A stretch of DNA of 64,000 nucleotides from Candidatus Hermodarchaeum yapensis (GCA_016840405.1 JAEOSK010000006.1:37260-101259), one strand, 5' to 3'; shown: positions 1 through 64,000, numbered from the stretch's first letter. Translations and numbers: made by a program. Notes: generated by a model not told the origin, from the sequence alone.

Positions 1-129
1 ATTGTAGTTCTTCAAGTCATCCGAGCGAATGGGCGAACGAAAAACAACCACACCAATCAAAAATGAATCTAATTCTATGGAGTGCTCTCCAATGCGATTT
101 CCCCGTCCTTTGTTTACCGAAACCCTCAA
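1..129 (-). CDS. 5' part of a hypothetical protein running off the window edge (MRVSVNKGRGNRIGEHSIELDSFLIGVVVFRSP...)
   Basis: Open minus frame from TTG at 129 to the edge, GAGG upstream, divergent from the ORF at 246; hand translation. Confidence 0.4.
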   Translation of the reverse strand, partial: MRVSVNKGRGNRIGEHSIELDSFLIGVVVFRSPIRSDDLKNYN

Positions 130-200
130 CGACCCTCAGATTTGTGACGATATGTATAAAGGCGTATCATCTTCAGGGAATATAGAACCAGGATAGTATC

Positions 201-214
201 GGTAGCTAGCTACC
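201..214. promoter_or_regulatory. Perfect 14-bp palindrome GGTAGCTAGCTACC, candidate operator
   Basis: Self-complementary; lies in the divergent intergenic region upstream of a wHTH regulator. Confidence 0.4.
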
Positions 215-245
215 AAATCATGATTTGACGGGGATGAGCTGACCA

Positions 246-992
246 ATGACAGACCTTGACGAATTCCTCACAGCCATTGGACATCCATTACGCCGTCAAA
301 TCCTCGAAACCGTTTATTCTCATCCCGATATCTCGTATTCACAAATCCTAACTCGAGTAAATATTTCAAGTGGAAAACTGAATTTCCATTTACAGAAATT
401 GGAACCTTTTCTAGCCCAAGTGGAAGGGCAATATCGCATTTCAAAAGAAGGATTGAAACTTTATCGCACGTGGCAACAGCTTGAAGGTCGATTAAGTGGT
501 ACTAAAACTCCAAAAAGTGAAAGACCAGGATTCTTCGCATTTCGTCGGACAATAGCGTTTTTCATTGATATTGCATTGATTCTGTCCCTTTTATTCATCG
601 CAGCAGATGTATCTTCGCTAATTTTTGAACCCGCTTGGTGGCTCTGGAGTATACCAGTACCTGTTTTTTTAACGCGAATTATTGAGATGATGGTGTTATA
701 CCCTCCCGATTTGACTGTAGTGTTAATCCGAGCTTTTGTACTAGCGATTTTGTGGATGTATTTTACAATTATGGAAGGGTATCGAGGGCAAACAATTGGT
801 AAGATGATGCTTGGTGTTCAAATTATCCAAGTTGGTGGGGCTCGCATGATACCCCATGCTGCAGCCATTCGCGCCTTGACAAAAGTACTCATTCTTCCTT
901 TTGATCTTCTTGTTGGTCTGATAAAATCGCGTAAAGCGGGTTTTCTCCGGTTCTTTGGCCAATATACTAGATCTTGGGTTATTCGAGCATAA
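246..992 (+). CDS. ArsR-like winged-helix regulator fused to an RDD-family membrane domain
   Basis: HPLRRQIL...SSGKLNFHLQKL wHTH; RRTIAFFID, YFTIMEG..GQTIGKMMLG RDD motifs. Confidence 0.8.
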   Translation: MTDLDEFLTAIGHPLRRQILETVYSHPDISYSQILTRVNISSGKLNFHLQKLEPFLAQVEGQYRISKEGLKLYRTWQQLEGRLSGTKTPKSERPGFFAFRRTIAFFIDIALILSLLFIAADVSSLIFEPAWWLWSIPVPVFLTRIIEMMVLYPPDLTVVLIRAFVLAILWMYFTIMEGYRGQTIGKMMLGVQIIQVGGARMIPHAAAIRALTKVLILPFDLLVGLIKSRKAGFLRFFGQYTRSWVIRA

Positions 993-1042
993 GTGGTCGA
1001 GGACTACTACACGAATTTTTTACCGATTTCTTAGTTAACCGC

Positions 1043-1062
1043 AGTTTTCTAGATAGAAAACT
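1043..1062. promoter_or_regulatory. Inverted repeat AGTTTTCTA-GA-TAGAAAACT upstream of surface protein gene
   Basis: 9-bp perfect arms just upstream of the TTTAAA box near 1078. Confidence 0.35.
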
Positions 1063-1149
1063 AAACTTATCAGCTTCTTTAAATTCGCATTTTGAGAGGG
1101 AAAACTAACGAGCTTTATCAAACCCAAAGCGGTTTGGGTGAGCTAAAAA

Positions 1150-2535
1150 ATGAAACTAAAATGGAAAATTCTTCCCGCAGTGTTTCTAATGTTTGCATTC
1201 GTACTTCTCTCTCCAGCGACAACCCAAGCACTCCCCCCAGAAACTTATAATCCAGGCGATGAAGCAGCCATCTTTGACGGCCACACTTTCACTGAGGATT
1301 ATTGGACCGTTGAGAAAACATTCACGGATGATGCAACTAATGATAGTGCAGAGATCATCATGAGCTACGTCAATTATGGTGGAACGGGCGGATTTCATGC
1401 AGCCCTATTAGCTCTTGGTGATGTTTATGACTACTCAGAAGACACCAACTCAACACTTCCTTACCAGTTGTTTGCGATGCACTTCACGACTCCGTCCGGT
1501 AAAGAAATCTTTGCTGGGGCAGTCTTTGCCTTCCTCTACGCTTTCAATGACAGTAACTTGAATTATGTTGTTGATGGCGCTGAAGAAAGATGGTTCCTTG
1601 TTCCCTTCGGTTGGAATGGTGGTAACCGCACAGCTGATCCTGTTGCTAGTGCCGTTGAAGTGACCAATCCTGAACCAGGACATTACCGATTTGGTGTGAC
1701 TTACGAGAATCTGTACTGCCGAATCGTCATCCCCATCGAAACGGGGCTTGTCGAATTCTTAGCTTCTCTCCATCTTCCACTCTTCGAAGTGCAAATCAGT
1801 GAACTGACTTTCACCTACGACATTGAAGTTGACACAGACACGGGTGAGATTACCGCAGAAACCTTCTACACTATTGGTCAAGTCCAAGCATTTTATGCCT
1901 TGGGTCAGACCTTCAGTGACTTTGCGGAAATCAACGCAGCTCTCACAAACGTCACCGTGGGGGCCGCTCACTTTGTGACGGTCTTTGGCTCCAACTATTG
2001 GGTCGAAGAAGGAACAACCACTCCTATGCCAGCAGCGGATTGGATTACTGCCAACGTTACCACAGATCCTGCAGGCAATGAACGTGCATTTGCTGTAGGA
2101 GTTCGAGGTACATACGACCTCATCAACGAGACAGATTCCACCACTGTTGAATCAGGTCTACCTGCTATCAGTTGGATCTTCTCGCCAGTACTTAGTGACC
2201 TCCTCTTTCTTGCCTGGCAACTACCAATTTCTGCGGACTTTCTCTCCGTCTTCGCTTATGCAGTAAGTCCTACCCTACAGCTGTTCTATGACGGCCCACG
2301 CGATGTCTACGACAATGCTAATACACTCTATGGAGCTCAAGCATTCTGGTACGCAATTGCCTTCCCACGTTTCGGCGGGTATCGAATCGAACACGACCCA
2401 GTGTACACCGCCTATTCAAACATTGGCCAAGCAGCACCGCCTGGTATCCCTGGATTTCCATGGGAAGCCGTAATTATCGGTGTGGTTGCCTGTTTAACAG
2501 CGGTCTTCCTCGTGCGTCGCCGTAAAAAAGCTTAA
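1150..2535 (+). CDS. Secreted cell-surface protein with C-terminal (I)PGF-CTERM/Loki-CTERM-like sorting signal
   Basis: Signal peptide; acidic body with N-x-S/T sequons; C-terminus PGIPGFP-hydrophobic helix-RRRKKA. Confidence 0.75.
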   Translation: MKLKWKILPAVFLMFAFVLLSPATTQALPPETYNPGDEAAIFDGHTFTEDYWTVEKTFTDDATNDSAEIIMSYVNYGGTGGFHAALLALGDVYDYSEDTNSTLPYQLFAMHFTTPSGKEIFAGAVFAFLYAFNDSNLNYVVDGAEERWFLVPFGWNGGNRTADPVASAVEVTNPEPGHYRFGVTYENLYCRIVIPIETGLVEFLASLHLPLFEVQISELTFTYDIEVDTDTGEITAETFYTIGQVQAFYALGQTFSDFAEINAALTNVTVGAAHFVTVFGSNYWVEEGTTTPMPAADWITANVTTDPAGNERAFAVGVRGTYDLINETDSTTVESGLPAISWIFSPVLSDLLFLAWQLPISADFLSVFAYAVSPTLQLFYDGPRDVYDNANTLYGAQAFWYAIAFPRFGGYRIEHDPVYTAYSNIGQAAPPGIPGFPWEAVIIGVVACLTAVFLVRRRKKA

Positions 2536-2548
2536 ACCACATAGTGGT

Positions 2549-2612
2549 GATCCGGTTCCAAGCATCCGTTCGTCCAGCGGGGTCGGGCGGATCTCTTCTC
2601 TTTTTTTCTTTT
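2549..2612 (+). terminator. Hairpin (GATCCG...CGGATC) followed by pyrimidine/T tract
   Basis: Directly after the stop codon at 2535. Confidence 0.5.
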
Positions 2613-2693
2613 GTTGAGTGCGAGAACTGTTGATTTTCAATATGATTGGTAATTCGGAACGAATTAAAAGTAGATAAAATTAACAGTGTTAAC

Positions 2694-3389
2694 ATGCCTG
2701 TTCGTGAAATTATCGAAATAGATGAAGAGCTGTGCAACGGCTGTGGGGAATGTATTCCCAATTGTGAAGAGGGGGCCCTGCAAATAGTCGACGGGAAGGC
2801 TCGATTAATTCGAGATGACTTATGCGACGGGCTAGGAGCTTGTTTAGGTCATTGCCCAACAGGAGCGCTCAAAATTATCCACCGTGAAGCACCAGATTTT
2901 GACCATGCAGCAGTTGAGGAACATTTGGGGAAAATGAAAACCACCGACTGTGCCTCCTGTGACGTGGTTGTGGATGCTTCTGCAGCCGAAACAGCAACTC
3001 GGATAGAAGGAAAAGTTGTGCCTATTGGACAACGCCAATGGCCCATTGCATTGCGATTGGTGTCAATCAAAGCACCCTTCTTCAAAGATGCTAGTCTGTT
3101 GTTGACAGCCGATTGTGTACCCTTTGCGTACCCAGAGTTTCAACAGAAATATTTGCCTGGGAAAGTGTTAGTTTTTGGATGCCCGAAATTTGATGATGCT
3201 CAAGGATATGTAAATAAATTGACACAGATTTTTCAGCAGAATGCGATTCAGAATGTAACTGTCGTGAAGATGGAAGTCCCGTGCTGTTCTGGGCTTCAGC
3301 GAATTGTGGAAATCGCCATTAATCAATCTGGAAAAAAGATCCCAGTCGAAAACGTTACGATTGGATTATCAGGTTCCGAAAAAGCCTAG
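2694..3389 (+). CDS. 4Fe-4S ferredoxin-domain protein with C-terminal Cys-rich domain
   Basis: CNGCGECIPNC and CDGLGACLGHCP; QWP, ADC, GCPKFD, MEVPCCSGL; ATG at 2694 preferred. Confidence 0.85.
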   Translation: MPVREIIEIDEELCNGCGECIPNCEEGALQIVDGKARLIRDDLCDGLGACLGHCPTGALKIIHREAPDFDHAAVEEHLGKMKTTDCASCDVVVDASAAETATRIEGKVVPIGQRQWPIALRLVSIKAPFFKDASLLLTADCVPFAYPEFQQKYLPGKVLVFGCPKFDDAQGYVNKLTQIFQQNAIQNVTVVKMEVPCCSGLQRIVEIAINQSGKKIPVENVTIGLSGSEKA

Positions 3390-3412
3390 ATAACGAAAAT
3401 TAGAATAGTCGA

Positions 3413-3913
3413 CTATTCTGATTCTGCTCGTGTGCGTCCGAGGTCATCTACTGCGTGTTGGATCTCACCATAGGGTGGTTCTACCAAGGGATTATTCGTT
3501 ATCCATTTCCATCGAATGAACCCTTCTGGACTGATTACGAATACTGCTCGTTTAGCTGCTGTGTAGTCTTTGAGTTTTCCTAATCCATCCTGGACGACAT
3601 CATAGGCACGGACGACTACTCGGTTGTAGTCACTAAGGATTGGGAACATGAGCCGGTTTTGTTCCTTGAAGGCGCGATTAGTGAAAGGATCATTTACACT
3701 GATAGCTAGAATCTGTGCATTCATGGATTCGAAGTTGGCTAGGGAGTCTCTGAAATGACATAACTCTCGTGTGCAGACTTCAGTAAAAGCGCCTGGAAAG
3801 AATGCAAGGACAACAATTTGTCCTTTGAATTCTTTGAGTGTTCGTTGTTCGATGTCTGTATCATAGAGTTTGATTGGTGGGGCGGATTGACCAATTTGTA
3901 ATCGTGAAGACAC
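3413..3913 (-). CDS. Peroxiredoxin (Bcp/AhpE-like)
   Basis: FFPGAFTEVCTRELC (PxxxTxxC), FPILSD, R..FVI. Confidence 0.9.
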   Translation of the reverse strand: MSSRLQIGQSAPPIKLYDTDIEQRTLKEFKGQIVVLAFFPGAFTEVCTRELCHFRDSLANFESMNAQILAISVNDPFTNRAFKEQNRLMFPILSDYNRVVVRAYDVVQDGLGKLKDYTAAKRAVFVISPEGFIRWKWITNNPLVEPPYGEIQHAVDDLGRTRAESE

Positions 3914-4076
3914 AAGTTTTCCTCCTAAACGGGATAATGCGCGTGTTTTGTCAAAAGCCTTTTCATAAGGAAACGGAAATACTCCACGGTCTTACTACGG
4001 GGTCTTTGCCTAAACGCTTTTGAACGGGCAACCCCGCATCTAGGCGTAGTCATTGGAGTTCTTGGAGGTAAATGGC

Positions 4077-5480
4077 ATGCCACAACCAAAGCTAGGATTA
4101 ATCACACCAAACGAGCTGGCTCTGTTTTTAGATTATTATGAGTTAACCAGTGCGAAAACCGACTTCGATTATGACAATCATGCCGTCGTCACGCAAGAAT
4201 ATTTTGTCAGACGGTTACCCTTTGGAAGCTACCTTGTTGCTACTGGCCTTGAACAAGTCATCGCCTTTATCATGAATCTGCGATTTGAAGAGAAAGATTT
4301 GGGATGGCTGGAAGCAACTTCAGGTCCGGATTTCAGAAATGGGTTCTTAGACTACCTCATGAACTTCAAATTTAGTGGAGACATTCATGCGGTGCCTGAG
4401 GGAACGATTGTCTTTCCAAATGAGCCAATCATCAATGTCACCGGCCCCACAATTGAAGTCCAAATTCTTGAAACGTATTTGCTTAACGTTATGAACTTCC
4501 AGTCACTTGTGGCTACGAAAACTGCAAGGATGGTTGACATTGCAGACCAGCGAACCATAGTGGATTTTGGCGCCCGACGCGCTCACGGTCGTGATGCCGC
4601 CATTCTTGCAGCCCGGGCAGCCTATTTAGCAGGTGCGACTGGTACATCGCTAGTATTGGCTGGTAAGAAATGGGGTATTCCGTATATTGGCACGATGCCC
4701 CATGCCTTTATCATGAATCGTCCAACCGAACTTGAGGCATTTCGTGAATATAGTAAATCTTTCCCACATAACACCATTCTTCTGGTCGACACTTACGACT
4801 CGCTAGAAGGAGTGCGAAATGCCATCATTATTGGTAAAGAACTCCGAGACCAGGGATACAGATTGCAAGGAATACGATTAGATAGTGGAGATTTAGTGCC
4901 CCTTAGTTTTGAAGCCCGAAAGATATTGGACAAGGCTGGATTTGAAGATGTGAAGATTTTCGTAAGTAGTGATCTTGATGAATATCGAATCGAGGAGATG
5001 ATTCGGGAAAAGGCCCCGATTGATGGATTTGGTGTCGGAACCCGGCTAGTTACAGGTGCTAACTTCAATCCCATTACCCGAGAGGGAGGAGTTTCAGCGC
5101 TACCAGGCGTGTATAAACTCGTCGAACGCATCGGAAAAGACGGTCATGCTATTCCAAAGACTAAACTCAGTGCAGATAAGATTCTGGTACCTTATCGCAA
5201 GCAGATTAATCGCCTTTTAGACGACGATAGCCTGTTTAATCGTGATGTAATTTCAAGATGGGATGAGCCGATTGCTGATGCAGAACCCATATTGATCCCC
5301 ATCATTGAACAAGGACGTCTAACATATAACTTCCCGACCCTAAAAGAAAGTCGAGCATACTGTACACAACAAATCAACCGATTACCTAAACCCTATCGAT
5401 TACTCTCCGATTCCCCAATCTACCCTGTTAAACTCAGCCCTAAACTAGAACAAGCTAGTGCCTCCCTTCACAGTGAATAA
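4077..5480 (+). CDS. pncB: Nicotinate phosphoribosyltransferase
   Basis: DYYELT, DFGARRAHG, GTMPH, LVDTYD, GIRLDSGD, GFGVGT. Confidence 0.93.
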   Translation: MPQPKLGLITPNELALFLDYYELTSAKTDFDYDNHAVVTQEYFVRRLPFGSYLVATGLEQVIAFIMNLRFEEKDLGWLEATSGPDFRNGFLDYLMNFKFSGDIHAVPEGTIVFPNEPIINVTGPTIEVQILETYLLNVMNFQSLVATKTARMVDIADQRTIVDFGARRAHGRDAAILAARAAYLAGATGTSLVLAGKKWGIPYIGTMPHAFIMNRPTELEAFREYSKSFPHNTILLVDTYDSLEGVRNAIIIGKELRDQGYRLQGIRLDSGDLVPLSFEARKILDKAGFEDVKIFVSSDLDEYRIEEMIREKAPIDGFGVGTRLVTGANFNPITREGGVSALPGVYKLVERIGKDGHAIPKTKLSADKILVPYRKQINRLLDDDSLFNRDVISRWDEPIADAEPILIPIIEQGRLTYNFPTLKESRAYCTQQINRLPKPYRLLSDSPIYPVKLSPKLEQASASLHSE

Positions 5481-5521
5481 TGTGTGAATTCTTCTAATGC
5501 TTCATAGCCTTATTTCGAGGC

Positions 5522-6049
5522 TTATTTGAGGACGGATTTTGCGTCAGTAATTTTGGCACCATAATATTCTTTGAGATACGCTAATCCGGATTCATGATCT
5601 TCAGCTGTAAACGAGTCCACGCCATCTTCAGGAATGAGGATTTTGTAACCTCGAAAGAATGCATCAGCGGCCGTGTGCCGTACGCATAAATGGGTGTGGA
5701 GACCGGTCAGGACAACCGTGTCAACTTTTCGACTTCGTAATACTGAATCCAATGGAGTTTCGAAGAAGCTACTGTATACGTGTTTTCCGATTACAATATC
5801 CTCTTCTTCAGGGGTAAGCTCGGGAATAACTTCGGCACCTTCTGTGCCTTCAATGGCATGGGGTCCCCACTTAGCCATTTCAAAATCAGTATCCAGATGG
5901 CTGTCATTGGCAAAGATCACTGGAAGTGCCTTTTTATGGAAACTGTCGATGAGCGTACGAATATTGGGGATAATTCGTTGGGCTCGGTCGCATTTGAGTG
6001 AACCCGTGACAAAGTCATTTAACATATCGATGATAATTAGGGCTTTCAT
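5522..6049 (-). CDS. pncA: Isochorismatase-family cysteine hydrolase, probably nicotinamidase
   Basis: IIDMLNDF, DSH, HAIEGTEGA, K..YSSF, CVRHTA; adjacent to pncB. Confidence 0.7.
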   Translation of the reverse strand: MKALIIIDMLNDFVTGSLKCDRAQRIIPNIRTLIDSFHKKALPVIFANDSHLDTDFEMAKWGPHAIEGTEGAEVIPELTPEEEDIVIGKHVYSSFFETPLDSVLRSRKVDTVVLTGLHTHLCVRHTAADAFFRGYKILIPEDGVDSFTAEDHESGLAYLKEYYGAKITDAKSVLK

Positions 6050-6214
6050 TGTGCTCAACACTGTTTAGATTTCTCTGTGTTAAAAGAGTATTGAACTAAT
6101 TAAAAAAAATCGGAGTCAGAAAACAAGGAGGATGGTGTGCGAAGTTCACTACAAATATAAAGCAGAAGTATTATCGCTTGCATCAATTTATCAAAATTAT
6201 AGAAGTGATGATAC

Positions 6215-6709
6215 ATGGAAATTAGCAAAGAGCTTCAAGAAGCAATTAATGATCAACTTAACTTTGAACTTTACTCAGGCTACATCTACCTTTCGATGGC
6301 AGCCTATTTCGAATCCATTAATTTGAATGGCATGGCTCACTGGATGAAAATCCAAGCTAGTGAAGAATACGAACACGCCATGCGTTTCTGGGAACATATT
6401 TCGGATCGTGCAGGACTTGTGATTCTTAAAACCATTGAAGGTCCAACCAGGGAATGGGATTCGCCCTTGGCTGCATGGGAAAATGCCTACGAGCATGAGA
6501 AGATTGTAACGGAACGTATCTTCAAGATAGGAAAACTCGCAGAGAAGTTGGGTGATAAATCAGCTATTCCATTGCTCAATTGGTTCTATGAAGAGCAGGT
6601 TGAAGAAGAAGAACAAACCCAAAAAGTAGCCGATCTTCTTCGCATGATTGGTGATAATCAAGGCGCTTTATTCATGCTTGATGGTCGGCTTGGAAGCCGA
6701 GAAAAATAA
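6215..6709 (+). CDS. ftnA: Non-heme ferritin
   Basis: AINDQLNFELYSGYIY, EEYEHAMR, HE..VT, WFYEEQVEEE. Confidence 0.93.
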   Translation: MEISKELQEAINDQLNFELYSGYIYLSMAAYFESINLNGMAHWMKIQASEEYEHAMRFWEHISDRAGLVILKTIEGPTREWDSPLAAWENAYEHEKIVTERIFKIGKLAEKLGDKSAIPLLNWFYEEQVEEEEQTQKVADLLRMIGDNQGALFMLDGRLGSREK

Positions 6710-6814
6710 TCCCTGCATTTCTTCATTCACCAATAATCCCACAGTAATTCGAAAGCCTTTATAGAAAAGGCATCCCTATCGTTTTCCAATCACTTGACTT
6801 GAGGTGATAGGACA

Positions 6815-7231
6815 ATGGCGAGTAAAAAGCTCATAGATATGTTAAACCAAGCAATCTCAATGGAGCTTCAAGTTAGTATCCAATACATGTGGCAACACGT
6901 TCGGATATATGGAATGCATTCAGAATCAGTAGGTGGCATCCTCAAAGAAGTTGCAATAACCGAGATGAAACATGCCGAGGAAATCGCAGAACGCGTAGAC
7001 TACCTCGGTGGAGAGCCCACAACGAAACCAGCCCCCATCACTGTTGGAAAGACACCTGAAGAAATGCTCAGCCTTAATAAGAAAGCAGAAGAGGGGGCAA
7101 TCGCCTTCTACCGAGAAATCATCAAAACCGCATCCGATGAAGGTGACATCGTCACACGAAAACTCTTCGAAGACATCTTGGCAGATGAAGAAGACCATCA
7201 CAACACTTTCAGTGGACTCTTAGAAAAATAA
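6815..7231 (+). CDS. Short bacterioferritin-like (ferritin-like) protein, copy 1
   Basis: E..VSIQY, ITEMKHAE..AER..YLGGEP, EE.AI..Y, ILADEEDH. Confidence 0.85.
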   Translation: MASKKLIDMLNQAISMELQVSIQYMWQHVRIYGMHSESVGGILKEVAITEMKHAEEIAERVDYLGGEPTTKPAPITVGKTPEEMLSLNKKAEEGAIAFYREIIKTASDEGDIVTRKLFEDILADEEDHHNTFSGLLEK

Positions 7232-7461
7232 CATGATGGAGCACGGATCAAAATGGCTAGCAGGAAGCTACTTGACCTCTTAAATAAAGGAATCGCCCGG
7301 GAATTACGAGTGTCAGTTGAGTACATGTGGAACCACGTAAAGATAGCTGGAATGGAATCAGAATCACATGGAGATATATTCAAAAAAATCGCGATAACCG
7401 AGATGAAACATGCCGAGGAAATCGCAGAACGCGTAGACTACCTCGGTGGAGAGCCCACAAC
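6956..7461 (+). repeat. 68-nt identical direct repeat (6956-7023 and 7394-7461) within the two paralogs
   Basis: ATAACCGAGATG...GAGCCCACAAC identical in both genes. Confidence 0.9.
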
Positions 7462-7669
7462 TGAACCAGATCCAATTACAGTTGGAAAGACTCCACGTGA
7501 AATGTTTCAAATCGCTCTCGAAGCAGAGGAAGGAGCGATTAAACTCTATCGAACCATAATCAAACAGGCTGATGAAGAGCAAGACTTTGTCACCCGTCGC
7601 TTGTTTGAAGGAATTTTAGCTGATGAAGAAGACCATCACAACGTGTTTCTCAAACATTTGAAGAAGTGA
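7253..7669 (+). CDS. Short bacterioferritin-like protein, copy 2 (tandem paralog)
   Basis: Same motifs and same 138-aa length as copy 1. Confidence 0.85.
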   Translation: MASRKLLDLLNKGIARELRVSVEYMWNHVKIAGMESESHGDIFKKIAITEMKHAEEIAERVDYLGGEPTTEPDPITVGKTPREMFQIALEAEEGAIKLYRTIIKQADEEQDFVTRRLFEGILADEEDHHNVFLKHLKK

Positions 7670-7678
7670 TCCACCATT

Positions 7679-7725
7679 GCAGTTGATGGTGAAATCCCAC
7701 TCAACTGCCATTCCTCTTTTTCTTC
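7679..7725 (+). terminator. Hairpin GCAGTTGA...TCAACTGC plus pyrimidine tract
   Basis: Downstream of the ferritin cluster. Confidence 0.5.
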
Positions 7726-7781
7726 CACTCCAACTAGCATGATGTTTATTGACACCATTCCTGTGAATTGGTCAACGATTT

Positions 7782-8705
7782 CTAAAATCCGAGGATTACA
7801 AGCCAAATTCCTAGCACAGTAAACAGTGTTCCCAAGAGAATCAGTGGCGTAATTTTTTCTTTCAAATAGAAGATCGCCAAGGGAAGGGCAAATAAAGGAG
7901 CTGAAGCAGCAACAACTGAAGTAACAGCCGCTCCCGTAATTGCCACCGTGGAAACATACAAAAGTGAACCTATACCCATTCCGAAAAACCCAGCAACCAG
8001 TACGATTTTTGATGCCCGTTTAGTCGGCTTTGGCATTCCACGCTTACGAGCAATGAGAAATATCGGAAGAAGAAAAAGCGAACCAACCGTGATTCGAATC
8101 AGGTTGGCATCGATTGGATCCACTCCAATTAGACCGATTTGCAGAATCACAGTTGCCGTCGCCCAACAGAACGCCGCGAGTACCGCGAGGGCTATACCGA
8201 TTTTATCCCAACTTTTCTGAACCTCAGATTCCAAACTTTGTGACGCTGCTTCTTGTTTTGCCTGTTCTCTCGTGATGAGGCTCACTCCTACTACCGCAAG
8301 AAGAGCCCCTGCAAGTCGGATAATTCGTAAGGCTTCACCGAGAAAGATGATAGAGAACAAATAGGTGACAAGGGGAAAAATCATGGCAATTGGAAATGCT
8401 CGCGAAACGCCAATACGCGACTGGCTTGTTAGATACATCAAGTCACCAAGTCCCGCTCCAAATATGATTGACCCAGCCAGAAAAGGAATTGAAGTGAGGG
8501 GAACGTTGAACCCCGTTGGGTAGAGCAGAAGAAATACAGTAACAAATATGACTGGAAGCGCAATCCACATTTTGAATGCATTGATTGCTGTCGGTTGGAT
8601 TTCAGCACTCTGTGATTTATAGACAACATTAGAGATACCGAATAGCGCCGCTGCTGTGATTCCCATGAAGACACCAGCAAGAAAAAGCTCGGGAGGCACT
8701 GCCAT
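7782..8705 (-). CDS. DMT/EamA family transporter
   Basis: About 10 TM helices in two repeats; IGVSRA.PI, P..ALPLA.FYLKEK. Confidence 0.88.
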   Translation of the reverse strand: MAVPPELFLAGVFMGITAAALFGISNVVYKSQSAEIQPTAINAFKMWIALPVIFVTVFLLLYPTGFNVPLTSIPFLAGSIIFGAGLGDLMYLTSQSRIGVSRAFPIAMIFPLVTYLFSIIFLGEALRIIRLAGALLAVVGVSLITREQAKQEAASQSLESEVQKSWDKIGIALAVLAAFCWATATVILQIGLIGVDPIDANLIRITVGSLFLLPIFLIARKRGMPKPTKRASKIVLVAGFFGMGIGSLLYVSTVAITGAAVTSVVAASAPLFALPLAIFYLKEKITPLILLGTLFTVLGIWLVILGF

Positions 8706-8854
8706 AATGAACTACCAACACTTTCACAATAATTCCTATAGAGACTCTGATGTGTGGTTTTAGACTAAAAGTTGTGTCCATGTTGCAGAGAGGCAAGTTT
8801 TTTGAAGAGGATGTGAACAAGGTGGGTACACTTTGGAACTGGAGGTGCCCTCCA

Positions 8855-9412
8855 ATGTACCCAATTGACATCCTACTTGAAGAACACAAATTGGTTGACA
8901 GAGTTTTCGAAATTATTGAGAAGGTCCGCGATAAGCTTGAGGATAAAGAAGAAGTACCTGCCACCGTTTTCTGGAAGATCGTTGATTTCATTCGCGGTTA
9001 CGCTGATGTGATACATCATAGCAAAGAGGAAGACATCTTATTTGATCAAATGCGTGAGCACGATGAGGAACTGTCAGACGATGTACAAGATAACATCGCT
9101 GTCCTCATTGAAGAGCACATTGAAGGTCTTGACTACGCCAATGAGATGCACAAAGGCATCCGAGCCTATCGGCGTGGAGATCCCGATGCTCGGGAAGAAA
9201 TACTAGATGCAGTGAATAATTATCTCAAGATTATGAAACCTCACTTTAAGATGGAAGAAGACGACGTCTTTCCAGCAATGGTGGGTGTTCTTAGTAAAGA
9301 AGAGAAAGACAAGATGAAAGCTGATTTCGAGCGATTCGACGAGATCTTGGGTGGTAAGGAAGTTCATAAACGCTACGCCAAAATTGTTGATGAGCTGGAA
9401 AAAGCGTTTTAA
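8855..9412 (+). CDS. Hemerythrin HHE domain protein
   Basis: EEH, HHSKEEDILF, EEH, HFKMEEDDVFP; GGAGG before ATG 8855. Confidence 0.88.
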   Translation: MYPIDILLEEHKLVDRVFEIIEKVRDKLEDKEEVPATVFWKIVDFIRGYADVIHHSKEEDILFDQMREHDEELSDDVQDNIAVLIEEHIEGLDYANEMHKGIRAYRRGDPDAREEILDAVNNYLKIMKPHFKMEEDDVFPAMVGVLSKEEKDKMKADFERFDEILGGKEVHKRYAKIVDELEKAF

Positions 9413-9604
9413 CCAGTTCTAATTCCAGGAACCATACGAAAGGAAGACTTGATTCTAGAACCAAGTGATAATGACATGTGTGCCTTGTTTTTTCTTTTCT
9501 GGAAGGCGGCTAGGAGCTTTTTATTCATTCTATAAGAGAAAAGCAAATCTTTTTCGACCAAACCGCAGTTAGTAGTGGATTAACACTTCAACACTGTGAT
9601 AATT

Positions 9605-10219
9605 ATGACTACAACGAAAGAGGAAAAGCGTTCATTTGACTGGGATCGCGTCTTCGGTGGAATTGGATCGATAACCTTCGGTTTGCAACTTCTCTCGTTT
9701 CTGATACTTCTAGGAGCGGGTATTGTATTTTTGCTCATGCTATCTGGCATCTGGGGATACCTAGTAGCCAATGAAGACATCTTTATATTCGTCTTATTAC
9801 TCGCAGGTGGCTTTGCATTTCTTGTCTTCGTTTGGTTGCTCGGAATCTTCCTTCGCTTCCATCGGGGAGTAAGAAAATTCATTGTTGGGCAAGGCGTCGG
9901 TGATATCGATGCTGACGATTCAGCGACAAAAACCATTCTTGCACTCTTTGCGATTTCTGTGCTATTTGTGTTAGTTGCAGGAATCTATGGATATTATCTG
10001 TTTTGGAAATACATCCTAGATTCATGGGGTGTCGCCTGGCTAGCCTCAATGGGATTGACTGGAGTGTTCTTCTACGAGATTGGATTACTAACCGTTTGGA
10101 TTGCTCTCGGAGTGATTATCATCACTTTCATCATGCAGATTCTAACACTCGCCATTAATCGGTATGCGGGAAGGCTCGTCGCTTCTGTTGACAGTGAAGC
10201 TGAACACCCGGGATCATGA
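9605..10219 (+). CDS. Hypothetical 4-TM membrane protein
   Basis: Four hydrophobic segments. Confidence 0.65.
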   Translation: MTTTKEEKRSFDWDRVFGGIGSITFGLQLLSFLILLGAGIVFLLMLSGIWGYLVANEDIFIFVLLLAGGFAFLVFVWLLGIFLRFHRGVRKFIVGQGVGDIDADDSATKTILALFAISVLFVLVAGIYGYYLFWKYILDSWGVAWLASMGLTGVFFYEIGLLTVWIALGVIIITFIMQILTLAINRYAGRLVASVDSEAEHPGS

Positions 10220-10271
10220 CAAAGAGTCTAGACGTCACAGTCTAATAGATCGTTATCCACAAAACTGGAAT

Positions 10272-11039
10272 ATGACCACCAATCTTCGGAGTCAATGGCA
10301 GGCTAATGCGAGGGCTTATTCCAAGTTAATCGCGGAGAAAGGCACCCCACATCATCGTGAGATTCTCAACCCATGCATTGAACGGCTAATGGGAGATGTG
10401 CTAGGAAAATACATTCTGGATGCTGGTTGTGGAGAAGGCTACCTTTCGCGTTTGTATGCACAAAAAGGCGCAAAAGTTACTGGGGTTGATTTTTCTCCTA
10501 GCCTGATTTCAGAATCCAAACAACGCTCCCAAAACTTCGATATTACATATCTTGTCGGAGACATTTGCCAGTTAGAAGATATACAGGCAAACCAGTTTGA
10601 CATTGTTCTCTGCAATCTTGTACTTCTCAATGTGAATTGCTTAGAAAGCAGCCTTCAAGAATTTCATCGTGTGTTACGGTCAGGAGGTTTTCTCATCTTT
10701 TCAGTTGTCCATCCTGCATTCAACGTGTATGGACCTGGCCAATGGGAACTTGGAGAAAAAGATCCTACAACAGGTCGGCGAAAAGGGCAATATTTTAAAA
10801 CTGATAATTATCACACTGAAAAAGAGTTCCAGATAAGATGGAATAGTCGGACAGGAGAGGGATTTCCAAAGAAGTTCAGTTTCTTCCATCGAACAATAAG
10901 TACCTATGTTAATACGGTTATCGAATCAGGGTTTCAGTTAGTAGCTTTCGAGGAACCGCTTCCATCAACGGACGCACCGTTTTTTGAACGCGAAAGACGT
11001 GTGCCATTCTTCCTTGTAATTAAAGCTGAAAAATCTTGA
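10272..11039 (+). CDS. Class I SAM-dependent methyltransferase
   Basis: ILDAGCGEG, GVDFS, RVLRSGG, HP.F, FHRT.S.Y; start uncertain. Confidence 0.88.
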   Translation: MTTNLRSQWQANARAYSKLIAEKGTPHHREILNPCIERLMGDVLGKYILDAGCGEGYLSRLYAQKGAKVTGVDFSPSLISESKQRSQNFDITYLVGDICQLEDIQANQFDIVLCNLVLLNVNCLESSLQEFHRVLRSGGFLIFSVVHPAFNVYGPGQWELGEKDPTTGRRKGQYFKTDNYHTEKEFQIRWNSRTGEGFPKKFSFFHRTISTYVNTVIESGFQLVAFEEPLPSTDAPFFERERRVPFFLVIKAEKS

Positions 11040-11046
11040 ACCACGC

Positions 11047-11685
11047 TCAGGTACGAATCTTCTGAGGAAGAAGTAGCGAAACTTCAGTAAACCGGTGAGG
11101 CCGCTTTAGCAAACGGGAGATAAAGCGCGTGAAAAGACGTTTATCTTCACCACATGCTGCAGCGAAACCTACGGGTGAGAGGCCCACTAAGATGAAACGA
11201 GTCGTTGCATTTAGAAGAGATGATTCAGTATACGGAGCTTTGGCGGTTTGTGATTCACTGTTTTCGAGCCCAGAGTCTTCGGTGATAAAAAGCGCTCCAG
11301 CTGATAGTCCACGAGGATGACTTTTTGTAAGTATTACGAATAATGGTGTATCCAGGGTGAGAGTAATTTCCTGAGGAGTTCTCACTTCTTCGATGACAGT
11401 TTTAATGGCCCATTCATCGTTTTGGCGAATTAATTCTAACAGTTGATTAAGAAAGGATTCACCTACGACCACCGTAGATGGAGAAAGGAGGGATTCTGCA
11501 TCCTGAAAATCGAGTGCCACCCGAATCTCTTGTCCTTCGGCCTCGCCTCGAATTATAACAACCCAGTTACTAGGTTCCTCCACCTTATTACACCTGAATG
11601 ATTTAGAGAACTTGTAGATTGATGAAGGCACAAGAAGAAATAACTCTTCGTACTTATGGCGTGATGAACGGAAAACCACGAGCAT
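11047..11685 (-). CDS. Hypothetical protein (true start probably downstream of 11685)
   Basis: Long ORF filling the gap; no recognised motif. Confidence 0.55.
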   Translation of the reverse strand: MLVVFRSSRHKYEELFLLVPSSIYKFSKSFRCNKVEEPSNWVVIIRGEAEGQEIRVALDFQDAESLLSPSTVVVGESFLNQLLELIRQNDEWAIKTVIEEVRTPQEITLTLDTPLFVILTKSHPRGLSAGALFITEDSGLENSESQTAKAPYTESSLLNATTRFILVGLSPVGFAAACGEDKRLFTRFISRLLKRPHRFTEVSLLLPQKIRT

Positions 11686-12058
11686 ACACGGTTACTGTGC
11701 CTTCTAGACTTCCTAGAGCACAGACAATCGTAATGGTGTAGGTACCAGTAATATCGAGCCATGGAGTCGTAACGGTTGTTGTTGATGTATCAATAGAAAG
11801 TGAAGCATTGAGCACGGTATTCGATGCATCTCGAATTTCATAGCCCCAGACGGCAGTAACGGACGTGAGTGTTATAATAACCTGCATCTGAGAATTTGGC
11901 CAATTGATTGCTCCTGGAATATTCGTTGAAGAAAGAACCCCAGTAAGACTAACTGGCGTCGATTGTACCGCAGAGGGGAATGCTAATCCGAGGTAAATTC
12001 CAGCGGAGATTATTACTATGATGATGATCCCAATGGCAACCTTTTTTCCTGTTTTCAT
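11654..12058 (-). CDS. Small membrane-anchored/secreted beta-rich protein
   Basis: Basic N-terminus plus hydrophobic helix; GGTGA RBS. Confidence 0.65.
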   Translation of the reverse strand: MKTGKKVAIGIIIIVIISAGIYLGLAFPSAVQSTPVSLTGVLSSTNIPGAINWPNSQMQVIITLTSVTAVWGYEIRDASNTVLNASLSIDTSTTTVTTPWLDITGTYTITIVCALGSLEGTVTVYARGFPFITP

Positions 12059-12199
12059 TATCTACTCACCTTCAGAATTTTCTTCTATTAGGTCCATGTT
12101 CTATTTATCATTCTTGCATGCTATGAGTAACTTTGTTATTCGTCCGAATAAAATATGAAAAAGATCTGAACCATAAGAGGCGCAAGGAGTCAGAATAAC

Positions 12200-13759
12200 T
12201 TGCCATTTCAGATTGATCTCATTATTCATAATGTTAACATCATCACCATGGATCCTGCTATGCCTAGAGCTGAAGCGATGGCGGTTACGAATGGACGGAT
12301 TATCGCGCTTGGCTCAGAGGAGGAATTGAAACCGCTTTTTGAGAATGCCAAAGATATCATTGATGGAAAAGGCCATACGGTGCTTCCGGGATTCATTGAC
12401 ACTCATGCCCATTTGGCTGGACTTGGTCGCAAATTATTTCACCTGGATCTTGGCGACACTACATCCGCAGAAGAAGCTATTCAATTAGTTGGAGAACGGG
12501 TGAAAAAGAGTCCACCTGGTAAGCTCATATTAGGTTACAGCTGGGATGAAAGCAAATGGACAACTCCTCGTTACATAACAAAAGATGACCTAGACCTGAT
12601 TGCTCCTGATAATCCAATCGTGTTGATTCGAGTTTGTGGTCATCTAGTAAGCACAAATTCAGCAGCGCTTAGGCAATTAGACATTGATGCAACGCATCCA
12701 GGAGTTGACAAAGACAATGACACTGGTGAACCAACAGGAGTTCTCCGGGATATTCCCATTGATACTAGGAAATTAGAAACCGATGAGGAAGATTTGGCTC
12801 AATCTATTATTGCTGCATGTCACTTCGCAAACAGCGTTGGTGTCACATCCGTACATGAGAATCTATACCGCCAACAGTTACAAACCGTTGCAGCGTTCAT
12901 TAAAGTCCGACAAGCACAACAACTTACCGTGAGAGTGTATGCCAATCTTGAAACTCAACTATTGGATAAGCTTGCAGGGCTAGGCTTACCTACCGGACTA
13001 GGAGACGAATACTTCAGGTTAGGCGGTGTGAAGGTTTTCATAGATGGATCCTTCGGAGCCCAAACCGCAGCACTTTCTCAACCTTACCAAGACCACTCAG
13101 AATCTGATGGCCTCCTACTCTTCGATGAAGAGGATTATCGATTTCTTCTCAAAACTGCCAACCAATTGGGGCTCCAAGTGAGTACTCATGCTATCGGTGA
13201 CCGGGGGATTGACATGGTTTTGAGAGCGCATGAACAAGTGAGCAAAGCTAAGTTCGTGAAAGAACTTCGGCACAATATCATTCATGCTGAATTTCTTACA
13301 CAACCGTTAATCGACCGAGTGAAAAAGTTGGATATACTTTTACTCCAACAACCGAATTTTGTGCATCGATGGGGACTCCCCGGAGAGATGTATTATTCCC
13401 GTCTGGGCCCGGAACGTGCTCAGCAATTAAACAATTTCCGGAAAATTTTAGATGCCGGTATCAAAATCGCGTTTGGATCTGATTGTATGCCGATGGACCC
13501 GATTTATGGAATCTATTCGGCTGTGACACACCCTAACCCTGCGACGCGAATTACTGTGGAGGAGGCAATTCGACTCTATACTGCTGATGCAGCATATGCC
13601 AGTTTTGAAGAACAAGATAAAGGAACGCTTGCCCTCGGAAAACTAGCTGATTTCATACGCATTTCCGGAGATCCCTTCACCCTGAAACCTGAGAACTTAC
13701 GGAATTTGAAAGTACTTGAAACCTATGTTGGTGGACGTCAGGTCTTTTCAAGTCTCTAA
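12200..13759 (+). CDS. Amidohydrolase 3 family (YtcJ-like)
   Basis: PGFIDTHAH, K.FIDGS.G..TA, HAIGDRG, FGSDC, G.L..GKLADF. Confidence 0.9.
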   Translation: MPFQIDLIIHNVNIITMDPAMPRAEAMAVTNGRIIALGSEEELKPLFENAKDIIDGKGHTVLPGFIDTHAHLAGLGRKLFHLDLGDTTSAEEAIQLVGERVKKSPPGKLILGYSWDESKWTTPRYITKDDLDLIAPDNPIVLIRVCGHLVSTNSAALRQLDIDATHPGVDKDNDTGEPTGVLRDIPIDTRKLETDEEDLAQSIIAACHFANSVGVTSVHENLYRQQLQTVAAFIKVRQAQQLTVRVYANLETQLLDKLAGLGLPTGLGDEYFRLGGVKVFIDGSFGAQTAALSQPYQDHSESDGLLLFDEEDYRFLLKTANQLGLQVSTHAIGDRGIDMVLRAHEQVSKAKFVKELRHNIIHAEFLTQPLIDRVKKLDILLLQQPNFVHRWGLPGEMYYSRLGPERAQQLNNFRKILDAGIKIAFGSDCMPMDPIYGIYSAVTHPNPATRITVEEAIRLYTADAAYASFEEQDKGTLALGKLADFIRISGDPFTLKPENLRNLKVLETYVGGRQVFSSL

Positions 13760-14740
13760 TGGCCGCTTCCGCATCAAAAATGCAGTCGTTTCTTGAAGGT
13801 TAGGAAATAGCGTTTGGCCAGGCTGTCGGGATACTCGTAAAGCAGCTACCGCATTGGCGAAGACTGCAGCCCGACCCATAGTGGCTCCAGAAATCATACT
13901 CACAGCAAAGCCAGCATCAAAGGCATCACCGGCCGCTGTAGTATCCTGAACCTCAACATCGAAGGCAGGTATATGATGTTGATCACGTTTTGTTGCTAAC
14001 AAACAGCCTTTCTTGCCTAGTTTTACTACGAGAGCAGGAGCTCCAGCTTCGATGAGTAGTTGAGCTCCTTTCCGTGGACTACGCTCACCTGTTAGCGCCT
14101 TGACTTCATCACCATTTGGAAAAAACACATCAACAAATTGAAGAATTTCTTTTACCTCTTCAACAGTATCGTCTGACCAGTCAGCAGGATCCCAGCCTGT
14201 GTCGAAAGATGTTGTTGCTCCCCGTGATTTTGCTAGTTTTAATAATTCTACTAAAGGTCGACCTTGAAGAGCATCTAGAAGGTGATACCCAGCTAAATGA
14301 ACCCATCGCGGTGGTGGATCTTGTTTGAGACATACTTCAAGGTCATCCAGTTGGAGTTGGGCGTTCGTTCCTTTGAAGGTGACAAAAGCCCGTTCACCAT
14401 CTTCGCGTATCATGGCAATTGTGACTCCTGTCGAGGAATCCTCGGCGAGTCGTAAGCATTGAGTATCGACATCAACCTCTCGAAAAGCTTTCAACACGAC
14501 TTCGCCAAATTGGTCAACCGCTAGACGACCTGCAAATCCTGTTTTGACACCAAGGCTAGCCGCACAAAGGGCAAAATTCGCCGCAGATCCTGCAGCCCGA
14601 GTCAGCATTTCAGGCACAACAACTTCGCGACCAAAACCTGGCATCTTTTCCAATTGTGGAAATACAAATTCAGCATTTGCATCCCCAATTGCCAATATTT
14701 GTACTACCGTCGGGATGACCACTCTTTTTTGCTGATTCAT
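13748..14740 (-). CDS. PfkB family carbohydrate kinase
   Basis: AGSAANFA, PN..E, VKLGKKG, DTTAAGDAF. Confidence 0.9.
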   Translation of the reverse strand: MNQQKRVVIPTVVQILAIGDANAEFVFPQLEKMPGFGREVVVPEMLTRAAGSAANFALCAASLGVKTGFAGRLAVDQFGEVVLKAFREVDVDTQCLRLAEDSSTGVTIAMIREDGERAFVTFKGTNAQLQLDDLEVCLKQDPPPRWVHLAGYHLLDALQGRPLVELLKLAKSRGATTSFDTGWDPADWSDDTVEEVKEILQFVDVFFPNGDEVKALTGERSPRKGAQLLIEAGAPALVVKLGKKGCLLATKRDQHHIPAFDVEVQDTTAAGDAFDAGFAVSMISGATMGRAAVFANAVAALRVSRQPGQTLFPNLQETTAFLMRKRPLET

Positions 14741-14832
14741 TTTTCTGACCCCGTAACCAACTCTAAATGTTGAGTGGACTAAGTATTGACATTCTCCACG
14801 ATTGAAATCGGGAGATTTGTGGATTTATGATA

Positions 14833-15087
14833 CTCCAAAGGGTATGCCACCACCCTGTTACCCAGTTCCACCTCATGACCGTGCTAGCTGATTCGCCACC
14901 GAATCCGTGAGCGCAGTCATCACGGGTGCAAGCCCTATTCTAGCGAGGGGTCGTTGCTTTGCGGTGAAGAATAGTCCGCTGCCTGTTAAGAGGGGTTGCC
15001 GTGGTGTTGAAAGACACGCCAGGTGGGATAAGGTTTATTATGTTCCCTTGGAGACTGCCAAATCTTCAGCGGCTCACCGCACTAGCT
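14833..15087 (+). ncRNA. Candidate structured ncRNA with RNase P/MRP-like P4-type pseudoknot (unassigned)
   Basis: GC-rich intergenic block; hairpins GGGT-GCAA-GCCC and GTGTT-GAAA-GACAC; GCAGTC/GACTGC and AGTCCGCTG/CAGCGGCT long-range pairings. Confidence 0.4.
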
Positions 15088-15221
15088 TTTTAGCGTGAAT
15101 CTATATAAACGCCGCGGCGATAAATCAACCCGAATAAATGCGATGCCCTGATCGCTAAAGTTAGCCTAATATTAATATTGGGAATATCCGCTCCGCTTAC
15201 TCGGCTAAAAGAAGAAGGGGA

Positions 15222-15255
15222 TGAACGCTCTTGCCTGTTGGCAATGAGGCGTTCT
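15222..15255 (-). terminator. Hairpin (GAACGC..TTGCC-AACA-GGCAA..CGTTC) followed by pyrimidine tract downstream of alba
   Basis: Inverted repeat then CCCCTTCTTCTTTT on the minus strand. Confidence 0.45.
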
Positions 15256-15333
15256 CACCTGCCGGATTGGCTTTCAAGCGATATCTGATTGTTTGGTTGA
15301 TTCGTTGTTCGTAGATGGCACTTAGACCTGTTT

Positions 15334-15774
15334 CTACCCGCGAACCAATGTGATTTCCATAGCTGAGACGTTTGCGACGTTACCCTCTGCAGTTTTGACT
15401 TGTTCAGTGGAGATCTCAATTTCGCTGACGACAAGATCAGTCATGAAGCGATTTCGGAGAACTTCAGCTACGTCCACAGCACGACTGATGGCTCGACCAC
15501 GCGCTTTAATGACTAGTTCCTCTGGATTTCGATTGAGTTGAGTAACACAAGCAGTAATGTAGCTCATTAGCGGTTTACTGCCCACGAATACGACGCTTTC
15601 ATCACGCCGGGTCTTTGGTGCTTCAGCCTTTTTCTCCTCTTTCTTCGGAGCTTTTTCGGCCTTTGGTTCTTCAGCTTTCACTTTTTCAGCTTTGGGTTCT
15701 TTTGCTTTGGGTTCTTTTGCTTTTTTAGTCTCAGCAGACTTGGATTCTTTAGACATTTTGGATATTTCCTCCAT
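15334..15774 (-). CDS. albA: DNA/RNA-binding protein Alba with K/E/A/P-rich N-terminal extension
   Basis: VFVGSKPLMSY, IKARGRAISRAVDVAE..RNRF, VS..EI.L. Confidence 0.93.
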   Translation of the reverse strand: MEEISKMSKESKSAETKKAKEPKAKEPKAEKVKAEEPKAEKAPKKEEKKAEAPKTRRDESVVFVGSKPLMSYITACVTQLNRNPEELVIKARGRAISRAVDVAEVLRNRFMTDLVVSEIEISTEQVKTAEGNVANVSAMEITLVRG

Positions 15775-15943
15775 CTCTGGTTGTATTGTATTCTAGTTTC
15801 ACCAGATTGTCTTGTGACCTATTGCAGAAGGAGTTAGAAACCTCCTCCGCAATATTGGTGAGTGGAATCGATACTCTGGCTATAACTTTAAAATGTTTGG
15901 TTTAACCCCGATTTTCGTGACTTCAAGGAGAGAGCCAATTTGA

Positions 15944-17023
15944 TTAATCAAAACTTTGACGTTTTCGCCAAAGAACTAATAGAATCAGCACAATTACAAC
16001 TATAACAAGAATCATTAATGCAAAAATGAGGGGTAAAAACCACGGATCCGTTACTCGGAAAATGGTGGGGGCAACCAGTTGTTTTTGTACGAAAGCTTCA
16101 ACGACTCGTCCTACGGCTTCTAAGGATTCAGGTGAGCACTTATCGGGCGTATCCTCTAAAGTGTGCCATGGAGGATAATCAAAGTCAATAATATCAATAG
16201 CGGGAATTCCTGCCCTCAAGAATGGGCGATGATCATCACCGATGTTATAGCCAGGAACATCGAGAAACACATCATCATATTGAAGATCTGCCGCAATTTG
16301 CCAAATGGCATTGACGAGGGAGGGGGTAGAACTGAGCTCGTGTTTCAATTGTAAATCTGCATCACCCATCATATCAAGAAGGACTGCTGCCTGGATGTTG
16401 TTTTTCTGATACTCCGTTAGACTGTTCACGTAATAGGTTGATCCAACAATATAGTCCCATCCATTCCAATTTCCTGAATCCTCGGCATCAACAAAGAGAA
16501 GAGTGACTGCGTTTTGTGCCCCCTCAGGAAGAACACAGGCTAGCTCAAGAAGTGCAGCGACACCACTGGCGCCGTCGTTAGCCCCTAGAATTGGTTGTGC
16601 CCGATTTTCCAAGTTTGAATCCATATCAGCTATGGGTCGAGTATCGTAATGAGCAATTAATACATAACGTGGTGAGCTACTCGCACCTGCGATAATATTA
16701 CGAAGCGGCGTATCCAAGTGTGTCCAAGTTTGCCTTTGTATGTTCCAACCTTGGTTTTCCAGTGATGCAATAATGTAATCGCCACAAGCCGTAAGGTTGC
16801 TTGAACCCGGCGGACGTGGACCAAAGGCACATTGATCTTCTAAATATGTGAAGGCGCGAGTGCCGTTAAATTCCAAACAACATTGTTGCGGAAGAATTGA
16901 ATATTCATTAACGGCTGTGAATTCTTTTGATGAATTCACTGGAAGTGGGAGAAGCAAGAGTGTCAGTAATACAACCATTGTGAAGACAATAATCACCGAG
17001 TGAGATTTTGAATGACGGTTCAT
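15944..17023 (-). CDS. M28-family peptidase / glutaminyl cyclase-like, secreted with C-terminal TM anchor
   Basis: FGPRPPGS, AHYDTRP, GANDGASGVA, DAED.G, LLDM.G, DDHRPF, WHT..D. Confidence 0.85.
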   Translation of the reverse strand: MNRHSKSHSVIIVFTMVVLLTLLLLPLPVNSSKEFTAVNEYSILPQQCCLEFNGTRAFTYLEDQCAFGPRPPGSSNLTACGDYIIASLENQGWNIQRQTWTHLDTPLRNIIAGASSSPRYVLIAHYDTRPIADMDSNLENRAQPILGANDGASGVAALLELACVLPEGAQNAVTLLFVDAEDSGNWNGWDYIVGSTYYVNSLTEYQKNNIQAAVLLDMMGDADLQLKHELSSTPSLVNAIWQIAADLQYDDVFLDVPGYNIGDDHRPFLRAGIPAIDIIDFDYPPWHTLEDTPDKCSPESLEAVGRVVEAFVQKQLVAPTIFRVTDPWFLPLIFALMILVIVVIVLILLVLWRKRQSFD

Positions 17024-17128
17024 AGATGCACCCGAATTGATGACTACGCCCTTAGAAAGGAATTGAGCAAACCCGAAACCTATAAAAGTAGTGGACTGAT
17101 GCCAACCGTCACAGCCTGGTGCTCTAGT

Positions 17129-17521
17129 ATGTCGAAAGAATCTGATGAACTCAAACGCATCCGTGAACGGAAAATGCAAGCGTTAATCAAAGAGCAAGAG
17201 CGCCGTGAAGCCGTCGAATCATTAGTAGCTGATCGTGAAAAAGAAAGGGAACAACTGATTCAACAGTTATTCCTGCCGGATGCCGTGTCATATCTGGAAG
17301 AACTCAAGAAAACGAAACCGAAGATTGCAAATCGCATTGAAGATCTAGCCATTGCACTCTATTTGCGACAGCAACTGATTAACCGCATCCCCAAAACTGG
17401 CGTTATTATGGTTCAACGCAAATTAGAAGGAGTCGAACCAAAAATCACCGTTAAACGCCGCGGAGAAGATGAAGTAAGCTTTTATGAAGCTGTAAAAAAG
17501 GACCTTGCGGATAAGCACTGA
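17129..17521 (+). CDS. PDCD5/TFAR19-like DNA-binding protein
   Basis: DELKRIRERKM, P.A...L..LK..KP..A..IE, KITVKRR. Confidence 0.75.
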   Translation: MSKESDELKRIRERKMQALIKEQERREAVESLVADREKEREQLIQQLFLPDAVSYLEELKKTKPKIANRIEDLAIALYLRQQLINRIPKTGVIMVQRKLEGVEPKITVKRRGEDEVSFYEAVKKDLADKH

Positions 17522-17586
17522 AACCCAAGAAATCCACTATGATTTCTTAGAAAATTTCCGTTGGTTCAGGGGTACATTTATTGTTC

Positions 17587-18072
17587 TTAATAAGCTGCCG
17601 AGGGTACGGTCCCAGCGGAGGTTTCTTTTAAAACCCGACCTTGTTGATTCTGGAGAGCAACTCGAATCACACTTACTGCATTTGCACCCCAGACAGTTCG
17701 TTTGATATCTCGCTCCAGCATTTTCACTGCAGCACCATTGGTTAGCTCCTGAAACGCCGTTGGACCCATGTGGAGTAATAGATGAAGAACTGTACCTGAT
17801 TCGTGGAACAAGGGATCAGGGGGGAGGTCAATTTCAGGGGTTTCAATGGATGAGGCAATGGTTGATGGTTTCCAATGGAAATAGCGTTTACGGGCTTCTC
17901 TTCGAATATCCACGAGCCCTGCGCAACATAACACTTCAATGACATCGTAAAGACGTCGTTTTTCTTTAAGTGGCAATCCTAGATGCATGAGGAGTGTATT
18001 GGCCGTGTATTCCTGCTGAGGATGTTCCCGCAAAAAACTGATTACATGGCTAGCAATTTCGCCTAATTTCAT
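17587..18072 (-). CDS. E2F/DP-like winged-helix DNA-binding protein
   Basis: KRRLYDVIEVL..AGLV....KRYFHWK resembles the E2F/DP RRxYD..NVL..GL...W signature; ATG 18072 after GAGGA. Confidence 0.7.
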   Translation of the reverse strand: MKLGEIASHVISFLREHPQQEYTANTLLMHLGLPLKEKRRLYDVIEVLCCAGLVDIRREARKRYFHWKPSTIASSIETPEIDLPPDPLFHESGTVLHLLLHMGPTAFQELTNGAAVKMLERDIKRTVWGANAVSVIRVALQNQQGRVLKETSAGTVPSAAY

Positions 18073-18352
18073 GGTGATATCCTCGCCCAGTCCAAAGAAT
18101 TTCAAGGGTTCGTGAGGGCCCACTCAGAGGAAGATGATAAGCCAACCTCATCACCTTTGGACCCAGTACTCACTTCCCTCGAAATCTAAGTGATGTTCCT
18201 ATCTCTTCTCCCTTCTTGTTAAAAAGTGCTGGTAATACGTTTCGTGCCATTCGTCCAAATTGCAGTAACATTAGGAGTTCATTATAAATCAGGAAAAGGA
18301 CAGAGCTTAAATCAGTAAATTCCCAGCTATTGGGTGGGGTTCTTCAGTCGGA

Positions 18353-19573
18353 ATGAGGAAATATCGTTTGTGGCAAATAGCAGTGTTTCTCCTCTTGATT
18401 TTCCTCGTAGCACTGCCTCCCCACCGAGTTAATGCCTTTCAATATTTTCATTATTGGCGAGTAACCTTTTCTGGCTCGATAGAAGTCCATGGGAATGAAT
18501 CGCTCCCAATTTCTTCTTACTGGAATTATATTGGAAATCGATCATGGCAAACCTGCGAACAACTTTCTTTCAATATAGTTCATAACTCTGAAACTATCGT
18601 GCCCTCAGAGCTTGGCGAAGATATCGATGGCAACCCTAGGCTTAGTTTGGACATTGGACCTCTTTTAGAGCCAAATGACACCCTGCAATGGGAGGAGGAA
18701 TGGCTATTTACTGTCTCAGATAGGCGACCTAGTCTCCCTCAAATTAGTATCGAACAGTCAGGGACCCTTGAAGAAGTTGAATCTCTATTAGGAACAGAAG
18801 ATTACCTGCGTTATACTTCTGGGACAATGTTATGGAAGACTTGGAACCAGTCCTTGCTCGATCTTGCACAAGTTATCCAAGAGGGAATTCCAGAAGAGTC
18901 TCAAAATAATATTCTCGCCTTGGTTCATGCGTCGATTGCGTGGATTCAAGCAAATATCACAAGATCGACTGGGATAACTGAACCCCAATATCCTGAGGAG
19001 ACCGTAGATAGTCAAATGGGCGATTGTGACGATCAGTCTAATTTGCTTATTACACTTCTGCGGATTCACAATATACCCTGCTATCTCTTGACTGGTCACT
19101 GGTTTCAGAATGCTGCCCGAACGCATGGATATCTTTGGGGGTCCGTCGAAGAAGATGCCTATCTTTATGTTGATTGGCAGAATTCAAATGGTCATGGTTG
19201 GGCAATGGTTTATGTTCCACCCTGGGGATGGCTTCCGTTTGATTTAATTGCAGCCGGACCAGGGAGTGACCCGATTGATACATACTACAATTCACTGTAT
19301 GCTACTGGAGGACCATTTGTAACCTTATGGCAAATTTTAGCCAGCGATTATATTGCCGAACGGCGAACAGAAAAAGTTGAACTCTTTGCTCATCAACTCC
19401 ATCGAGTGGAAGAAGAAGTATGGCATAGCTTTGGCTCACTGCCAATTATTGACAATCAGTACCTAACAACAAATGTTGCCACAATACTTGCCCTCACTAC
19501 TACTCTAATATTATTAACCAGCCTTGTTGTAGTTGCGTATCGACGCCAACCGGAGGAGGACCCGGAACAGTGA
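18353..19573 (+). CDS. Secreted transglutaminase-like domain protein with C-terminal TM
   Basis: Signal peptide; GDCDD, HGWAMVYVP.WGW.PFD (Cys-His-Asp triad). Confidence 0.85.
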   Translation: MRKYRLWQIAVFLLLIFLVALPPHRVNAFQYFHYWRVTFSGSIEVHGNESLPISSYWNYIGNRSWQTCEQLSFNIVHNSETIVPSELGEDIDGNPRLSLDIGPLLEPNDTLQWEEEWLFTVSDRRPSLPQISIEQSGTLEEVESLLGTEDYLRYTSGTMLWKTWNQSLLDLAQVIQEGIPEESQNNILALVHASIAWIQANITRSTGITEPQYPEETVDSQMGDCDDQSNLLITLLRIHNIPCYLLTGHWFQNAARTHGYLWGSVEEDAYLYVDWQNSNGHGWAMVYVPPWGWLPFDLIAAGPGSDPIDTYYNSLYATGGPFVTLWQILASDYIAERRTEKVELFAHQLHRVEEEVWHSFGSLPIIDNQYLTTNVATILALTTTLILLTSLVVVAYRRQPEEDPEQ

Positions 19574-21339
19574 CCCCACCGGTAATGCCGAGTAAGCTGT
19601 ATTCAGAGTACGTATTCGATGGTCATGAGGTTGCCCCCCGATTTTGGGGACCAATCCCTCTTAATATGAAGGAAGCCGTGACCATCAGTCGTCCTCTAAT
19701 CAAAGGATATCGCACCAATCAACAACCCCTCTTTTCCCCAGAGCGATTTAGCCGATTTTGTGATGCATTACGAAATATTCATCGAGAATATCAAGGACTA
19801 ACTCCGAAGGTGAAGAAGAACTTAGACCTCCTAGAAGAACAGATAGCAGTTGTAGAGGCAGGACACCAACCAGCTTTGTTTGGTGGCCCCGGCTTTGTAA
19901 TTAATAAACTCACCACCATTGCCCGACTCGCAACTTTACAGAACACCGCTCCCATCATGTTTGTGGGCGACCACGACCATGAACAAAAGGAATTAACCGT
20001 AATTCATTTGCCTAGCCCAGGACCCCGAGGAATCACATTCTCGATGCCTGTCCCCCGTGAATACAAACAATCACCTATGCATGTGTTACCACTCCCCACA
20101 CAAACCTGGTTTAGCCAAGCACTAACGAAGATTTCGTCAACCTATCATGAACTAATTGCAGGAATGCCCAAGAAACAAAAAAGCCAATACGAGAATCGAA
20201 TCCAGACGCTTACCAGCATCCTTGAATCAACATTCACCCAGGCAAGCACTATTTCGGAGTGGAGTATACTCCTATGGATGCAGATCGTTAATCTCTCGCA
20301 GGATAGTGGAATCTTATTCCAAATTTTTTCGAATTCGAGCATACGCCAACTCATGCTCCCAGCTTTTGAGTATCTATTGAAATCCCAAACCCGCTCTCGC
20401 CTCATCCAAGCCCTAAATCATAGTGGAAGCCAACTCAAAGAATTTGGCTATACTCCAGGCATTGGTGTTCGCGCTGAAGATTACGTACCCTTTCATCTTG
20501 AATGTCCAACAAAGGGCTGCCACCGAACCCGTTTGGATCCTACTCTCACTCACCCATCGACTAACAGCAAGGTTGAGATAAGCACCCGTTGTCCTAAATG
20601 TAGAACCGAGCATTCAATCCTGATAAAAGAAAAATCCCCGGACCTCAGCCCTTGGGCTGACTTTCTTTCACCCCGAGTTGATACACGTGCGTTTCTCGTA
20701 CAAAGCTATACACCCGTGATTCTACATGTGGGAGGCGCTGGCGAAACGGATTATCACGCCCAAGTGTCCCCCGCACTCGAAGCAATTCAAAGCATATCTC
20801 CAATCTTCTTTCGATATAATCGTCTTTATTATGGAAATCCTTGGACTCGACGCCAAGCACAGAAACTCTCGAGTGAAAACCTCAATTCACTTCAACCGAG
20901 TGAACTTCATTTCCATACCTCTGCAATAACAACTGGATATAATGAAGACAATCCCGGAGTAACTCGTTCTCTCTTTGCAGCAAGTGGAGAATATATTCTA
21001 GAAACCGCAGCACAACTCATCTCAGATGAATCCCGACTTGAGAGGGAACGAATGGATACAATCATACAACAACGTGAAGCTACAGACCCAACATCCAAAG
21101 AAGAGCTGCAATCAAAGGTAGGTGTTCTAACACGTAGACGCCAACTAGTCCAAACCTATCTTTCACAAATGTTCGGTCGATATTCTCCCGAACGATTGGG
21201 ACAAGAATCAAGTTTTGTATGGATAGACAGCGCCATTTCCCTTGGTCCCAATGAACTCTTCAATCGTCTTTCAGCGCATTATCAGCCGCTGACACCACCG
21301 GCTGCCACACACTATCTCTTTGATGAACCTAATGAATAG
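19570..21339 (+). CDS. bshC: Bacillithiol synthase BshC-like with Cys4 insertion
   Basis: AGHQPALFGGP..VINK, GDHD..E, SP, GG.GE..Y.AQ; clustered with bshA/bshB. Confidence 0.72.
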   Translation: MTPPVMPSKLYSEYVFDGHEVAPRFWGPIPLNMKEAVTISRPLIKGYRTNQQPLFSPERFSRFCDALRNIHREYQGLTPKVKKNLDLLEEQIAVVEAGHQPALFGGPGFVINKLTTIARLATLQNTAPIMFVGDHDHEQKELTVIHLPSPGPRGITFSMPVPREYKQSPMHVLPLPTQTWFSQALTKISSTYHELIAGMPKKQKSQYENRIQTLTSILESTFTQASTISEWSILLWMQIVNLSQDSGILFQIFSNSSIRQLMLPAFEYLLKSQTRSRLIQALNHSGSQLKEFGYTPGIGVRAEDYVPFHLECPTKGCHRTRLDPTLTHPSTNSKVEISTRCPKCRTEHSILIKEKSPDLSPWADFLSPRVDTRAFLVQSYTPVILHVGGAGETDYHAQVSPALEAIQSISPIFFRYNRLYYGNPWTRRQAQKLSSENLNSLQPSELHFHTSAITTGYNEDNPGVTRSLFAASGEYILETAAQLISDESRLERERMDTIIQQREATDPTSKEELQSKVGVLTRRRQLVQTYLSQMFGRYSPERLGQESSFVWIDSAISLGPNELFNRLSAHYQPLTPPAATHYLFDEPNE

Positions 21340-21393
21340 TAGGACATTGAAAGTATATTTTTACTAGACAAGAACATGGAGTGCCGAACAACC

Positions 21394-21906
21394 ATGAATT
21401 TGCTTGATATCATTAAAGGTCGACGTAGCATTCGCAAGTACCAATCCCGGGAAGTAGAACAAGAGAAGATTGAAAAAATTCTCGAAGCTGCACAATGGGC
21501 ACCTTCAGCGTCGAACCGCCAACCCTGGCATTTTATTGTAATTCGGGACCCTGAGACACGCAAGAAGCTCGGTGCTATTCATTCACATGGCAGATTCATG
21601 AAAGAATCTCCAGTGGTAATTGCCGTGCTTGGAGACCCTGAAGCTCACGAAAAATATTTTCTATGCGACCCTCATCAAGCGATCCAGAATCTCATGCTTA
21701 TGGCACATTGGCTTGAATTAGGAACTTGCTGGATGGGTGTTCGGGGAACTTCATTTGAACCAAAAATGAAAACACTCCTAGGTGTCCCAGATTCACTCCA
21801 CCTAATTTGTACGATTTCTCTTGGATATCCGAATGAGGAACGAACGAAAACACGCAAAGCATTATCAGAGATTGTATCCTGGGAACGCTACGGACAAAGA
21901 AAATGA
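21394..21906 (+). CDS. Nitroreductase family protein
   Basis: RRSIRKY, WAPSASNRQPWHF, LGTCW, LGYP. Confidence 0.92.
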   Translation: MNLLDIIKGRRSIRKYQSREVEQEKIEKILEAAQWAPSASNRQPWHFIVIRDPETRKKLGAIHSHGRFMKESPVVIAVLGDPEAHEKYFLCDPHQAIQNLMLMAHWLELGTCWMGVRGTSFEPKMKTLLGVPDSLHLICTISLGYPNEERTKTRKALSEIVSWERYGQRK

Positions 21907-21915
21907 ATTGTTAGT

Positions 21916-23022
21916 CTAGGTTTGAAGCACTTTTTTGTAGATAGCTTCGTATTGTGGCACAACTTTGTCAACCGTATGGCGTTCAATAATGGTTTGACGG
22001 GCCTTCGTCCCAAGGTTGTTTGCTAGCGTTTGATCTGTGAGTATCGCATACAATTTGTCTGCCAACGCATCGATATCCCCAAAGGGCACCAGAAGCCCAT
22101 TTTCCCCATTATCAATTATTTCTGGAATGCCACCCACTGCTGTTGAAACGACGGGTAATCCAGCACTCATTGCTTCTAAGAGTGATAATGGGGCGCCTTC
22201 GAGTTCGGAGGTTAAGGCAAAAGCGTAGCCACAGCGTAGATATTGATAGATGTCCCGTTTAAAACCGGGACATTTGACCCTGTCATTCAATTCGAACTCG
22301 CGAATCAAGCGGTCGACCTCTGGTCGTGTTGGACCATCACCAAGCAGAAGTAATTCGACATCATCCAGCTTATCAACAATCTGTGCAAATGCGGTTACTA
22401 AGTCTTGAACGCGCTTAACGGGACGAAAATTGGACACATGTATCACTTGGCGTTTTCCATCATTTGTGGTAAATTCACACGCGTTTGGTTTGTATAATTC
22501 AGTGTCAGTAAAATTCGTGATTGGTTCAACCACACATCGTATTCCCAAAGTTTGTTCAGCAGTTTGACAGATATGTTTAGTAACGCATGTAACTGCATTG
22601 GCACTCTCCACTGAATAGCGCGTAGCAAGTTGATAGGAAGGGTCTGCGCCCAGAGTATGCACATCAGAACCATGTAATGTTACAACATAGGGAATGCCCG
22701 TCATCTGCTGAGCCATATTAGCAGATACGGCATGCGGGATAGCATAGTGAACATGTAACAGGTCCAATTCATATTTTTGTGCGACTTGAACCATTCGAGA
22801 TGCAAGAGCAACAGTGTAAGGAGGATATCGAAAGAGGGGGTATTCTAGCACATCAACGAGATTTACAGTGACGTTCTCGTATTGACCTTCTTGGAGCTCG
22901 AATGGCACTTCGTAAGTGATAAAGTGCACTTCATGTCCTCGTTTACCAAGTTCGACCCCTAACCTTGTGGCCAGAAGTCCAGAACCTCCGACTCCAGGGT
23001 AACATGTAATTCCAATTCGCAT
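21916..23022 (-). CDS. bshA: N-acetyl-alpha-D-glucosaminyl L-malate synthase (GT4)
   Basis: MRIGITCYP.VGGSG, YPLFRYPPY, LLHVHYAIPHA, TLHGSD, HVSNFRPVKR. Confidence 0.92.
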   Translation of the reverse strand: MRIGITCYPGVGGSGLLATRLGVELGKRGHEVHFITYEVPFELQEGQYENVTVNLVDVLEYPLFRYPPYTVALASRMVQVAQKYELDLLHVHYAIPHAVSANMAQQMTGIPYVVTLHGSDVHTLGADPSYQLATRYSVESANAVTCVTKHICQTAEQTLGIRCVVEPITNFTDTELYKPNACEFTTNDGKRQVIHVSNFRPVKRVQDLVTAFAQIVDKLDDVELLLLGDGPTRPEVDRLIREFELNDRVKCPGFKRDIYQYLRCGYAFALTSELEGAPLSLLEAMSAGLPVVSTAVGGIPEIIDNGENGLLVPFGDIDALADKLYAILTDQTLANNLGTKARQTIIERHTVDKVVPQYEAIYKKVLQT

Positions 23023-23137
23023 TGTCTGTCGAAAGGCATCCTGTCTTTCCTACCCTTATGTGTTGCTCTATACGTCTGTTAACACTCCACCCTAAGACGA
23101 GGAAACCTTTAGGGAGAGAAACAGCGTAATATTCAGT

Positions 23138-23815
23138 ATGTCCGATTCCTCGTCTCACCACCTTCTAGTCGTGGCAGCCCACCCCGATGATGAAACATTC
23201 GGATGCGGAGGCACCATTGCCCTTGAAAGGGCAAACGGAAACCCAGTTACAGTGTGCTGTCTTACAGGCACCGTCGCCCGACACCGAGAATTAGAAGCTG
23301 CCTGCGAAACGCTAGGTGCAAAAGTTATTGCACTGAAAGCCAAAGATATGACGCTAACAATTTCGGATGTAACTAAAACCCTCATTCCGATTATTCATGA
23401 GAAACGTCCAGAAGTCATCATTTCCCACAGTGCCGAGGATTACCATCCAGATCATCGCATCGTCCATGAAGCAGTTCTCCGTGCAGCAGAATGGGCAGGT
23501 CATTCGACACAATATAAGAGTAAAGCTTGGCGCCCGAAGCGCCTTCTCTTCATGGAAATCAACAACCTTCTCTCCATGCCTACGGTGCTAGTCGATATTT
23601 CTGATTATATTGAGCTGAAAACTGATGCGATTTATGAATATGCGAGTCAAATGAAAAAAACCGAGGAATACTATCTCTTCTTCAATTTACAGAAAGGACG
23701 ATTACGGGGTCTGCAAGCAGGAACTGAATATGCTGAAGCCTTCCAAGAAATCCTCATGCCCATTCATGGACCTTTCTATTCCCCGACACCAACTGTCAAA
23801 ACAATATTTTCCTAA
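23138..23815 (+). CDS. bshB1: PIG-L family deacetylase, BshB1-like
   Basis: AHPDDE..CGG, HPDH, VDIS, Y.SQ, YAEAF; divergent from bshA. Confidence 0.72.
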   Translation: MSDSSSHHLLVVAAHPDDETFGCGGTIALERANGNPVTVCCLTGTVARHRELEAACETLGAKVIALKAKDMTLTISDVTKTLIPIIHEKRPEVIISHSAEDYHPDHRIVHEAVLRAAEWAGHSTQYKSKAWRPKRLLFMEINNLLSMPTVLVDISDYIELKTDAIYEYASQMKKTEEYYLFFNLQKGRLRGLQAGTEYAEAFQEILMPIHGPFYSPTPTVKTIFS

Positions 23816-23837
23816 TCTGAGCCCTTCAACCAAATGA

Positions 23838-24872
23838 TTAGTCAAGAGGCGGCGGAATTTCAATCCGAGACCCCCGAATTTTTTTTACCCAGTCCTCAAA
23901 CGCTGGACCCGTTGGCTTCTGTTGATAGAGATCTGCCCGATTTGCTTCAAGGAGATTTTCGGATAAACCTAACACCTCAGCTATTGTAAGAATCTGATGC
24001 CCCCGATTACTCGCTAACCTCTGAATAGGATTCAACCAATTCAACCAGTTTTGATCTCGAAGCAAATGATGGTCAACAACGATCATAGGGATCTTGTCAG
24101 CAAGCAGCCCTAAGTTTTCAGTAGCGTTTACTAAAATTTCAGGCCTGACCTTCTCCGGTGAAAGATATGTGGGAGGACCCGCCAGAACCAGCACATCGGG
24201 GTTTTGCCCTATAATCCATTCTGCGGTGGATTTCACCATTGGACCTTGGACATCTGAAGCATGAACCAGCGTAAAATCTCCACATCGGATGGTCGTCATA
24301 ATTACCCATCCGAGTTTCGTTCTATCTTCACCATGAGGAACAGCAGGCGAAAACCGAATCACCGTTTGTCCAATCTTTAAGGCTCTACCATCAGCGTACA
24401 CAACTTCTTCAGCGACTTTCCTGACACTCCTAACGAAATTATATCCTCGCCGTTGTTGAGAGTAATTAATGTGGAGACGAATATCCTTACAATAAATTCG
24501 ATGGTCTTGATACAGGCTAGAAGCCTCGTCACGTGACGACCAGAAATAGGCGAAATTTTGGAAGAAAGGCATGAAATGATCATGGTGAAAATGAGAAACC
24601 ACAATCAAATCTGTTGATTGAGCCACTGAATCAATTTTCTTCCTAATAGATTTCAGTAACCGATATTCCTCAGGATGAGGGTGATAACTATCTCGAAACC
24701 CAAGAGCTGCACTAGGATCGATGAGTATGGATGTATCATCGGTTTGAACATGAACCGCTAGACTTCGAACACCAAGACTTTCTGCTGCTAATGGCGTAAT
24801 CACCATATCCTTACTAAGTTGGATATTTCCAGAGGTAACTGATGGTGATTCGCCCATTGTAACTGACTCCAA
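23838..24872 (-). CDS. Archaeal MBL-fold hydrolase (UPF0282-like)
   Basis: AAESLGVRS, SHFHHDH, PHG, SDVQG, GPPTYL, DHHLLRD. Confidence 0.85.
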   Translation of the reverse strand: MESVTMGESPSVTSGNIQLSKDMVITPLAAESLGVRSLAVHVQTDDTSILIDPSAALGFRDSYHPHPEEYRLLKSIRKKIDSVAQSTDLIVVSHFHHDHFMPFFQNFAYFWSSRDEASSLYQDHRIYCKDIRLHINYSQQRRGYNFVRSVRKVAEEVVYADGRALKIGQTVIRFSPAVPHGEDRTKLGWVIMTTIRCGDFTLVHASDVQGPMVKSTAEWIIGQNPDVLVLAGPPTYLSPEKVRPEILVNATENLGLLADKIPMIVVDHHLLRDQNWLNWLNPIQRLASNRGHQILTIAEVLGLSENLLEANRADLYQQKPTGPAFEDWVKKIRGSRIEIPPPLD

Positions 24873-25005
24873 ATACGGAAGATTGTGATAATCTACCTAC
24901 TAATTCAATCACTTGCGCATATATGCTCCCCATCCTTTACTTGGGAAAAAAATGAAAAAGAGTATTGGAGTTCGGAACTTGATCTTTATCCCGAACCCTT
25001 GAGTT

Positions 25006-26208
25006 TTAGTCTATACGTTTTACTAATTCGTCAGGATTTGGTAGCTTTTTAACCTGCTCAGGTTCTTTTCGGAAGCGAACACCAGATTCGGCTTCTATGC
25101 TTTCTGTGTAGAGGACTTCACCTTCTATGGTCACATCTCGTTCAATGTAAATTACACGACCATAGAGGTTTTTCACCCGAGCACGTTCTTCAACCCGAAT
25201 CGTATCACCATAAAAGGACTCCCCACGGACCCGTTCCGAAACCGTGATGTCAGGACTTTCAACAAAGCCAGACACCTCACCCCGACGCCCGATTCGAAAT
25301 TCCTTTACTGCTTTGATGCGAGTACCCTTAATCGATCCACCAATATCAATGATAGGAGATTCGATAAGATTCCCTGCTCTGAGCGATCCACCTACCTCAA
25401 TTTCCCTTGCTACGATGAGATCTGTATTCACAACAACCGATCCACCAACATCTAAATTCTCAGCTAGAACTAGTGATGCTTCAGCTTTTACGGACCCACC
25501 TACATCAACAATTCTACCCGTGGCTTTCCCCCCGAGTTTCGCTGCACCACCACAATCCAGCATTTCAAATGTCAGGTCACCTTCGCTCTTGAAAGAGCCC
25601 CCAACATCAATATTAAGTACTTTGGAGCCAGGACCAACAACCACAGCCCCACCGACATCGATGTCTCCAATCTCGACAGCCCCTTCAGCTTTGAATGCCC
25701 CGCCAACGTTTACTTTCCCAATGGTGCCTGTATTGCATTTTACGGCGCCACCAACATTAATGGTCTTTGAATCAACTTTCCCCTCGATTTTCACTGCACC
25801 ACCAACGTTAATGTCCTCAACGGTAGCATCGCCTTTGACAGATAGTGCACCTCCAATCGATACTTTTGAGGCCTGCAAATCCTTACCGACAGAAAGAGCA
25901 GCCCCAACATCAAATTTATTCGCGGTCGCCGAACCCTCAATTTCAAGCTTCCCATTTTTGACACGAACCGACCGGGTGACGACTAGATCCCCGTGGATTT
26001 CTGTGGTGTTGCGGCCATCAATTTCAAGATACTCAGCTTTCAAGGATCCCTCAATCACAGTATCTTCGCGAATAAACAGTTCACCATCGATGACGATTTC
26101 CTTCCCTTTTTCTGGGACGATCGTTCGACAGTTCTCAACTTTCACATCACCTTTGATGTGACCCAATTTGAGTTCATGTTCATTTTTGAACTGTAGTTTT
26201 TCACCCAT
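25006..26208 (-). CDS. Bactofilin-like / polymer-forming cytoskeletal beta-helix repeat protein
   Basis: Roughly a dozen 14-18-aa repeats with VGG(A/S) turns; Val/Ile/Gly rich. Confidence 0.7.
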   Translation of the reverse strand: MGEKLQFKNEHELKLGHIKGDVKVENCRTIVPEKGKEIVIDGELFIREDTVIEGSLKAEYLEIDGRNTTEIHGDLVVTRSVRVKNGKLEIEGSATANKFDVGAALSVGKDLQASKVSIGGALSVKGDATVEDINVGGAVKIEGKVDSKTINVGGAVKCNTGTIGKVNVGGAFKAEGAVEIGDIDVGGAVVVGPGSKVLNIDVGGSFKSEGDLTFEMLDCGGAAKLGGKATGRIVDVGGSVKAEASLVLAENLDVGGSVVVNTDLIVAREIEVGGSLRAGNLIESPIIDIGGSIKGTRIKAVKEFRIGRRGEVSGFVESPDITVSERVRGESFYGDTIRVEERARVKNLYGRVIYIERDVTIEGEVLYTESIEAESGVRFRKEPEQVKKLPNPDELVKRID

Positions 26209-26370
26209 TTTACATGTCTCCAGACATTTCGCTAATGAAACCAAGGTATTAGTTATTTAAAAGGCGGACTCACAATTTGGGGTCACATAATGTTACTTTA
26301 CTCACATTTTGTAAAATAGTACCAATTGAATGATTTGATAGCCTAGGAGTTCTCCCTTTACCAGCACGGT

Positions 26371-26679
26371 TTACTGTTGGTTGACCTTTTTTGATTTCCG
26401 TTTAGAACCCAGTTGACAATATGAACCGACAATCACTAGAAGCAAGCTGCCTCCCACGATAGCTACAATGATGCCAATAATCATAAACGGAATGTAGATA
26501 AGTGTGGCTTTTCGTTTTTCTTTCTTCGTTTGTGGTGGAACATGCTCAGTGATTTCAGGAGGATAATCACTCATCGCCCACACACGGGGGCTAAACCCGA
26601 TCATTACTGCAAGTAAATACAATGTGAAAACAATTGCGAAGATGGAACCATGAACGACGATATACAAAAAGAGACTCAT
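26371..26679 (-). CDS. Small membrane protein, possibly truncated
   Basis: Two TM helices flanking DYPPEI. Confidence 0.45.
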   Translation of the reverse strand: MSLFLYIVVHGSIFAIVFTLYLLAVMIGFSPRVWAMSDYPPEITEHVPPQTKKEKRKATLIYIPFMIIGIIVAIVGGSLLLVIVGSYCQLGSKRKSKKVNQQ

Positions 26680-26729
26680 TGTCGAATTCTACCGATTTTA
26701 AAATTATGTTTTTGTTTCCTACTTGAGAA

Positions 26730-27041
26730 TTAAAAAGGTGTTACTGGTTCGGGCATAGGCATTCCCACAAACCCAATCATTCGTTTATACATCTCTAGAT
26801 ATTGACGCCCACGAACTGTTACCCGGAAGAGCCGACGTCTTTCCTCTTCTACTAATTCGACAAGCCCACGTTCCTTAAGAAAATCTAGCGTCGTTTTTGC
26901 ACGATCAACAGGAAGATTAGTAGATCGAGCAGCCCGAGTTAATGGACAATAACCATGAATGATAATGATACGAATAAGCATGGCATAGATATCGTAACGA
27001 GTGCGTTTATGAACGGGGGCTTCAATTGAAATTGTCATCAC
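26730..27041 (-). CDS. Small archaeal winged-helix transcription regulator
   Basis: KRTRYDIY..L, T...RSTNL, L.ERGLV, VT.RG..YL. Confidence 0.8.
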   Translation of the reverse strand: MMTISIEAPVHKRTRYDIYAMLIRIIIIHGYCPLTRAARSTNLPVDRAKTTLDFLKERGLVELVEEERRRLFRVTVRGRQYLEMYKRMIGFVGMPMPEPVTPF

Positions 27042-27217
27042 CTTCTCTAAGAAGTCTTGTCTATAGTGCGTCGTATATTCCTTTTAAAGAAAAGCTCTGG
27101 ATTATGTTTTTTGTAGTAAAGAAGACTGTTAAGCCAAGTATCGAAAAGGTTTTTCTAGGGTGGCTCGGAAAGGGTCGAACACTCCCACAGGCACAAAACA
27201 ATATTGAGGCAATAAAC

Positions 27218-27625
27218 ATGGGAAAACGAATTGAAGAAATCACTCGACTACTTGACGAACTCGAAGTTAGATTTGAACTCAAAGAGGAAACCATTGTTGC
27301 CCTCTGGAAAACTGAAAAATGGGAAAACCTCGTTGTCAACTTCATCTTCTCGCCAAACGAAATCTGGCTCACTATTGTTGGCTGGCAAAAATTCCCAGAA
27401 CTCTCAGAAACAGATGCGGCCGAATTCTACAAGAAACTTCTTGCTGAAAGTTGGAACTATAATGGGGTCAAATATTGTCTGGATCCTGATGGAGATCTTG
27501 CTGTTGTCGTTGAAACGGCAGATATGGAGATTAGCAAGGAAGAGCTTTCGCGTTACATTCGTCAAGTTTTGAATGCCGCCGATGAGATGTATGATTGGGT
27601 TCCAATAGAAGCTTGGACGGAATGA
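27218..27625 (+). CDS. YbjN / type III chaperone-like fold protein
   Basis: Acidic ~135 aa; KKLL..SW...GVKY.LD.DGD. Confidence 0.65.
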   Translation: MGKRIEEITRLLDELEVRFELKEETIVALWKTEKWENLVVNFIFSPNEIWLTIVGWQKFPELSETDAAEFYKKLLAESWNYNGVKYCLDPDGDLAVVVETADMEISKEELSRYIRQVLNAADEMYDWVPIEAWTE

Positions 27626-27718
27626 GTTTTTCTATCAGAAATTTAATCTCAAACATGCTTTCGCTAACTGGTTAGAGACGAAAAGTTGGTAAAAAACAAG
27701 GAGAAGTATGGCAGTAAA

Positions 27719-28261
27719 TTAGAGTTTCTTTGTTGTATTGCGATCAAGATTGATTCCTAAGACTTTCAGGACATCAGCAATTTTGACGAGTGTATTGACA
27801 CAGCCGTCTCGGAAAAGGAGAATTCCGCGACCAACGAGACCGAGTTTTTTTAGGAGGAGGCCACCGAGAAGGGCTTCCTTTTCACAGGCAATCCCAAGGA
27901 TTGCATGTGGTTGGCTGAAATCGATGATTTTCTGAGCCATACTTCCACCCGGGAGAATGTAAACCCCTTTGTAGTTGAGTTTTTTTGCCGCTGCAGAAAT
28001 TTGGTGGACTTGGCATTCAGGATTACAGTGTTGACAGACATATCCATGTTCTCCCAGGGGTGCTTTGCAATCTGATTCACGAAGACATTGGGGAACAAAA
28101 ACAATCCGTTCTTCAGGAGGTGTTTTTTGGAATTCCTCTTGGTGTTCACCGTTCATTTTTTGGATATAGCCTTGCATGACTTCTTTCTCAGTGCAGCCAT
28201 TCTTTGTTGCTTCATCTTTGATTTTAGTCAAGACTTCTAATTCAATGGTGGAATCAGACAT
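27719..28261 (-). CDS. DUF116 family protein
   Basis: FVPQCLR..CKA, C..C..C, I.PGGS, GIACEKE, DGCVNT. Confidence 0.85.
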   Translation of the reverse strand: MSDSTIELEVLTKIKDEATKNGCTEKEVMQGYIQKMNGEHQEEFQKTPPEERIVFVPQCLRESDCKAPLGEHGYVCQHCNPECQVHQISAAAKKLNYKGVYILPGGSMAQKIIDFSQPHAILGIACEKEALLGGLLLKKLGLVGRGILLFRDGCVNTLVKIADVLKVLGINLDRNTTKKL

Positions 28262-28374
28262 TTACAGGAACTCCAAGGGGAGGACATCAGGAGCTGAGTG
28301 AAATTACTCATTAGGGGCACACCATATATATGTATCAGAAGCGCCAGTGGATTTTCTTGCAGAAAGTGTGTGCC

Positions 28375-29280
28375 ATGGACACTGAGAAGTCGGGTACAAT
28401 CTTCATACTCATTGGTCTGACAGTGTATGGAATTCATCCAATCATAGTCGAATTTGGAGGGATGGTTGTTGCTCCCCTTATCTTTGCATCAACAGCAGCG
28501 CTAATTGCAGGATGTGTTGCACTTATTTTGGCAAGAAGGACAACACCCCCGATAAATAGGGACATTTCACGATCTGATATGAAACGACTGGTGACGGCAG
28601 GTGTTCTGGGAACATTCCTTGCCTTTGCTTGCTTCTTTGTTGGATTACAATTGACAAGTAGTAATAATGCGGCGGTTATTCTTCGATCCGAGTTGGTGTT
28701 TGCCTTATTGTTTGGTTATCTCTTTCTTGACGAAACGATCTCCAAGCGCCAAGCCGCGTTGATGACATTAATGCTTGGAGGAGTATTGCTCGTTTTGGCG
28801 ACGACACAATTATCAACAATAGGTTTTGGAGATATTCTCATCCTTATCACTCCCCTTGCATGGGCTGCAGGACACACCTTTGCAAAACCAACCTTGCAAC
28901 GAGTTGCCACGTGGACTGTAGTAACTTATCGGAATCTTGTTGGGGGAACTTTGCTTCTCCTTCTCGCAGGAATCTTACTTTGGCTCGGAGCGCCCATAAT
29001 CCTTGTTCCTAATTTATGGCTAGTTGTTTGTGTGATTCTCGTTGAAGCCATTGTAATTCTTTTAGCCCATGGTCTTTGGTATGAAGGCATTAGTCGTATC
29101 AACCTCGGAAAGGCAACGGCTTTGATTGCTCCAGCACCTTTGGTAACATTCCTGTTATCTATCTTGATTTTTCAAATTCCTCCGACGATATGGCAACTTC
29201 TCGGAGCATTGATTGTGATTATATCAACAATCCTCCTCAGTCGAGAGGTCAGCTTACGTCGTAATAGCGACTCGCTTTGA
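28375..29280 (+). CDS. DMT/EamA family transporter
   Basis: About 10 TM helices, GLQLT...NAA, FL.E. Confidence 0.85.
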   Translation: MDTEKSGTIFILIGLTVYGIHPIIVEFGGMVVAPLIFASTAALIAGCVALILARRTTPPINRDISRSDMKRLVTAGVLGTFLAFACFFVGLQLTSSNNAAVILRSELVFALLFGYLFLDETISKRQAALMTLMLGGVLLVLATTQLSTIGFGDILILITPLAWAAGHTFAKPTLQRVATWTVVTYRNLVGGTLLLLLAGILLWLGAPIILVPNLWLVVCVILVEAIVILLAHGLWYEGISRINLGKATALIAPAPLVTFLLSILIFQIPPTIWQLLGALIVIISTILLSREVSLRRNSDSL

Positions 29281-29360
29281 ATTAGAGAAAACAAAGATCT
29301 ATTTAGAAAGATAGAAAACTGTCTACTAATTTTACTCTGAAATATTTAATGTGATAGAGC

Positions 29361-30026
29361 TTAGAGAAGCATGATGTTGTTCAAGTCATCTACCCGGAGC
29401 TTTCCAATCCGTCCCGCCGTTTCGATAACTTGCTTCAGCTCCTTTTGATCTACATCTAATGTAAAGTATTTCTTGAGCCCTTGAGTGATGTCTTTGATGC
29501 TGAGTGAACGGTTTTTATCACCATCAAAGAGTTTGATGGTAAGATTGCGAAGGTCTTCGAAGCGGTTCCAAAACCAAATGAACCAAATCCAGTCGCTTTC
29601 TTTCACTGTATAGTAGTCGGGTTCGATTTCAGAGACTGTTAGATAGAGCATGACAGCGAGTTTGGCTTCTTTAGCTCCCAAATCATTGACATACTTTAGA
29701 GTTTGAACAGCTGAACGCCCTGTGTCGACAATATCATCGATAACGAGTACGCGCTGCCCTTTTACGGGGAGGGGAGAGCGAACTGGTATGACTGCGTCTT
29801 CCTGATGTTCGGCTGTGGTGTCTAGCCAGTGTTCGACTTTGAGGGCATATAGGTTGGGGTTCCCCATGAAGTCTGACATTAAGCGTCCGGGAACAAAACC
29901 ACTTCGAGCAATTGCCAAGAGAAGGTCCGGTTCGTATCCTGAATCGGTTACCTTGAAGGCAAGCTTTTTCGAATAATCATAGATTTCGTCATAACTGACG
30001 AATTGACATTTTATTGCTTCAACCAT
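29361..30026 (-). CDS. Type I phosphoribosyltransferase (purine PRT-like)
   Basis: AIARSG, VLVIDDIVDTGRS, PDYY, WI.F.W. Confidence 0.88.
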   Translation of the reverse strand: MVEAIKCQFVSYDEIYDYSKKLAFKVTDSGYEPDLLLAIARSGFVPGRLMSDFMGNPNLYALKVEHWLDTTAEHQEDAVIPVRSPLPVKGQRVLVIDDIVDTGRSAVQTLKYVNDLGAKEAKLAVMLYLTVSEIEPDYYTVKESDWIWFIWFWNRFEDLRNLTIKLFDGDKNRSLSIKDITQGLKKYFTLDVDQKELKQVIETAGRIGKLRVDDLNNIMLL

Positions 30027-30107
30027 GAGACACAGCTCCTACTGAGCGTGCACGAGCCAAAAAGGTGGCACTTCCATAAAAGTGTCTAGCCCATCTACTT
30101 GGTGCAT

Positions 30108-31106
30108 TCAATCCTTCAGGTAGGAACGTAATACACGAAGGGCTCGAAGTGTTATCCATTTGGAGGGTTTTCCCTTCTTCTCAATGTCATGCCAGAATTT
30201 TCCGTTGAATGTGTGTTTGAGTAACCATTTGCCATCAGATTGTTGTGTTTTCAAGACGATGTTAATTGATTCGTCCATTCGGGGATCTTTGACACCTAGA
30301 CGGGTGAGTGTGTCAAGGACTTCGAGGATATCTGAGTTATAGAAAAGTGGGAACCCAAACCGTTTCCAACCCGCCTTCTCCTTACGAGTGCCATCGGGAT
30401 GTCTGAGATATTTGAAAATTTGATTTTCAAAGATGAGTTCAACAATTTGATCGATAATTGCATTGATCCGTTTTGAACGGTATTGATTGGGAAAAGTGGA
30501 GAATGCTTTCAGCACTTTGCACAGCCCCATGTAGCATAACTGTGGGAAAACTGTCTCAGCATTTATGGGATAAGCGCGACACTTCCATCCAACTTGTGTA
30601 TCATCATAGTGATCGAGAAGGAAGTGGACTGTCTTTTGTGTTCGGGGGTCATCCAGATAACCAAAATGTGTTAGGTAGTAGAGGATGTTTGCATCAAGGC
30701 AACATGTATCACTGACTGTGCTAGCATATCCCCGGTCGGTTTTGGGGCGTACAGTAGTAAAGTGACCTGAATTGAGTTGGAAGGTGAAGAGCTGCTCAAT
30801 TCCACGTTCAATAGCTGGTAATCGTTTTATTCCGAATTCAGCCAGAATAAGAAGAGAGTGAGTCGTAGCAGTGTATTTATTCGCGTAGATATGTTCTGGC
30901 TTCGCCCAATACCCTTCGGGATATTGGGCATTAAGAATGGCCTGAACCTCAGGAGATTGAGGGATAGCATCCTGAGCAGTCAGAACTTCAGAATCCGTAG
31001 GAGACAAATTCTTGAGATGTTGTAAGGCCCAAAACCGAACGCTAGGGGTTTCTGAATCTAGAAGCCACTCGATTACTTCGGGACGGGCTATGTCGTGATA
31101 AATCAT
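30108..31106 (-). CDS. Alpha/alpha-toroid (prenyltransferase/squalene cyclase repeat-like) protein
   Basis: Q.PEGYW, Q..DGKW repeats, FGFP.FY..D.LE, KPSKWITL. Confidence 0.7.
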   Translation of the reverse strand: MIYHDIARPEVIEWLLDSETPSVRFWALQHLKNLSPTDSEVLTAQDAIPQSPEVQAILNAQYPEGYWAKPEHIYANKYTATTHSLLILAEFGIKRLPAIERGIEQLFTFQLNSGHFTTVRPKTDRGYASTVSDTCCLDANILYYLTHFGYLDDPRTQKTVHFLLDHYDDTQVGWKCRAYPINAETVFPQLCYMGLCKVLKAFSTFPNQYRSKRINAIIDQIVELIFENQIFKYLRHPDGTRKEKAGWKRFGFPLFYNSDILEVLDTLTRLGVKDPRMDESINIVLKTQQSDGKWLLKHTFNGKFWHDIEKKGKPSKWITLRALRVLRSYLKD

Positions 31107-31216
31107 AGTTTTAAAATCATGTCCAAGAGGATAAAAAGGTGTGAGAAGGGGAATTACGGAGTCAGTATACTTGAGGACAAACATTCCAGGCAGTGACGGA
31201 ATAAGGTATAGATGAG

Positions 31217-32029
31217 CTAGACCGCGCCCTCTAAAGCCTTGTCACAATTGCACTTGTCCTGGGTTTCAGACATATTGGGAATGACTTCGTTGAGGAGTTT
31301 TTTGACTTTGCCGAGATTTTCACCCATGGTTTTTTGGACTTCCTCGTGGCTGACTGGTTTCTCAGCATACACGTCATAGTCGGTGATCATGGAAACATTG
31401 GTGAAGCAGAGTTGAGCCTCACGTGCAAGGTACACTTCGGGGTGTAGAGTCATACCAATGATATGGAAACCTTGAGATCGGTAGAATCGTGACTCCGCCT
31501 TCGTTGAGAATTGGGGTCCTTCAATCGTGATGAGTGTGCCTTTATGGTGATAAGGTAGTTTGAGGGCTTTGGCTTTGCTGGCGATGAAATTTGAGAGGTC
31601 AGGACAGAAGGGTTCGGCAACAGACACATGAGCGACTGTACCTTCTTCAAAGAAAGTACGTTTGCGGCTTCGGGTCCAATCAAAAGCTTGGTCAGGAATA
31701 AAGAGGTCACCCGGTTTGATTTCGTCTTGAAGGCTGCCAACGGCTGAAACCGTGATAAGACGTTTGACACCGAGTGATTTGAGAGCCCAAATGTTAGCTC
31801 GATAGTTAACTAGGTGTGGAGGGTAGGAGTGGGCGCGACCGTGACGAGGGATGAAGGCGACACGTCGGTTTTTGAGTGTCCCAATCATAACTTTGTCAGA
31901 GGGAGCTCCGAAAGGTGTGTAAATCTTGAATTCCTTAATTTCGGTGAACACTTCAGGGTCATAAACACCAGTACCACCGATCATACCAATGGTGACTTTT
32001 TCAGGTGATTTGACAAGCATTTCTCTCAC
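31217..32029 (-). CDS. mtnP: S-methyl-5'-thioadenosine phosphorylase
   Basis: IGGTG, TPFG.PS, PRHG..H, YRANIWAL, EGPQFSTKAES, GMT, TDYD. Confidence 0.92.
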   Translation of the reverse strand: MREMLVKSPEKVTIGMIGGTGVYDPEVFTEIKEFKIYTPFGAPSDKVMIGTLKNRRVAFIPRHGRAHSYPPHLVNYRANIWALKSLGVKRLITVSAVGSLQDEIKPGDLFIPDQAFDWTRSRKRTFFEEGTVAHVSVAEPFCPDLSNFIASKAKALKLPYHHKGTLITIEGPQFSTKAESRFYRSQGFHIIGMTLHPEVYLAREAQLCFTNVSMITDYDVYAEKPVSHEEVQKTMGENLGKVKKLLNEVIPNMSETQDKCNCDKALEGAV

Positions 32030-32122
32030 TTATATTGTTGAATGATTTCGTAAACGTGAAAGGGGTATCGGGTTCTGCTCTTAAGTCTGTATGGTTGGCT
32101 TCAAGTGGTTAAGCGCAGAGTA

Positions 32123-32587
32123 TTAAGAGACTTTTTCGAGTTGTACTTCACCATAAAGTTTGAAGTCCTCTCCCTTCTTTGCCTGTTCCAACCCTTCTAA
32201 AATCTGAGTGGGAGAAACTTTGGTAATAAATGAGCACCAGCGCGTTCCTTTAAATTGTGTAGGAAGAGGTTCGAACGTTATATCGAAGCGGAGTGCAGTA
32301 GAAGAGTGTTCATAGGAGACTTCATTGGTAACGAACCCATATGAGAAGAATGATTTTCTTCGAAACACCTTGTTGAGAACATCAAAGAAGAGTACAGAAA
32401 TTTCTTGATTGATAATTTTGTCATTCTGTTTGGTTTCATATATTCCCATGATGGCCCTCCTACCTAATTCCAGAGTAAGCTTAATGATGCTTTCTAATTC
32501 GCCTGTTTCACCAAACTGATCTGTTGATCTGCCCTTCCATTGTCCAATCAAGAAGTGCCAGTCCTCAAGAGGGGAATCTGTTGTCAT
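32123..32587 (-). CDS. Hypothetical beta-barrel (DUF1579/lipocalin-like) protein
   Basis: FLIGQWKG N-terminal motif; ATG 32587 preferred. Confidence 0.5.
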   Translation of the reverse strand: MTTDSPLEDWHFLIGQWKGRSTDQFGETGELESIIKLTLELGRRAIMGIYETKQNDKIINQEISVLFFDVLNKVFRRKSFFSYGFVTNEVSYEHSSTALRFDITFEPLPTQFKGTRWCSFITKVSPTQILEGLEQAKKGEDFKLYGEVQLEKVS

Positions 32588-32739
32588 GATTTGCCACCGG
32601 ACAGTTCTATCGTTATTGGCAGGCACACTGCATGGCAAACGATAAAGGTCTTTGGAAATGCCGAAACCTACCCAATTAATAACCATTAGATTGTCTAAGG
32701 AGTCAAGCACTGCTGTGAATCCTGAGTTGGTGGTTTTTT

Positions 32740-33180
32740 ATGTCGCGTGACCGTGAACTTGAATTGGAATCCGAACTGCGTGGACGAACCCTTCGAGTTT
32801 ATTTTGAAATGTTATCTGTACGGGGAGCAATCGGACCGCGTGAATTACAACGGAAGCTAAGTTTGTCTTCTCCCAGCCTGGCAGCGTATCATCTGGATAA
32901 ATTAGTTGAGTTGGGTCTCGTTCAACGAGAGCGGGGAGAGTATTCCGTTGAGGAAGTGGTTCAGGTTGGAGTCTTAAAGCAGTTCATTTGGATAGGTCGA
33001 CGGGGATTACCACGTCACCTCTTCTATGCGGCGTTCTTCACGGGAGCATTGATCACCTATATGGTGCTATACCCACAATACCTGACTTTCGCGAATGTGG
33101 CTGCATGGCTCTTCGGATTTAGCGCTATGGGGTTGTTGTGGTATGAAACATGGCGATCCCTTCGAGATGTACCGAAATGA
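32740..33180 (+). CDS. Winged-helix regulator with two C-terminal TM helices
   Basis: GPRELQRKL.LSSPSLA.YHL.KL..LGLV; hydrophobic C-terminus. Confidence 0.8.
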   Translation: MSRDRELELESELRGRTLRVYFEMLSVRGAIGPRELQRKLSLSSPSLAAYHLDKLVELGLVQRERGEYSVEEVVQVGVLKQFIWIGRRGLPRHLFYAAFFTGALITYMVLYPQYLTFANVAAWLFGFSAMGLLWYETWRSLRDVPK

Positions 33181-33236
33181 GGTGTTCTAAAACGTAGTCT
33201 AATAACCTACACCTACCACATTATAGGTGAACAATC

Positions 33237-33554
33237 GTGTCGACACAAACATCAAAAAAACGGAACCGGCGACGTGAACTTTACTTAATTGCTGGATTAG
33301 TGGTCGGTATATGTCTCATGATTACACCAGTTCTTTTTCATGCAACAATGGGTTCCCTATCCCCATTCACACGGGTTTACTCGGAAGGCGAATTCTGGGC
33401 TTCCGGGACAATTGTCACTCCTTTAGATGTGATCATCGAGCTGTTTTGGTTAGTTGTCCCGATAATTTTTCTGATTATTGTTCTCTATGTTTTAGGCGGA
33501 CGCCGGACGCGTTGGGCGGGATATGATGAAGCCGTCAAATTGACCCGTCGTTAA
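33237..33554 (+). CDS. Small 2-TM membrane protein
   Basis: GGTGA RBS before GTG; two hydrophobic helices. Confidence 0.6.
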   Translation: MSTQTSKKRNRRRELYLIAGLVVGICLMITPVLFHATMGSLSPFTRVYSEGEFWASGTIVTPLDVIIELFWLVVPIIFLIIVLYVLGGRRTRWAGYDEAVKLTRR

Positions 33555-33691
33555 AAGCGTCTTATGGTAGAGCCAGTGCTTAAGAGCATTTAAGAGGCAT
33601 AAATTGGTCAGAGCAGTACTAAGGCAAAAACACGTGATTATGAAAATATCCAAGAGATATCGTGATATCTAGTTTAGTGAGAGTATGGGTT

Positions 33692-35476
33692 ATGCGAATG
33701 ACAGCATCTGAACTTCGGAAGCGCTACATTCAGTTCTTCAAAGAAAAGGACCATGCTGTTATTCCTTCAGCCTCACTAATTCCACAACTGGACCCAACTG
33801 TTCTATTCATGAGTGCGGGCATGCAACCACTTGTGCCTTTCCTCCTTGGTCAACCCCATCCCCAAGGCACTCGATTAGTCAATGTGCAAAAGTGTATTCG
33901 AACAGATGATATTGATGAAGTAGGAGATACTTTCCATCTCACCTTTTTTGAAATGCTGGGCAATTGGTCATTGGGTGATTATTGGAAACGTGAAGCTATC
34001 GAAATGGCAATGGAATTTCTCACAAACCCAAAAACCGGGCTAGGATTGAAGAAACAGATTTTACACATTACTGTCTTTGAAGGTGATGATCAGGTCCCTT
34101 TCGACGAAGAAGCCGCCAGTGTGTGGGAAGAGCTTGGAATTTCTCGTGATCAAATTCACCCACTCCCATACAAAGATAATTGGTGGGCTCTCGGGGATAC
34201 AGGACCACAGGGACCTGACACCGAGATTTTCGTTGATATTGGTACACCACTATGTTCTGATGAGTGCCGTCCAGGTTGCGGATGCGAGAAGTTTGTTGAA
34301 ATCTGGAATCTCGTCTTTATGAGTTATGATCGATCTGAAGATGGAACACTTACACCACTGGAAAAGAAGAATATCGATACGGGCATGGGGCTAGAACGTG
34401 CCCTCCAAGTCCTCAACAAACTACCCAGCGTATTTGAGACCGGTGTGTTCAAGCCGATAATGGATAAAATTCGTGAAATCACAAAGATTTCTGATTCTAC
34501 ACCAGAACAGATGCGATCAATGCGTATTATTGCTGATCACATCCGTTCAGCAGTGATGGCACTAGCAGATGACCAAGGACTTGTCCCATCGAATGTGGAA
34601 CGGGGATATGTCATACGCCGCTTACTTCGAGTTGCCATTCGGCAAGGTCTCCAGCTTGGCATCGAAGACTATTTTCTCAAGCAAATCGTTCCAGAAGTCT
34701 TTGACATACTAGGAAAGGAATACGATGAGCTCCTGAGAAACAAGACACATGTTCTTAATGAAATTGAAAAGGAAGAGAAACGATTCCGTACGACGGTTCG
34801 TCGAGGTCTCCGGATTGCAGAGCGGACGCTGAAAGAAAAAGGCATTCTAACCGGAAAAGATGCGTTCATGTTATTTGCGACCTATGGCTTCCCCATCGAA
34901 ATGACCGTTCAGATTGCTGAAGAGAATGGCCAGAAAGTCGACTTGGATGAATTTCGAAAGGAGTTTGAAAAGCATCAACAAATTTCCCGTGATGCAACGC
35001 AACACCGTTTTACGAGCGGATTGGCGGATCATTCAGAAGAAGTTATCCAGCTTCATACGGCAACCCATTTACTTCATACTGCGCTACATCGTTTCATTGG
35101 ATCTTCTGTTTATCAGAAGGGCAGCAATATTACCAAAGAACGATTGCGATTGGATGTTCAGTTAAATCGCAAATTAACTCCTGAGGAATTACAGCAAATT
35201 GAAGAATGGGTTAACAAGATAATTCAACGTGATTTACCCGTTACTTTTGAAACCATGACTCCAGAAGAAGCCCAAAAACAAGGCGCTTTAGGTTTCTTCG
35301 GGGAAAAATATGGAGAACATGTCAAGGTCTATTCAGTGGGGGATGTCTCTAAAGAAATCTGTAGTGGACCTCATGTTGAAAATACTGGTCTTCTAGGCAC
35401 GTTTCGTGTCGTAAAACAGAAACGAATCGGTGCTGATACGCTTCGCTTACGAGCCGTACTAGAACAGAAAGACTAG
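33692..35476 (+). CDS. alaS: Alanine--tRNA ligase, short form without C-Ala domain
   Basis: SAGMQP, QKCIRTDD, HLTFFEMLGNWS, EIWNLVF, DTGMGLER, HTATH, CSGPH. Confidence 0.95.
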   Translation: MRMTASELRKRYIQFFKEKDHAVIPSASLIPQLDPTVLFMSAGMQPLVPFLLGQPHPQGTRLVNVQKCIRTDDIDEVGDTFHLTFFEMLGNWSLGDYWKREAIEMAMEFLTNPKTGLGLKKQILHITVFEGDDQVPFDEEAASVWEELGISRDQIHPLPYKDNWWALGDTGPQGPDTEIFVDIGTPLCSDECRPGCGCEKFVEIWNLVFMSYDRSEDGTLTPLEKKNIDTGMGLERALQVLNKLPSVFETGVFKPIMDKIREITKISDSTPEQMRSMRIIADHIRSAVMALADDQGLVPSNVERGYVIRRLLRVAIRQGLQLGIEDYFLKQIVPEVFDILGKEYDELLRNKTHVLNEIEKEEKRFRTTVRRGLRIAERTLKEKGILTGKDAFMLFATYGFPIEMTVQIAEENGQKVDLDEFRKEFEKHQQISRDATQHRFTSGLADHSEEVIQLHTATHLLHTALHRFIGSSVYQKGSNITKERLRLDVQLNRKLTPEELQQIEEWVNKIIQRDLPVTFETMTPEEAQKQGALGFFGEKYGEHVKVYSVGDVSKEICSGPHVENTGLLGTFRVVKQKRIGADTLRLRAVLEQKD

Positions 35477-35504
35477 CACATGGTTAACATGTTGTGAGTG
35501 ATTT

Positions 35505-35999
35505 TCAAGATAAAGCGTCTTTCTTTTCTAAGGGAAGCGGCATAATGTACATTTGGGAGATATACTGGGAACCTCCACAGGCACAAGTTCCTGCTTTCTT
35601 GAAAACAAAATCGTCCTTTTCCCAAATCCGTTCACTAGTGCGGCCACACTCATCACATTGAAGCTTAACTACGACTCCAATTTTCCTGTATTCAAGAATA
35701 TAGCGGTTGAGACGAGCATTAACAGTTCCCGCAATGCCATAGATAACCATGGATAAAACAAAAGTGAGCATCAGTAGATAGTAAAACCATTGAGGTAAAG
35801 GAAAGCCAGAACCTGTTAGGATCAGGGGAATATATGTCATATACATAAGAATACCTAATTCAATCATGAGTGAAACAAGTAGTGCTGAAGAGATGAGCCC
35901 CATGATTCGACTTGTTCGTGCATACGATTGGATACGCTGAACTAGCCTACGAACATGATCAATGGTGGGTTTGGGTTCTTGCCATGGTTCTACTGTCAT
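35505..35999 (-). CDS. 2-TM membrane protein with C-terminal Zn-ribbon
   Basis: CDECG...DFVFK...CACGG. Confidence 0.65.
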   Translation of the reverse strand: MTVEPWQEPKPTIDHVRRLVQRIQSYARTSRIMGLISSALLVSLMIELGILMYMTYIPLILTGSGFPLPQWFYYLLMLTFVLSMVIYGIAGTVNARLNRYILEYRKIGVVVKLQCDECGRTSERIWEKDDFVFKKAGTCACGGSQYISQMYIMPLPLEKKDALS

Positions 36000-36117
36000 T
36001 CTTCGTCATGGGGGCAAAGTAAACGAAGGCTTAAAAGACTTCCGAAGCTGCACCTAGTCCAAGGAGCCCTACTTTGTGATGAATCCACAGAAGAGAGTAA
36101 ATATTGACGAAAAAGCT

Positions 36118-36540
36118 ATGAAATCTGATTCTCCTGTTTTAGCAGTTGATGCCGTTATTCAATTGGAGGATGGAAACATCATTTTCATTCAACGACAGAA
36201 CCCCCCGTTTCAAGGACAATGGGCACTACCTGGAGGACAAGTGGAAGTCGGCGAATCTGTGGAAGAAGCAATTATCCGAGAAGTCAAAGAAGAAACAGGA
36301 TTGAAAGTTAAGATTGATCGTCTTATTGGCGTCTTCTCAGATCCTCAGCGAGACCCACGCGGTCACACAGTGAGTATTGCTTATTTTGTCTATCCTATAG
36401 GCGGAGAACTATCAGCAGGAAGCGATGCATCACGGGTAGCATCTTTTCGTGAACCACCTGACAACCTTGCTTTTGATCATGAAAGTATACTCCAAGCAGC
36501 AGGCATTGTGAAGGGTGGAGAGGACCGCAAAACTGGTTGA
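36118..36540 (+). CDS. NUDIX hydrolase
   Basis: WALPGG.VEVGE..EEA..REVKEETGL, RDPRGH, AFDH. Confidence 0.92.
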   Translation: MKSDSPVLAVDAVIQLEDGNIIFIQRQNPPFQGQWALPGGQVEVGESVEEAIIREVKEETGLKVKIDRLIGVFSDPQRDPRGHTVSIAYFVYPIGGELSAGSDASRVASFREPPDNLAFDHESILQAAGIVKGGEDRKTG

Positions 36541-36634
36541 GTAGGCGAGTAGAGCTCAACAAAGTTTATATGTAAGCCGATTACACTCTAGCTTGCAGAA
36601 CCCCATCTGCTACGGATGGCGGGGTGTAGCAAGA

Positions 36635-37267
36635 ATGTCAGGCACAGACAAAGAAGCCATTCTGATTCGTGTTTCTGAATTCCTTTCAAAATCAGTAAAC
36701 GAGTTAGCTGACGCACTCAACGAAATTGCCAAACAGGTTACAGAATTTCAATCGAGCCTGAAGAAAATTCGGAGTGACCTAAAGACTGCTGAAGTCACCC
36801 CAATGGCTGCGGCTAGTACACCATTGCTAGCCGTGGAAGCACCTACGGCTGGTCCGACAACCGACAGCCTTTTTGATTTCTTAGAAGGTGATACCGCCGC
36901 CATGGCCACAGCAGAATCAGGTGATGTTGCCGAATCGATTCTTCTCGGTGAACCAACACCTCCAGCTGCAACTGCCCCACCAGCTGCTCCAACAACAGCA
37001 CCACCTAAAGGCCCTCCAACGGGTCCACCATCAGCACCTCCCAAGGCGCCTCCAACAGGACCTCCAAAAGCCCCACCCAGTGCGCCGCCATCAGCTGCAC
37101 CTAGTGCTCCGCCTGCAGCTCCACCTGCAGCTCCAACAACCGCGCCTTCAGCAGGACCCCCACCAGCTGCTGCCCCTGCTGCTGCCGCACCGGCCAGTGG
37201 CATAGCTGGTCTAAGAAACGAAATGATGGCAGAGATCAAGCGCATCAAAGAAATCTTCGAGACCTAA
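36635..37267 (+). CDS. Coiled-coil + Pro/Ala-rich low-complexity protein with C-terminal amphipathic helix
   Basis: Heptad N-terminus, tandem (A/G)PPx repeats, C-terminal GLRNEMMAEIKRIK. Confidence 0.75.
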   Translation: MSGTDKEAILIRVSEFLSKSVNELADALNEIAKQVTEFQSSLKKIRSDLKTAEVTPMAAASTPLLAVEAPTAGPTTDSLFDFLEGDTAAMATAESGDVAESILLGEPTPPAATAPPAAPTTAPPKGPPTGPPSAPPKAPPTGPPKAPPSAPPSAAPSAPPAAPPAAPTTAPSAGPPPAAAPAAAAPASGIAGLRNEMMAEIKRIKEIFET

Positions 37268-37420
37268 GCGCTTACTCATTCAGAATTTTCTATTAATTTT
37301 TACCAATTAGAGTAGATTCTCTATCCAAGAAATGTATTTTGACCTCTATTATCACTTGTTGGATGCGAGGAATAGAAGACGGAAAAATGGAGAAGCAGGG
37401 TTAGCACAAAAAAATGAACC

Positions 37421-37693
37421 CTATGTGGACAAGCGCCAAATTGTATCATTGGCAATGATGAAGAATGTTTCATCCTTATAGATTACAAGGGCGTGGTGAT
37501 ATTTCGCCACTGCCAGAAAGGTCTTAATCTTCGTCTCCTCGCCATCGCGATATTTCATATCAACTGTTCCGCCAACAGAGCCCTTGTTGATTCCGAGCCT
37601 GTCAATTGCACGCTCATCCACAATGGGGATCTTGAGGGTTTTGGCCTCGTTGTAAACAGCTTGGCGGAAGGCACTTACTGTGGATTTTGACAT
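37421..37693 (-). CDS. Small hypothetical protein
   Basis: GGAG upstream, TATA-like TATATG, T-tract after stop. Confidence 0.6.
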   Translation of the reverse strand: MSKSTVSAFRQAVYNEAKTLKIPIVDERAIDRLGINKGSVGGTVDMKYRDGEETKIKTFLAVAKYHHALVIYKDETFFIIANDTIWRLST

Positions 37694-37803
37694 GATTCTC
37701 TTCTCTCCGTAATCCGAAGTACAGGGACTAACCTGACTGTATGGATTTGGGCATATATAGGTTACGTCTTGACGGTGGAAAAGAGGAACTGATTAATATG
37801 CTC

Positions 37804-39477
37804 TCATTTTGGTGGAGAAGCAAGGTATTGAAGCCGCTCGAGCACCAGTTGGGGTTCTGTGAAAGCAAAAAACGCAGATATTCGGGGGCCTCGATCCCGA
37901 CCGAAAAAAGCCTGATACATAAAGCGAAAGAAAGCCTGCTGTGTGCGTTTACTCAGTGTTTGAGTTATGGTTTTTGTCACGTCAGTGATTGCTTGTTCTG
38001 TCCATTGCTGTCGGTTAAGCGTCGAGTGAAGCTGTTGATAAAGAGCGCGAAGTTCAGAGGGAATATTTCGGTTGAGATTTTTTGGAGGGGCAGAAAGTAT
38101 AACGATTCGATAAGATTCCGGAGCATAATTCCGAACCCAAGTATTTGCCTGGTTTAGGCGTTCTTTGAGATAACTCTGCTGTTCATCTGTAAGGGAAGGA
38201 GGAAGAATACCGCTGGAAGTCAGTTTCTCAATCGCGACCCTAGTATGATTCTCAGGGGGAATAACTTGCGAGAGAAGGACCGCATGAAGATAGGGGACTT
38301 GGAGAGGTGCATTATCAGAAATTGGTTCCAGATTCGCAAGTTCATAACTCCGTCGAATATCAGCGATTTCCTGTTCAGTGGCTTTGGGTGAATCGATGTT
38401 GTAATAGACGCGTTCAGCACGTTCGTATTGACCGATGTAATTGGGAACATATTCGAGCCCCAATGTGATACGTTTCATAGGCTTATTTTTCAAAAACAGG
38501 TAACGAAGGGGCTCACCAGGAGCTACAGAAAGCCACGTTTTCGGAGTAAAGCCAAGAAAGTCAGAGCTTCCCATGTCGCCACTATCGACACCATTTTCGA
38601 TAAGCCCAACCCATTCATAAGCGAAGGGAACCGGCGATTTGAAGTTAAAGAAGTTCTCCGCAAGTTCTTTGGCACTGTCCCTTGATCCACCAGGCGTCGC
38701 ATGATCTTTCCCGAAGGGCTCAAAGCCAACATTAAGCACCTTCCAGAGGGCAGCCCATTCAAGGCGCCAAGAGAGTTTACCATTCTCAATACTTGCTGTG
38801 TCCTTGTCCCCGCAGTGGTCACACTGATACTGAGCGGTGTAGGCATCAGGATCAACGGAGATCACCGTCGTCGTATCAATCCGCTGACATTGTTGACACA
38901 CAACAAGAACCGGAATCCAGTCCTTTGGGTAGGGATTTCGGGCACGATATTTGTTAATGATTGTACGTGCTTTATCACGATGTTCAATAGCGAAACGTAC
39001 TAGCTCGTGCATTTCTGGCCAGGAGTAAATTTCGTGAGTGCTAAAGATTTTAGCATCACGACTGAAATGGTCCAGATATCCGCCAAAATCTAGCCAATAG
39101 CGATTCACCCAGCTGGAAAGTTCTCCCTTAGGGTCTGGGACATCGATTAATCGTTGCCCAATGTACCCCTCCGCTTCTTTCTTCTCGCGAAATTGGGCTA
39201 ATTGTCCAGGTTTCCCTTTCCATTGATCACTGGTGTACCGAACAATGGCATGACGGGTTTGAATCCCCTTCTGTCGAAGCTGATGCATGACGGTATTCGT
39301 AAGCGTCACTTCACCCCGTAACCGCCCCACATGCTGCAAACCTGAAACAGAAAGACCACAACTACAGTTTATCTGCGTAGTGTCTTCCCCCCAGTAGCTT
39401 ACAATCTCCGCAACTAGGGCATCAATCCAATGTTGATAGGTTGTAGAAGTGGTCAATGTGTTCACCAGACAGTACAA
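37804..39477 (-). CDS. lysS: Lysine--tRNA ligase, class I
   Basis: HWID, SG..HVG..RGE, GKL.WRLEW...W, EPFGKDH...GGS, MGSS, GPR. Confidence 0.93.
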   Translation of the reverse strand: MYCLVNTLTTSTTYQHWIDALVAEIVSYWGEDTTQINCSCGLSVSGLQHVGRLRGEVTLTNTVMHQLRQKGIQTRHAIVRYTSDQWKGKPGQLAQFREKKEAEGYIGQRLIDVPDPKGELSSWVNRYWLDFGGYLDHFSRDAKIFSTHEIYSWPEMHELVRFAIEHRDKARTIINKYRARNPYPKDWIPVLVVCQQCQRIDTTTVISVDPDAYTAQYQCDHCGDKDTASIENGKLSWRLEWAALWKVLNVGFEPFGKDHATPGGSRDSAKELAENFFNFKSPVPFAYEWVGLIENGVDSGDMGSSDFLGFTPKTWLSVAPGEPLRYLFLKNKPMKRITLGLEYVPNYIGQYERAERVYYNIDSPKATEQEIADIRRSYELANLEPISDNAPLQVPYLHAVLLSQVIPPENHTRVAIEKLTSSGILPPSLTDEQQSYLKERLNQANTWVRNYAPESYRIVILSAPPKNLNRNIPSELRALYQQLHSTLNRQQWTEQAITDVTKTITQTLSKRTQQAFFRFMYQAFFGRDRGPRISAFFAFTEPQLVLERLQYLASPPK

Positions 39478-39522
39478 GGTCCAACTAAGAGATAACCCTT
39501 TATCAAGAATTCGGAATCAATC

Positions 39523-40659
39523 TCAAGGAGCAGGGGGCGAGAGAGCTCCCATTTGACTATACAGTCCTCGAATCTGTTCAGTGAGCAAATCAAGATTCCA
39601 TTCCGTTTTCGCCGAAACCTTCACAGTAGGGAGCCCAAACCGCTCATTGACTAAGGAGGTTACCTCCTCAAGGTGTTCAGCATCCACTGAATCAACTTTA
39701 TTCAACACAACGATAATCCGCGCTTCATCAATTCCAGTCGCCCGTAAAATATCGAGAGAACTCTCCAGTTTCATTTTCAATAACTGAAGCAGATCTGTCG
39801 CATCCACCACAAGCAAGACAACATCTGACGCCCGCATATCATCTAAATTCAATTGGAAGGCAGAAATCAACTCTGGGTCAAGATCCAGAGCAAATCCAAT
39901 CGTATCGGCGAAGAAAATCTCAGGATTTACTGTCATCGACCATTTTGAGGCTAACGTCGTAAACGGCCGATCACTCACTTCTTTTTCCGCCCCAGTCAAT
40001 GCATTGAACAGACTTGTTTTCCCCGCATTGTAGCACCCCACAAGGCACACCATAGGAACTCCCAATTCATACCGCTTTCGCATCCGTTGCCGATGTTCCC
40101 GGCGATGTCGCGCAAGCTCCTTCGTCACCTTAGCAATCCGTTTCCGGACCTGCTGTAACTGAGCGTGATACGCATACTCACCCGGTCCTCGTCCCCCTCG
40201 ACGAGCAGGCCGCTCTTTTAACAGCCGCTCACTCTCTGACACCTTAATATACGGAAAGCTCTTCTGCAATCGTGCTAAATCCAACTGTAGTTGGGAAACA
40301 CGGTCCCGAGCCTCTTGCTCAAACACCCGTAAGACCACCTCATAACGGTCTAAAACGGGTACACCGAATTGCTGTTGCAGATTATACTTCTGCATTGAGG
40401 TTAACACGTTGTAGATCGCCACAACGTCAATCTTCTCCATAGCAACTAGGGTGGCAATCTCTGCTACTTTCCCACGACCAAACACCATACCGCCATGCGT
40501 GCGTATCCGGGTCTGTAGAACGGTTTCAATAACCTCAAATCCCGCTGCTTCCACTAGCTGTAGGAACGCTTCCAATCGAAGCGGCCATTCCACATGATCA
40601 TGAACGTTCTTCTGGAGCATTGCAATGAGTACGCGATTCAGGGATAATCCACCTGCCAA
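39523..40659 (-). CDS. hflX: GTPase HflX
   Basis: G.GK..EI, DR..VVL.VF, GPGE, G..NAGKTS, PFTTL, DTIGF, NKVD, VSAK. Confidence 0.9.
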   Translation of the reverse strand: MAGGLSLNRVLIAMLQKNVHDHVEWPLRLEAFLQLVEAAGFEVIETVLQTRIRTHGGMVFGRGKVAEIATLVAMEKIDVVAIYNVLTSMQKYNLQQQFGVPVLDRYEVVLRVFEQEARDRVSQLQLDLARLQKSFPYIKVSESERLLKERPARRGGRGPGEYAYHAQLQQVRKRIAKVTKELARHRREHRQRMRKRYELGVPMVCLVGCYNAGKTSLFNALTGAEKEVSDRPFTTLASKWSMTVNPEIFFADTIGFALDLDPELISAFQLNLDDMRASDVVLLVVDATDLLQLLKMKLESSLDILRATGIDEARIIVVLNKVDSVDAEHLEEVTSLVNERFGLPTVKVSAKTEWNLDLLTEQIRGLYSQMGALSPPAP

Positions 40660-40996
40660 ACCAAACTGTAGAGCGTTCTAACTTTGTCTATAAAGAATCG
40701 TGCCTTAAAAAGAGAGAGAAAGAGGGAATTTGAACCGATAAAGATGGTGATTTGGCGCACCTTTTTCCTCAACTGTAAAATAAGTGACCAGAACTGACCT
40801 TTTAAAAGCACAACCTCAGAAAAGGCTCCAAATACGCTGAAAATAGACTAGGACGCTGAAAACGGAAACCCCAAGCGCCTAAGCGTATTGATAGATTCTA
40901 CGAGCCGACTTAAATCGCGAATTTCAACATGCGGAAACACTTGGAAACCCTGAAACGTAATCATTATAAGGCGCCACCACGTACAATGTAAACAGC

Positions 40997-41210
40997 GAGA
41001 AAGGTGGCAGTAGTCACCTCCCTCGGGAGGCAACCCCGGGAACAAGCATACTTGGCTTCAACGAGGAAAAGCCGCAATGCAAGCCTAGAATTTTAAAACC
41101 TCGATATCCCCGCTGGAAATCTGTAGCCACACCTTTCTCCCAGGCGAGTGTGCTTCCCTTTGGGGCGGCGTCGAGGCGCCGGGAGGCGGGATCGAGGCAG
41201 CGGCTTAGAC
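40997..41210 (+). ncRNA. Candidate structured non-coding RNA/element (unassigned)
   Basis: 10-bp GAGAAAGGTG/CACCTTTCTC stem, GCAA-capped hairpin, CCTCGAT-ATC-CCCGC/GCGGG-ATCGAGG stem; TTATAA box at ~40963. Confidence 0.35.
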
Positions 41211-41235
41211 TATACCATAGTAGTTTTGAGTAGGT
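41142..41235. repeat. 94-bp palindromic direct repeat, copy 1
   Basis: 84/94 identical to 42915-43008; contains CGGCG-TCGAGG-CGCCG hairpin. Confidence 0.9.
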
Positions 41236-41259
41236 TAATGAAGAGTAAGGAAGCCTACG

Positions 41260-42060
41260 ATGAACCCCCCTGCCCACGTTTTAGACGCATTTGGTGTTCA
41301 TGGAAACCCTGTACGCATGCCAAGTGGGCAAGGGATAACCTTTCGAGTCGGCGAGAGCGTCCTCAAACCCTCATACAATGAAGTAGAAGCGATCTGGATT
41401 ATTGAAATATTGAGTGGCCTTGAAGAACGGGGTTTTCGTGTCCCCCAGTATCTCACAGCTACTGATGGAGATGTGTTAGTGGATAGCTGGATGGCCTATG
41501 AGTTTCTCCCAGGAACCATGTTGGAGGGCCACTGGGCGGCGAAACGGGAAGCCCTAGTACTATTTCACATTGCCTTGAAAGGTATACCGCCACCTCCATT
41601 TTTTGCGAATCGGGATGATCCCTGGGCGCTAGCTGATTTTATGGCCTGGGGAGAGTTGCCAATTACTTGTCATGAGCGTCTGAAACCAGCGATCGGAAAA
41701 TTAGTGCATTGTTTGAGGCCGATTAGGGTCACGAATCAAATTATTCAGGGAGATCCGAGCAATATTCTCTTTGAGGAAGGGCTTCCGCCAGCGATAATTG
41801 ATTTTTGTCCATATTGGCGTCCATCAGCTTTTGCATTAGCAGTTTTGGTGGTGGATGCTTTAGTGTGGAAGAATGCCGAACCCCCTATTTTGCAGTGGTT
41901 TGAGAATATTCGCGACTTCGATCAGCTTCTAGTTAGAGCCGAGTTACGGCGCCTCTTAGAACTGGATGGGCATTACCGGCAATTTGGAAAAGACTGTCTC
42001 GATGAAGTAGATGCCCATTTGACAACAGTCGATTTCATCTGTTCCCAAGTTGTTAGTTAA
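41260..42060 (+). CDS. Aminoglycoside phosphotransferase-like (APH fold) protein
   Basis: VLKP, FRVP, FH.AL, QIIQGD..NILF, IIDFCPYWRP. Confidence 0.75.
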   Translation: MNPPAHVLDAFGVHGNPVRMPSGQGITFRVGESVLKPSYNEVEAIWIIEILSGLEERGFRVPQYLTATDGDVLVDSWMAYEFLPGTMLEGHWAAKREALVLFHIALKGIPPPPFFANRDDPWALADFMAWGELPITCHERLKPAIGKLVHCLRPIRVTNQIIQGDPSNILFEEGLPPAIIDFCPYWRPSAFALAVLVVDALVWKNAEPPILQWFENIRDFDQLLVRAELRRLLELDGHYRQFGKDCLDEVDAHLTTVDFICSQVVS

Positions 42061-42078
42061 GCGAGTGTGCTTCCCTTT
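42061..42078. repeat. Truncated 18-nt copy of the repeat (GCGAGTGTGCTTCCCTTT) abutting the stop codon
   Basis: Exact match to 41144-41161. Confidence 0.8.
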
Positions 42079-42245
42079 TGGCTTTTATGTTGCAAGGGAT
42101 GCTTTGCGCGGAGAGAATGAGGTTAGGTGGTTGCGGGTTATCATTTATTTTTCTTTTTTTGGAAGAAAATTATTTTTTCGATTCGTTATTGCTAAATAGC
42201 ATCTTCAACTATTGATATTGTTGAGTAAATTTTGGGGTCAAAGAT

Positions 42246-42785
42246 GTGGAAAGCGATGTAGATCGCTGGCTCAAGGATTTAGCAGTTCCATTCCTCAAAC
42301 GGGTAGGTATCCAGCCGAAGCAGAGGATCCTCGATTTCGGGTGTGGTCCTGGGTTTTACACTGTTCCTGCGGCACGAATTGTGGGAAAGAGGGGAAGGGT
42401 CTTTGCTTTAGATAAGAGTGCTAAGGTGCTACGAGAACTTGAACAACGTGCTAAGATAGAGAGTCTATCTAATATCGAAATTCTCCTGACGTCTGGTCAG
42501 TTAGTTATACCGTTAGATGATGATTCGGTTAATGTCTGCCTCCTCTATGATGTCATCCATTCCCATTATTTCACGCACCAACGACGAATTACTATTTTAA
42601 GAGAGATTCAACGTGTTTTGAAGTCTGGTGGTTTACTCTCATTCTATCCAAGTCATATGAATTTTGACACCAGTAAAGAATTGCTTGAAAGTATAGGATT
42701 TGAATGCATTGGAACAATGCAGGCAACTCTTCTACACTATTATAGCTTGAAAGAGGATCGAATCCTCAATTTTGTATCTTCTTGA
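42246..42785 (+). CDS. Class I SAM-dependent methyltransferase
   Basis: ILDFGCGPG, ALD, RVLKSGG. Confidence 0.88.
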   Translation: MESDVDRWLKDLAVPFLKRVGIQPKQRILDFGCGPGFYTVPAARIVGKRGRVFALDKSAKVLRELEQRAKIESLSNIEILLTSGQLVIPLDDDSVNVCLLYDVIHSHYFTHQRRITILREIQRVLKSGGLLSFYPSHMNFDTSKELLESIGFECIGTMQATLLHYYSLKEDRILNFVSS

Positions 42786-42914
42786 GACCTACTTTGTAAA
42801 AGGCAGTTTAGTATAGGACGTTAATCTTCTGGAGTATTGTTGGTTCCTAAAAGAGAGGAATTATTACCTAGATATTAGTTGTAAATTGTCAACCGAATTC
42901 TTCGCTTTTTTCAT

Positions 42915-43008
42915 AGGCAAGTGTGCTTCCCTTTGGGACGGCGTCGAGGCGCCGGGAGGCGGGATCGATGTAGTGGCTTAGATCATACTGTAATAGTTTT
43001 GAGTAGGT
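42915..43008. repeat. 94-bp palindromic direct repeat, copy 2
   Basis: 84/94 identical to 41142-41235. Confidence 0.9.
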
Positions 43009-43112
43009 GGTAGCGGAAAGTATAGGATTTTTATGATGACCCTTGCCTTAGCTCGCTAATATTGAGATAAACAAAGATGCCGGGTGTTATTTCGAAATTC
43101 TTGGTGCTTGCT

Positions 43113-43910
43113 ATGAATCAATCAAATAATGTTTCTCTGCAGAAAGCAGATGTTGAAGATGTTAAGGTCCTTACAGACACGTGTAGAAGGGCATTTGATT
43201 CAGACTTGGAGTTTGATGCTCCCGGTCCTGGTGGCCCACCAGGGTATGACTCCATCGAATGGAACACCAAAGCAATTCAGAATAAGTGGCTGCAATATCG
43301 AAAGATTCTGTTTGGTTCAGAAACTGTTGGAGGATTCATTGTGGGGAATAGAGGTCCAGGGTATCAAGTCTGTGAGAGAATCTGGGTCGACCCTGATTTC
43401 ATGAGAAAGGGTATCGCTACGAAAGCCTTCGAACTCATCTGGGAAAAATACCCTTCCGCAGATCTTTGGGTAGTGGGCACTCCGGAGTGGAATGTAAGAA
43501 CGAAGCCTTTCTATGAGAGTCTTGGATTTGTTCAGATTGGTACCACCCATGACTATCCAACGTGGACAGGCAACTACTATGAAAAAAGAATTTCAGATAA
43601 ATTTCCACGAGCCATGTCAAAGATTACGGATATTCAGAATGGTCAGCAGAGAGTTTTGCTGGAGGGAAGGGTGAATCAAATCTCAAGTCCTCGCACAGCG
43701 ACTTCTAGGAAGACGGGTGAGGAACTCAAGGTAGCCGATGTACAACTTTCAGATGATACTGGTTCAATCAAACTCGTGCTCTGGAATGAGCAGATTAGGC
43801 AAGTAAAAGAGAACACGTCGATTCGAATCGAAGAAGGGTACGTCAAAGAATACAGAGATGAACTCCAGCTGAGTGTCGGCCAATGGGGAATGATAATCAC
43901 ATTACTATAA
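43113..43910 (+). CDS. GNAT acetyltransferase fused to SSB/RPA-type OB fold
   Basis: VDPDFMRKGIAT, N...FYESLGF; then KVAD..LSDDTGSIKLVLWNEQ..I.EGYVKEYR..LQLSVG. Confidence 0.85.
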   Translation: MNQSNNVSLQKADVEDVKVLTDTCRRAFDSDLEFDAPGPGGPPGYDSIEWNTKAIQNKWLQYRKILFGSETVGGFIVGNRGPGYQVCERIWVDPDFMRKGIATKAFELIWEKYPSADLWVVGTPEWNVRTKPFYESLGFVQIGTTHDYPTWTGNYYEKRISDKFPRAMSKITDIQNGQQRVLLEGRVNQISSPRTATSRKTGEELKVADVQLSDDTGSIKLVLWNEQIRQVKENTSIRIEEGYVKEYRDELQLSVGQWGMIITLL

Positions 43911-43991
43911 CCCAATTTTCTGATTGATACTTAGATTCAGAGGAAGCAATTTTCACCGATTTTTAATACTTTTGAGAGTTGATTAGATTGA

Positions 43992-44546
43992 TTAGTTTCG
44001 ACAGCCGAAGCGATAAGCCATGGGGGTTGTGCCTTTTGATTTGGTATTGATGCCTTGGAATATAGCAAGGAGCATGAGGGTGGTGAGGTTGAAGAAATAG
44101 TTCGTGTCAAGAAGTACATAGGGTCCCAAGTTACCACTTAGGCTTGGACTTATAAGAAGCCATAATTGCCATCGGATTGGGAACGGGAGGAGAAACGCAC
44201 CTATCCCCGCTCCGATTAACACCCCGAGAAGTAGACACCGGAGTTGAAGATGTTGCGGGCGTTCAGGTAGGCGAGTTAAAACAACAGCGGATGGAATACC
44301 CAGAAGTGCGCCTCGAAACGCTCCGGATAATGTAAGAAGGAATAATTGGCTATCTAGAGTATGGTAAACCATTGCGATTTGTCTGATGTCAGGACAAGGA
44401 TAAAAATTACAATATACAAAGAGTGGAAAGGGAATGAGGACAGTGAGTAAATGGTATATGAAGGATAGGATGATGAAGGCAGTAAGGGTTTTCATGAGAA
44501 AAATGAAGGAACTATTCCGGAATGTCCTCATGGTGTCTAGTACCAT
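43992..44546 (-). CDS. Hypothetical membrane protein
   Basis: Four hydrophobic segments. Confidence 0.5.
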   Translation of the reverse strand: MVLDTMRTFRNSSFIFLMKTLTAFIILSFIYHLLTVLIPFPLFVYCNFYPCPDIRQIAMVYHTLDSQLFLLTLSGAFRGALLGIPSAVVLTRLPERPQHLQLRCLLLGVLIGAGIGAFLLPFPIRWQLWLLISPSLSGNLGPYVLLDTNYFFNLTTLMLLAIFQGINTKSKGTTPMAYRFGCRN

Positions 44547-44616
44547 CTAGTGGGAAATAATTCTACATTTTAGAACAGCTCATGGATTAATCTGTAAAAA
44601 GAGTATCAGGTGCTAT

Positions 44617-44632
44617 CAGGCGAGTGGGCTTC
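44617..44632. repeat. Degenerate 16-nt remnant of the repeat border (CAGGCGAGTGGGCTTC)
   Basis: 15/16 match to 41141-41156, intergenic. Confidence 0.5.
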
Positions 44633-44639
44633 TGGAGTT

Positions 44640-45263
44640 TCATTCATTACATATTTCGGTAGGATCGGGAGCGACGGCGCTGATTGAGAGGGCGACAGGT
44701 TGTGTAAGAGGTTGTTTCCAATCCCGTGGTTTTTTTGATGGTCGAGTGTCGAACTCGGTTAAGAAGCCATTTAGGGCGGTTAGGAGTTCGTGGAAATCGT
44801 CAACGTCCTCAAGTCGGAAGGCCATCATTTTGATGATTTTTTGACATTCTGTAGCTAGCCCTTTAGAAGCCGGATGTCGCATCGACAGCATGAGTTTGGA
44901 TGTGAGTTGGTTAAGGGCTAGGGGGAGATTTTCAAGAGCGAAGACCCAATCTTGGAACGTCTCGGTTCTTCCTGAGACCACAGCGTGTTCTCGAAGTTCT
45001 GACGTGGATAGGGTTTTACTGAGTTCGAGGATGTTTTGTTTGATGTAGTAGTGCAAGCGATAGCGTTTGTCAGCAACCGTGGAATCTTCCTCTTTTTCAA
45101 CCAATCCAGCTTGCAGTAAGAGTGCAAGATTTCGGAAGGTGGTGGCTTTACTTAATCCAGTTTGTTCTCGCAGTTTAGCGGGAGTAGTTTTGCCATGCAG
45201 ATTGAGGTATGAAAAGATGAGAAGACTTGACTCAGAATTGCTGATCTGGGTCAGCAGCTGCAT
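44640..45263 (-). CDS. HTH transcriptional regulator (ArsR/IclR-like N-terminal wHTH)
   Basis: TPAKLREQTGLSKATTFRNL..L..AGLV. Confidence 0.75.
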   Translation of the reverse strand: MQLLTQISNSESSLLIFSYLNLHGKTTPAKLREQTGLSKATTFRNLALLLQAGLVEKEEDSTVADKRYRLHYYIKQNILELSKTLSTSELREHAVVSGRTETFQDWVFALENLPLALNQLTSKLMLSMRHPASKGLATECQKIIKMMAFRLEDVDDFHELLTALNGFLTEFDTRPSKKPRDWKQPLTQPVALSISAVAPDPTEICNE

Positions 45264-45372
45264 TCTCTTCAGTTGTGTGTCTAAAACAGCAGAGGACGGA
45301 ATTGGAATTTCACCCCAATTGATAGGTTGGTCGCGAATAGAAGAGACCGTTAGTCACTTTATTCACGAATCA

Positions 45373-45394
45373 TAACCTATCTCTCTCGTGAGAC
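45373..45394. promoter_or_regulatory. Operator-like box TAACCTATCTCTCTCGTGAGAC upstream of the HTH gene
   Basis: 20/22 match to 46326-46347; next to minus-strand TTTATA box. Confidence 0.65.
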
Positions 45395-45406
45395 GCTATA
45401 AATGAT

Positions 45407-46264
45407 TCACTCACAGCAGCGGGAGGTTCCTACAGAATCAATTGTAGTGTGCCCATGGTCAATGAAAGCGAATTTCTCGTGGGGATAATCTATCACAAAC
45501 TCAAATTGCTGTAAGAAGGGATAGCCGAGGATCCCATCTGGAATTAGATGACATTTGGGTGATATTTTTTCCATGTTGATTACAATTACGGGATGTTCTT
45601 CTACATTCACCCCGCCAACTGAAAGTTGATCTAGTGTGGCAAAATGACCTTCTGCATCTCCTCCAATTCCACGACAAATGCCATCGAAAGGGTTCAGATC
45701 CAAATTAAGTTTGTTAGCTAATTCTGGGGTGATGACCGTCCCACCCGCACCGGTGTCCAGAACGAATTCAAAGGGTCCTTGACCATTGATAGTAACGTGA
45801 ATCCCAATCATATGAGTGTCTTTAATGTAATTGAACGGACTCCACGGGATTGCATCGTCTTTTGTAGAACCATGACCATTACTTGGTTCAAGTCGCAAGG
45901 TTTGAGTTGAATAATTAATAGACATCTTGTAGTGTTTAAGAGTAGTATGACCAATGACGCCGCCCATCTTGTCTGTGCAAGTTGGGAGAACAGATTTGAA
46001 ATCAATAATCAGAACTTCTTCGTCGTCGAACGTGTCGGATCCAATTTGGAGACTGTTTACCTTCGCGGCGACTGCAGGTAAGCCTTCCATTTTTCGGTCC
46101 ATGAGTTCATAGGTTTTGAGGTCGAGTTTTTTAGCTAATGTTTTTGATAGGGTCGTTTTTACGGCTCCAGTGTCTAAAGTAAAATCAAAGGGGCCTTCTC
46201 CGTTCACATAGACGGGAACATGAATATGATGCGTTTCTTTGTCTAGTTTGAATTTTATTTCCAT
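45407..46264 (-). CDS. Two-domain retropepsin-like aspartyl protease
   Basis: Two F.LDTGA motifs with G.IG/GILG motifs. Confidence 0.85.
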   Translation of the reverse strand: MEIKFKLDKETHHIHVPVYVNGEGPFDFTLDTGAVKTTLSKTLAKKLDLKTYELMDRKMEGLPAVAAKVNSLQIGSDTFDDEEVLIIDFKSVLPTCTDKMGGVIGHTTLKHYKMSINYSTQTLRLEPSNGHGSTKDDAIPWSPFNYIKDTHMIGIHVTINGQGPFEFVLDTGAGGTVITPELANKLNLDLNPFDGICRGIGGDAEGHFATLDQLSVGGVNVEEHPVIVINMEKISPKCHLIPDGILGYPFLQQFEFVIDYPHEKFAFIDHGHTTIDSVGTSRCCE

Positions 46265-46325
46265 CGAAAGTTACACCTTTTACAAGTTTGAAAGCCGTTC
46301 TTCGGGTAATAGATAGAATTATGCT

Positions 46326-46373
46326 TAACCTATCTCACCCGTGAGACACGTAGACCTGGCTCTCTCATGAGAC
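46326..46373. promoter_or_regulatory. Two operator-like boxes (TCTCAC-CC-GTGAGA and TCTCTCATGAGAC) upstream of the protease
   Basis: Palindromic core repeated; beside minus-strand TTTAAATA box. Confidence 0.65.
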
Positions 46374-46431
46374 ATATTTAAATCTTTTTCTACAGCCACG
46401 ACTTCTAAAAGGATTGTCCGGAATTTCTAAA

Positions 46432-46866
46432 TTATAATTCACCGATATCTTCATTCCAAAGTTGGGGAAATGTTTCGATGAATTCCCGCATCATTTTTTT
46501 ACACTCGAGGAGATTTAAGTCGATGACTTCTACACCGTGCGATTTCATGAATTCTGATGCGCCTGGAAATGTTTCGGATTCGCCGACGATGACACGTTTA
46601 ATCTTAAATTGCACAATAGCCCCTGCACACAGGTAACAGGGCATCAATGTAGAATACAGCGTGGCTCCTAGGTAGCTTCCAACGCGTCCAGCGTTTTGGA
46701 GACAAGCAATTTCTGCATGTAAGATGGGATTGTTTTGTTGTACGCGTTGATTATGACCCTGACCAACAATGGTTCCCTCCTTTACAAGTATTGAACCGAT
46801 GGGGATACCTCCTTCCTGACGGCTTTTCTTCGCTTGGTCAATAGCAGCTTGCATGAATGGGTCCAT
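46432..46866 (-). CDS. Cytosine/nucleoside deaminase (CDA fold, FCY1-like)
   Basis: EGGIPIGS, HAE, PCYLC, WNEDIGE. Confidence 0.9.
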   Translation of the reverse strand: MDPFMQAAIDQAKKSRQEGGIPIGSILVKEGTIVGQGHNQRVQQNNPILHAEIACLQNAGRVGSYLGATLYSTLMPCYLCAGAIVQFKIKRVIVGESETFPGASEFMKSHGVEVIDLNLLECKKMMREFIETFPQLWNEDIGEL

Positions 46867-46921
46867 TGTTCAAATCTCCACAGCATTTAGTAGTTATACA
46901 CGGAGAATTTGTAGCATAAAG

Positions 46922-47557
46922 TTATTTTAAGTGATTTTCGTTTTGTTTGTGACGGCGTAGAGGGGGCAGGAAGCGCCCAGTTCGTTGCATATAGCTACGA
47001 TATTGGTCGCCAAATTGGGTGATCAGCATTCGTTCTTCTCGCTTTGAAATGGGATATAACATGATGATAATGAGGAGGGCAAATATGGTGACGAAGAGGT
47101 TGGCAATGATGAGAAGTATTGAGAGGGTGATGAGAATGAAGACAGTGTACATGGGATGGCGAACCCGCGAATAGGGGCCAGCTGTGATGATGACATGTTC
47201 GTCAATTACTCTTAGTTCAGCCCCATAATAGCGACCTAAGGTTCGGTGTATCCAGGTTATTAGTGGCAGGGCGCTGATGCCAAGAATGACACCCACCCAT
47301 CGTAGGAAAGAGGGGAATGGTAGGTGGAACCACAGACTCAAAAGCGGAATTAGAAAATAGATGATAAGGGATGCAAACATCCCAATGATGCCTATGAATA
47401 ATAGTACTCCGGCCCACCCAAGACTTTGTTTGCGGGTTGTCTCTGTTTTGTTTTGAGATTCTTTTCGGGCAACTTTGCTACGATAGTAAATGCGTATTGT
47501 TGCAAAGATTCCGAAGATTAAGAGGAGGAGAATTTGAAACAGGAGTTCTTCATTCAT
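46922..47557 (-). CDS. Isoprenylcysteine carboxyl methyltransferase (ICMT/PEMT) family membrane protein
   Basis: GPYSRVRHPMY, EE..L...FG..Y..Y...T.RF.P. Confidence 0.88.
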   Translation of the reverse strand: MNEELLFQILLLLIFGIFATIRIYYRSKVARKESQNKTETTRKQSLGWAGVLLFIGIIGMFASLIIYFLIPLLSLWFHLPFPSFLRWVGVILGISALPLITWIHRTLGRYYGAELRVIDEHVIITAGPYSRVRHPMYTVFILITLSILLIIANLFVTIFALLIIIMLYPISKREERMLITQFGDQYRSYMQRTGRFLPPLRRHKQNENHLK

Positions 47558-47695
47558 TTTGAACAACCTCAATCAGTAGAACGGCAGGGTGTTAAGTTCA
47601 AGTGGAATTGAATCTTTCCGTTAGGGGCAAATCAGTGTTTTCTACTGCATAGGAATATCCTGTGTATCAGATAACAATTGAAAAAGCCCTATAGA

Positions 47696-48490
47696 TTAGA
47701 TGCGGACACCATAGCCTTGGCTTTTGAGAGCTGCAATCCATGTTTCCTGAGATTTGGTAAGTGTTAGCAGGGGGTTTTTTTCTAGTCGTAGGACCTTCAA
47801 AGAAGTGAGATTGGTGATTGAATCGGGAAGATGGGTTAGTTGGTTGATGTTGAGTGATAGTGTTTCCAGTCCCGTCAGGTTGCCTAGGGATTCCGGAAGG
47901 GCAGTAAGCTGGTTATTGTGAACTGAGAGAATTTTAAGTTTAGTCAGCTGCCCCATACTTTCGGGGAGGTTTTGTAACTGATTGATTGCGGCGATGAAAT
48001 CATACAGTTTGCTCAACTTTCCAATGCTCTCGGGTAGTTCCCTTAATTGAACATTGAGAAGACCCAGTCGTTTTAGGGATTTGAGTTGTCCAATCGTGTG
48101 AGGAAGGCGTGGTATTTGATTTCGTGATAAATCAAATCGCCAGAGGTTGGGTAAATCGCCAATACTATCAGGGAGGGTTTGGATTTGGTTGCTGAAGACA
48201 TCGAGGTTCTGGAGTTGTTTGAGTTCACCGATGCTTTCGGGAAGTGTTGTGAGGTGGTTGTCCCGAAGATATAACCGTTGGAGATTGGTGAGATTGCGAA
48301 TGGTTTCGGGGAGTTCCTTTAGTTGTTGTTGTCGTAAACTTAGACCGATGACGCTTGTTCCTTCATAAACGAAGCCGGTTCGATAGAAGCCAATACCTTG
48401 ATCAGGAATGGGTTTGCCGATGATTTCTTCAAGTTCTTTGAGGACGCGAACCTCTTCGACTTTAAGTTGGATATTGCGATAGTTGGTCAT
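47696..48490 (-). CDS. Leucine-rich repeat protein
   Basis: About 8 23-aa repeats LxxLxLxxNxLxxLPxxIGxL. Confidence 0.92.
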   Translation of the reverse strand: MTNYRNIQLKVEEVRVLKELEEIIGKPIPDQGIGFYRTGFVYEGTSVIGLSLRQQQLKELPETIRNLTNLQRLYLRDNHLTTLPESIGELKQLQNLDVFSNQIQTLPDSIGDLPNLWRFDLSRNQIPRLPHTIGQLKSLKRLGLLNVQLRELPESIGKLSKLYDFIAAINQLQNLPESMGQLTKLKILSVHNNQLTALPESLGNLTGLETLSLNINQLTHLPDSITNLTSLKVLRLEKNPLLTLTKSQETWIAALKSQGYGVRI

Positions 48491-48648
48491 TTTAAATTCC
48501 TTGAAGCTTTGCCCGAGAGCGAATAGGATTCACTGTTCTGGAATAATGTATTATTACACTTTTGAGGATTATTGTAACACTTTTTATACAAATGTAATAT
48601 TTTCTGACTCATTTGGATGAATCTATTATAGTATTTTTTCATGATTAA

Positions 48649-49419
48649 CTACAATTTTGTAGAGTTGGGCGATGGTGAAGGCTCTGCTGATCTAAGAGAC
48701 ATCTCGACTATTCGTGTATCAATATCTACCATTTCTTGAGGTTGTTGGGAAAGTGATGGCATAACTGTGGTTTTGCCTTGAAGCCACCAACTCAGTGTCA
48801 TCATAATTGCGATTATTATACAGGTTAGGGTTGCACCCCGAACTAGAAAAATTACTTCAGCTGGATCAATTTGAGGATAAAACAACATCGGATTCAAATT
48901 AATGAAAAGAACCAGAGGGGGTAAAAAAAATAGCCAAATTGACAGGCCAAATAACCACCACCATTTGACTCTATGGTAGGCACATGCTTTGCAGGCCACA
49001 CCATTGAAACGAAAGAGTCCAATGGTTCTACTCCACGCTGGTTTGATCCGTACAAGACATTTAGTGCAAAAAAGTTGTCCACATATAGCACAGCGGTCAT
49101 AAGCCAACTCTTCTGAATGAATAGAACACTGACTACCCTTCGGAAATGCCTCTGCGTGGACTCGACTTTCACGGAACAGAAATACTGCTGTAAGGATGGC
49201 GCCTAATGTTCCTGCCAGAGCAATTGCTGAAGCAATAGAAGCCCATGGATGGGGTAACAACCAATAATAGAGCCCTTGGGCAAGAATCAGTATGCTCGTA
49301 AGAGCGTAGAACATAGCCACCTTATAGTCAGGAGTGTTAGTACTTACGATCCATCGCAAAGAGTTGCCATTCAAATACGTCCCATTATCCAATTGTTTCC
49401 CTCCTATTTTGAGTATCAC
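48649..49419 (-). CDS. Membrane protein with internal B-box-type zinc finger
   Basis: CSIH...CAICG..FC.KC...CKAC between TM pairs; start uncertain. Confidence 0.65.
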   Translation of the reverse strand: MILKIGGKQLDNGTYLNGNSLRWIVSTNTPDYKVAMFYALTSILILAQGLYYWLLPHPWASIASAIALAGTLGAILTAVFLFRESRVHAEAFPKGSQCSIHSEELAYDRCAICGQLFCTKCLVRIKPAWSRTIGLFRFNGVACKACAYHRVKWWWLFGLSIWLFFLPPLVLFINLNPMLFYPQIDPAEVIFLVRGATLTCIIIAIMMTLSWWLQGKTTVMPSLSQQPQEMVDIDTRIVEMSLRSAEPSPSPNSTKL

Positions 49420-49444
49420 ATTTCACAGTTATATTCCTTTACAA

Positions 49445-49672
49445 ATGACACTCAGACTGCAGTACGCACTAAGAAACTTATCTGGACGAGAATTCGATAT
49501 TATCGAAAGCTTGAAGGAATTCAAACAGGTCAAAGAAGCTCGGACCACCCTTGGCTCCTGGGATATTATTGCATCAGTTGAATCTGAGTCAATGGAAGCT
49601 CTCTACGTTCTTGTTGAACGAATTCGCGCCCTTCGAAATGTAGAGCGTACCTCCACCCTCATTACAAGATGA
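49445..49672 (+). CDS. Stand-alone Lrp/AsnC ligand-binding (RAM) domain protein
   Basis: G.WDIIA.VE...IR....V..T.TLI. Confidence 0.75.
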   Translation: MTLRLQYALRNLSGREFDIIESLKEFKQVKEARTTLGSWDIIASVESESMEALYVLVERIRALRNVERTSTLITR

Positions 49673-49902
49673 TCTCATATACTCAATACTCACTGAAAAC
49701 CATTAAACCTTAAAACTTACAAAAAATGCTGCTACCAGCAATATTGCGACAAAAATAGTAGCATACTTGTATCCCACTACCTTTCGTCACAAACTGATCT
49801 GCCACAATGCTTCATTTCGTAGTGGGGTTCTCGCCCATATATCTAGGCCACAAGAACCTCACAGGAGAAGAAAGAAGATTTAAGACATGTCAGAGGTAAT
49901 GT

Positions 49903-50340
49903 TTGAGTGAGGTGAATGGGTTGAGTGTTAATACTGAATCAACACCACTACGCACAGCAAGTTGGGTTCTGACACTTATCGGTGGAATAATTGTCATTGC
50001 ATCTCAAGGACTTTCCATTTGGGGTTATTTCATGATGTTACAAATGATACCAATGATGCCACCCGAATATGCTCCACTCATGCTCTTGTCCATGCAGCTG
50101 ATGTTAATATACACCGTTGCTAACATATCTCTCGGTACTTTAATTCTAATTTCCGCAATTGTAGCATTATGGAAGAATCTAATGGCGGGTGGAATACTCG
50201 CAATCATTTTTTCTATAGGGCTTTTTGTAACTTCTGGTTTCATTGCATGGGTGGGAGCGATTTTGGCAATAATCGGTGGTATTTTTTGTATTATTATTGC
50301 AAGGAGTAAACCGAAATCACCAGAACCAGAAATCATCTAG
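49903..50340 (+). CDS. 4-TM hypothetical membrane protein
   Basis: L.LIGGI...GAILAIIGG hydrophobic helices. Confidence 0.65.
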   Translation: MSEVNGLSVNTESTPLRTASWVLTLIGGIIVIASQGLSIWGYFMMLQMIPMMPPEYAPLMLLSMQLMLIYTVANISLGTLILISAIVALWKNLMAGGILAIIFSIGLFVTSGFIAWVGAILAIIGGIFCIIIARSKPKSPEPEII

Positions 50341-50535
50341 AGATACATAAGAGAAGGAACCGAATCGTAACTGAAGAATATTAATCCCTGATCTTCTTAA
50401 GGGACCAGCTTCTAGTCCCACCTTTTTTTCTTTCACGTTTCGTTTAAACGAATATCTGGATTAATACGCTTACTAGCCGGGAACGAAACAGTAAAAGCAC
50501 ACTTATGAACCGCACGGAATGGAAAGTGGTTTATC

Positions 50536-50757
50536 TTGGTTGCCGACCGCCGCTATGAGGATAAAATGGACTGGATCATGGGGATCGTAACGTTTGCAGG
50601 TGCAGCTGTCGGTGTTCTCTTCCCTTTTGCTCTCATTATTATGGGTATTGGCTTCTATCTGCCAAACCTTGAGTTATTTATCGTTACATGTCAGGTTGCA
50701 GGTTGTGCGATGATTGTGGTGGGGCTAGGGTACTTTGTTTGCCGAAAAGAGATTTAG
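50536..50757 (+). CDS. Small 2-TM membrane protein
   Basis: Two hydrophobic helices. Confidence 0.5.
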   Translation: MVADRRYEDKMDWIMGIVTFAGAAVGVLFPFALIIMGIGFYLPNLELFIVTCQVAGCAMIVVGLGYFVCRKEI

Positions 50758-50804
50758 GTACAACAAAAGAATTTTTCTAGCGGATAATAATCCAAGGAAT
50801 TTTC

Positions 50805-51581
50805 CTATGAACCCGGTTTTTGGCTAACTATTAGAAATCGGTGTTCTTGGATTTCTAGATAGCCTTCAGACTGGATTCTTTCATGTAGTTGGTAGAGAAG
50901 ATCCTGATATTGGGCAACTGAGAAACCAGGAATAACCCAAGGTATCGCTTTGAGGAAATAGATGATAGCACCAACATCATAGAACCGTGACTTAGGGAAG
51001 GCTTCATCCACTTTGATGATGTCAAATCCGACACCTTGGAGTTCTTCCGCGGCTGATTTTGCAGTCCAGGGTTGAGCCCCAATGTCAGGAGTTGTGCCAA
51101 AGAGGGTGTTGATCTCGATATCGTTTTGGTCACCTACTTGTTGCGTGATGAAGTAGCCATCATGTTGGAGGATGCGGTAAACTTCGATGGGATCGTAGGA
51201 TTCATGACGATTAATGATAAGGTCGAATTCAGCGTCTTTGAAAGGGAGGTTTGTTTCGTCAGTGATTTTGAAGACTCTAACACCTAAGGGTTCAAGACGT
51301 TGCTGAGCAAGAGGAAAATTAGGAGGATGACCTTCGGTGGCGCAGGTGTGTGCTGGGAGGGGCGCTAAAAGAGAAAGAAATTCACCTCCACCAGTTCCCA
51401 TATCGAGTAGCGAACTAGCATCCCTGAGATATGGCCAGAGAGTGCTGGCGTAACTCCAGGGGAGGGGTTCTGATTGCCATCGTCCAGCATGACTAAGGTA
51501 GGAGAAATCCCATCCCGAAAATGGCTGTTCGGCCTCTTTGAGTAGGTGCTGGAAGAGTTTATTCTTAGAATTAGGCAACAC
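50805..51581 (-). CDS. Class I SAM-dependent methyltransferase
   Basis: GWDFS, LDMGTGGGE, FDLIINRH, FITQQVG. Confidence 0.88.
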   Translation of the reverse strand: MLPNSKNKLFQHLLKEAEQPFSGWDFSYLSHAGRWQSEPLPWSYASTLWPYLRDASSLLDMGTGGGEFLSLLAPLPAHTCATEGHPPNFPLAQQRLEPLGVRVFKITDETNLPFKDAEFDLIINRHESYDPIEVYRILQHDGYFITQQVGDQNDIEINTLFGTTPDIGAQPWTAKSAAEELQGVGFDIIKVDEAFPKSRFYDVGAIIYFLKAIPWVIPGFSVAQYQDLLYQLHERIQSEGYLEIQEHRFLIVSQKPGS

Positions 51582-51653
51582 GGAGAGCCTCCGTCATATT
51601 GTTCTGTGCTTTCTTGGATAAAGCATTGAATGGGGGAATTGTTGACTGTCAGT

Positions 51654-52625
51654 TCAATGACCATATAAGCGTTGGGCGTTCCGCCAGTAGAGGTCAGCAA
51701 GAACTCGCTTGGGAAGATTCAATCCGTTGATGAAGGTACCGCCATGGGCTTCTGTGTCGGGATCAGGAAAGGGAAGGGGAACCTTTCGGTCTTTGGTTTC
51801 CCAGAGGATACGTTGAGCCAGGAATCGACGATTGTAGGGTGAAAGTTGATTAGCATTGCTCTGCTTTAGATTCTGTTCTTCAGGAGGCTTATTGAGGGTG
51901 GCATCGGTTCCGAAGAGAATGCGTTTGGAATAGCGGATGAGGAACTGGCGTGCTTTCTTCGGGTCCTTACTGAGCTCCCGGGCCATCCATCTAGAGGAAG
52001 CGGTATCTACAACAATGTTGGGATACTGATCAAACCATTTACCGAGATGGGGGAGACGATGAATTTCGGGTTGAGCCCCAAAATGAGCGAGTTGGAAGGT
52101 TAGATCCGAGTACTTTTCGATGAGCTTCTCGAGTTGGTTTAGGTGCTCTTCTTTTGTACCATAGATTGCAGACTTTGCATAGGTTGTAGCATAGTAGGTG
52201 TCAGGGTCTGCAACATGAAATAAGAGAGGGTAACCCTCTGCTTCCAACGTTGAGAAAATGGGCGCTAACCTTGGATCCGTGATGGAAAAGGCACTGGTAA
52301 GATTTTGCATATAATTACGCCAGCCTGGAGCAACCCACATCTTTGCGAGAGTAAAGCCTTCGTCTCGCATTTTCTTGATTTCGTGAACGACACCATTGAT
52401 TCTGAAGGCTACAATATCCCGAGTGGATAGGTATTTGGCAAAAACGAATTGACCCGGTAATTGGTCTGCGATATCGCGAGTCTCTTTGAGATGAGCGATG
52501 ACCAATTGTGCTTTGATGCCAAGTTGGTTCAATTCTTCTAGCGTTTTATCGAGAAATGAGGTATTCCAGATGTGCGTGTGTGCGTCAAAAATGGGACCTA
52601 AATATTTCCACTCAAAGTCTGACAA
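51654..52625 (-). CDS. Amidohydrolase 2 family protein
   Basis: DAHTH, FHVADP, AHFG, ILFGTD, Y..NA.RL. Confidence 0.85.
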   Translation of the reverse strand: MSDFEWKYLGPIFDAHTHIWNTSFLDKTLEELNQLGIKAQLVIAHLKETRDIADQLPGQFVFAKYLSTRDIVAFRINGVVHEIKKMRDEGFTLAKMWVAPGWRNYMQNLTSAFSITDPRLAPIFSTLEAEGYPLLFHVADPDTYYATTYAKSAIYGTKEEHLNQLEKLIEKYSDLTFQLAHFGAQPEIHRLPHLGKWFDQYPNIVVDTASSRWMARELSKDPKKARQFLIRYSKRILFGTDATLNKPPEEQNLKQSNANQLSPYNRRFLAQRILWETKDRKVPLPFPDPDTEAHGGTFINGLNLPKRVLADLYWRNAQRLYGH

Positions 52626-52693
52626 GGAATGATTCGCCCTACGATTGTTCGATTTCGATGCCTTAGAATAAATCAGCTATTTTAACCTTGTCG

Positions 52694-52990
52694 GCGAGAA
52701 ATTCTCTTCCTTCAGGTGGGGGATGGATTGCGGAGTTTAAAGGCTCTTTTGTGCTAGATCTAGGTATGCCCGACTGGATCCCTATTGCCCCAGTGATTAT
52801 GTGGCAGGGCTGCATCTCCGTGCATGAAGCCCCCGCCGGTATATGCAAGAAATTCCCCTGAAGAAGGGGCAGGTGTGGGGCGGAGCAGCGTGAGAACCTG
52901 GTAAGTTTTGGGCTAAACGGGCCTCGGCGACGAGCGTAACCCGAAGAAACAGTCCGCAGTCCCTCCCTTCCCGGGAGGAGAGGATGTCAC
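52694..52990 (+). mobile_element. Non-autonomous IS200/IS605(IS1341)-like miniature element / omegaRNA-like structured RNA
   Basis: Left hairpin GAAATTCTCTTCC-TTCA-GGTGGGGGATG; right hairpin CCTCCC/GGGAGG followed by GAGGATGTCAC; no ORF; GNRA hairpin inside. Confidence 0.6.
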
Positions 52991-53023
52991 CCCTTATCCT
53001 ATTCTAGAGAAGACGTGAATAAT

Positions 53024-53350
53024 TTAGTCGCCTCTAGAGTTTAGAGCTTGAGGTTCAAACATAAGAACATATGAGGGTTCCAGACTTTTCGGGGAGTGTT
53101 CAACTCCGCGTGGGATTACTGTCATATTACCTTCTGAGAGAGTGATTGCCGGTTGCCCTTTCACGCGAATGGTGATTCTGCCTTTAAGAACGAAGAAGAG
53201 TTCGTCTGCTGCAGAATGCTTATGCATGGGAAACTCACCATCAAAGAGGGCGAGTCGGACGGATTGGTCGTTAACTTGGGCAATTTCTTCTGGGGACCAG
53301 GGGGTGTTCATTTGACGAACCCGTTCCCAAACATCTATGATTGTTTGCAT
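53024..53350 (-). CDS. Cupin domain protein
   Basis: GEF..HKH..ADELFFVL.G, IPRGVEH.P. Confidence 0.88.
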   Translation of the reverse strand: MQTIIDVWERVRQMNTPWSPEEIAQVNDQSVRLALFDGEFPMHKHSAADELFFVLKGRITIRVKGQPAITLSEGNMTVIPRGVEHSPKSLEPSYVLMFEPQALNSRGD

Positions 53351-53557
53351 CGCTTCGCCTCCCAAAACTGACGTAGTATTTTACGGGTCTGTGCCTTATA
53401 CTCTCTTCGGTTTGAAAAGTTAGGTTCGTATTTTTCTGAACCAATTCGTTCTCAGAAAGGTCGAATTTTGATTTATTTTTGTCTAACTTCAAACCTCCCG
53501 ATTTCCATGTATATTTCTCTCAGCGGTATGTGAAAAAGGCTTGAGGTTTTAATTGTA

Positions 53558-54490
53558 ATGAAGAAAATACGTTCGAAGCTAACCCAAACCCGAATAATCA
53601 CTTTTAGCATATTTGCCCTGTTGGTAGTCGTACTCGCATTTACTCCTTCGAACCCAGGAATTCTTTCAGGACGTCAAACCTCGAATCTTGCTGGTGTAAA
53701 CGTGGCCGTGTATGGTGGCGGACATTCTACGGGTAATTTGGCTAGTAGAACAGCCTTGATCCACATGTTTGTGTGGATGGGAGCAATTGTGACCGAGTTA
53801 TCCCCCGATGCGGTAGTAAATGGAGATCTCACAGTTTATGATATGCTGGTTATGCCGGCGATATCACCTTACACCCTAAGAGACGAGATGACATCGATTT
53901 GTTATGATATTATTCGAGATTACATCGCAGCAGGTGGTGCCTTCTTTTGTATCACAGGAGGCACGTATTTCGAATGGGACTTTTTTGAATTATTCGATGT
54001 CAAGCTCCAAGGGAGCCTGCAAGAGCTTCCATCTGGTAAGAATCTCGTGACAATTAACATCAACAAGGAATCGACTGGTCCCGACTTATCTGCAGAGTCC
54101 GATTCTTATTCAGCTCTTGTGTGGACAGGAAGCTATTTTGATGCTCCCAGTATGAATGATGTCAACGTGATTGCTAGATATGACGAAAATGACCTTCCTT
54201 GTATGGTAACATTCGAATATGGTGATGGTACTGTCTTCCTTTCTAGCCCTCATCCTGAAAACGAAGAGGGGAATCCACGAGATGGAACGGATTATGAAGA
54301 TGAATTAGATGACCCTGATTCTGAATGGAATCTGTTGTTAATTATTTCACAATGGCTTGTTGATTTCACTGACGGTCCTACACCAAACCCATTCTCTGGG
54401 CGAATCATTATCATCGGAGTTGTGGTTGTAGTGGTTGTCGTCGTCGGCGGAGTAGGACTTTTCTTCATGAGACGGCGAACACCCACCTAA
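53558..54490 (+). CDS. Secreted BPL_N / class I glutamine amidotransferase-like protein with C-terminal TM, paralog 1
   Basis: VAVY, LVMP, GG.F, YG.GTVFLS.PHPE; TM-RRR tail. Confidence 0.7.
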   Translation: MKKIRSKLTQTRIITFSIFALLVVVLAFTPSNPGILSGRQTSNLAGVNVAVYGGGHSTGNLASRTALIHMFVWMGAIVTELSPDAVVNGDLTVYDMLVMPAISPYTLRDEMTSICYDIIRDYIAAGGAFFCITGGTYFEWDFFELFDVKLQGSLQELPSGKNLVTININKESTGPDLSAESDSYSALVWTGSYFDAPSMNDVNVIARYDENDLPCMVTFEYGDGTVFLSSPHPENEEGNPRDGTDYEDELDDPDSEWNLLLIISQWLVDFTDGPTPNPFSGRIIIIGVVVVVVVVVGGVGLFFMRRRTPT

Positions 54491-54677
54491 GGGTTCTCCA
54501 AAACATTGCATTGGTTATTCAATAACAAGTCCTTTTGTTGATTTCCAGTTTCCGCACTTTATTGTTCGCAAAAATACAAAGTTCATCGAGGTTTCAAAGA
54601 AATTCTGAACCGACCAGCTCAGGAGAATATTTGTGAAGTGAATCAATGCAAACTTCATCAGAATTCATTAACACAAA

Positions 54678-55649
54678 ATGACTCTTGAAAAAACGAATCT
54701 GCAAAGGAAGCTATTGAAAATGTTTGAACACCTTTCTACAAAGACAATTGCTCGAGGAGTGTTCTATTTCATTCTAAGTCTCACCCTCGTCAGTACACTT
54801 TTGCCCACAACTCCTGATGGGATGTTGGTGCAAGCTCAAACGGATCTGTCAGACATTCAAGTGGGGGTTTACAATGATGTCGGCGCTCATGATGACTGTG
54901 CCATTGCCTTGTATCACTGGCTCGCATGGATGAGCTCCAACGTTATTTGGATTGACAGTGAGAGTATTTACAATGGAACATTGAACTCCCTTGACCTTGT
55001 AGCCTTTCCAGGAGGTTCACCTGGGGGTTTTGCCGCAACCGTTGGTCTTGATGGAATTGAGCTTATCCGACAATTTGTTGCGAATGGTGGTTCGTATGTT
55101 GGGTATTGTGGGGGTGCTATGTTTGGAACCGACTATCTAAATTTAGCTCATGGATATTGGAGTAATGATATTCCAGGAATGTCCGGGGGCACGCACCTAG
55201 AGGAAATGGTTGTGAATCAAGCCTCCACGGGTCCGGATCTATCGGATGAGCCCGAATCATATGAAGTACTCTACTGGAGTTCAGCCTATTTCAGTCCCAC
55301 AGAAGAAACGAGCATCATTCCCATTATGTCATATACCCAAAACGACGAAGCGGCAATGTTCGTTGTCACTTATGACTATGGAACCGCCTTCCTCTGCGGG
55401 CCTCACCCTGAGTTCGAGGAAGGCAGTGACCGCGATGGAACCACGCTCTATGACTATCTGGATGACCCCGACTCTGAATGGGACCTTTTGAAAAAGGTCA
55501 CTCAGTGGCTCATCGATGAGTCCTTGGCTACACCACCACCGAACCCACTTGCAGGGGCTGGTGGGATCCTCATTCTTGTCGGAACCACAATAGTAGTCGT
55601 GATTATTGGGATAGCTGTTTTCGTGATCCGAAGACGGAGTAGTTTGTAA
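54678..55649 (+). CDS. Secreted BPL_N / class I glutamine amidotransferase-like protein with C-terminal TM, paralog 2
   Basis: FPGG, GGSYVGYCGGA, GPHPE; TM-RRR tail. Confidence 0.75.
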   Translation: MTLEKTNLQRKLLKMFEHLSTKTIARGVFYFILSLTLVSTLLPTTPDGMLVQAQTDLSDIQVGVYNDVGAHDDCAIALYHWLAWMSSNVIWIDSESIYNGTLNSLDLVAFPGGSPGGFAATVGLDGIELIRQFVANGGSYVGYCGGAMFGTDYLNLAHGYWSNDIPGMSGGTHLEEMVVNQASTGPDLSDEPESYEVLYWSSAYFSPTEETSIIPIMSYTQNDEAAMFVVTYDYGTAFLCGPHPEFEEGSDRDGTTLYDYLDDPDSEWDLLKKVTQWLIDESLATPPPNPLAGAGGILILVGTTIVVVIIGIAVFVIRRRSSL

Positions 55650-55758
55650 AAGGCAAAACCAACCGAGAAGAATCAAGTAGACGCATCTATTGTGTTACTC
55701 GGTTTGGTCCCCCTTTTTCTCAAAAGGCGCTTTCATGATAGATGATATTTCTTGAACA

Positions 55759-56307
55759 TCATCGGCTCCGGAGGAGATCGCTCTTCGCAAGAGCAATAAG
55801 GATGTCAACGGTGATTGTTGGATCTTCGGGTTGATTAAGGGCCATGAAGAGGTTATTGTTTATTGTTAGGGCTTTCTTTTTGCCGTAAACTCGGGCGGTT
55901 CCCTCTGAGCAGCCCCCCGCGGAGATTTTTTTGATGGCTTCGTTGAGCTGTTTCGCTGTGTCCCATAGTAGCACCGAATGGAACTCAGGATTTAAGCTAG
56001 TTAAATCAAAGAAGACGCTCAGGAGCATTTGATCGAGTTGGGCGTGATTGTGTTTCAGTCCCTTCTTAATGAGATCGATTCGTTGGCTCAGGTCGGATTC
56101 AGTGCGTTCATGTTTAGTTTTTTTGAGGATGTTAATTCGATCCCATGTCGATATTTCGGAGCGAACAACTTCACGGTTGTACTGTAGGTTTTTGAGCGTG
56201 GCTTCGCTGCGCCGGATATGGCGAACAAGGTGGGCGACGTTCGCGGTTTCTTGTGTGGTCCAAACTAGTGTTCGCGTCATGCGAGTGGTGTATGTTGATG
56301 CTGACAT
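55759..56307 (-). CDS. Hypothetical helical/coiled-coil protein
   Basis: GAGG RBS; no recognised motif. Confidence 0.55.
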   Translation of the reverse strand: MSASTYTTRMTRTLVWTTQETANVAHLVRHIRRSEATLKNLQYNREVVRSEISTWDRINILKKTKHERTESDLSQRIDLIKKGLKHNHAQLDQMLLSVFFDLTSLNPEFHSVLLWDTAKQLNEAIKKISAGGCSEGTARVYGKKKALTINNNLFMALNQPEDPTITVDILIALAKSDLLRSR

Positions 56308-56406
56308 TTTCCCTCAAGTAAATGATGTTATTGAGGGCTAAAGCCTTTTGTGAAGTTGAAATCACGGACTGATTGTTGCATTGAGTGAGAGGTTGGAATC
56401 TGGGAG

Positions 56407-57225
56407 TTAGATTTTCTTAGGCCCAAGATAATATTCAACAATTCCATCCCGCTTGATTAAGGGGACGACGATAAGTGCAATTACAATGATGACTGATGTT
56501 GTAATAGCTGTATACGCGATTATCGGTATGAATAGCCATTTCAAGGCGATACCTACAGAAGCCCATAGAACTACCAGGGCAAACCCAAAATCACGTCGAA
56601 GATACACCATTAGTACGGCTAGTAGCATTGCAACGACAGCTATAATTGCGGTTGCAAACCATTGGGTTGTATCTGGAATGCCAGGAATGATTACGTTCAA
56701 AGCGGAAGCGATGGCTGCAATTGAAGCAACACCTAACCAGGCTAAATAAACACTGAAGTGCAAGTGAACCGCCAATTTCTCATTGCGTGGAACCGCTTCT
56801 TTTCCAATTCCCAATCTTAGGAATACAAGAAGCATTAGGAGTAAAAGAATTAATAACATAACAACTGAGACAAAGAAAAACGGTGGAAATTGAGGATTCG
56901 CAGAATAGTGGAAGAAGAAAATCCAGGCAATATTAGCTAAAGCACCAAGGAAGTAGAAGATGTTGATTTTGGTCAAATAGGTTTCTTCTCGTTGACTGGA
57001 TCTTACTTGGTAGATTATGAAGATAATCGATTGGATGTAAATGATGAACCAAATCGAGAAAACGTATCCAGCGGGTGTGAAATAGTTAAAGTAGAGATCG
57101 GAGACTTGACCGGTATTCACGCCATTGATAGGGAGTACATTGGCTAGAATATTAATAATGATAACTGAAATGACTGCAATCACGTTAAGAACCTGTAAAA
57201 TTATGGGATTGATTTTTGCTGTCAT
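56407..57225 (-). CDS. TspO/tryptophan-rich sensory-like membrane protein
   Basis: VSD.Y...FTPAGYVFSIW..IY, N..W, FS.YL.W. Confidence 0.75.
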   Translation of the reverse strand: MTAKINPIILQVLNVIAVISVIIINILANVLPINGVNTGQVSDLYFNYFTPAGYVFSIWFIIYIQSIIFIIYQVRSSQREETYLTKINIFYFLGALANIAWIFFFHYSANPQFPPFFFVSVVMLLILLLLMLLVFLRLGIGKEAVPRNEKLAVHLHFSVYLAWLGVASIAAIASALNVIIPGIPDTTQWFATAIIAVVAMLLAVLMVYLRRDFGFALVVLWASVGIALKWLFIPIIAYTAITTSVIIVIALIVVPLIKRDGIVEYYLGPKKI

Positions 57226-57331
57226 AGTTTCGAAGTTATTCTTTGTGCTTTTATAGGTTAGCTTTTTTTAATTTCATTATCACATTCGAATATCAACTGG
57301 CTTTCCAGGAATGCACTTTTTGAACTTGCGT

Positions 57332-58684
57332 CTACCATTTGCCCATTTCATCTATTACTACAGCGATGCGTTTCATGGCTTTGACGAAGTTATCAACCGC
57401 AGCGCTTTCATTCGGTGAATGCCCACGCGATTCAGAATCACCAATACCAATGGAAACCATAGGAACATGGTCTTTGAAGAGGTATAAGGGTCCGGACCCA
57501 GGCGTTGTGGGATGCACACGCAAGGCGTGTCCGTAAACCTTCTGATTCGCTCTTTCAACTATTTTGACGAAGGGGTGATCTATGGGTGTCTTAGCAGCGG
57601 GGTAGCCATCATACCAGGCAATCTTCACATCTGAGAATCCTTTGGCGTCTAAGTGGTTCCGAAGTTTCTTCACGATATCTTCAGGATGTTGGTTTTCAAC
57701 TAATCGGAAGTCAATTTTGGCGGAGGCCTTTGCTGGAAGTACCGTCATTGAACCTTCCTCTTGGTAGCCGCTAGTGAGCCCATCAATGCTGAGGTGAGGG
57801 AGATAATAGTAAGCTTCTCTCAAATCTTCGCCTTCATAGTTGTTCACAAACTTATCGATTTTCCAGAACTTGCGACGAGCATTCTCTTCAAAATCAATCT
57901 TAGCCACGAATTCTCGTTCTTTCTTCGTCATCGGTACAACATCATCGTAGAAGCCTTTGATTTGAATGCGTTCCTTTTCATCCTTTAGTGAACTTAGTGC
58001 CCAGACTAGCCGGAAGGGTGCAGATGGGAGAATGGATGAGTTGCTGGAATGCGCATTGTGAGAGATGCGTTGTACCTCAAACTGGACGTATAGGATTCCT
58101 TTGAGTCCAAGCCAGGCTTCCTGAGTGCCATCGAATCCCGCACTCCCAAATTCCCAGATGCCGCCATCGGCTTTGAGGAAGTTAGCATGCTTTTTGGTAA
58201 AATCCGGAAGGTTGGGACTGCTAATCTCTTCTTCACCCTCAACGACAAATTTGATATTGACTGGAAGCTTGACACCAGCTTCTTTGTATGCGCGGAGAGC
58301 CCAAATACGTGAAAGGGTATCACCTTTGTTGTCTGCGACACCGCGTGCATAGAGCCTGCCATTTCGTATCTCGGGTTCAAAGGGCGGTGAATCCCAGAGT
58401 TCTAGGGGTTCAGCGGGTTGCACATCGTAATGATCGTAGAATAAGAGGGTACGTTTAGCCCCAACATCAAGATAACCAGTTACAACCGGGGAACCAGCCG
58501 TGGGATGAAGTTGGGTTTCGATGCCAACAGCCTCAAGCATCTTCATGAGGAGATTCGCAGTCTCATCAATCCCCTGTTTCTTGGCTGCCACGGATGGAAT
58601 GCTACAAATTTCCTTAACCGCATCAATGGCCCGATTGGCATTTTCATCGATTTTTTTCAACACACTGTCAAGCATTTTCATCAA
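57332..58684 (-). CDS. M20 family dipeptidase (ArgE/DapE/CNDP-like)
   Basis: HYDVQP, W.S.PF, ARG.ADNKG, EGEEE.SS, H.PNE. Confidence 0.9.
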   Translation of the reverse strand: MMKMLDSVLKKIDENANRAIDAVKEICSIPSVAAKKQGIDETANLLMKMLEAVGIETQLHPTAGSPVVTGYLDVGAKRTLLFYDHYDVQPAEPLELWDSPPFEPEIRNGRLYARGVADNKGDTLSRIWALRAYKEAGVKLPVNIKFVVEGEEEISSPNLPDFTKKHANFLKADGGIWEFGSAGFDGTQEAWLGLKGILYVQFEVQRISHNAHSSNSSILPSAPFRLVWALSSLKDEKERIQIKGFYDDVVPMTKKEREFVAKIDFEENARRKFWKIDKFVNNYEGEDLREAYYYLPHLSIDGLTSGYQEEGSMTVLPAKASAKIDFRLVENQHPEDIVKKLRNHLDAKGFSDVKIAWYDGYPAAKTPIDHPFVKIVERANQKVYGHALRVHPTTPGSGPLYLFKDHVPMVSIGIGDSESRGHSPNESAAVDNFVKAMKRIAVVIDEMGKW

Positions 58685-59179
58685 CTCTGCTTCACATGTG
58701 TTGTTGAGAGCCTTAAGTTTTCAAAAATGGTGAATGTTCACTATTTTCGTTTTATTCTGTGACCGATTTGAATCAAATGGTCATCGAATATGGGTGAAAC
58801 TCTACACCCTCTATCCCGTCCACTCTGAAGGCTTTCGGGACTGCATTCTGACCATCCGCGAATCGATTGACCGATGAGAGATCCCACGGATCATGGGAAA
58901 TGAAAAGACGACGAGATTTTAAGGAAAGAGGAGAGCAAGCGATAAGTGGATTTTTGAGACTACGGATGCCAAAAGTGAATGCTACCACCTTATACCTTGT
59001 TGTAATAGTTCTCTGAGCAACAAGTGTACACCTTCAACAATTACATTAGATATCTTTTAGATTGTTTTGAATCGATGATGTTCGCTGTTTCTTTGAGCAG
59101 GCACCAGACTTTTTTACTCTGAGAGCCGAACGAAAACTCCTTACGTAAAAAATACTTGTAACATTATGAGAGGCGTTCT

Positions 59180-60490
59180 ATGATGAGAAAGATTGGTATT
59201 CGTCGGGAGGATAAGGCGTTTGAATTACGAACCCCGATTGTACCCGCTGATGTGCAGGGTTTTTTGAAAAAGCATGGCATTGAAGTTATCGTGGAACCCT
59301 CTGAACAACGAGCCTTTTCGGAAGACACGTATGAGAAGGCTGGCGCTGCAATCAGTAAGCTCAAAGATAGTCAAGTGCCGGTGATTTTCGGACTGAAAGA
59401 GATTCCCAAAGAAGTGTTTGAACCTGGGAAAGTCTACCTCTTTTTTGCTCATGTCATTAAGGGACAGCCGTACAACATGACCATGTTACAACAAATGCTA
59501 GATATGGGAACAACACTCATTGATTATGAACGCATTGTCGAAGTAGATTCGGGACGCCGGCTTGTTTTCTTTGGTAACTGGGCAGGACTCGCTGGTATGG
59601 CTGAGACTCTTCGTGGATTAGGAGAACGCATTGCTATAGAGGGTATCACTCCGAATCCCTTTTCGGAATTACGTCCTACGTATGAATATGAAGGACTCGA
59701 CGACCTAAAGGCCGCCATCAAATCTGTAGGAGAACGCATTAGAACTGAAGGCGTTGCGCCCGAACTCGCACCATTCTGTGTGGGCTTTATCGGCTATGGT
59801 AATACATCTCGTGGAGCCCAGATAATCTTTGATTTGCTTCCTTACAAAACCGTCTCGCCAGATGAGCTTGCTGATTTACCACCAGATACACATACCCTAT
59901 ACAAGGTGGTCTTCCGTGAAGAAGATACGATCCGTCCAAAGGATCCATCAGCCAGTTTTGAATTGCAGCATTACTATGACCATGGAAAAGCCATGTATGA
60001 ATCTAGCTTCTTTCAATATCTCCCCCACCTTACGGTTCTCATGAATTGTATTTACTGGACCGATAAATACCCACGAATGATAAGAAAAACTGAGCTCCGT
60101 AAACTGTGGGAAATGACCGCAGGGAAGCCTCGACTCAAAATCGTGGGAGACATTAGCTGTGATGTTGAAGGAGCCATTGAGTTCACACTCAAGTGTACAA
60201 AGCCAGACCATCCAACTTTCGTTTATGACCCCATTGGGAAAAAGATAACAATGGGTATCGAAGGGAGAGGTGTGGTTGTAATGGCGGTGGATAACTTGCC
60301 AACAGAGTTACCTCGTGAAGCATCCACATCCTTTAGCGAAACTCTCCGACAATTCATTCCATTTATCGCCAAAGCCGATTACACCGTACCTTTTGAGAAA
60401 TTGGATCTCCCACCAGAAGTCAAGACTGCGGTCATTGTGTATCAGGGCCAACTCACGCCAGCATATGAGTATCTCAAAAAGTATTTGTAA
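59180..60490 (+). CDS. Lysine-ketoglutarate reductase / saccharopine dehydrogenase (lysine-forming) domain
   Basis: IRREDK..E.R, HVIKGQ.YN, LIDYE, NCIYW...PR, DISCD..G, VDNLPTELP.EAS. Confidence 0.88.
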   Translation: MMRKIGIRREDKAFELRTPIVPADVQGFLKKHGIEVIVEPSEQRAFSEDTYEKAGAAISKLKDSQVPVIFGLKEIPKEVFEPGKVYLFFAHVIKGQPYNMTMLQQMLDMGTTLIDYERIVEVDSGRRLVFFGNWAGLAGMAETLRGLGERIAIEGITPNPFSELRPTYEYEGLDDLKAAIKSVGERIRTEGVAPELAPFCVGFIGYGNTSRGAQIIFDLLPYKTVSPDELADLPPDTHTLYKVVFREEDTIRPKDPSASFELQHYYDHGKAMYESSFFQYLPHLTVLMNCIYWTDKYPRMIRKTELRKLWEMTAGKPRLKIVGDISCDVEGAIEFTLKCTKPDHPTFVYDPIGKKITMGIEGRGVVVMAVDNLPTELPREASTSFSETLRQFIPFIAKADYTVPFEKLDLPPEVKTAVIVYQGQLTPAYEYLKKYL

Positions 60491-60530
60491 CACATCAACA
60501 GGAACCACTGCAAAAGGAGGAAAAAATGGG

Positions 60531-61853
60531 ATGAAACAGGTACTCGTTCTCGGTGCAGGATTAGTCGCACGACCCTATGTTCAATACATGCTAGATCATG
60601 GCTACAAGGTAACGGTTGCCAGTCGAACTGTAAGCAAGGCAATGCGTCTCCTTGGCGATCACCCCAATGGAGAGGCTCGAGCATTTGACATTTCGCGTCA
60701 GGTCAAGGAATTAAAGGATCTGGTGAAACCTGCAGATCTTGTTGTGTCCTTGCTTCCGTTTACATTTCATGTGCAGGTAGCCCGGGAATGTTTACGGTAT
60801 AAAGTGAACATGCTCACGACATCTTATGTTTCTGATGAAATGCGAGCATTAGATGGGCAGGCCAAAAGTGCTGATGTTATTCTTATGAATGAATGTGGCG
60901 TCGATCCGGGACAAGACCACATGTCTGCGATGAAAATCATCCATAAAGCACAAGCAGAGGGTGGCAAAGTCCTCTCATTTACCAGTTTCACAGGAGGATT
61001 ACCAGCCCCTGATGCAAACACTAACCCCTTCGAGTACAAACTCTCCTGGAGCCCCCGTGGCGTCTTGCTAGCGGGTAGGAATTCAGCACTCTTTCTCAGG
61101 GATGGGAAAGAGATCACAATTCCTGGCGAAGAGCTATTTGCCAACTGCCACGTAGAATCTGTACCTGAGTTGGGAGATTTTGAAGGATATCCAAATCGAG
61201 ATTCACTACAATATATCGATATCTATGGGCTTAAGGGCATCCAGACAATGTTACGTGGAACCTTACGCTATCCCGGATGGTGTAAGACCATGTATAACAT
61301 CGGACGGTTAGGACTACTCGAACTCGATGAACAGCCCCTAAGCAATCTAACTTATGCAGATTTTGTGCGCAGGAACCTTAATTTCTCATCAGGTGGAGAT
61401 CTTAAACAGCAAGTTGCCAACTATCTCAAACTCCCGGTTGACGATGCTGTCATTGAAAAGCTAGATTGGTTGGGACTCTTTAATGACCAACCCATAGCAA
61501 TTGAACGTGGAGCCCCAATTGACGTAATGGTTGCACTCTTTGAAGAAAAGCTCCAATATTCGGTGGGTGAAAGAGATATGATTGTGATGCAACACCAATT
61601 CATCATCGAACATAAGGATAACACTCAGGAACAAGTACGGTCAACCCTCATTGATTATGGTATCCCTAACGGTGATTCATCAATGAGTCGCACCGTCGCC
61701 CTCCCTGCAGCCATCGCCTCACACCTAATTCTCACGGGCGAAGTTCAGTTAAAGGGTGTGCAAATACCCATAGTTCCAGAACTCTATGAGCCCATTCTCC
61801 AAGAACTCGAAACGATGAACATCCGGTTTAAGGAAGAATCCACAAAAACCTAG
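60531..61853 (+). CDS. Saccharopine dehydrogenase (glutamate-forming) domain
   Basis: LGAGLV, SLLP, TSYVS, NE.G.DPG.DH, GGLPAP, YK.SWSP.G, YPNRDS, RGTLRY; AGGAGG before ATG 60531. Confidence 0.92.
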   Translation: MKQVLVLGAGLVARPYVQYMLDHGYKVTVASRTVSKAMRLLGDHPNGEARAFDISRQVKELKDLVKPADLVVSLLPFTFHVQVARECLRYKVNMLTTSYVSDEMRALDGQAKSADVILMNECGVDPGQDHMSAMKIIHKAQAEGGKVLSFTSFTGGLPAPDANTNPFEYKLSWSPRGVLLAGRNSALFLRDGKEITIPGEELFANCHVESVPELGDFEGYPNRDSLQYIDIYGLKGIQTMLRGTLRYPGWCKTMYNIGRLGLLELDEQPLSNLTYADFVRRNLNFSSGGDLKQQVANYLKLPVDDAVIEKLDWLGLFNDQPIAIERGAPIDVMVALFEEKLQYSVGERDMIVMQHQFIIEHKDNTQEQVRSTLIDYGIPNGDSSMSRTVALPAAIASHLILTGEVQLKGVQIPIVPELYEPILQELETMNIRFKEESTKT

Positions 61854-61932
61854 GACACCTCATTTAGTTTCAAGAACCTTTTAGTAGCCAACTGTCCCTT
61901 GCTAGATAACGGGATAGAAGAGGTGCAGAACC

Positions 61933-62928
61933 ATGGAACGAAAGACCCTCATAGTTGTAATTCTCGTAATGGTAGCCGTTATTACTCTGGACGCAATTTG
62001 GGCCATTCTCAACTACATTCTCCCAATTCTGATTTATGGATGGATTGACATCGTTCCCATTATTCCAGGTCATGGCGTCACGGATTGGCTCATTCTGTTT
62101 TATCTAATCCCTATACTAGCCATTCCCCTCTACATGCTAATGGCTGTAATAACCCCTCGAGGGCTAGTCTTGCCATTGAATCGGTTACTGAATCCTGGCA
62201 GTGAGATCTACTACTATGGGGTTGATACTCAAAAACCGTCTCCCCTGTATTCAGTGTTCAGGAGAGCCATTTTCGCCTTATTGCTTACATTTGGTTTGTC
62301 CCTAAGTGTAGCAACTTACATTGGTCAATACTTCATTATCTGGGATCCAGGCCTTCCATTAGCTGTGAATGTTTGGAATACTGCGGCAGTCATTTTTCCT
62401 ATTGTATTTGTTATCCTTTCAGTAATTTTGCCCTCATCGTGGCTAATCGATGATACGAAAATACTCTTTCATAGTCAGCCACCCAGTGGTTCACAAGAGC
62501 TCTTCAGTGCTGGACGCGTGCTAACTTATCTACTTGCAGGATATGCTGGGATATCTGTTATCATCTTCTATGGTTTAATTGTCGGTTATATTGGCTTCAT
62601 CTACGCAATTGGGGCTGTCACTCCACCCTGGCCATGGGTTCCCCCCTGGTTTGTAGTTCTGATTACGCTCCTGAACCCCTTCATTTTCATATACATGCCT
62701 TTGCTAATGCTCCTAGCCTATGACCGCTACTTGCCTAGCCTTCAAAAACGCCTCCGAGCGTATATGGATGCAAGAGGCACACAACAACTCTCAACCATGT
62801 GTCTTGTGGATGTTGACATCTCCGATTATCTTGGCGCTGACGAAGCCTCTGAGCCTTTGGCAACAGCCCCTTCCGTCGAACCAGAAGATACCAAAAAAGA
62901 GATCCTAAACGATATTGGCGACGAGTAA
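61933..62928 (+). CDS. Multi-pass hypothetical membrane protein
   Basis: About six TM helices; GAGGTG RBS. Confidence 0.65.
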   Translation: MERKTLIVVILVMVAVITLDAIWAILNYILPILIYGWIDIVPIIPGHGVTDWLILFYLIPILAIPLYMLMAVITPRGLVLPLNRLLNPGSEIYYYGVDTQKPSPLYSVFRRAIFALLLTFGLSLSVATYIGQYFIIWDPGLPLAVNVWNTAAVIFPIVFVILSVILPSSWLIDDTKILFHSQPPSGSQELFSAGRVLTYLLAGYAGISVIIFYGLIVGYIGFIYAIGAVTPPWPWVPPWFVVLITLLNPFIFIYMPLLMLLAYDRYLPSLQKRLRAYMDARGTQQLSTMCLVDVDISDYLGADEASEPLATAPSVEPEDTKKEILNDIGDE

Positions 62929-62981
62929 ACATCATAACCCGTCCGGCAATGTCATATGTATCTTCACTTTAACTACTGCAC

Positions 62982-63575
62982 ATGAATCCCAATCGCCTCG
63001 CCCAGCAGATGGATTTTATTGCTGAAATTGACAAACTGAAACAAGTGGTTCGAGAATCCTGGCTCATTGACGCTAGCCGGAAAGAAACCGACGCAGAGCA
63101 CTCTTGGCACATTACTCTCATGGTAATCCTGCTGAGGGAATATGCCAATGAACCCGACATCGATATCATGAAAGTTCTCAAAATGCTGCTCATCCATGAT
63201 ATCGTCGAAATTGACGCTGGGGACACCTTCATCTATGACCAAGATCAAGCCAAGGATCAAAATGACCGTGAAATCAAAGCCGCGGACCGCCTGTTCGGTT
63301 TATTACCACCAGACCAAGGAGAGGAATTTCATCTACTTTGGCAGGAGTATGAAGCAATGTCCACACCCGAAGCTAAATTCGCTCGAGCAATTGATTCATT
63401 CCAGCCCCTACTTCTTGCCTATCTAAATGAAGGGTGCTCTTGGCGAATTCATAATATCTCAAAATCCGAAGTGATTTCATTGAAAAAACACATCCCTGAG
63501 GGTTCGAAAGCGCTTTGGAATCACACACTCACGTTGTTGAACCAAGCAGTGGAGAAGGGATTTCTCAAGGAATAA
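62982..63575 (+). CDS. HD-domain hydrolase (YfbR/HDDC2-like)
   Basis: EIDKLK..R, E.DAEHSWH, HDIVEIDAGD, EAKFA.A.D. Confidence 0.9.
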   Translation: MNPNRLAQQMDFIAEIDKLKQVVRESWLIDASRKETDAEHSWHITLMVILLREYANEPDIDIMKVLKMLLIHDIVEIDAGDTFIYDQDQAKDQNDREIKAADRLFGLLPPDQGEEFHLLWQEYEAMSTPEAKFARAIDSFQPLLLAYLNEGCSWRIHNISKSEVISLKKHIPEGSKALWNHTLTLLNQAVEKGFLKE

Positions 63576-63660
63576 ACGAGACAACACCGCCTATTTGTTT
63601 TCAAACGGTTTTTGTATTAACCGAAACATTCAAACTATTCAAGAGAGGACCTCCTAAGCC

Positions 63661-64000
63661 ATGAAGCTTGGAGACATCTATCGGTTAATCGTCGATATGG
63701 GGATTAAGGCAGATCCCCGAGGCGAAAAGAAAGTCAAGAAGGTTCTTGAAGAATCGAAAAAGAAGCACGATAAGTTGGAAGGCAGGAAGAAAGAGCTGGC
63801 AGATAAGGATGTCATTTGGAATCCTTACACGGATTGCCGCCTGTTATACGGTGATGGTGACCGTGAAGTAACAAGTCTTCTTGCCGGCATTGACATCACC
63901 CCTGGAGAAATTGTCCTAGCAGATCGATTGGGGGATAAAGGCAAGAAAATTGACCTCGTCCTGGCTCATCATCCCCACGGAATTGGCACCTCACGTTTGG
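63661..64000 (+). CDS. NIF3/DUF34 (NGG1p-interacting factor) family protein, truncated by the window end
   Basis: Hand translation MKLGDIY..GI.ADPRG...NPY.D.R.L.G...L.GID....AHHP.G. Confidence 0.8.
   Translation, partial: MKLGDIYRLIVDMGIKADPRGEKKVKKVLEESKKKHDKLEGRKKELADKDVIWNPYTDCRLLYGDGDREVTSLLAGIDITPGEIVLADRLGDKGKKIDLVLAHHPHGIGTSRL

Follow-up and report, generated by a model that had tools for sequence, protein, structure and literature searches.

On balance, a gene cluster in a Hermodarchaeota-type Asgard genome appears to encode a three-step route whose product is bacillithiol or a compound very close to it. In the first step, BshA, a GT4 glycosyltransferase, would move GlcNAc from UDP-GlcNAc onto L-malate. 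A PIG-L zinc deacetylase would then strip the acetyl group to give GlcN-malate, and a ligase with a BshC fold would join cysteine to the free amine. The route is read from the families and folds of the three proteins, from the catalytic residues of the deacetylase and from the linkage of the three genes across Asgard archaea.

The three putative biosynthetic enzymes

The cluster lies in a 64,000-nucleotide stretch of DNA, referred to here as the window, from a MAG that is 86% complete. The window had first been read from its letters without database searches (the sequence-only reading), and the attribution of that reading to an Asgard-like archaeon was correct, the closest contigs bearing the titles Hermodarchaeota or Promethearchaeota. 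The host is an anaerobic archaeon of sediments. Four genes had been claimed between 19570 and 23815, and open reading frames were found at each of these places: a BshC-like gene, a nitroreductase gene, bshA and a bshB-like gene.

The bshA gene (21916-23022, minus strand) encodes a GT4 glycosyltransferase of 368 aa (N-acetylglucosaminyl-L-malate synthase). It scored 388.9 bits on TIGR03999, 115 bits above the curated equivalog cut-off of 273.7, and the second-best family reached 147 bits. Residues 1-367 can be aligned throughout with four BshA proteins of known structure, with E values of 1e-93 for 2JJM/3MBO, 1e-84 for 5D00 and 8e-80 for 6D9T/6N1X, and the identity to B. anthracis BshA, counted from the alignment, is about 43%. 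The protein had been called an unmistakable BshA, a description that its TIGR03999 score bears out. Judged by this likeness, L-malate would be the acceptor of the putative enzyme. The BshA tree took in few bacteria and therefore gives neither donor nor root. The intergenic region between bshA and the divergently transcribed deacetylase gene is 115 nt long (23023-23137). An alignment of the window with 14 related loci brought out two conserved blocks in this spacer, CCCTTATGTGTT on the bshA side and GAAACCTTTTGG some 30 nt ahead of the ATG of bshB, which are probably the two promoters of bshA and bshB.

The second gene (23138-23815, plus strand, 225 aa) encodes a BshB-like PIG-L/LmbE zinc deacetylase of divergent archaeal type. 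It matched PF02585 with 86.9 bits, and its best family was TIGR04001 (BshB1) at 100.1 bits, below the cut-off of 182.5, in agreement with its earlier description as a divergent PIG-L deacetylase. The best solved relatives are BshB1 6P2T (1e-14) and BC1534 2IXD (2e-13). Residues H15, D17, D18, R48, H103, D105 and H106 align to H12, D14, D15, R53, H110, D112 and H113 of BC1534. With residue roles in BC1534/BshB taken from PMC4101496, where the PIG-L family is also reviewed, the zinc ligands (H15, D18 and H106), the general base (D17) and the counterparts of Arg53 (R48) and His110 (H103) are all kept. The substrate-contact Arg109 of BshB is replaced by Tyr102. The sequence DYH(P/D)DH is common to the deacetylases of all Hermod loci, and DRHPDH is kept in the deacetylase of an Asgard operon of canonical type. 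An R109K change cuts the activity of BshB (PMC4101496), and with Tyr in place of Arg109 the aglycone pocket of the archaeal enzyme may therefore differ. The protein belongs to a distinct archaeal subtype, with a shorter loop ahead of Arg53 and a GPFY tail.

The BshC-like gene (19570-21339, plus strand) encodes a ligase of 589 aa, a putative cysteine-adding enzyme of an archaeal branch. The BshC N-terminal Rossmann-like domain, PF10079, matched with 64.2 bits against a gathering score of 27. On the BshC model TIGR03998 the protein reached 67.6 bits against a cut-off of 265.8, with only model positions 43-386 matched. The profile searches for BshA, BshB1 and BshC that had been proposed as a check thus placed BshA above its cut-off and the other two proteins below theirs. 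The identity of the ligase to B. subtilis BshC is only about 14-15%. A profile of 40 ligase relatives nevertheless matches PDB 4WBD with an E value of 2.3e-21. When the AlphaFold model (pLDDT 95.7, pTM 0.94) was searched with Foldseek, B. subtilis BshC 4WBD came first (E 9.7e-20, TM 0.67/0.73). VIA-align superposed 483 residues on the same structure with a Z of 34.2 and an rmsd of 3.5, covering residues 4-585 of the model and 11-539 of the chain. The fold of this open reading frame had been named as a point on which the sequence-only reading could fail; the model carries the full BshC fold, with 4WBD as its top match. The next match was the class I LysRS 1IRX, with a Z of 20.3 over 297 residues, and other class I synthetases gave Z values of about 11. 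The predicted architecture consists of a Rossmann core, connective peptides, a zinc-ribbon insert and a C-terminal coiled coil, with long helices at 462-535 of the model, and the motifs HQPxxxGGP, DHD and GGxGETxY are conserved.

The zinc-ribbon insert (20503-20601, plus strand) contains four cysteines, C312, C317, C341 and C344, in ECPTKGC...CPKC; three of these, C312, C341 and C344, do not vary among 40 sequences of archaeal type. It falls in the gap between the two stretches of the ligase that align with 4WBD and is missing from every canonical bacterial-type BshC representative aligned. The ligase is a divergent archaeal branch, with a Cys4 zinc ribbon similar to that of class I LysRS, and not an orthologue of the bacterial enzyme. 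The genome's own class I LysRS (37804-39477 of the window) carries a Cys4 element in the equivalent position, the hhalign comparison between the two being marginal (E 0.0014, probability 18%). Zinc takes part in cysteine recognition in CysRS and MshC. It is conceivable, if speculative and rather unlikely, that the archaeal zinc-ribbon branch is an ancestral, LysRS-like form of BshC whose metal module helps to recognise an activated cysteine donor (e.g. Cys-tRNA, cysteine). By analogy with bacterial BshC, the putative ligase would add cysteine to GlcN-Mal. The BshC reaction has never been reconstituted in vitro, the bacterial enzyme included (PMC5790435), which makes the assignment of cysteine addition to the archaeal ligase doubly indirect.

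Conservation of the cluster across Asgard archaea

The gene order of the cluster is repeated in 15 public contigs of Hermod type. bshA also adjoins the BshC-like gene in five more Asgard families, with a second gene order. The two genes are convergent in families f1, f7, f8, f9 and f32 and co-directional in f31. Because the same order recurs in the Hermod-type contigs and the adjacency extends to these further families, the arrangement is not due to chance. Among 400 sampled Asgard genomes, BshA above the cut-off together with a BshC-like gene occurs in nearly every genome of f1, f6, f7, f8, f9, f31 and f32, and the conserved set of BshA, deacetylase and BshC-like protein occurs in about 37% of the 400. 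The survey of synteny in archaea that had been proposed with the sequence-only reading thus found the linkage of bshA and the BshC-like gene conserved across Asgard lineages; all three biosynthetic genes exist as claimed, lie together and are conserved.

BshC was discovered through its co-occurrence with bshA in genomes and its linkage to that gene, and the archaeal BshC-like gene displays both. A genus in f12 has BshA and a canonical BshC (375-386 bits) in a tight bshC-bshB-bshA operon. Since BshA is paired there with the canonical enzyme, the BshC-like gene fills the place of canonical BshC elsewhere. In other Asgard lineages, close relatives of the ligase sit with a GT2 enzyme instead of BshA, and the ligase branch is therefore not tied to malate.

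Alternative products and the neighbouring genes

The cluster could instead make a related but different compound, either an aminoacyl-glucosaminide that carries another aglycone or a product to which the LysRS-like ligase attaches another amino acid. The Tyr at the position of Arg109 and the distinct loop and tail of the deacetylase would fit such a product, as would the separate zinc-ribbon branch of the ligase, with a class I LysRS as its second structural relative. In the GT2 and PIG-L cassettes, which hold the sister proteins, the first step must be a different one. The deacetylase and the ligase also score well below their curated thresholds, which counts against bacillithiol. The equivalog-level BshA, however, argues for a GlcNAc-malate intermediate, and the genus with canonical BshC also has BshA above the cut-off. 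At one Heimdall locus cysS lies directly upstream of the BshC-like gene, a weak hint of cysteine. We consider a different compound to be a real if minor possibility. The earlier proposal that the archaeon makes bacillithiol or a variant is plausible and the best reading of the BshA score, the BshC fold of the modelled ligase and the conserved linkage; the product would then presumably serve as a redox or detoxification thiol.

Two CysRS-like genes are present in the genome, both of them true cysS above the equivalog cut-off, and at least two cysS genes occur in 15 of the 19 genomes of the window's family. A dedicated second CysRS as cysteine donor was rejected as a general rule. Across 62 Asgard genomes, cysS duplicates occur both with and without a BshC-like gene, and the sampled genomes of f7, f8, f9, f31 and f32, which have BshA and the BshC-like gene, all have a single copy.

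Upstream of the ligase gene lies the gene for a transglutaminase-core protein of 406 aa (18353-19573, plus strand; PF01841, E 6.8e-12), the stop of which overlaps the bshC start (GTGA). The hydrophobic ends of the protein, a signal-like segment at the N terminus and a membrane segment at the C terminus, make it probably extracytoplasmic. Wherever the contig of a Hermod-type locus extends far enough, the gene is found upstream of bshC; it was not found beside bshC in Thor, Heimdall or Hod loci, nor at 20 loci of other families. It is probably a Hermod-specific neighbour outside the pathway. As a core member of the pathway it was rejected on account of its signal and membrane ends and its confinement to Hermod loci; it may still be co-transcribed. 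Pairs of a GT and a PIG-L protein are also found in GPI-like and polysaccharide pathways, and together with the overlapping transglutaminase-like gene, conserved at this place within Hermod lineages, they could be taken to mean that the genes work in a pathway for glycoconjugates or the cell envelope, in which a surface or lipid-linked sugar is modified with the secreted transglutaminase-like protein. We hold this to be very improbable: the best score of BshA for any polysaccharide GT4 family is at most 147 bits against 388.9 on its own model, none of the three enzymes matches a membrane or secretion family or has an obvious signal-like or membrane stretch in its printed translation, and bshC loci of other families lack the transglutaminase-like gene.

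The gene for a small FMN nitroreductase-family protein of 176 aa (21376-21906, plus strand) lies 36 nt after bshC on the same strand and separates it from bshA. It matched PF00881 with an E value of 3e-33 (115.8 bits against a gathering threshold of 23.5) and reaches no specific NCBIfam equivalog; among solved structures it is closest to 3E10, annotated generically as a 'putative NADH oxidase' and 168 aa long (E 8e-30). The sequence-only reading had put it forward as a non-orthologous disulfide reductase or partner of the pathway. Its position and the lack of a Bdr/YpdA match in the 86% complete genome speak for such a role, as do the weak disulfide-reductase activity that S. aureus NfrA reportedly has and the fact that nfrA and the bsh genes of Bacillus both belong to the Spx regulon. 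The distribution of the gene argues otherwise. An orthologue occurs in 10 of the 19 family genomes, all of one genus (g1) and always at that spot, and the gene is absent from 6 of the 15 public Hermod loci. In six genomes where bshA and bshC are neighbours, no orthologue turned up anywhere at E 1e-35, and none was found at the Thor, Heimdall and Hod bshC loci or at the 20 bshC loci sampled in 11 further Asgard families. Moreover, the genome has about ten nitroreductase paralogues, and the protein has neither a CxxC motif nor paired cysteines, Cys145 alone aligning with a Cys of the closest solved relative. A TATA-like TATATTTTTA in the 36-nt spacer suggests that the gene may have its own promoter and be transcribed separately. 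The nitroreductase gene is a late, lineage-specific insertion within one genus and not a core part of the pathway; as a core partner it was rejected on its distribution. The idea that it encodes the bacillithiol-disulfide reductase that was not found, or a partner that the pathway needs, is the least credible of the alternatives and is not upheld.

In the whole 86% complete genome, and not just in the window as had been stated earlier, Bdr/YpdA (TIGR04018) was not found; the best match, a thioredoxin reductase (311 bits on TIGR01292), reached 76 bits where the cut-off is 339.9. No bacilliredoxin, neither BrxA/B nor BrxC/YtxJ, was found in this genome, nor was gamma-glutamylcysteine ligase. A CoADR/Nox-type flavoprotein with a single-Cys SRCGLPY motif is encoded there and is a more conventional candidate reductase than the nitroreductase. 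Disulfide recycling, if any, would more likely fall to a flavoprotein of the CoADR/Nox type or thioredoxin-reductase type encoded elsewhere. The genome also encodes DinB/MST-like proteins and a second LmbE paralogue, the gene of which overlaps an MFS efflux gene. The MBL-fold gene at 23838-24872 was rejected as a glyoxalase-II-type bacillithiol enzyme, as it matches only the 'hypothetical protein' model PRK04286, below its cut-off, and weakly the Lactamase_B_2/3 models.

Relation to known thiol systems

To our knowledge, bacillithiol, a thiol with a protective role, has so far been measured only in bacteria. In a 2020 review, BshA and BshC homologues were reported mostly in Asgard archaea and bacillithiol synthesis was suggested, no thiol having been measured in any Asgard archaeon (PMC7278568). 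A 2025 survey of RefSeq, with a BLAST threshold of 1e-20, listed no archaeon with a complete pathway (PMC12719100); this threshold may miss the archaeal ligase branch. Such proteins are already named BshC by NCBI, and the presence of bsh genes in Asgard archaea is thus already published and annotated. What the window adds is only the Hermod case and the negative result on the nitroreductase. The Asgard three-gene set is a concrete, testable candidate for a bacillithiol-type thiol outside bacteria, and its zinc-ribbon ligase opens another way to the BshC reaction, which has long been unsolved and would be revealed if the archaeal enzyme were active alone in vitro. Such activity would also show that relatives of the eukaryotic ancestor use a sugar-cysteine thiol.

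[quoted passage not shown] The deacetylase of the window shares the zinc site, the general base, Arg53 and His110 with bacterial BshB, and the ligase shares with 4WBD the overall fold, the dimerising coiled coil and the GxQ..GP, DHD and GxGE..Y motifs. In contrast to bacterial BshC, the ligase has, besides its low identity, an extra Cys4 zinc-ribbon insert of about 45 residues. The system as a whole differs from the bacterial one in its archaeal host and in that no Bdr/YpdA, BrxA/B or BrxC accompanies it in the 86% complete genome.

Closer relatives of the ligase are found in Asgard cassettes of GT2, PIG-L, BshC-like and amidohydrolase genes (Loki-type families f19, f20 and f21; loci L032 and L045-L049), which have the same zinc-ribbon BshC branch together with a PIG-L protein. 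In these cassettes, however, the first enzyme is a GT2, Trp occupies the Arg109 position of the deacetylase and an Amidohydro_2 gene is attached, whereas the window cluster has a true BshA. Class I LysRS, both that of Pyrococcus horikoshii (1IRX) and the genome's own, resembles the ligase in that its Cys4 element follows a D-(Y/W)-(V/I)-P motif in an equivalent position; the ligase model has a coiled coil instead of a counterpart of the tRNA anticodon-binding domain. The mycothiol models score far lower in the window (MshA 57, MshB 46, MshC no match). MshA, MshB and MshC nonetheless follow the same logic, in which a GT4 enzyme is succeeded by an LmbE deacetylase and then by a cysteine ligase of class I synthetase ancestry, MshC being a paralogue of CysRS.

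The gene set and its first two enzymes

Five closely spaced genes occupy 18353-23815: a transglutaminase-core protein (18353-19573, forward), whose stop overlaps the start of bshC; a BshC-like protein of 589 aa (19570-21339, forward); a nitroreductase of 176 aa (21376-21906, forward); BshA (21916-23022, reverse); and a PIG-L deacetylase (23138-23815, forward). The sequence-only reading had seen here a bacillithiol biosynthesis cluster in an Asgard-like archaeon. The genes are in place with the BshA, PIG-L and BshC-like assignments, and the nearest public relatives of the host are Hermodarchaeota or Promethearchaeota, which makes it an Asgard archaeon, as had been supposed. The window lies on contig C67 of a 2.7 Mb assembly that is 86% complete. 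A common gene order is found on 15 public Hermod-type contigs: M28 peptidase, E2F-like winged helix, transglutaminase-like, bshC, an optional nitroreductase, bshA, bshB, MBL-fold and bactofilin. The transglutaminase-like protein begins with a signal-like stretch and carries a membrane segment at its C-terminus, and its gene is linked to bshC in Hermod lineages only.

Three flanking genes were also noted. A small protein with an E2F/DP winged-helix domain (17587-18123, reverse; PF02319, 33.2 bits against 25.7) is encoded two genes upstream of bshC and is kept in all Hermod-type loci whose contigs extend to it. The MBL-fold protein (23838-24872, reverse), convergent to bshB and conserved in position in Hermod loci, gives 238 bits, short of the cut-off, with the PRK04286 'hypothetical protein' models. 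The 412-aa protein at 25006-26244 (reverse) carries bactofilin repeats (PF04519) in two stretches, is far longer than usual bactofilins and is a conserved member of the Hermod synteny block.

On TIGR03999, whose cut-off is 273.7 bits, BshA reaches 388.9. Solved BshA proteins align with it along the whole length (E 1e-93 to 8e-80), with about 43% identity counted on that alignment; identity to a Bacillales BshA is also 43%. In a midpoint-rooted tree of 27 BshA sequences, Hermod is sister to a Thor-type clade with support of 99/98. The best curated family for the deacetylase is BshB1, at 100.1 bits, below the cut-off of 182.5. The deacetylase retains the counterparts of His12, Asp14, Asp15, Arg53, His110, Asp112 and His113 of BC1534, a solved BshB relative in which the roles of these residues have been described (PMC4101496). 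The Arg109 position is occupied by Tyr, and the resulting DYH(P/D)DH is kept in every Hermod locus; in BshB, an R109K change reduces activity (PMC4101496). The aligned Hermod and Thor deacetylases also share a GPFY tail and the absence of an eight-residue loop before Arg53.

The BshC-like ligase and its zinc ribbon

The BshC-like protein passes Pfam PF10079 (64.2 bits against 27) and falls below the cut-off of the BshC equivalog model (67.6 against 265.8 bits). The B. subtilis BshC structure, 4WBD, was barely reached from the single sequence (E 0.004) and was matched at E 2.3e-21 by a profile of 40 relatives, in two stretches flanking an insert. An AlphaFold model built on the 40-relative alignment was very confident (pLDDT 95.7, pTM 0.94). 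Foldseek placed 4WBD first (E 9.7e-20, TM 0.67/0.73), and VIA-align superposed the two over 483 residues, end to end including the coiled coil, at Z 34.2; class I lysyl-tRNA synthetase (LysRS) came next at Z 20.3, ahead of the remaining class I synthetases at about Z 11. Because 4WBD leads both comparisons, the ORF at 19570 does have the BshC fold, the absence of which would have spoken against the cluster. The protein is nonetheless not an orthologue of bacterial BshC.

When 1.84 billion representatives were searched exhaustively, 42 proteins came up at E 1e-30 or better. The full-length matches that followed reached only about 37-55 bits, and those aligned bear bacterial-type BshC motifs. 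The strong group has a zinc ribbon, ECPxxxC...CPxC, with C312, C341 and C344 invariant in 40 sequences, whereas the aligned canonical BshC proteins have no cysteines at this position. Its named members are Heimdall-, Thor-, Ran-, Hod-, Prometh- and Bathyarchaeota, and several are already named 'bacillithiol biosynthesis BshC' by NCBI. The class I LysRS of the same genome, also in the window (37804-39477, reverse; TIGR00467, 293 bits), has a CxxC...CxxC element after D-W-I-P, in a place matching the ribbon of the BshC-like protein. The hhalign match between the two proteins was weak (E 0.0014, probability 18%), and our literature search found no mention of BshC together with zinc and LysRS. A third BshC-related group, on two metagenome contigs (L030, L031), has a Cys4 element and a degenerate GGxGE motif; its neighbours are GT2, PIG-L, DegT aminotransferase, ATP-grasp and luciferase-like genes, which suggests other aminoacyl-sugar pathways.

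Neither the reaction of BshC nor the source of its cysteine has been worked out (PMC5790435). The genome has two full-length cysS genes that clear the cut-off (564 and 470 bits; G000:C55:10630-12072 and G000:C67:3780-5204); the second lies on the same contig as bshC, about 52 kb away. At least two copies occur in 15 of the 19 Hermod family genomes, and no link between cysS copies and the BshC-like gene was seen across 62 Asgard genomes.

The first pathway step is secure; the second and third are plausible, but their enzymes are of a divergent type. On balance we favor a bacillithiol-type pathway, as in the earlier proposal, as the best explanation of the cluster. The main rival, a variant product rather than bacillithiol itself, we consider rather unlikely.

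The nitroreductase and candidates for thiol use

The nitroreductase had been put forward as a disulfide reductase or partner, a role that now seems very improbable given its patchy distribution, its roughly ten paralogues in the genome and a sequence with no CxxC motif. Its orthologue occurs in 10 of the 19 family genomes, in one genus only (g1), where it invariably lies between bshC and bshA. None was found at E 1e-35 in six genomes whose bshA and bshC adjoin (G093, G095, G101, G105, G107, G108), the gene is missing from 6 of the 15 public Hermod loci, and it is absent at all sampled bshC loci of other families. The nearest solved relative, of 168 aa, bears the generic label 'putative NADH oxidase'. 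The most likely reading is a recent insertion, and the gene would be a stress-defence neighbor at most.

The reported lack of YpdA/Bdr in the window extends to the whole 86% complete genome, in which neither Bdr/YpdA, BrxA/B, BrxC nor a GCS2-type glutamate-cysteine ligase was found. The genome encodes a CoADR/Nox-type flavoprotein (G000:C57:21244-22560; 310 bits, cut-off 579) with a single-Cys SRCGLPY motif, a thioredoxin reductase, and two proteins of the DinB family, one of them also touching the model for mycothiol-S-transferase. A second LmbE/PIG-L paralogue (G000:C58:69504-71682, equal to L077 3505-5683; BshB1 108 bits, motif DPHPDH) has a start that overlaps the end of an MFS multidrug-type efflux gene; by analogy, the two may form a thiol-conjugate amidase plus exporter pair. 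Together these genes are hints at thiol use rather than evidence for it.

Forms of the pathway in Asgard archaea

The BshC-like profile matches 198 of 400 Asgard genomes (44 of 85 genera), and BshA is above cut-off in 146 of the 400. Both occur in nearly all genomes of families f1 (the Hermod family), f6, f7, f8, f9, f31 and f32. Among 20 loci sampled from 11 families, bshA adjoins the BshC-like gene in f7, f8, f9, f31 and f32. Two orders were seen, convergent in f1, f7, f8, f9 and f32 and co-directional in f31.

In families f10, f11, f19, f20 and f21, the BshC-like gene occurs in the absence of BshA. The copies in f19, f20 and f21 (L045-L049), like that of locus L032, lie in cassettes of GT2, PIG-L, BshC-like and Amidohydro_2 genes, the short f21 contig showing only PIG-L and BshC-like genes; the L032 deacetylase has Trp at the Arg109 position. 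The product of these cassettes is probably another cysteine-sugar compound. The Loki-type strains in culture have this GT2 variant, not the type seen in Thor and Hermod. In the window, an ORF about 30 kb from the bsh genes (51654-52625, reverse) is 35% identical over 321 residues to their Amidohydro_2 protein. In f10 (L041-L043), GT2, BshA and PIG-L queries were unmatched within 8 kb of the BshC-like gene, whose one recognized neighbor was an aminotransferase. Across lineages, a class I/II PLP aminotransferase with 51-79% identity adjoins the BshC-like gene convergently in f10, f31/Thor and Hod loci (L041-L043 of f10, L050-L052 of f31, L027 and L029).

Genus g24 of family f12 has an overlapping bshC-bshB-bshA operon (L033 1447-4525; L034; L054 6230-9576), on contigs of up to 362 kb. 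Its BshC is canonical (375-386 bits, above cut-off), its deacetylase retains DRHPDH, and its BshA groups with bacterial BshA; this operon gives the phylum a second and separate version of the pathway. The BshC-like ligase holds the place that canonical BshC takes in f12, and this is our chief reason for thinking that it has the same role.

The presence of the pathway in Asgard archaea has already been published. A 2020 review (PMC7278568) listed, for BshA and for BshC alike, 39 InterPro hits from archaea, the majority of them Asgard, with only two YpdA homologues, and considered that archaea may make bacillithiol, a compound undetected in them. A 2025 survey (PMC12719100) found the complete pathway in no RefSeq archaeon by BLAST at 1e-20, a threshold and database that would probably miss these metagenome-assembled genomes and the BshC-like branch. 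Compared with the known bacterial pathway, the cluster described here is a divergent archaeal variant.

Follow-up and report, generated by a model that had tools for sequence, protein, structure and literature searches.

The 3′ ends of tRNA and tmRNA genes are sites at which integrases build up tandem genomic islands, and archaeal elements of the SSV and pNOB8 types likewise integrate into tRNA genes. Other gene modules depend on Xer recombination, as known for the IMEX elements at dif and the pdif modules of Acinetobacter plasmids, and additive flexible genomic islands beside conserved RNA genes are built by homologous recombination between strains. A further class comprises integron cassette arrays and CALINs, archaeal ones included (Ghaly et al. 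2022, PMC9668308).

The locus described here lies in a stretch of 64,000 nucleotides from Candidatus Hermodarchaeum yapensis (GCA_016840405.1, JAEOSK010000006.1:37260-101259; genome G000), hereafter termed the window, and all positions are counted from its first letter. A first-pass annotation had described a cassette-like gene array punctuated by a palindromic repeat with one fixed border. Our analysis suggests that a candidate non-coding gene immediately upstream is the source of the repeats, which would be copies of its 3′ domain (termed tail, from 41130), some complete, some partial and some decayed. The features referred to below are the following:

39523-40659, − strand: hflX-type GTPase gene (Pfam GTP-bdg_N, MMR_HSR1, GTP-bdg_M), the conserved left neighbour
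40964-40969, + strand: TTATAA box, candidate archaeal TATA element of the RNA gene
about 40993-41226, + strand favoured: candidate structured non-coding RNA gene of about 235 nt, both ends predicted
40997-41006, + strand: 5′ strand of helix P1 (GAGAAAGGTG), pairing with 41130-41139
41034-41140, + strand: head, the single-copy, near-invariant part, which holds the P2 5′ strand (41034-41037 and 41044-41052)
41130-41235, + strand: tail copy 1, the resident 3′ domain, presumably functional, with the P1 3′ strand (41130-41139), the common core (41130-41156), the P2 3′ strand (41147-41155 and 41162-41165), hairpin H3 (41166-41181), GCGGCTT (41200-41206) and a T-run (41223-41226)
41260-42060, + strand: unit 1 cargo, a kinase-fold (APH-like) protein related to TIGR02569
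42058-42150, + strand: tail copy 2, displaced, decayed, type B; core 88% identical over 24 nt
42246-42785, + strand: unit 2 cargo, a class I SAM-dependent methyltransferase (Pfam Methyltransf_25/11/31)
42907-43008, + strand: tail copy 3, displaced, full-length, type A; 87% identical to copy 1 over 102 nt
43077-43910, + strand: GNAT acetyltransferase fused to an SSB/RPA-type OB fold (domain search)
43992-44546, − strand: ORF of 184 aa with hydrophobic segments, within a segment of about 0.7 kb that is absent from the close relative G005
44617-44632, + strand: tail copy 4, a remnant of the core only (15/16 match), where the G000-specific segment ends on the right
44640-47572, − strand: right-hand genes for a MarR-type regulator, an aspartyl protease, a deaminase and an ICMT-type methyltransferase (Pfam)

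The four co-oriented copies of the first-pass annotation were recovered on the + strand at 41141-41235, 42058-42081, 42914-43008 and 44617-44632, and their start-to-start distances of 917, 856 and 1703 nt agree with the units of about 0.9, 0.9 and 1.7 kb given there. A degenerate 13-mer border pattern, which was built from the very four copies being counted, matches 4 times in the window versus 0.29 expected (0/100 shuffles reach 4), and a profile built on the tails of relatives recovers the same four sites and no others. Correctly described were also the two long copies, identical at 84/94 positions with an invariant run of 30 nt (41166-41195), and the second copy, which abuts the TAA stop of ORF 41260-42060. 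The border itself did not prove to be fixed. The repeated unit truly starts at about 41130, displaced copies of relatives take in up to 11 extra upstream bases, and relatives also carry tail copies cut on the opposite side that keep the 3′ end alone, so one fixed border fails as a general rule. Moreover, the proposed one-sided truncation gave way for copy 2: positions 42061-42150 are 76% identical to the head-adjacent tail of the relative G010, which marks it as a decayed copy of about 90 nt of another tail type (type B), not a truncated one. As to the palindrome, hairpin H3 was found, whereas the repeat in isolation folds no better than shuffled sequence on either strand (z 0.18 to −0.71).

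The suggestion of target-primed reverse transcription, or more generally of a retroelement or MITE-type repeat spread by this route or by transposition, draws on window copies that share one border and seem to differ in length. It is already contradicted and carries next to no probability: neither the RT domain PF00078 nor a serine recombinase or Y1 transposase was found in G000 (86% complete), and its 32 TnpB-like matches all lie outside the window, for which the first-pass annotation had already stated that it contains no integrase, transposase or RT. In addition, the repeat is confined to this single locus of the 2.7-Mb assembly, with none of the copies at unrelated loci that mark a MITE, and occurs in relatives only beside the same RNA gene; the seemingly short copy 2 proves to be a diverged copy of full length, and the copies of relatives are also cut at the opposite end.

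The upstream element shows 1-2-nt indels in an A-run as well as hairpin insertions of 29-31 nt in two relatives, and no ORF conservation pattern, which argues for a non-coding gene. Long-range helices connect the head with the tail. All 10 pairs of P1 are kept in 9 of 11 sequences; in the second genus an A-to-G change yields a G-U pair, with the helix intact in one of the three sequences compared and one mismatch apiece, elsewhere in the helix, in the remaining two. Likewise, one-sided changes in G016 (A-U to G-U, U-G to C-G) preserve pairing. Across the head-adjacent sequences, 95.5% of structure cells are paired versus 35-49% when slid, and four pairs have changed on both sides, which 3 of 500 shuffles attain; with so little variation in the head, covariation is sparse. 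Folding of the reverse strand is of similar strength (−29.4 versus −26.4 kcal/mol), and one 7-bp helix is possible on the minus strand alone. Three features favour transcription from the + strand, and hence the label 3′ domain: two helices contain G-U pairs, a TATA-like box lies upstream and T-runs are present. The surroundings of this box (aaacgtaaccattataagg) are conserved in the genus, and it is located about 27 nt ahead of the first conserved helix strand; the gene would thus start downstream of the box and end at the T-run 41223-41226.

Rfam 15 gave no match at gathering scores in the window, and within 40500-45000 even a search relaxed to E=10 brought up no relevant family. RNase P RNA and SRP RNA were rejected as identities, both being found elsewhere in the genome, and no tRNA or tmRNA was detected at the element. 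Judged from sequence, the gene appears to encode an unclassified, lineage-specific and extremely conserved RNA of Hermod-type Asgard archaea: an RNA model (R1) matches in 16/18 Hermodarchaeia genomes and in 0/132 other Asgard genomes, and head identity is 99-100% among members of the genus and 84-92% in the sister genus, whereas the flanking proteins are 60-95% identical within the genus. Thirteen of the 16 genomes with a DNA-search match show one head on the contigs fetched, either whole or cut by the contig end; in G010 and G003, two or three contigs carry the element, and of G006 the contig covered in this count contains a tail only.

Additional tail-only copies were located downstream of the head, in direct orientation without exception. 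The head-adjacent tails fall into at least four sequence types (A to D), all of which keep the 27-nt core, a hairpin at the same place (CGGCG..CGCCG, CTGGCA..TGCCAG, CGGCA..TGCCG or GTCACAAGC..GCTTGTGAT), the GCGGGG and GYGGCTT motifs and the T-run. The displaced tails decay, and in six of them the core is 75% conserved versus about 89% for the hairpin and its flanks, as expected if these copies stop pairing with the head.

The hflX gene is transcribed away from the RNA gene, and its orthologue adjoins the element in all relatives with enough contig. On the other side, the genes directly behind the RNA gene vary by species and are shuffled within one genus. At least six lineages differ at this position, with an APH-like gene, GNAT-OB, methyltransferases, an MFS transporter, a luciferase-like gene or a 14-kb island, and the same units recur in differing orders among genomes; this variation in content speaks against a simple local duplication with identical gene order. 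In the sister genus, the RNA gene is followed by fixed genes (for a gelsolin-repeat protein and an Fe-S protein) and no extra tails are found. The APH-like gene stands directly 3′ of the RNA gene in G000, G002 and G005 only, whereas GNAT-OB takes this place in G007, G001, G014, L199 and L200 and is probably the ancestral right neighbour in the genus. Orthologues of the methyltransferase 42246-42785 occupy different array positions in G010, G012 and G013. With respect to the cargo first assigned, domain matches support the methyltransferase and the GNAT-OB fusion. The APH-like identity is a lead only, since ORF 41260-42060 scores 108 bits against TIGR02569, under the cut-off of 136.75, with Atlas neighbours in APH/RIO kinase clusters and no Pfam match. 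The supposed membrane protein (43992-44546) has hydrophobic segments, and a search for a homologue found none.

Compared with G007, G001 and G014, G000 contains an insertion of 1773 bp between the two long tails, so that this 1.77-kb segment of the window is flanked by a 102-nt repeat of 87% identity. In these three genomes and in two metagenome contigs, the head-adjacent tail plus GNAT-OB aligns colinearly with 42907-43929 at about 80-82% identity; tail copy 3 travels with the GNAT-OB gene. The counterpart in G010 (contig C42) is 83.5% identical, and the matching tail there is a displaced copy. Moreover, G010 carries a 14-kb insertion between perfect 27-nt repeats of the core, and contigs C55 and C2 of G003 differ by a segment of 3.66 kb between perfect 26-nt repeats of the tail 3′ end. 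The junctions of these clean insertions of G010 and G003 sit in two different tail blocks, the only stretches common to otherwise divergent tails. In G002 and G005, other DNA without a tail lies between the APH-like and GNAT-OB genes, so not every difference among close relatives is tail-bounded.

The reading that we consider likely is that the tails are left-over copies of the 3′ domain of the RNA gene and that the DNA behind this gene is a gene-swap hotspot in one Hermodarchaeia genus. Incoming DNA would recombine with the chromosome in short blocks of exact identity within the 3′ domain, namely the 27-nt core (41130-41156) and the GCGGGG...GCGGCT 3′ end. With each insertion, the 5′ part would stay as it is and receive a new 3′ domain of equivalent structure, while the old one would be shoved downstream to decay as a direct repeat, and repeated rounds would leave small gene units in a row, separated by tails. 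The first-pass interpretation as a whole is thereby partly supported; of its variants, the one that fits the repeats as described here is an att-site duplication affecting the 3′ end of an RNA gene.

As to the mechanism, we favour, at about even odds, ordinary homologous recombination, in which the partners would be either two arrays or the chromosome and a circular intermediate. Junctions in two different identity blocks favour such homology-driven exchange. As in additive flexible islands, an ultra-conserved gene would serve as homology anchor, an exchange can leave a scar copy of the gene end, and a dedicated recombinase is unnecessary. Unlike in those islands, several sequence types of the 3′ domain circulate here with the fold always kept, suggesting selection to restore the RNA after each exchange. 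Homologous exchange by itself leaves the origin of the first duplication unexplained. A site-specific recombinase acting in trans ranks second, as a plausible but less probable route, and stays in play because 26-27 nt of identity is the usual length of an att core and makes a short substrate for homologous recombination.

A more specific version of the latter holds that the site is an integron-type capture platform, at which a tyrosine recombinase from another locus, for instance the XerA-type enzyme on contig C16 of G000, would insert circular single-gene cassettes bearing tails into the core. The small (0.9-1.7 kb) and mostly co-oriented units without a recombinase, their order varying by genome, and the perfect flanking repeats of att-core size would fit this idea. 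Small, mostly co-oriented accessory genes with a repeat of about 100 nt between them, no recombinase within the array, the newest unit at a fixed site and reshuffled units are likewise features of integron arrays and CALINs (PMC9668308), and array content does vary among related genomes. Nevertheless, we judge this version unlikely. The left neighbour of the site is hflX and not IntI, and all TIGR02249 matches in 19 genomes of the class stay below the 265-bit cut-off. By inspection, the ends of the 94-102-nt repeat are not complementary (no R″/R′ pairing) and lack RYYYAAC/GTTRRRY motifs, as already remarked in the first-pass annotation, which had nonetheless proposed an integron-like dedicated capture. 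The repeat here is part of an RNA gene and not attC, precedes its gene and bears the terminator-like T-run of the RNA, and two tail blocks instead of one site serve as junctions.

The modules served by Xer recombinases come closer in that integrase-less genes are bounded by short repeated sites and possibly served by the host. A XerA-type recombinase over the NF040815 cut-off is encoded in 12 of 14 array-bearing genomes of the genus and in none of the four sister-genus genomes, which have no arrays. However, XerA is patchy across Asgard genomes (65/121 at E<=1e-30), so the genus contrast amounts to a single, non-independent comparison. Nor does the core look like dif, whose sites of about 28 bp have two inverted arms separated by a 6-8-bp spacer: inspection around 41130-41165 showed no inverted symmetry, and the site lies inside an RNA gene. 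Matches to PF00589 in G000 are restricted to contigs C16 and C53, and the arrays examined in about 14 genomes, with their flanks, yielded no recombinase gene (Pfam, NCBIfam, PHROGs). No genome links a recombinase to the site, and the co-occurrence of repeat and recombinase or RT that the first-pass annotation had proposed to look for comes down to the genus-level XerA pattern. All genomes are incomplete MAGs, and contig ends often fall within the element, so that the reconstruction of arrays is limited and recombinase genes may have been missed.

Less likely still, the units could be remnants of integrative plasmids or viruses that used their own integrase at the RNA gene and then lost it together with most genes. 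The resemblance to the islands at tRNA and tmRNA genes is close: the 3′ portion of a small structured RNA gene serves as target, the incoming DNA supplies a replacement that pairs with the head, so that, given the favoured strand, the gene would stay whole, and the displaced part persists as a direct repeat, repeated events giving arrays of partial copies. Direct repeats of the core do flank inserted DNA, four tail types suggest several element lineages, and the 14-kb insert of G010 holds what a mobile element might bring, namely several orphan ORFs and an additional, diverged set of Rad50/Mre11/HerA/NurA-like genes. Unlike in those islands, the target is an unclassified RNA of about 235 nt of one Asgard class, the units are mostly single genes and junctions fall in two different 3′-domain blocks. 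Moreover, the cargo consists of ordinary small-enzyme genes, integrase, replication and capsid genes are absent from the arrays of about 14 genomes, no viral contig carries the core, and the sporadic integrase-bearing contigs of relatives contain no tail sequence.

Copies 1 and 3 end 25 and 69 nt upstream of the APH-like and GNAT-OB start codons, respectively, and both genes are of drug-modifying enzyme type, as might be expected of a cis-regulatory leader (riboswitch-like or attenuator) copied ahead of the genes it controls. We regard this as very improbable, given that copy 2 lies 168 nt from its gene, the gene after copy 4 is on the opposite strand, displaced copies decay, the close relative G005 has a tail-less GNAT-OB, one tail precedes unrelated genes across relatives and Rfam gives no match.

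A slim chance is left for the RNA being part of the capture machinery itself, which would make the locus an RNA-centred gene-capture system of Asgard archaea. In this case, the 5′ segment 41044-41052, complementary to the core of every incoming unit, could guide recombination; alternatively, the RNA could target, in trans, those transcripts of captured genes that bear a tail. The bridge RNAs of IS110 elements, which pair with their DNA sites, offer a partial parallel for RNA-guided recombination.

At the right-hand end of the array, G005 retains the motif at the place of tail copy 4 in a more degraded form, and colinearity between G000 and G005 resumes at 44623. Synteny with other species picks up again at the last right-hand gene, encoding the ICMT-type methyltransferase, and orthologues of 46922-47572 and 47696-48490 close the variable stretch in G005, G007, G012, G014, G011 and L200.

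The motif (C/T)A(G/A)GC(G/A)AGTG(T/G)GCTTC occurs four times in the window (0.29 occurrences expected), and opens four co-oriented copies of a repeat at positions 41141, 42058, 42914 and 44617. The two long copies are identical at 84 of 94 positions and share an invariant run of 30 nucleotides at 41166–41195, and the repeat array described in the first-pass annotation was thereby borne out. A tail profile built from related genomes returned the same four sites and nothing more in the 64-kb window, and a search of the whole 2.7-Mb assembly confined the repeat to this one locus. The following open reading frames lie between the copies.

Open reading frames between the repeat copies
41260–42060, APH-like gene: kinase-fold protein, related to TIGR02569; its Atlas neighbours are of the APH/RIO type, and Pfam gave no match
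SAM methyltransferase
43077–43910, GNAT-OB: fusion of a GNAT acetyltransferase and an OB-fold
Hydrophobic orphan ORF on the opposite strand

We favour the view that the repeat is the 3′-domain, hereafter termed the tail, of a candidate RNA gene of approximately 235 nucleotides, read from the + strand. In related genomes, the alignment extends past the repeat into the 100–190 nucleotides upstream of copy 1, and is far better than in the flanking genes. The head, i.e. the 5′-part of the element at 41034–41140, is present in a single copy and is 99–100% identical across the genus and 84–92% identical in the sister genus, with the neighbouring proteins being only 60–95% identical. In all contigs long enough to include the left flank, it adjoins hflX and the class I lysS gene. 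An A-run in the head region varies by 1–2-nucleotide indels between species, and two species carry one insert each, of 29 and 31 nucleotides, one of which is a GCCC-UUCG-GGGC hairpin; together, these indels and insertions indicate that the head is non-coding. The two inserts are located at different places in the otherwise invariant head (loci L046 on G013:C407 and L209 on G003:C26; 31 nucleotides with a UUCG loop, and 29 nucleotides; both hairpin-like), and expansions of this type are known from structured RNAs.

A covariance model comprising the head and the first 48 nucleotides of the tail, applied with strict filters, matched 16 of the 18 genomes in the family and gave no hit in 132 genomes from elsewhere in the phylum. 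No Rfam family matched the element at gathering or permissive thresholds, and ARAGORN predicted neither a tRNA nor a tmRNA there. RNase P RNA and SRP RNA were ruled out, as both are located elsewhere in the genome. Likewise, neither this RNA nor any array linked to an RNA gene is described in the Asgard mobile-element papers that we searched. The orphan RNA is a more interesting object than the array: a structured RNA that is extremely conserved in its Asgard lineage and for which two long-range helices that cross each other are predicted, it provides a concrete target for metatranscriptomics.

A 24-nucleotide motif of the central domain of the RNA (ATATCCCCGCTG-GAAATCTGTAG) recurs with two changes around position 12951 of contig G000:C27 in the window's own genome (minus strand; L212) and at 7494–7518 of G014:C10 in a relative (L211). 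The chance expectation for this match is approximately 5e-5, a similar CCTAGAAT precedes the motif at this second locus, and the surrounding ~0.9 kb is devoid of a convincing ORF. As the G000:C27 locus shows no Rfam match and is just 68–76% conserved beyond the two closest relatives, it was rejected as a second copy of the RNA gene.

Two long-range helices are predicted. In P1, positions 40997–41006 pair with 41130–41139, and all ten pairs are kept in nine of 11 sequences; in the sister genus an A-to-G change yields a G-U pair at one position. In P2, 41034–41037 and 41044–41052 pair with 41162–41165 and 41147–41155, respectively. The nine inner pairs of P2 are kept in every sequence, with two one-sided changes in G016 (A-U to G-U and U-G to C-G), and its outer pairs show changes from C-G to A-U and to U-A. 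Since P1 and P2 cross, they would either make up a pseudoknot or be alternatives to each other; they are followed by the hairpin H3 at 41166–41181. Overall, 95.5% of the cells are paired in the proposed structure, compared with 35–49% when the partner is slid, and the number of two-sided pair changes, four, is reached by three of 500 shuffles. Because variation is small, these comparisons of sequence support rather than prove a long-range structure joining head and tail. The isolated repeat, folded on either strand, performed no better than shuffles.

The G-U pairs in P2 and in variants of H3 fit the + strand, which we therefore favour, whereas in consensus folding the reverse strand performs about equally overall and a single 7-bp helix is possible on the minus strand only. 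On the + strand, the RNA would start near 40993, approximately 27 nucleotides past a conserved TTATAA box at 40964, and would end at a T-run at 41223–41226.

In all four genomes of the sister genus (G015–G018), the RNA gene is followed by the same genes, encoding a gelsolin-repeat protein and an Fe-S protein, and extra tails are absent. In the window's genus, the gene immediately 3′ of the RNA gene varies.

Genes directly behind the RNA gene in the window's genome (G000) and its relatives
G007, G001, G014 and two metagenome contigs: GNAT-OB
G000, G002 and G005: APH-like gene
G012: methyltransferase (299 aa) followed by an orphan (490 aa)
G003 (two alternative contigs): MFS transporter, or DUF4332 protein
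G011: luciferase-like oxidoreductase
G013: 230-aa orphan
G010: 14-kb island carrying a divergent second set of Rad50/Mre11/HerA/NurA-like genes

Synteny is restored from the ICMT-type gene (46922–47572) and its neighbours onward. The order of the units differs as well: the methyltransferase precedes GNAT-OB in G000 and follows it in G012, an ICMT-like gene is found on either side of GNAT-OB in G003 and G012, and one orphan gene, which in G010 and G013 is located 3′ of the RNA gene, sits deep within the array of G012. Almost all genomes of the genus contain GNAT-OB or an orthologue, usually first or early behind the RNA gene, and GNAT-OB is probably the ancestral neighbour of the RNA gene rather than a mobile cassette. 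The Rad50/Mre11/HerA/NurA-like set of the G010 island is located at 2900–10800 of L031 (G010:C43), and the island also contains several orphan ORFs. Its Mre11-, HerA- and NurA-like proteins are only 27–32% identical to their counterparts on G000:C40, and the Rad50-like protein has no match in G000; the island may represent an accessory module for DNA-end processing or defence.

Compared with the genomes in which GNAT-OB comes first, the window contains an insertion of 1773 bp bounded by tails 1 and 3, and the block of tail 3 plus GNAT-OB is colinear with the resident, i.e. head-adjacent, tail plus GNAT-OB of these genomes. The head-adjacent tails belong to at least four sequence types, all of which retain the 27-nucleotide core (41130–41156), a hairpin at the same place though of different sequence, the motifs GCGGGG and GYGGCTT, and the T-run, so that each incoming tail can rebuild the RNA. 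The displaced tails farther downstream decay, and most so in the part that would pair with a head (core 75% conserved, compared with ~89% for the hairpin, in six copies). All copies are in direct orientation. Copy 2, previously considered truncated, is instead a decayed copy of another tail type, which is resident in G010.

The single fixed border proposed in the first-pass annotation is seen in the window, but does not hold in general. The G010 island is flanked by a perfect repeat of the 27-nucleotide core, and the two tails beyond it are of different types. In G003, contig C55 corresponds to contig C2 plus a segment of 3.66 kb flanked by a perfect 26-nucleotide repeat, which represents the 3′-end of the tail and not the core; moreover, a stray fragment of the tail 3′-end lies between the resident tail and the first gene in G010. 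The junctions thus fall in two blocks, which are the only stretches common to the otherwise divergent tails.

A single crossover within the 3′-part of the RNA gene would bring in DNA that restores the gene and displaces its old 3′-end. We consider homologous recombination the more likely route, either from array to array or between the chromosome and circles that have looped out, because the junctions lie wherever blocks happen to be identical and the head provides >100 nucleotides of perfect identity between co-occurring species. The main rival is a site-specific enzyme acting in trans. No recombinase domain was found in any unit from ~14 genomes, and searches of the orphan ORFs of the inserted units with Pfam, NCBIfam and PHROGs revealed no hidden recombinase. 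A scan of viral contigs for the core gave no match, and a metagenome scan for core plus loop yielded three contigs only, each with a head beside the tail, and no free element. Tail sequence was found neither beside the sporadic integrases of the relatives nor on G000:C53. A lead to such an enzyme is a XerA-type recombinase (above the NF040815 cut-off), present in 12 of the 14 genomes of the window's genus, which carries arrays, and not found in the four sister-genus genomes (80–83% complete). As XerA is patchy across Asgard genomes, this amounts to one weak contrast. The co-occurrence at the genus level is real, but XerA stays no more than a lead. Neither reverse transcriptase nor serine recombinase nor Y1 transposase was detected in G000. 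Neither homologous recombination nor a trans-acting enzyme accounts by itself for the first duplication.

TnpB-like genes are numerous in G000, all outside the window; across the whole genome, the TnpB/Cas12f-type zinc-ribbon domain (PF07282) is matched 32 times. Given the lack of Y1 transposase and serine recombinase, these genes appear to stand alone.

Integrons and CALINs are known in Asgard MAGs (PMC9668308), and the array looks like them. However, IntI, attC-type ends and an intI-attI arrangement are all absent from the array, and the integron-integrase model gave only sub-threshold XerA-type matches and one unlinked IntI-like fragment in G013. This fragment (G013:C49 2–376; L205) is an open frame, truncated at the end of its contig, that covers the N-terminal 125 positions of TIGR02249 with 148.7 bits, far above the XerA-type genes, on a contig without tail sequence; it may derive from a true archaeal integron or from a contaminant contig. 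With a crossover in the 3′-part, a restored gene and a displaced old end, the site has the anatomy of tRNA/tmRNA-type insertion sites and tandem islands, except that here the units lack an integrase, an unclassified RNA serves as the target, and the junctions fall in two blocks. The first reading was therefore partly right: duplication of the 3′-end of an RNA gene, at a gene-swap hotspot, stands, whereas an integron-like or retro-type system does not.

Integrase-less cassette arrays that look like integrons can thus form where a conserved RNA gene ends, and surveys of archaeal MAGs should allow for them when tallying 'cassette arrays' or 'novel capture systems'. At this locus, foreign genes have a natural point of entry into the genomes of these archaea. 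A kinase-fold gene with bacterial families as its closest kin is among those that entered, which bears on the acquisition of bacterial genes by Asgard archaea. Since the head is identical in co-occurring species, MAG contigs break at the element, as they do at rRNA genes, which explains why its context is missing in these genomes. The 16S rRNA gene match of G000 (C71 619–4212) spans 3.6 kb, compared with 1478 positions of the model, and this gene therefore probably contains large introns.
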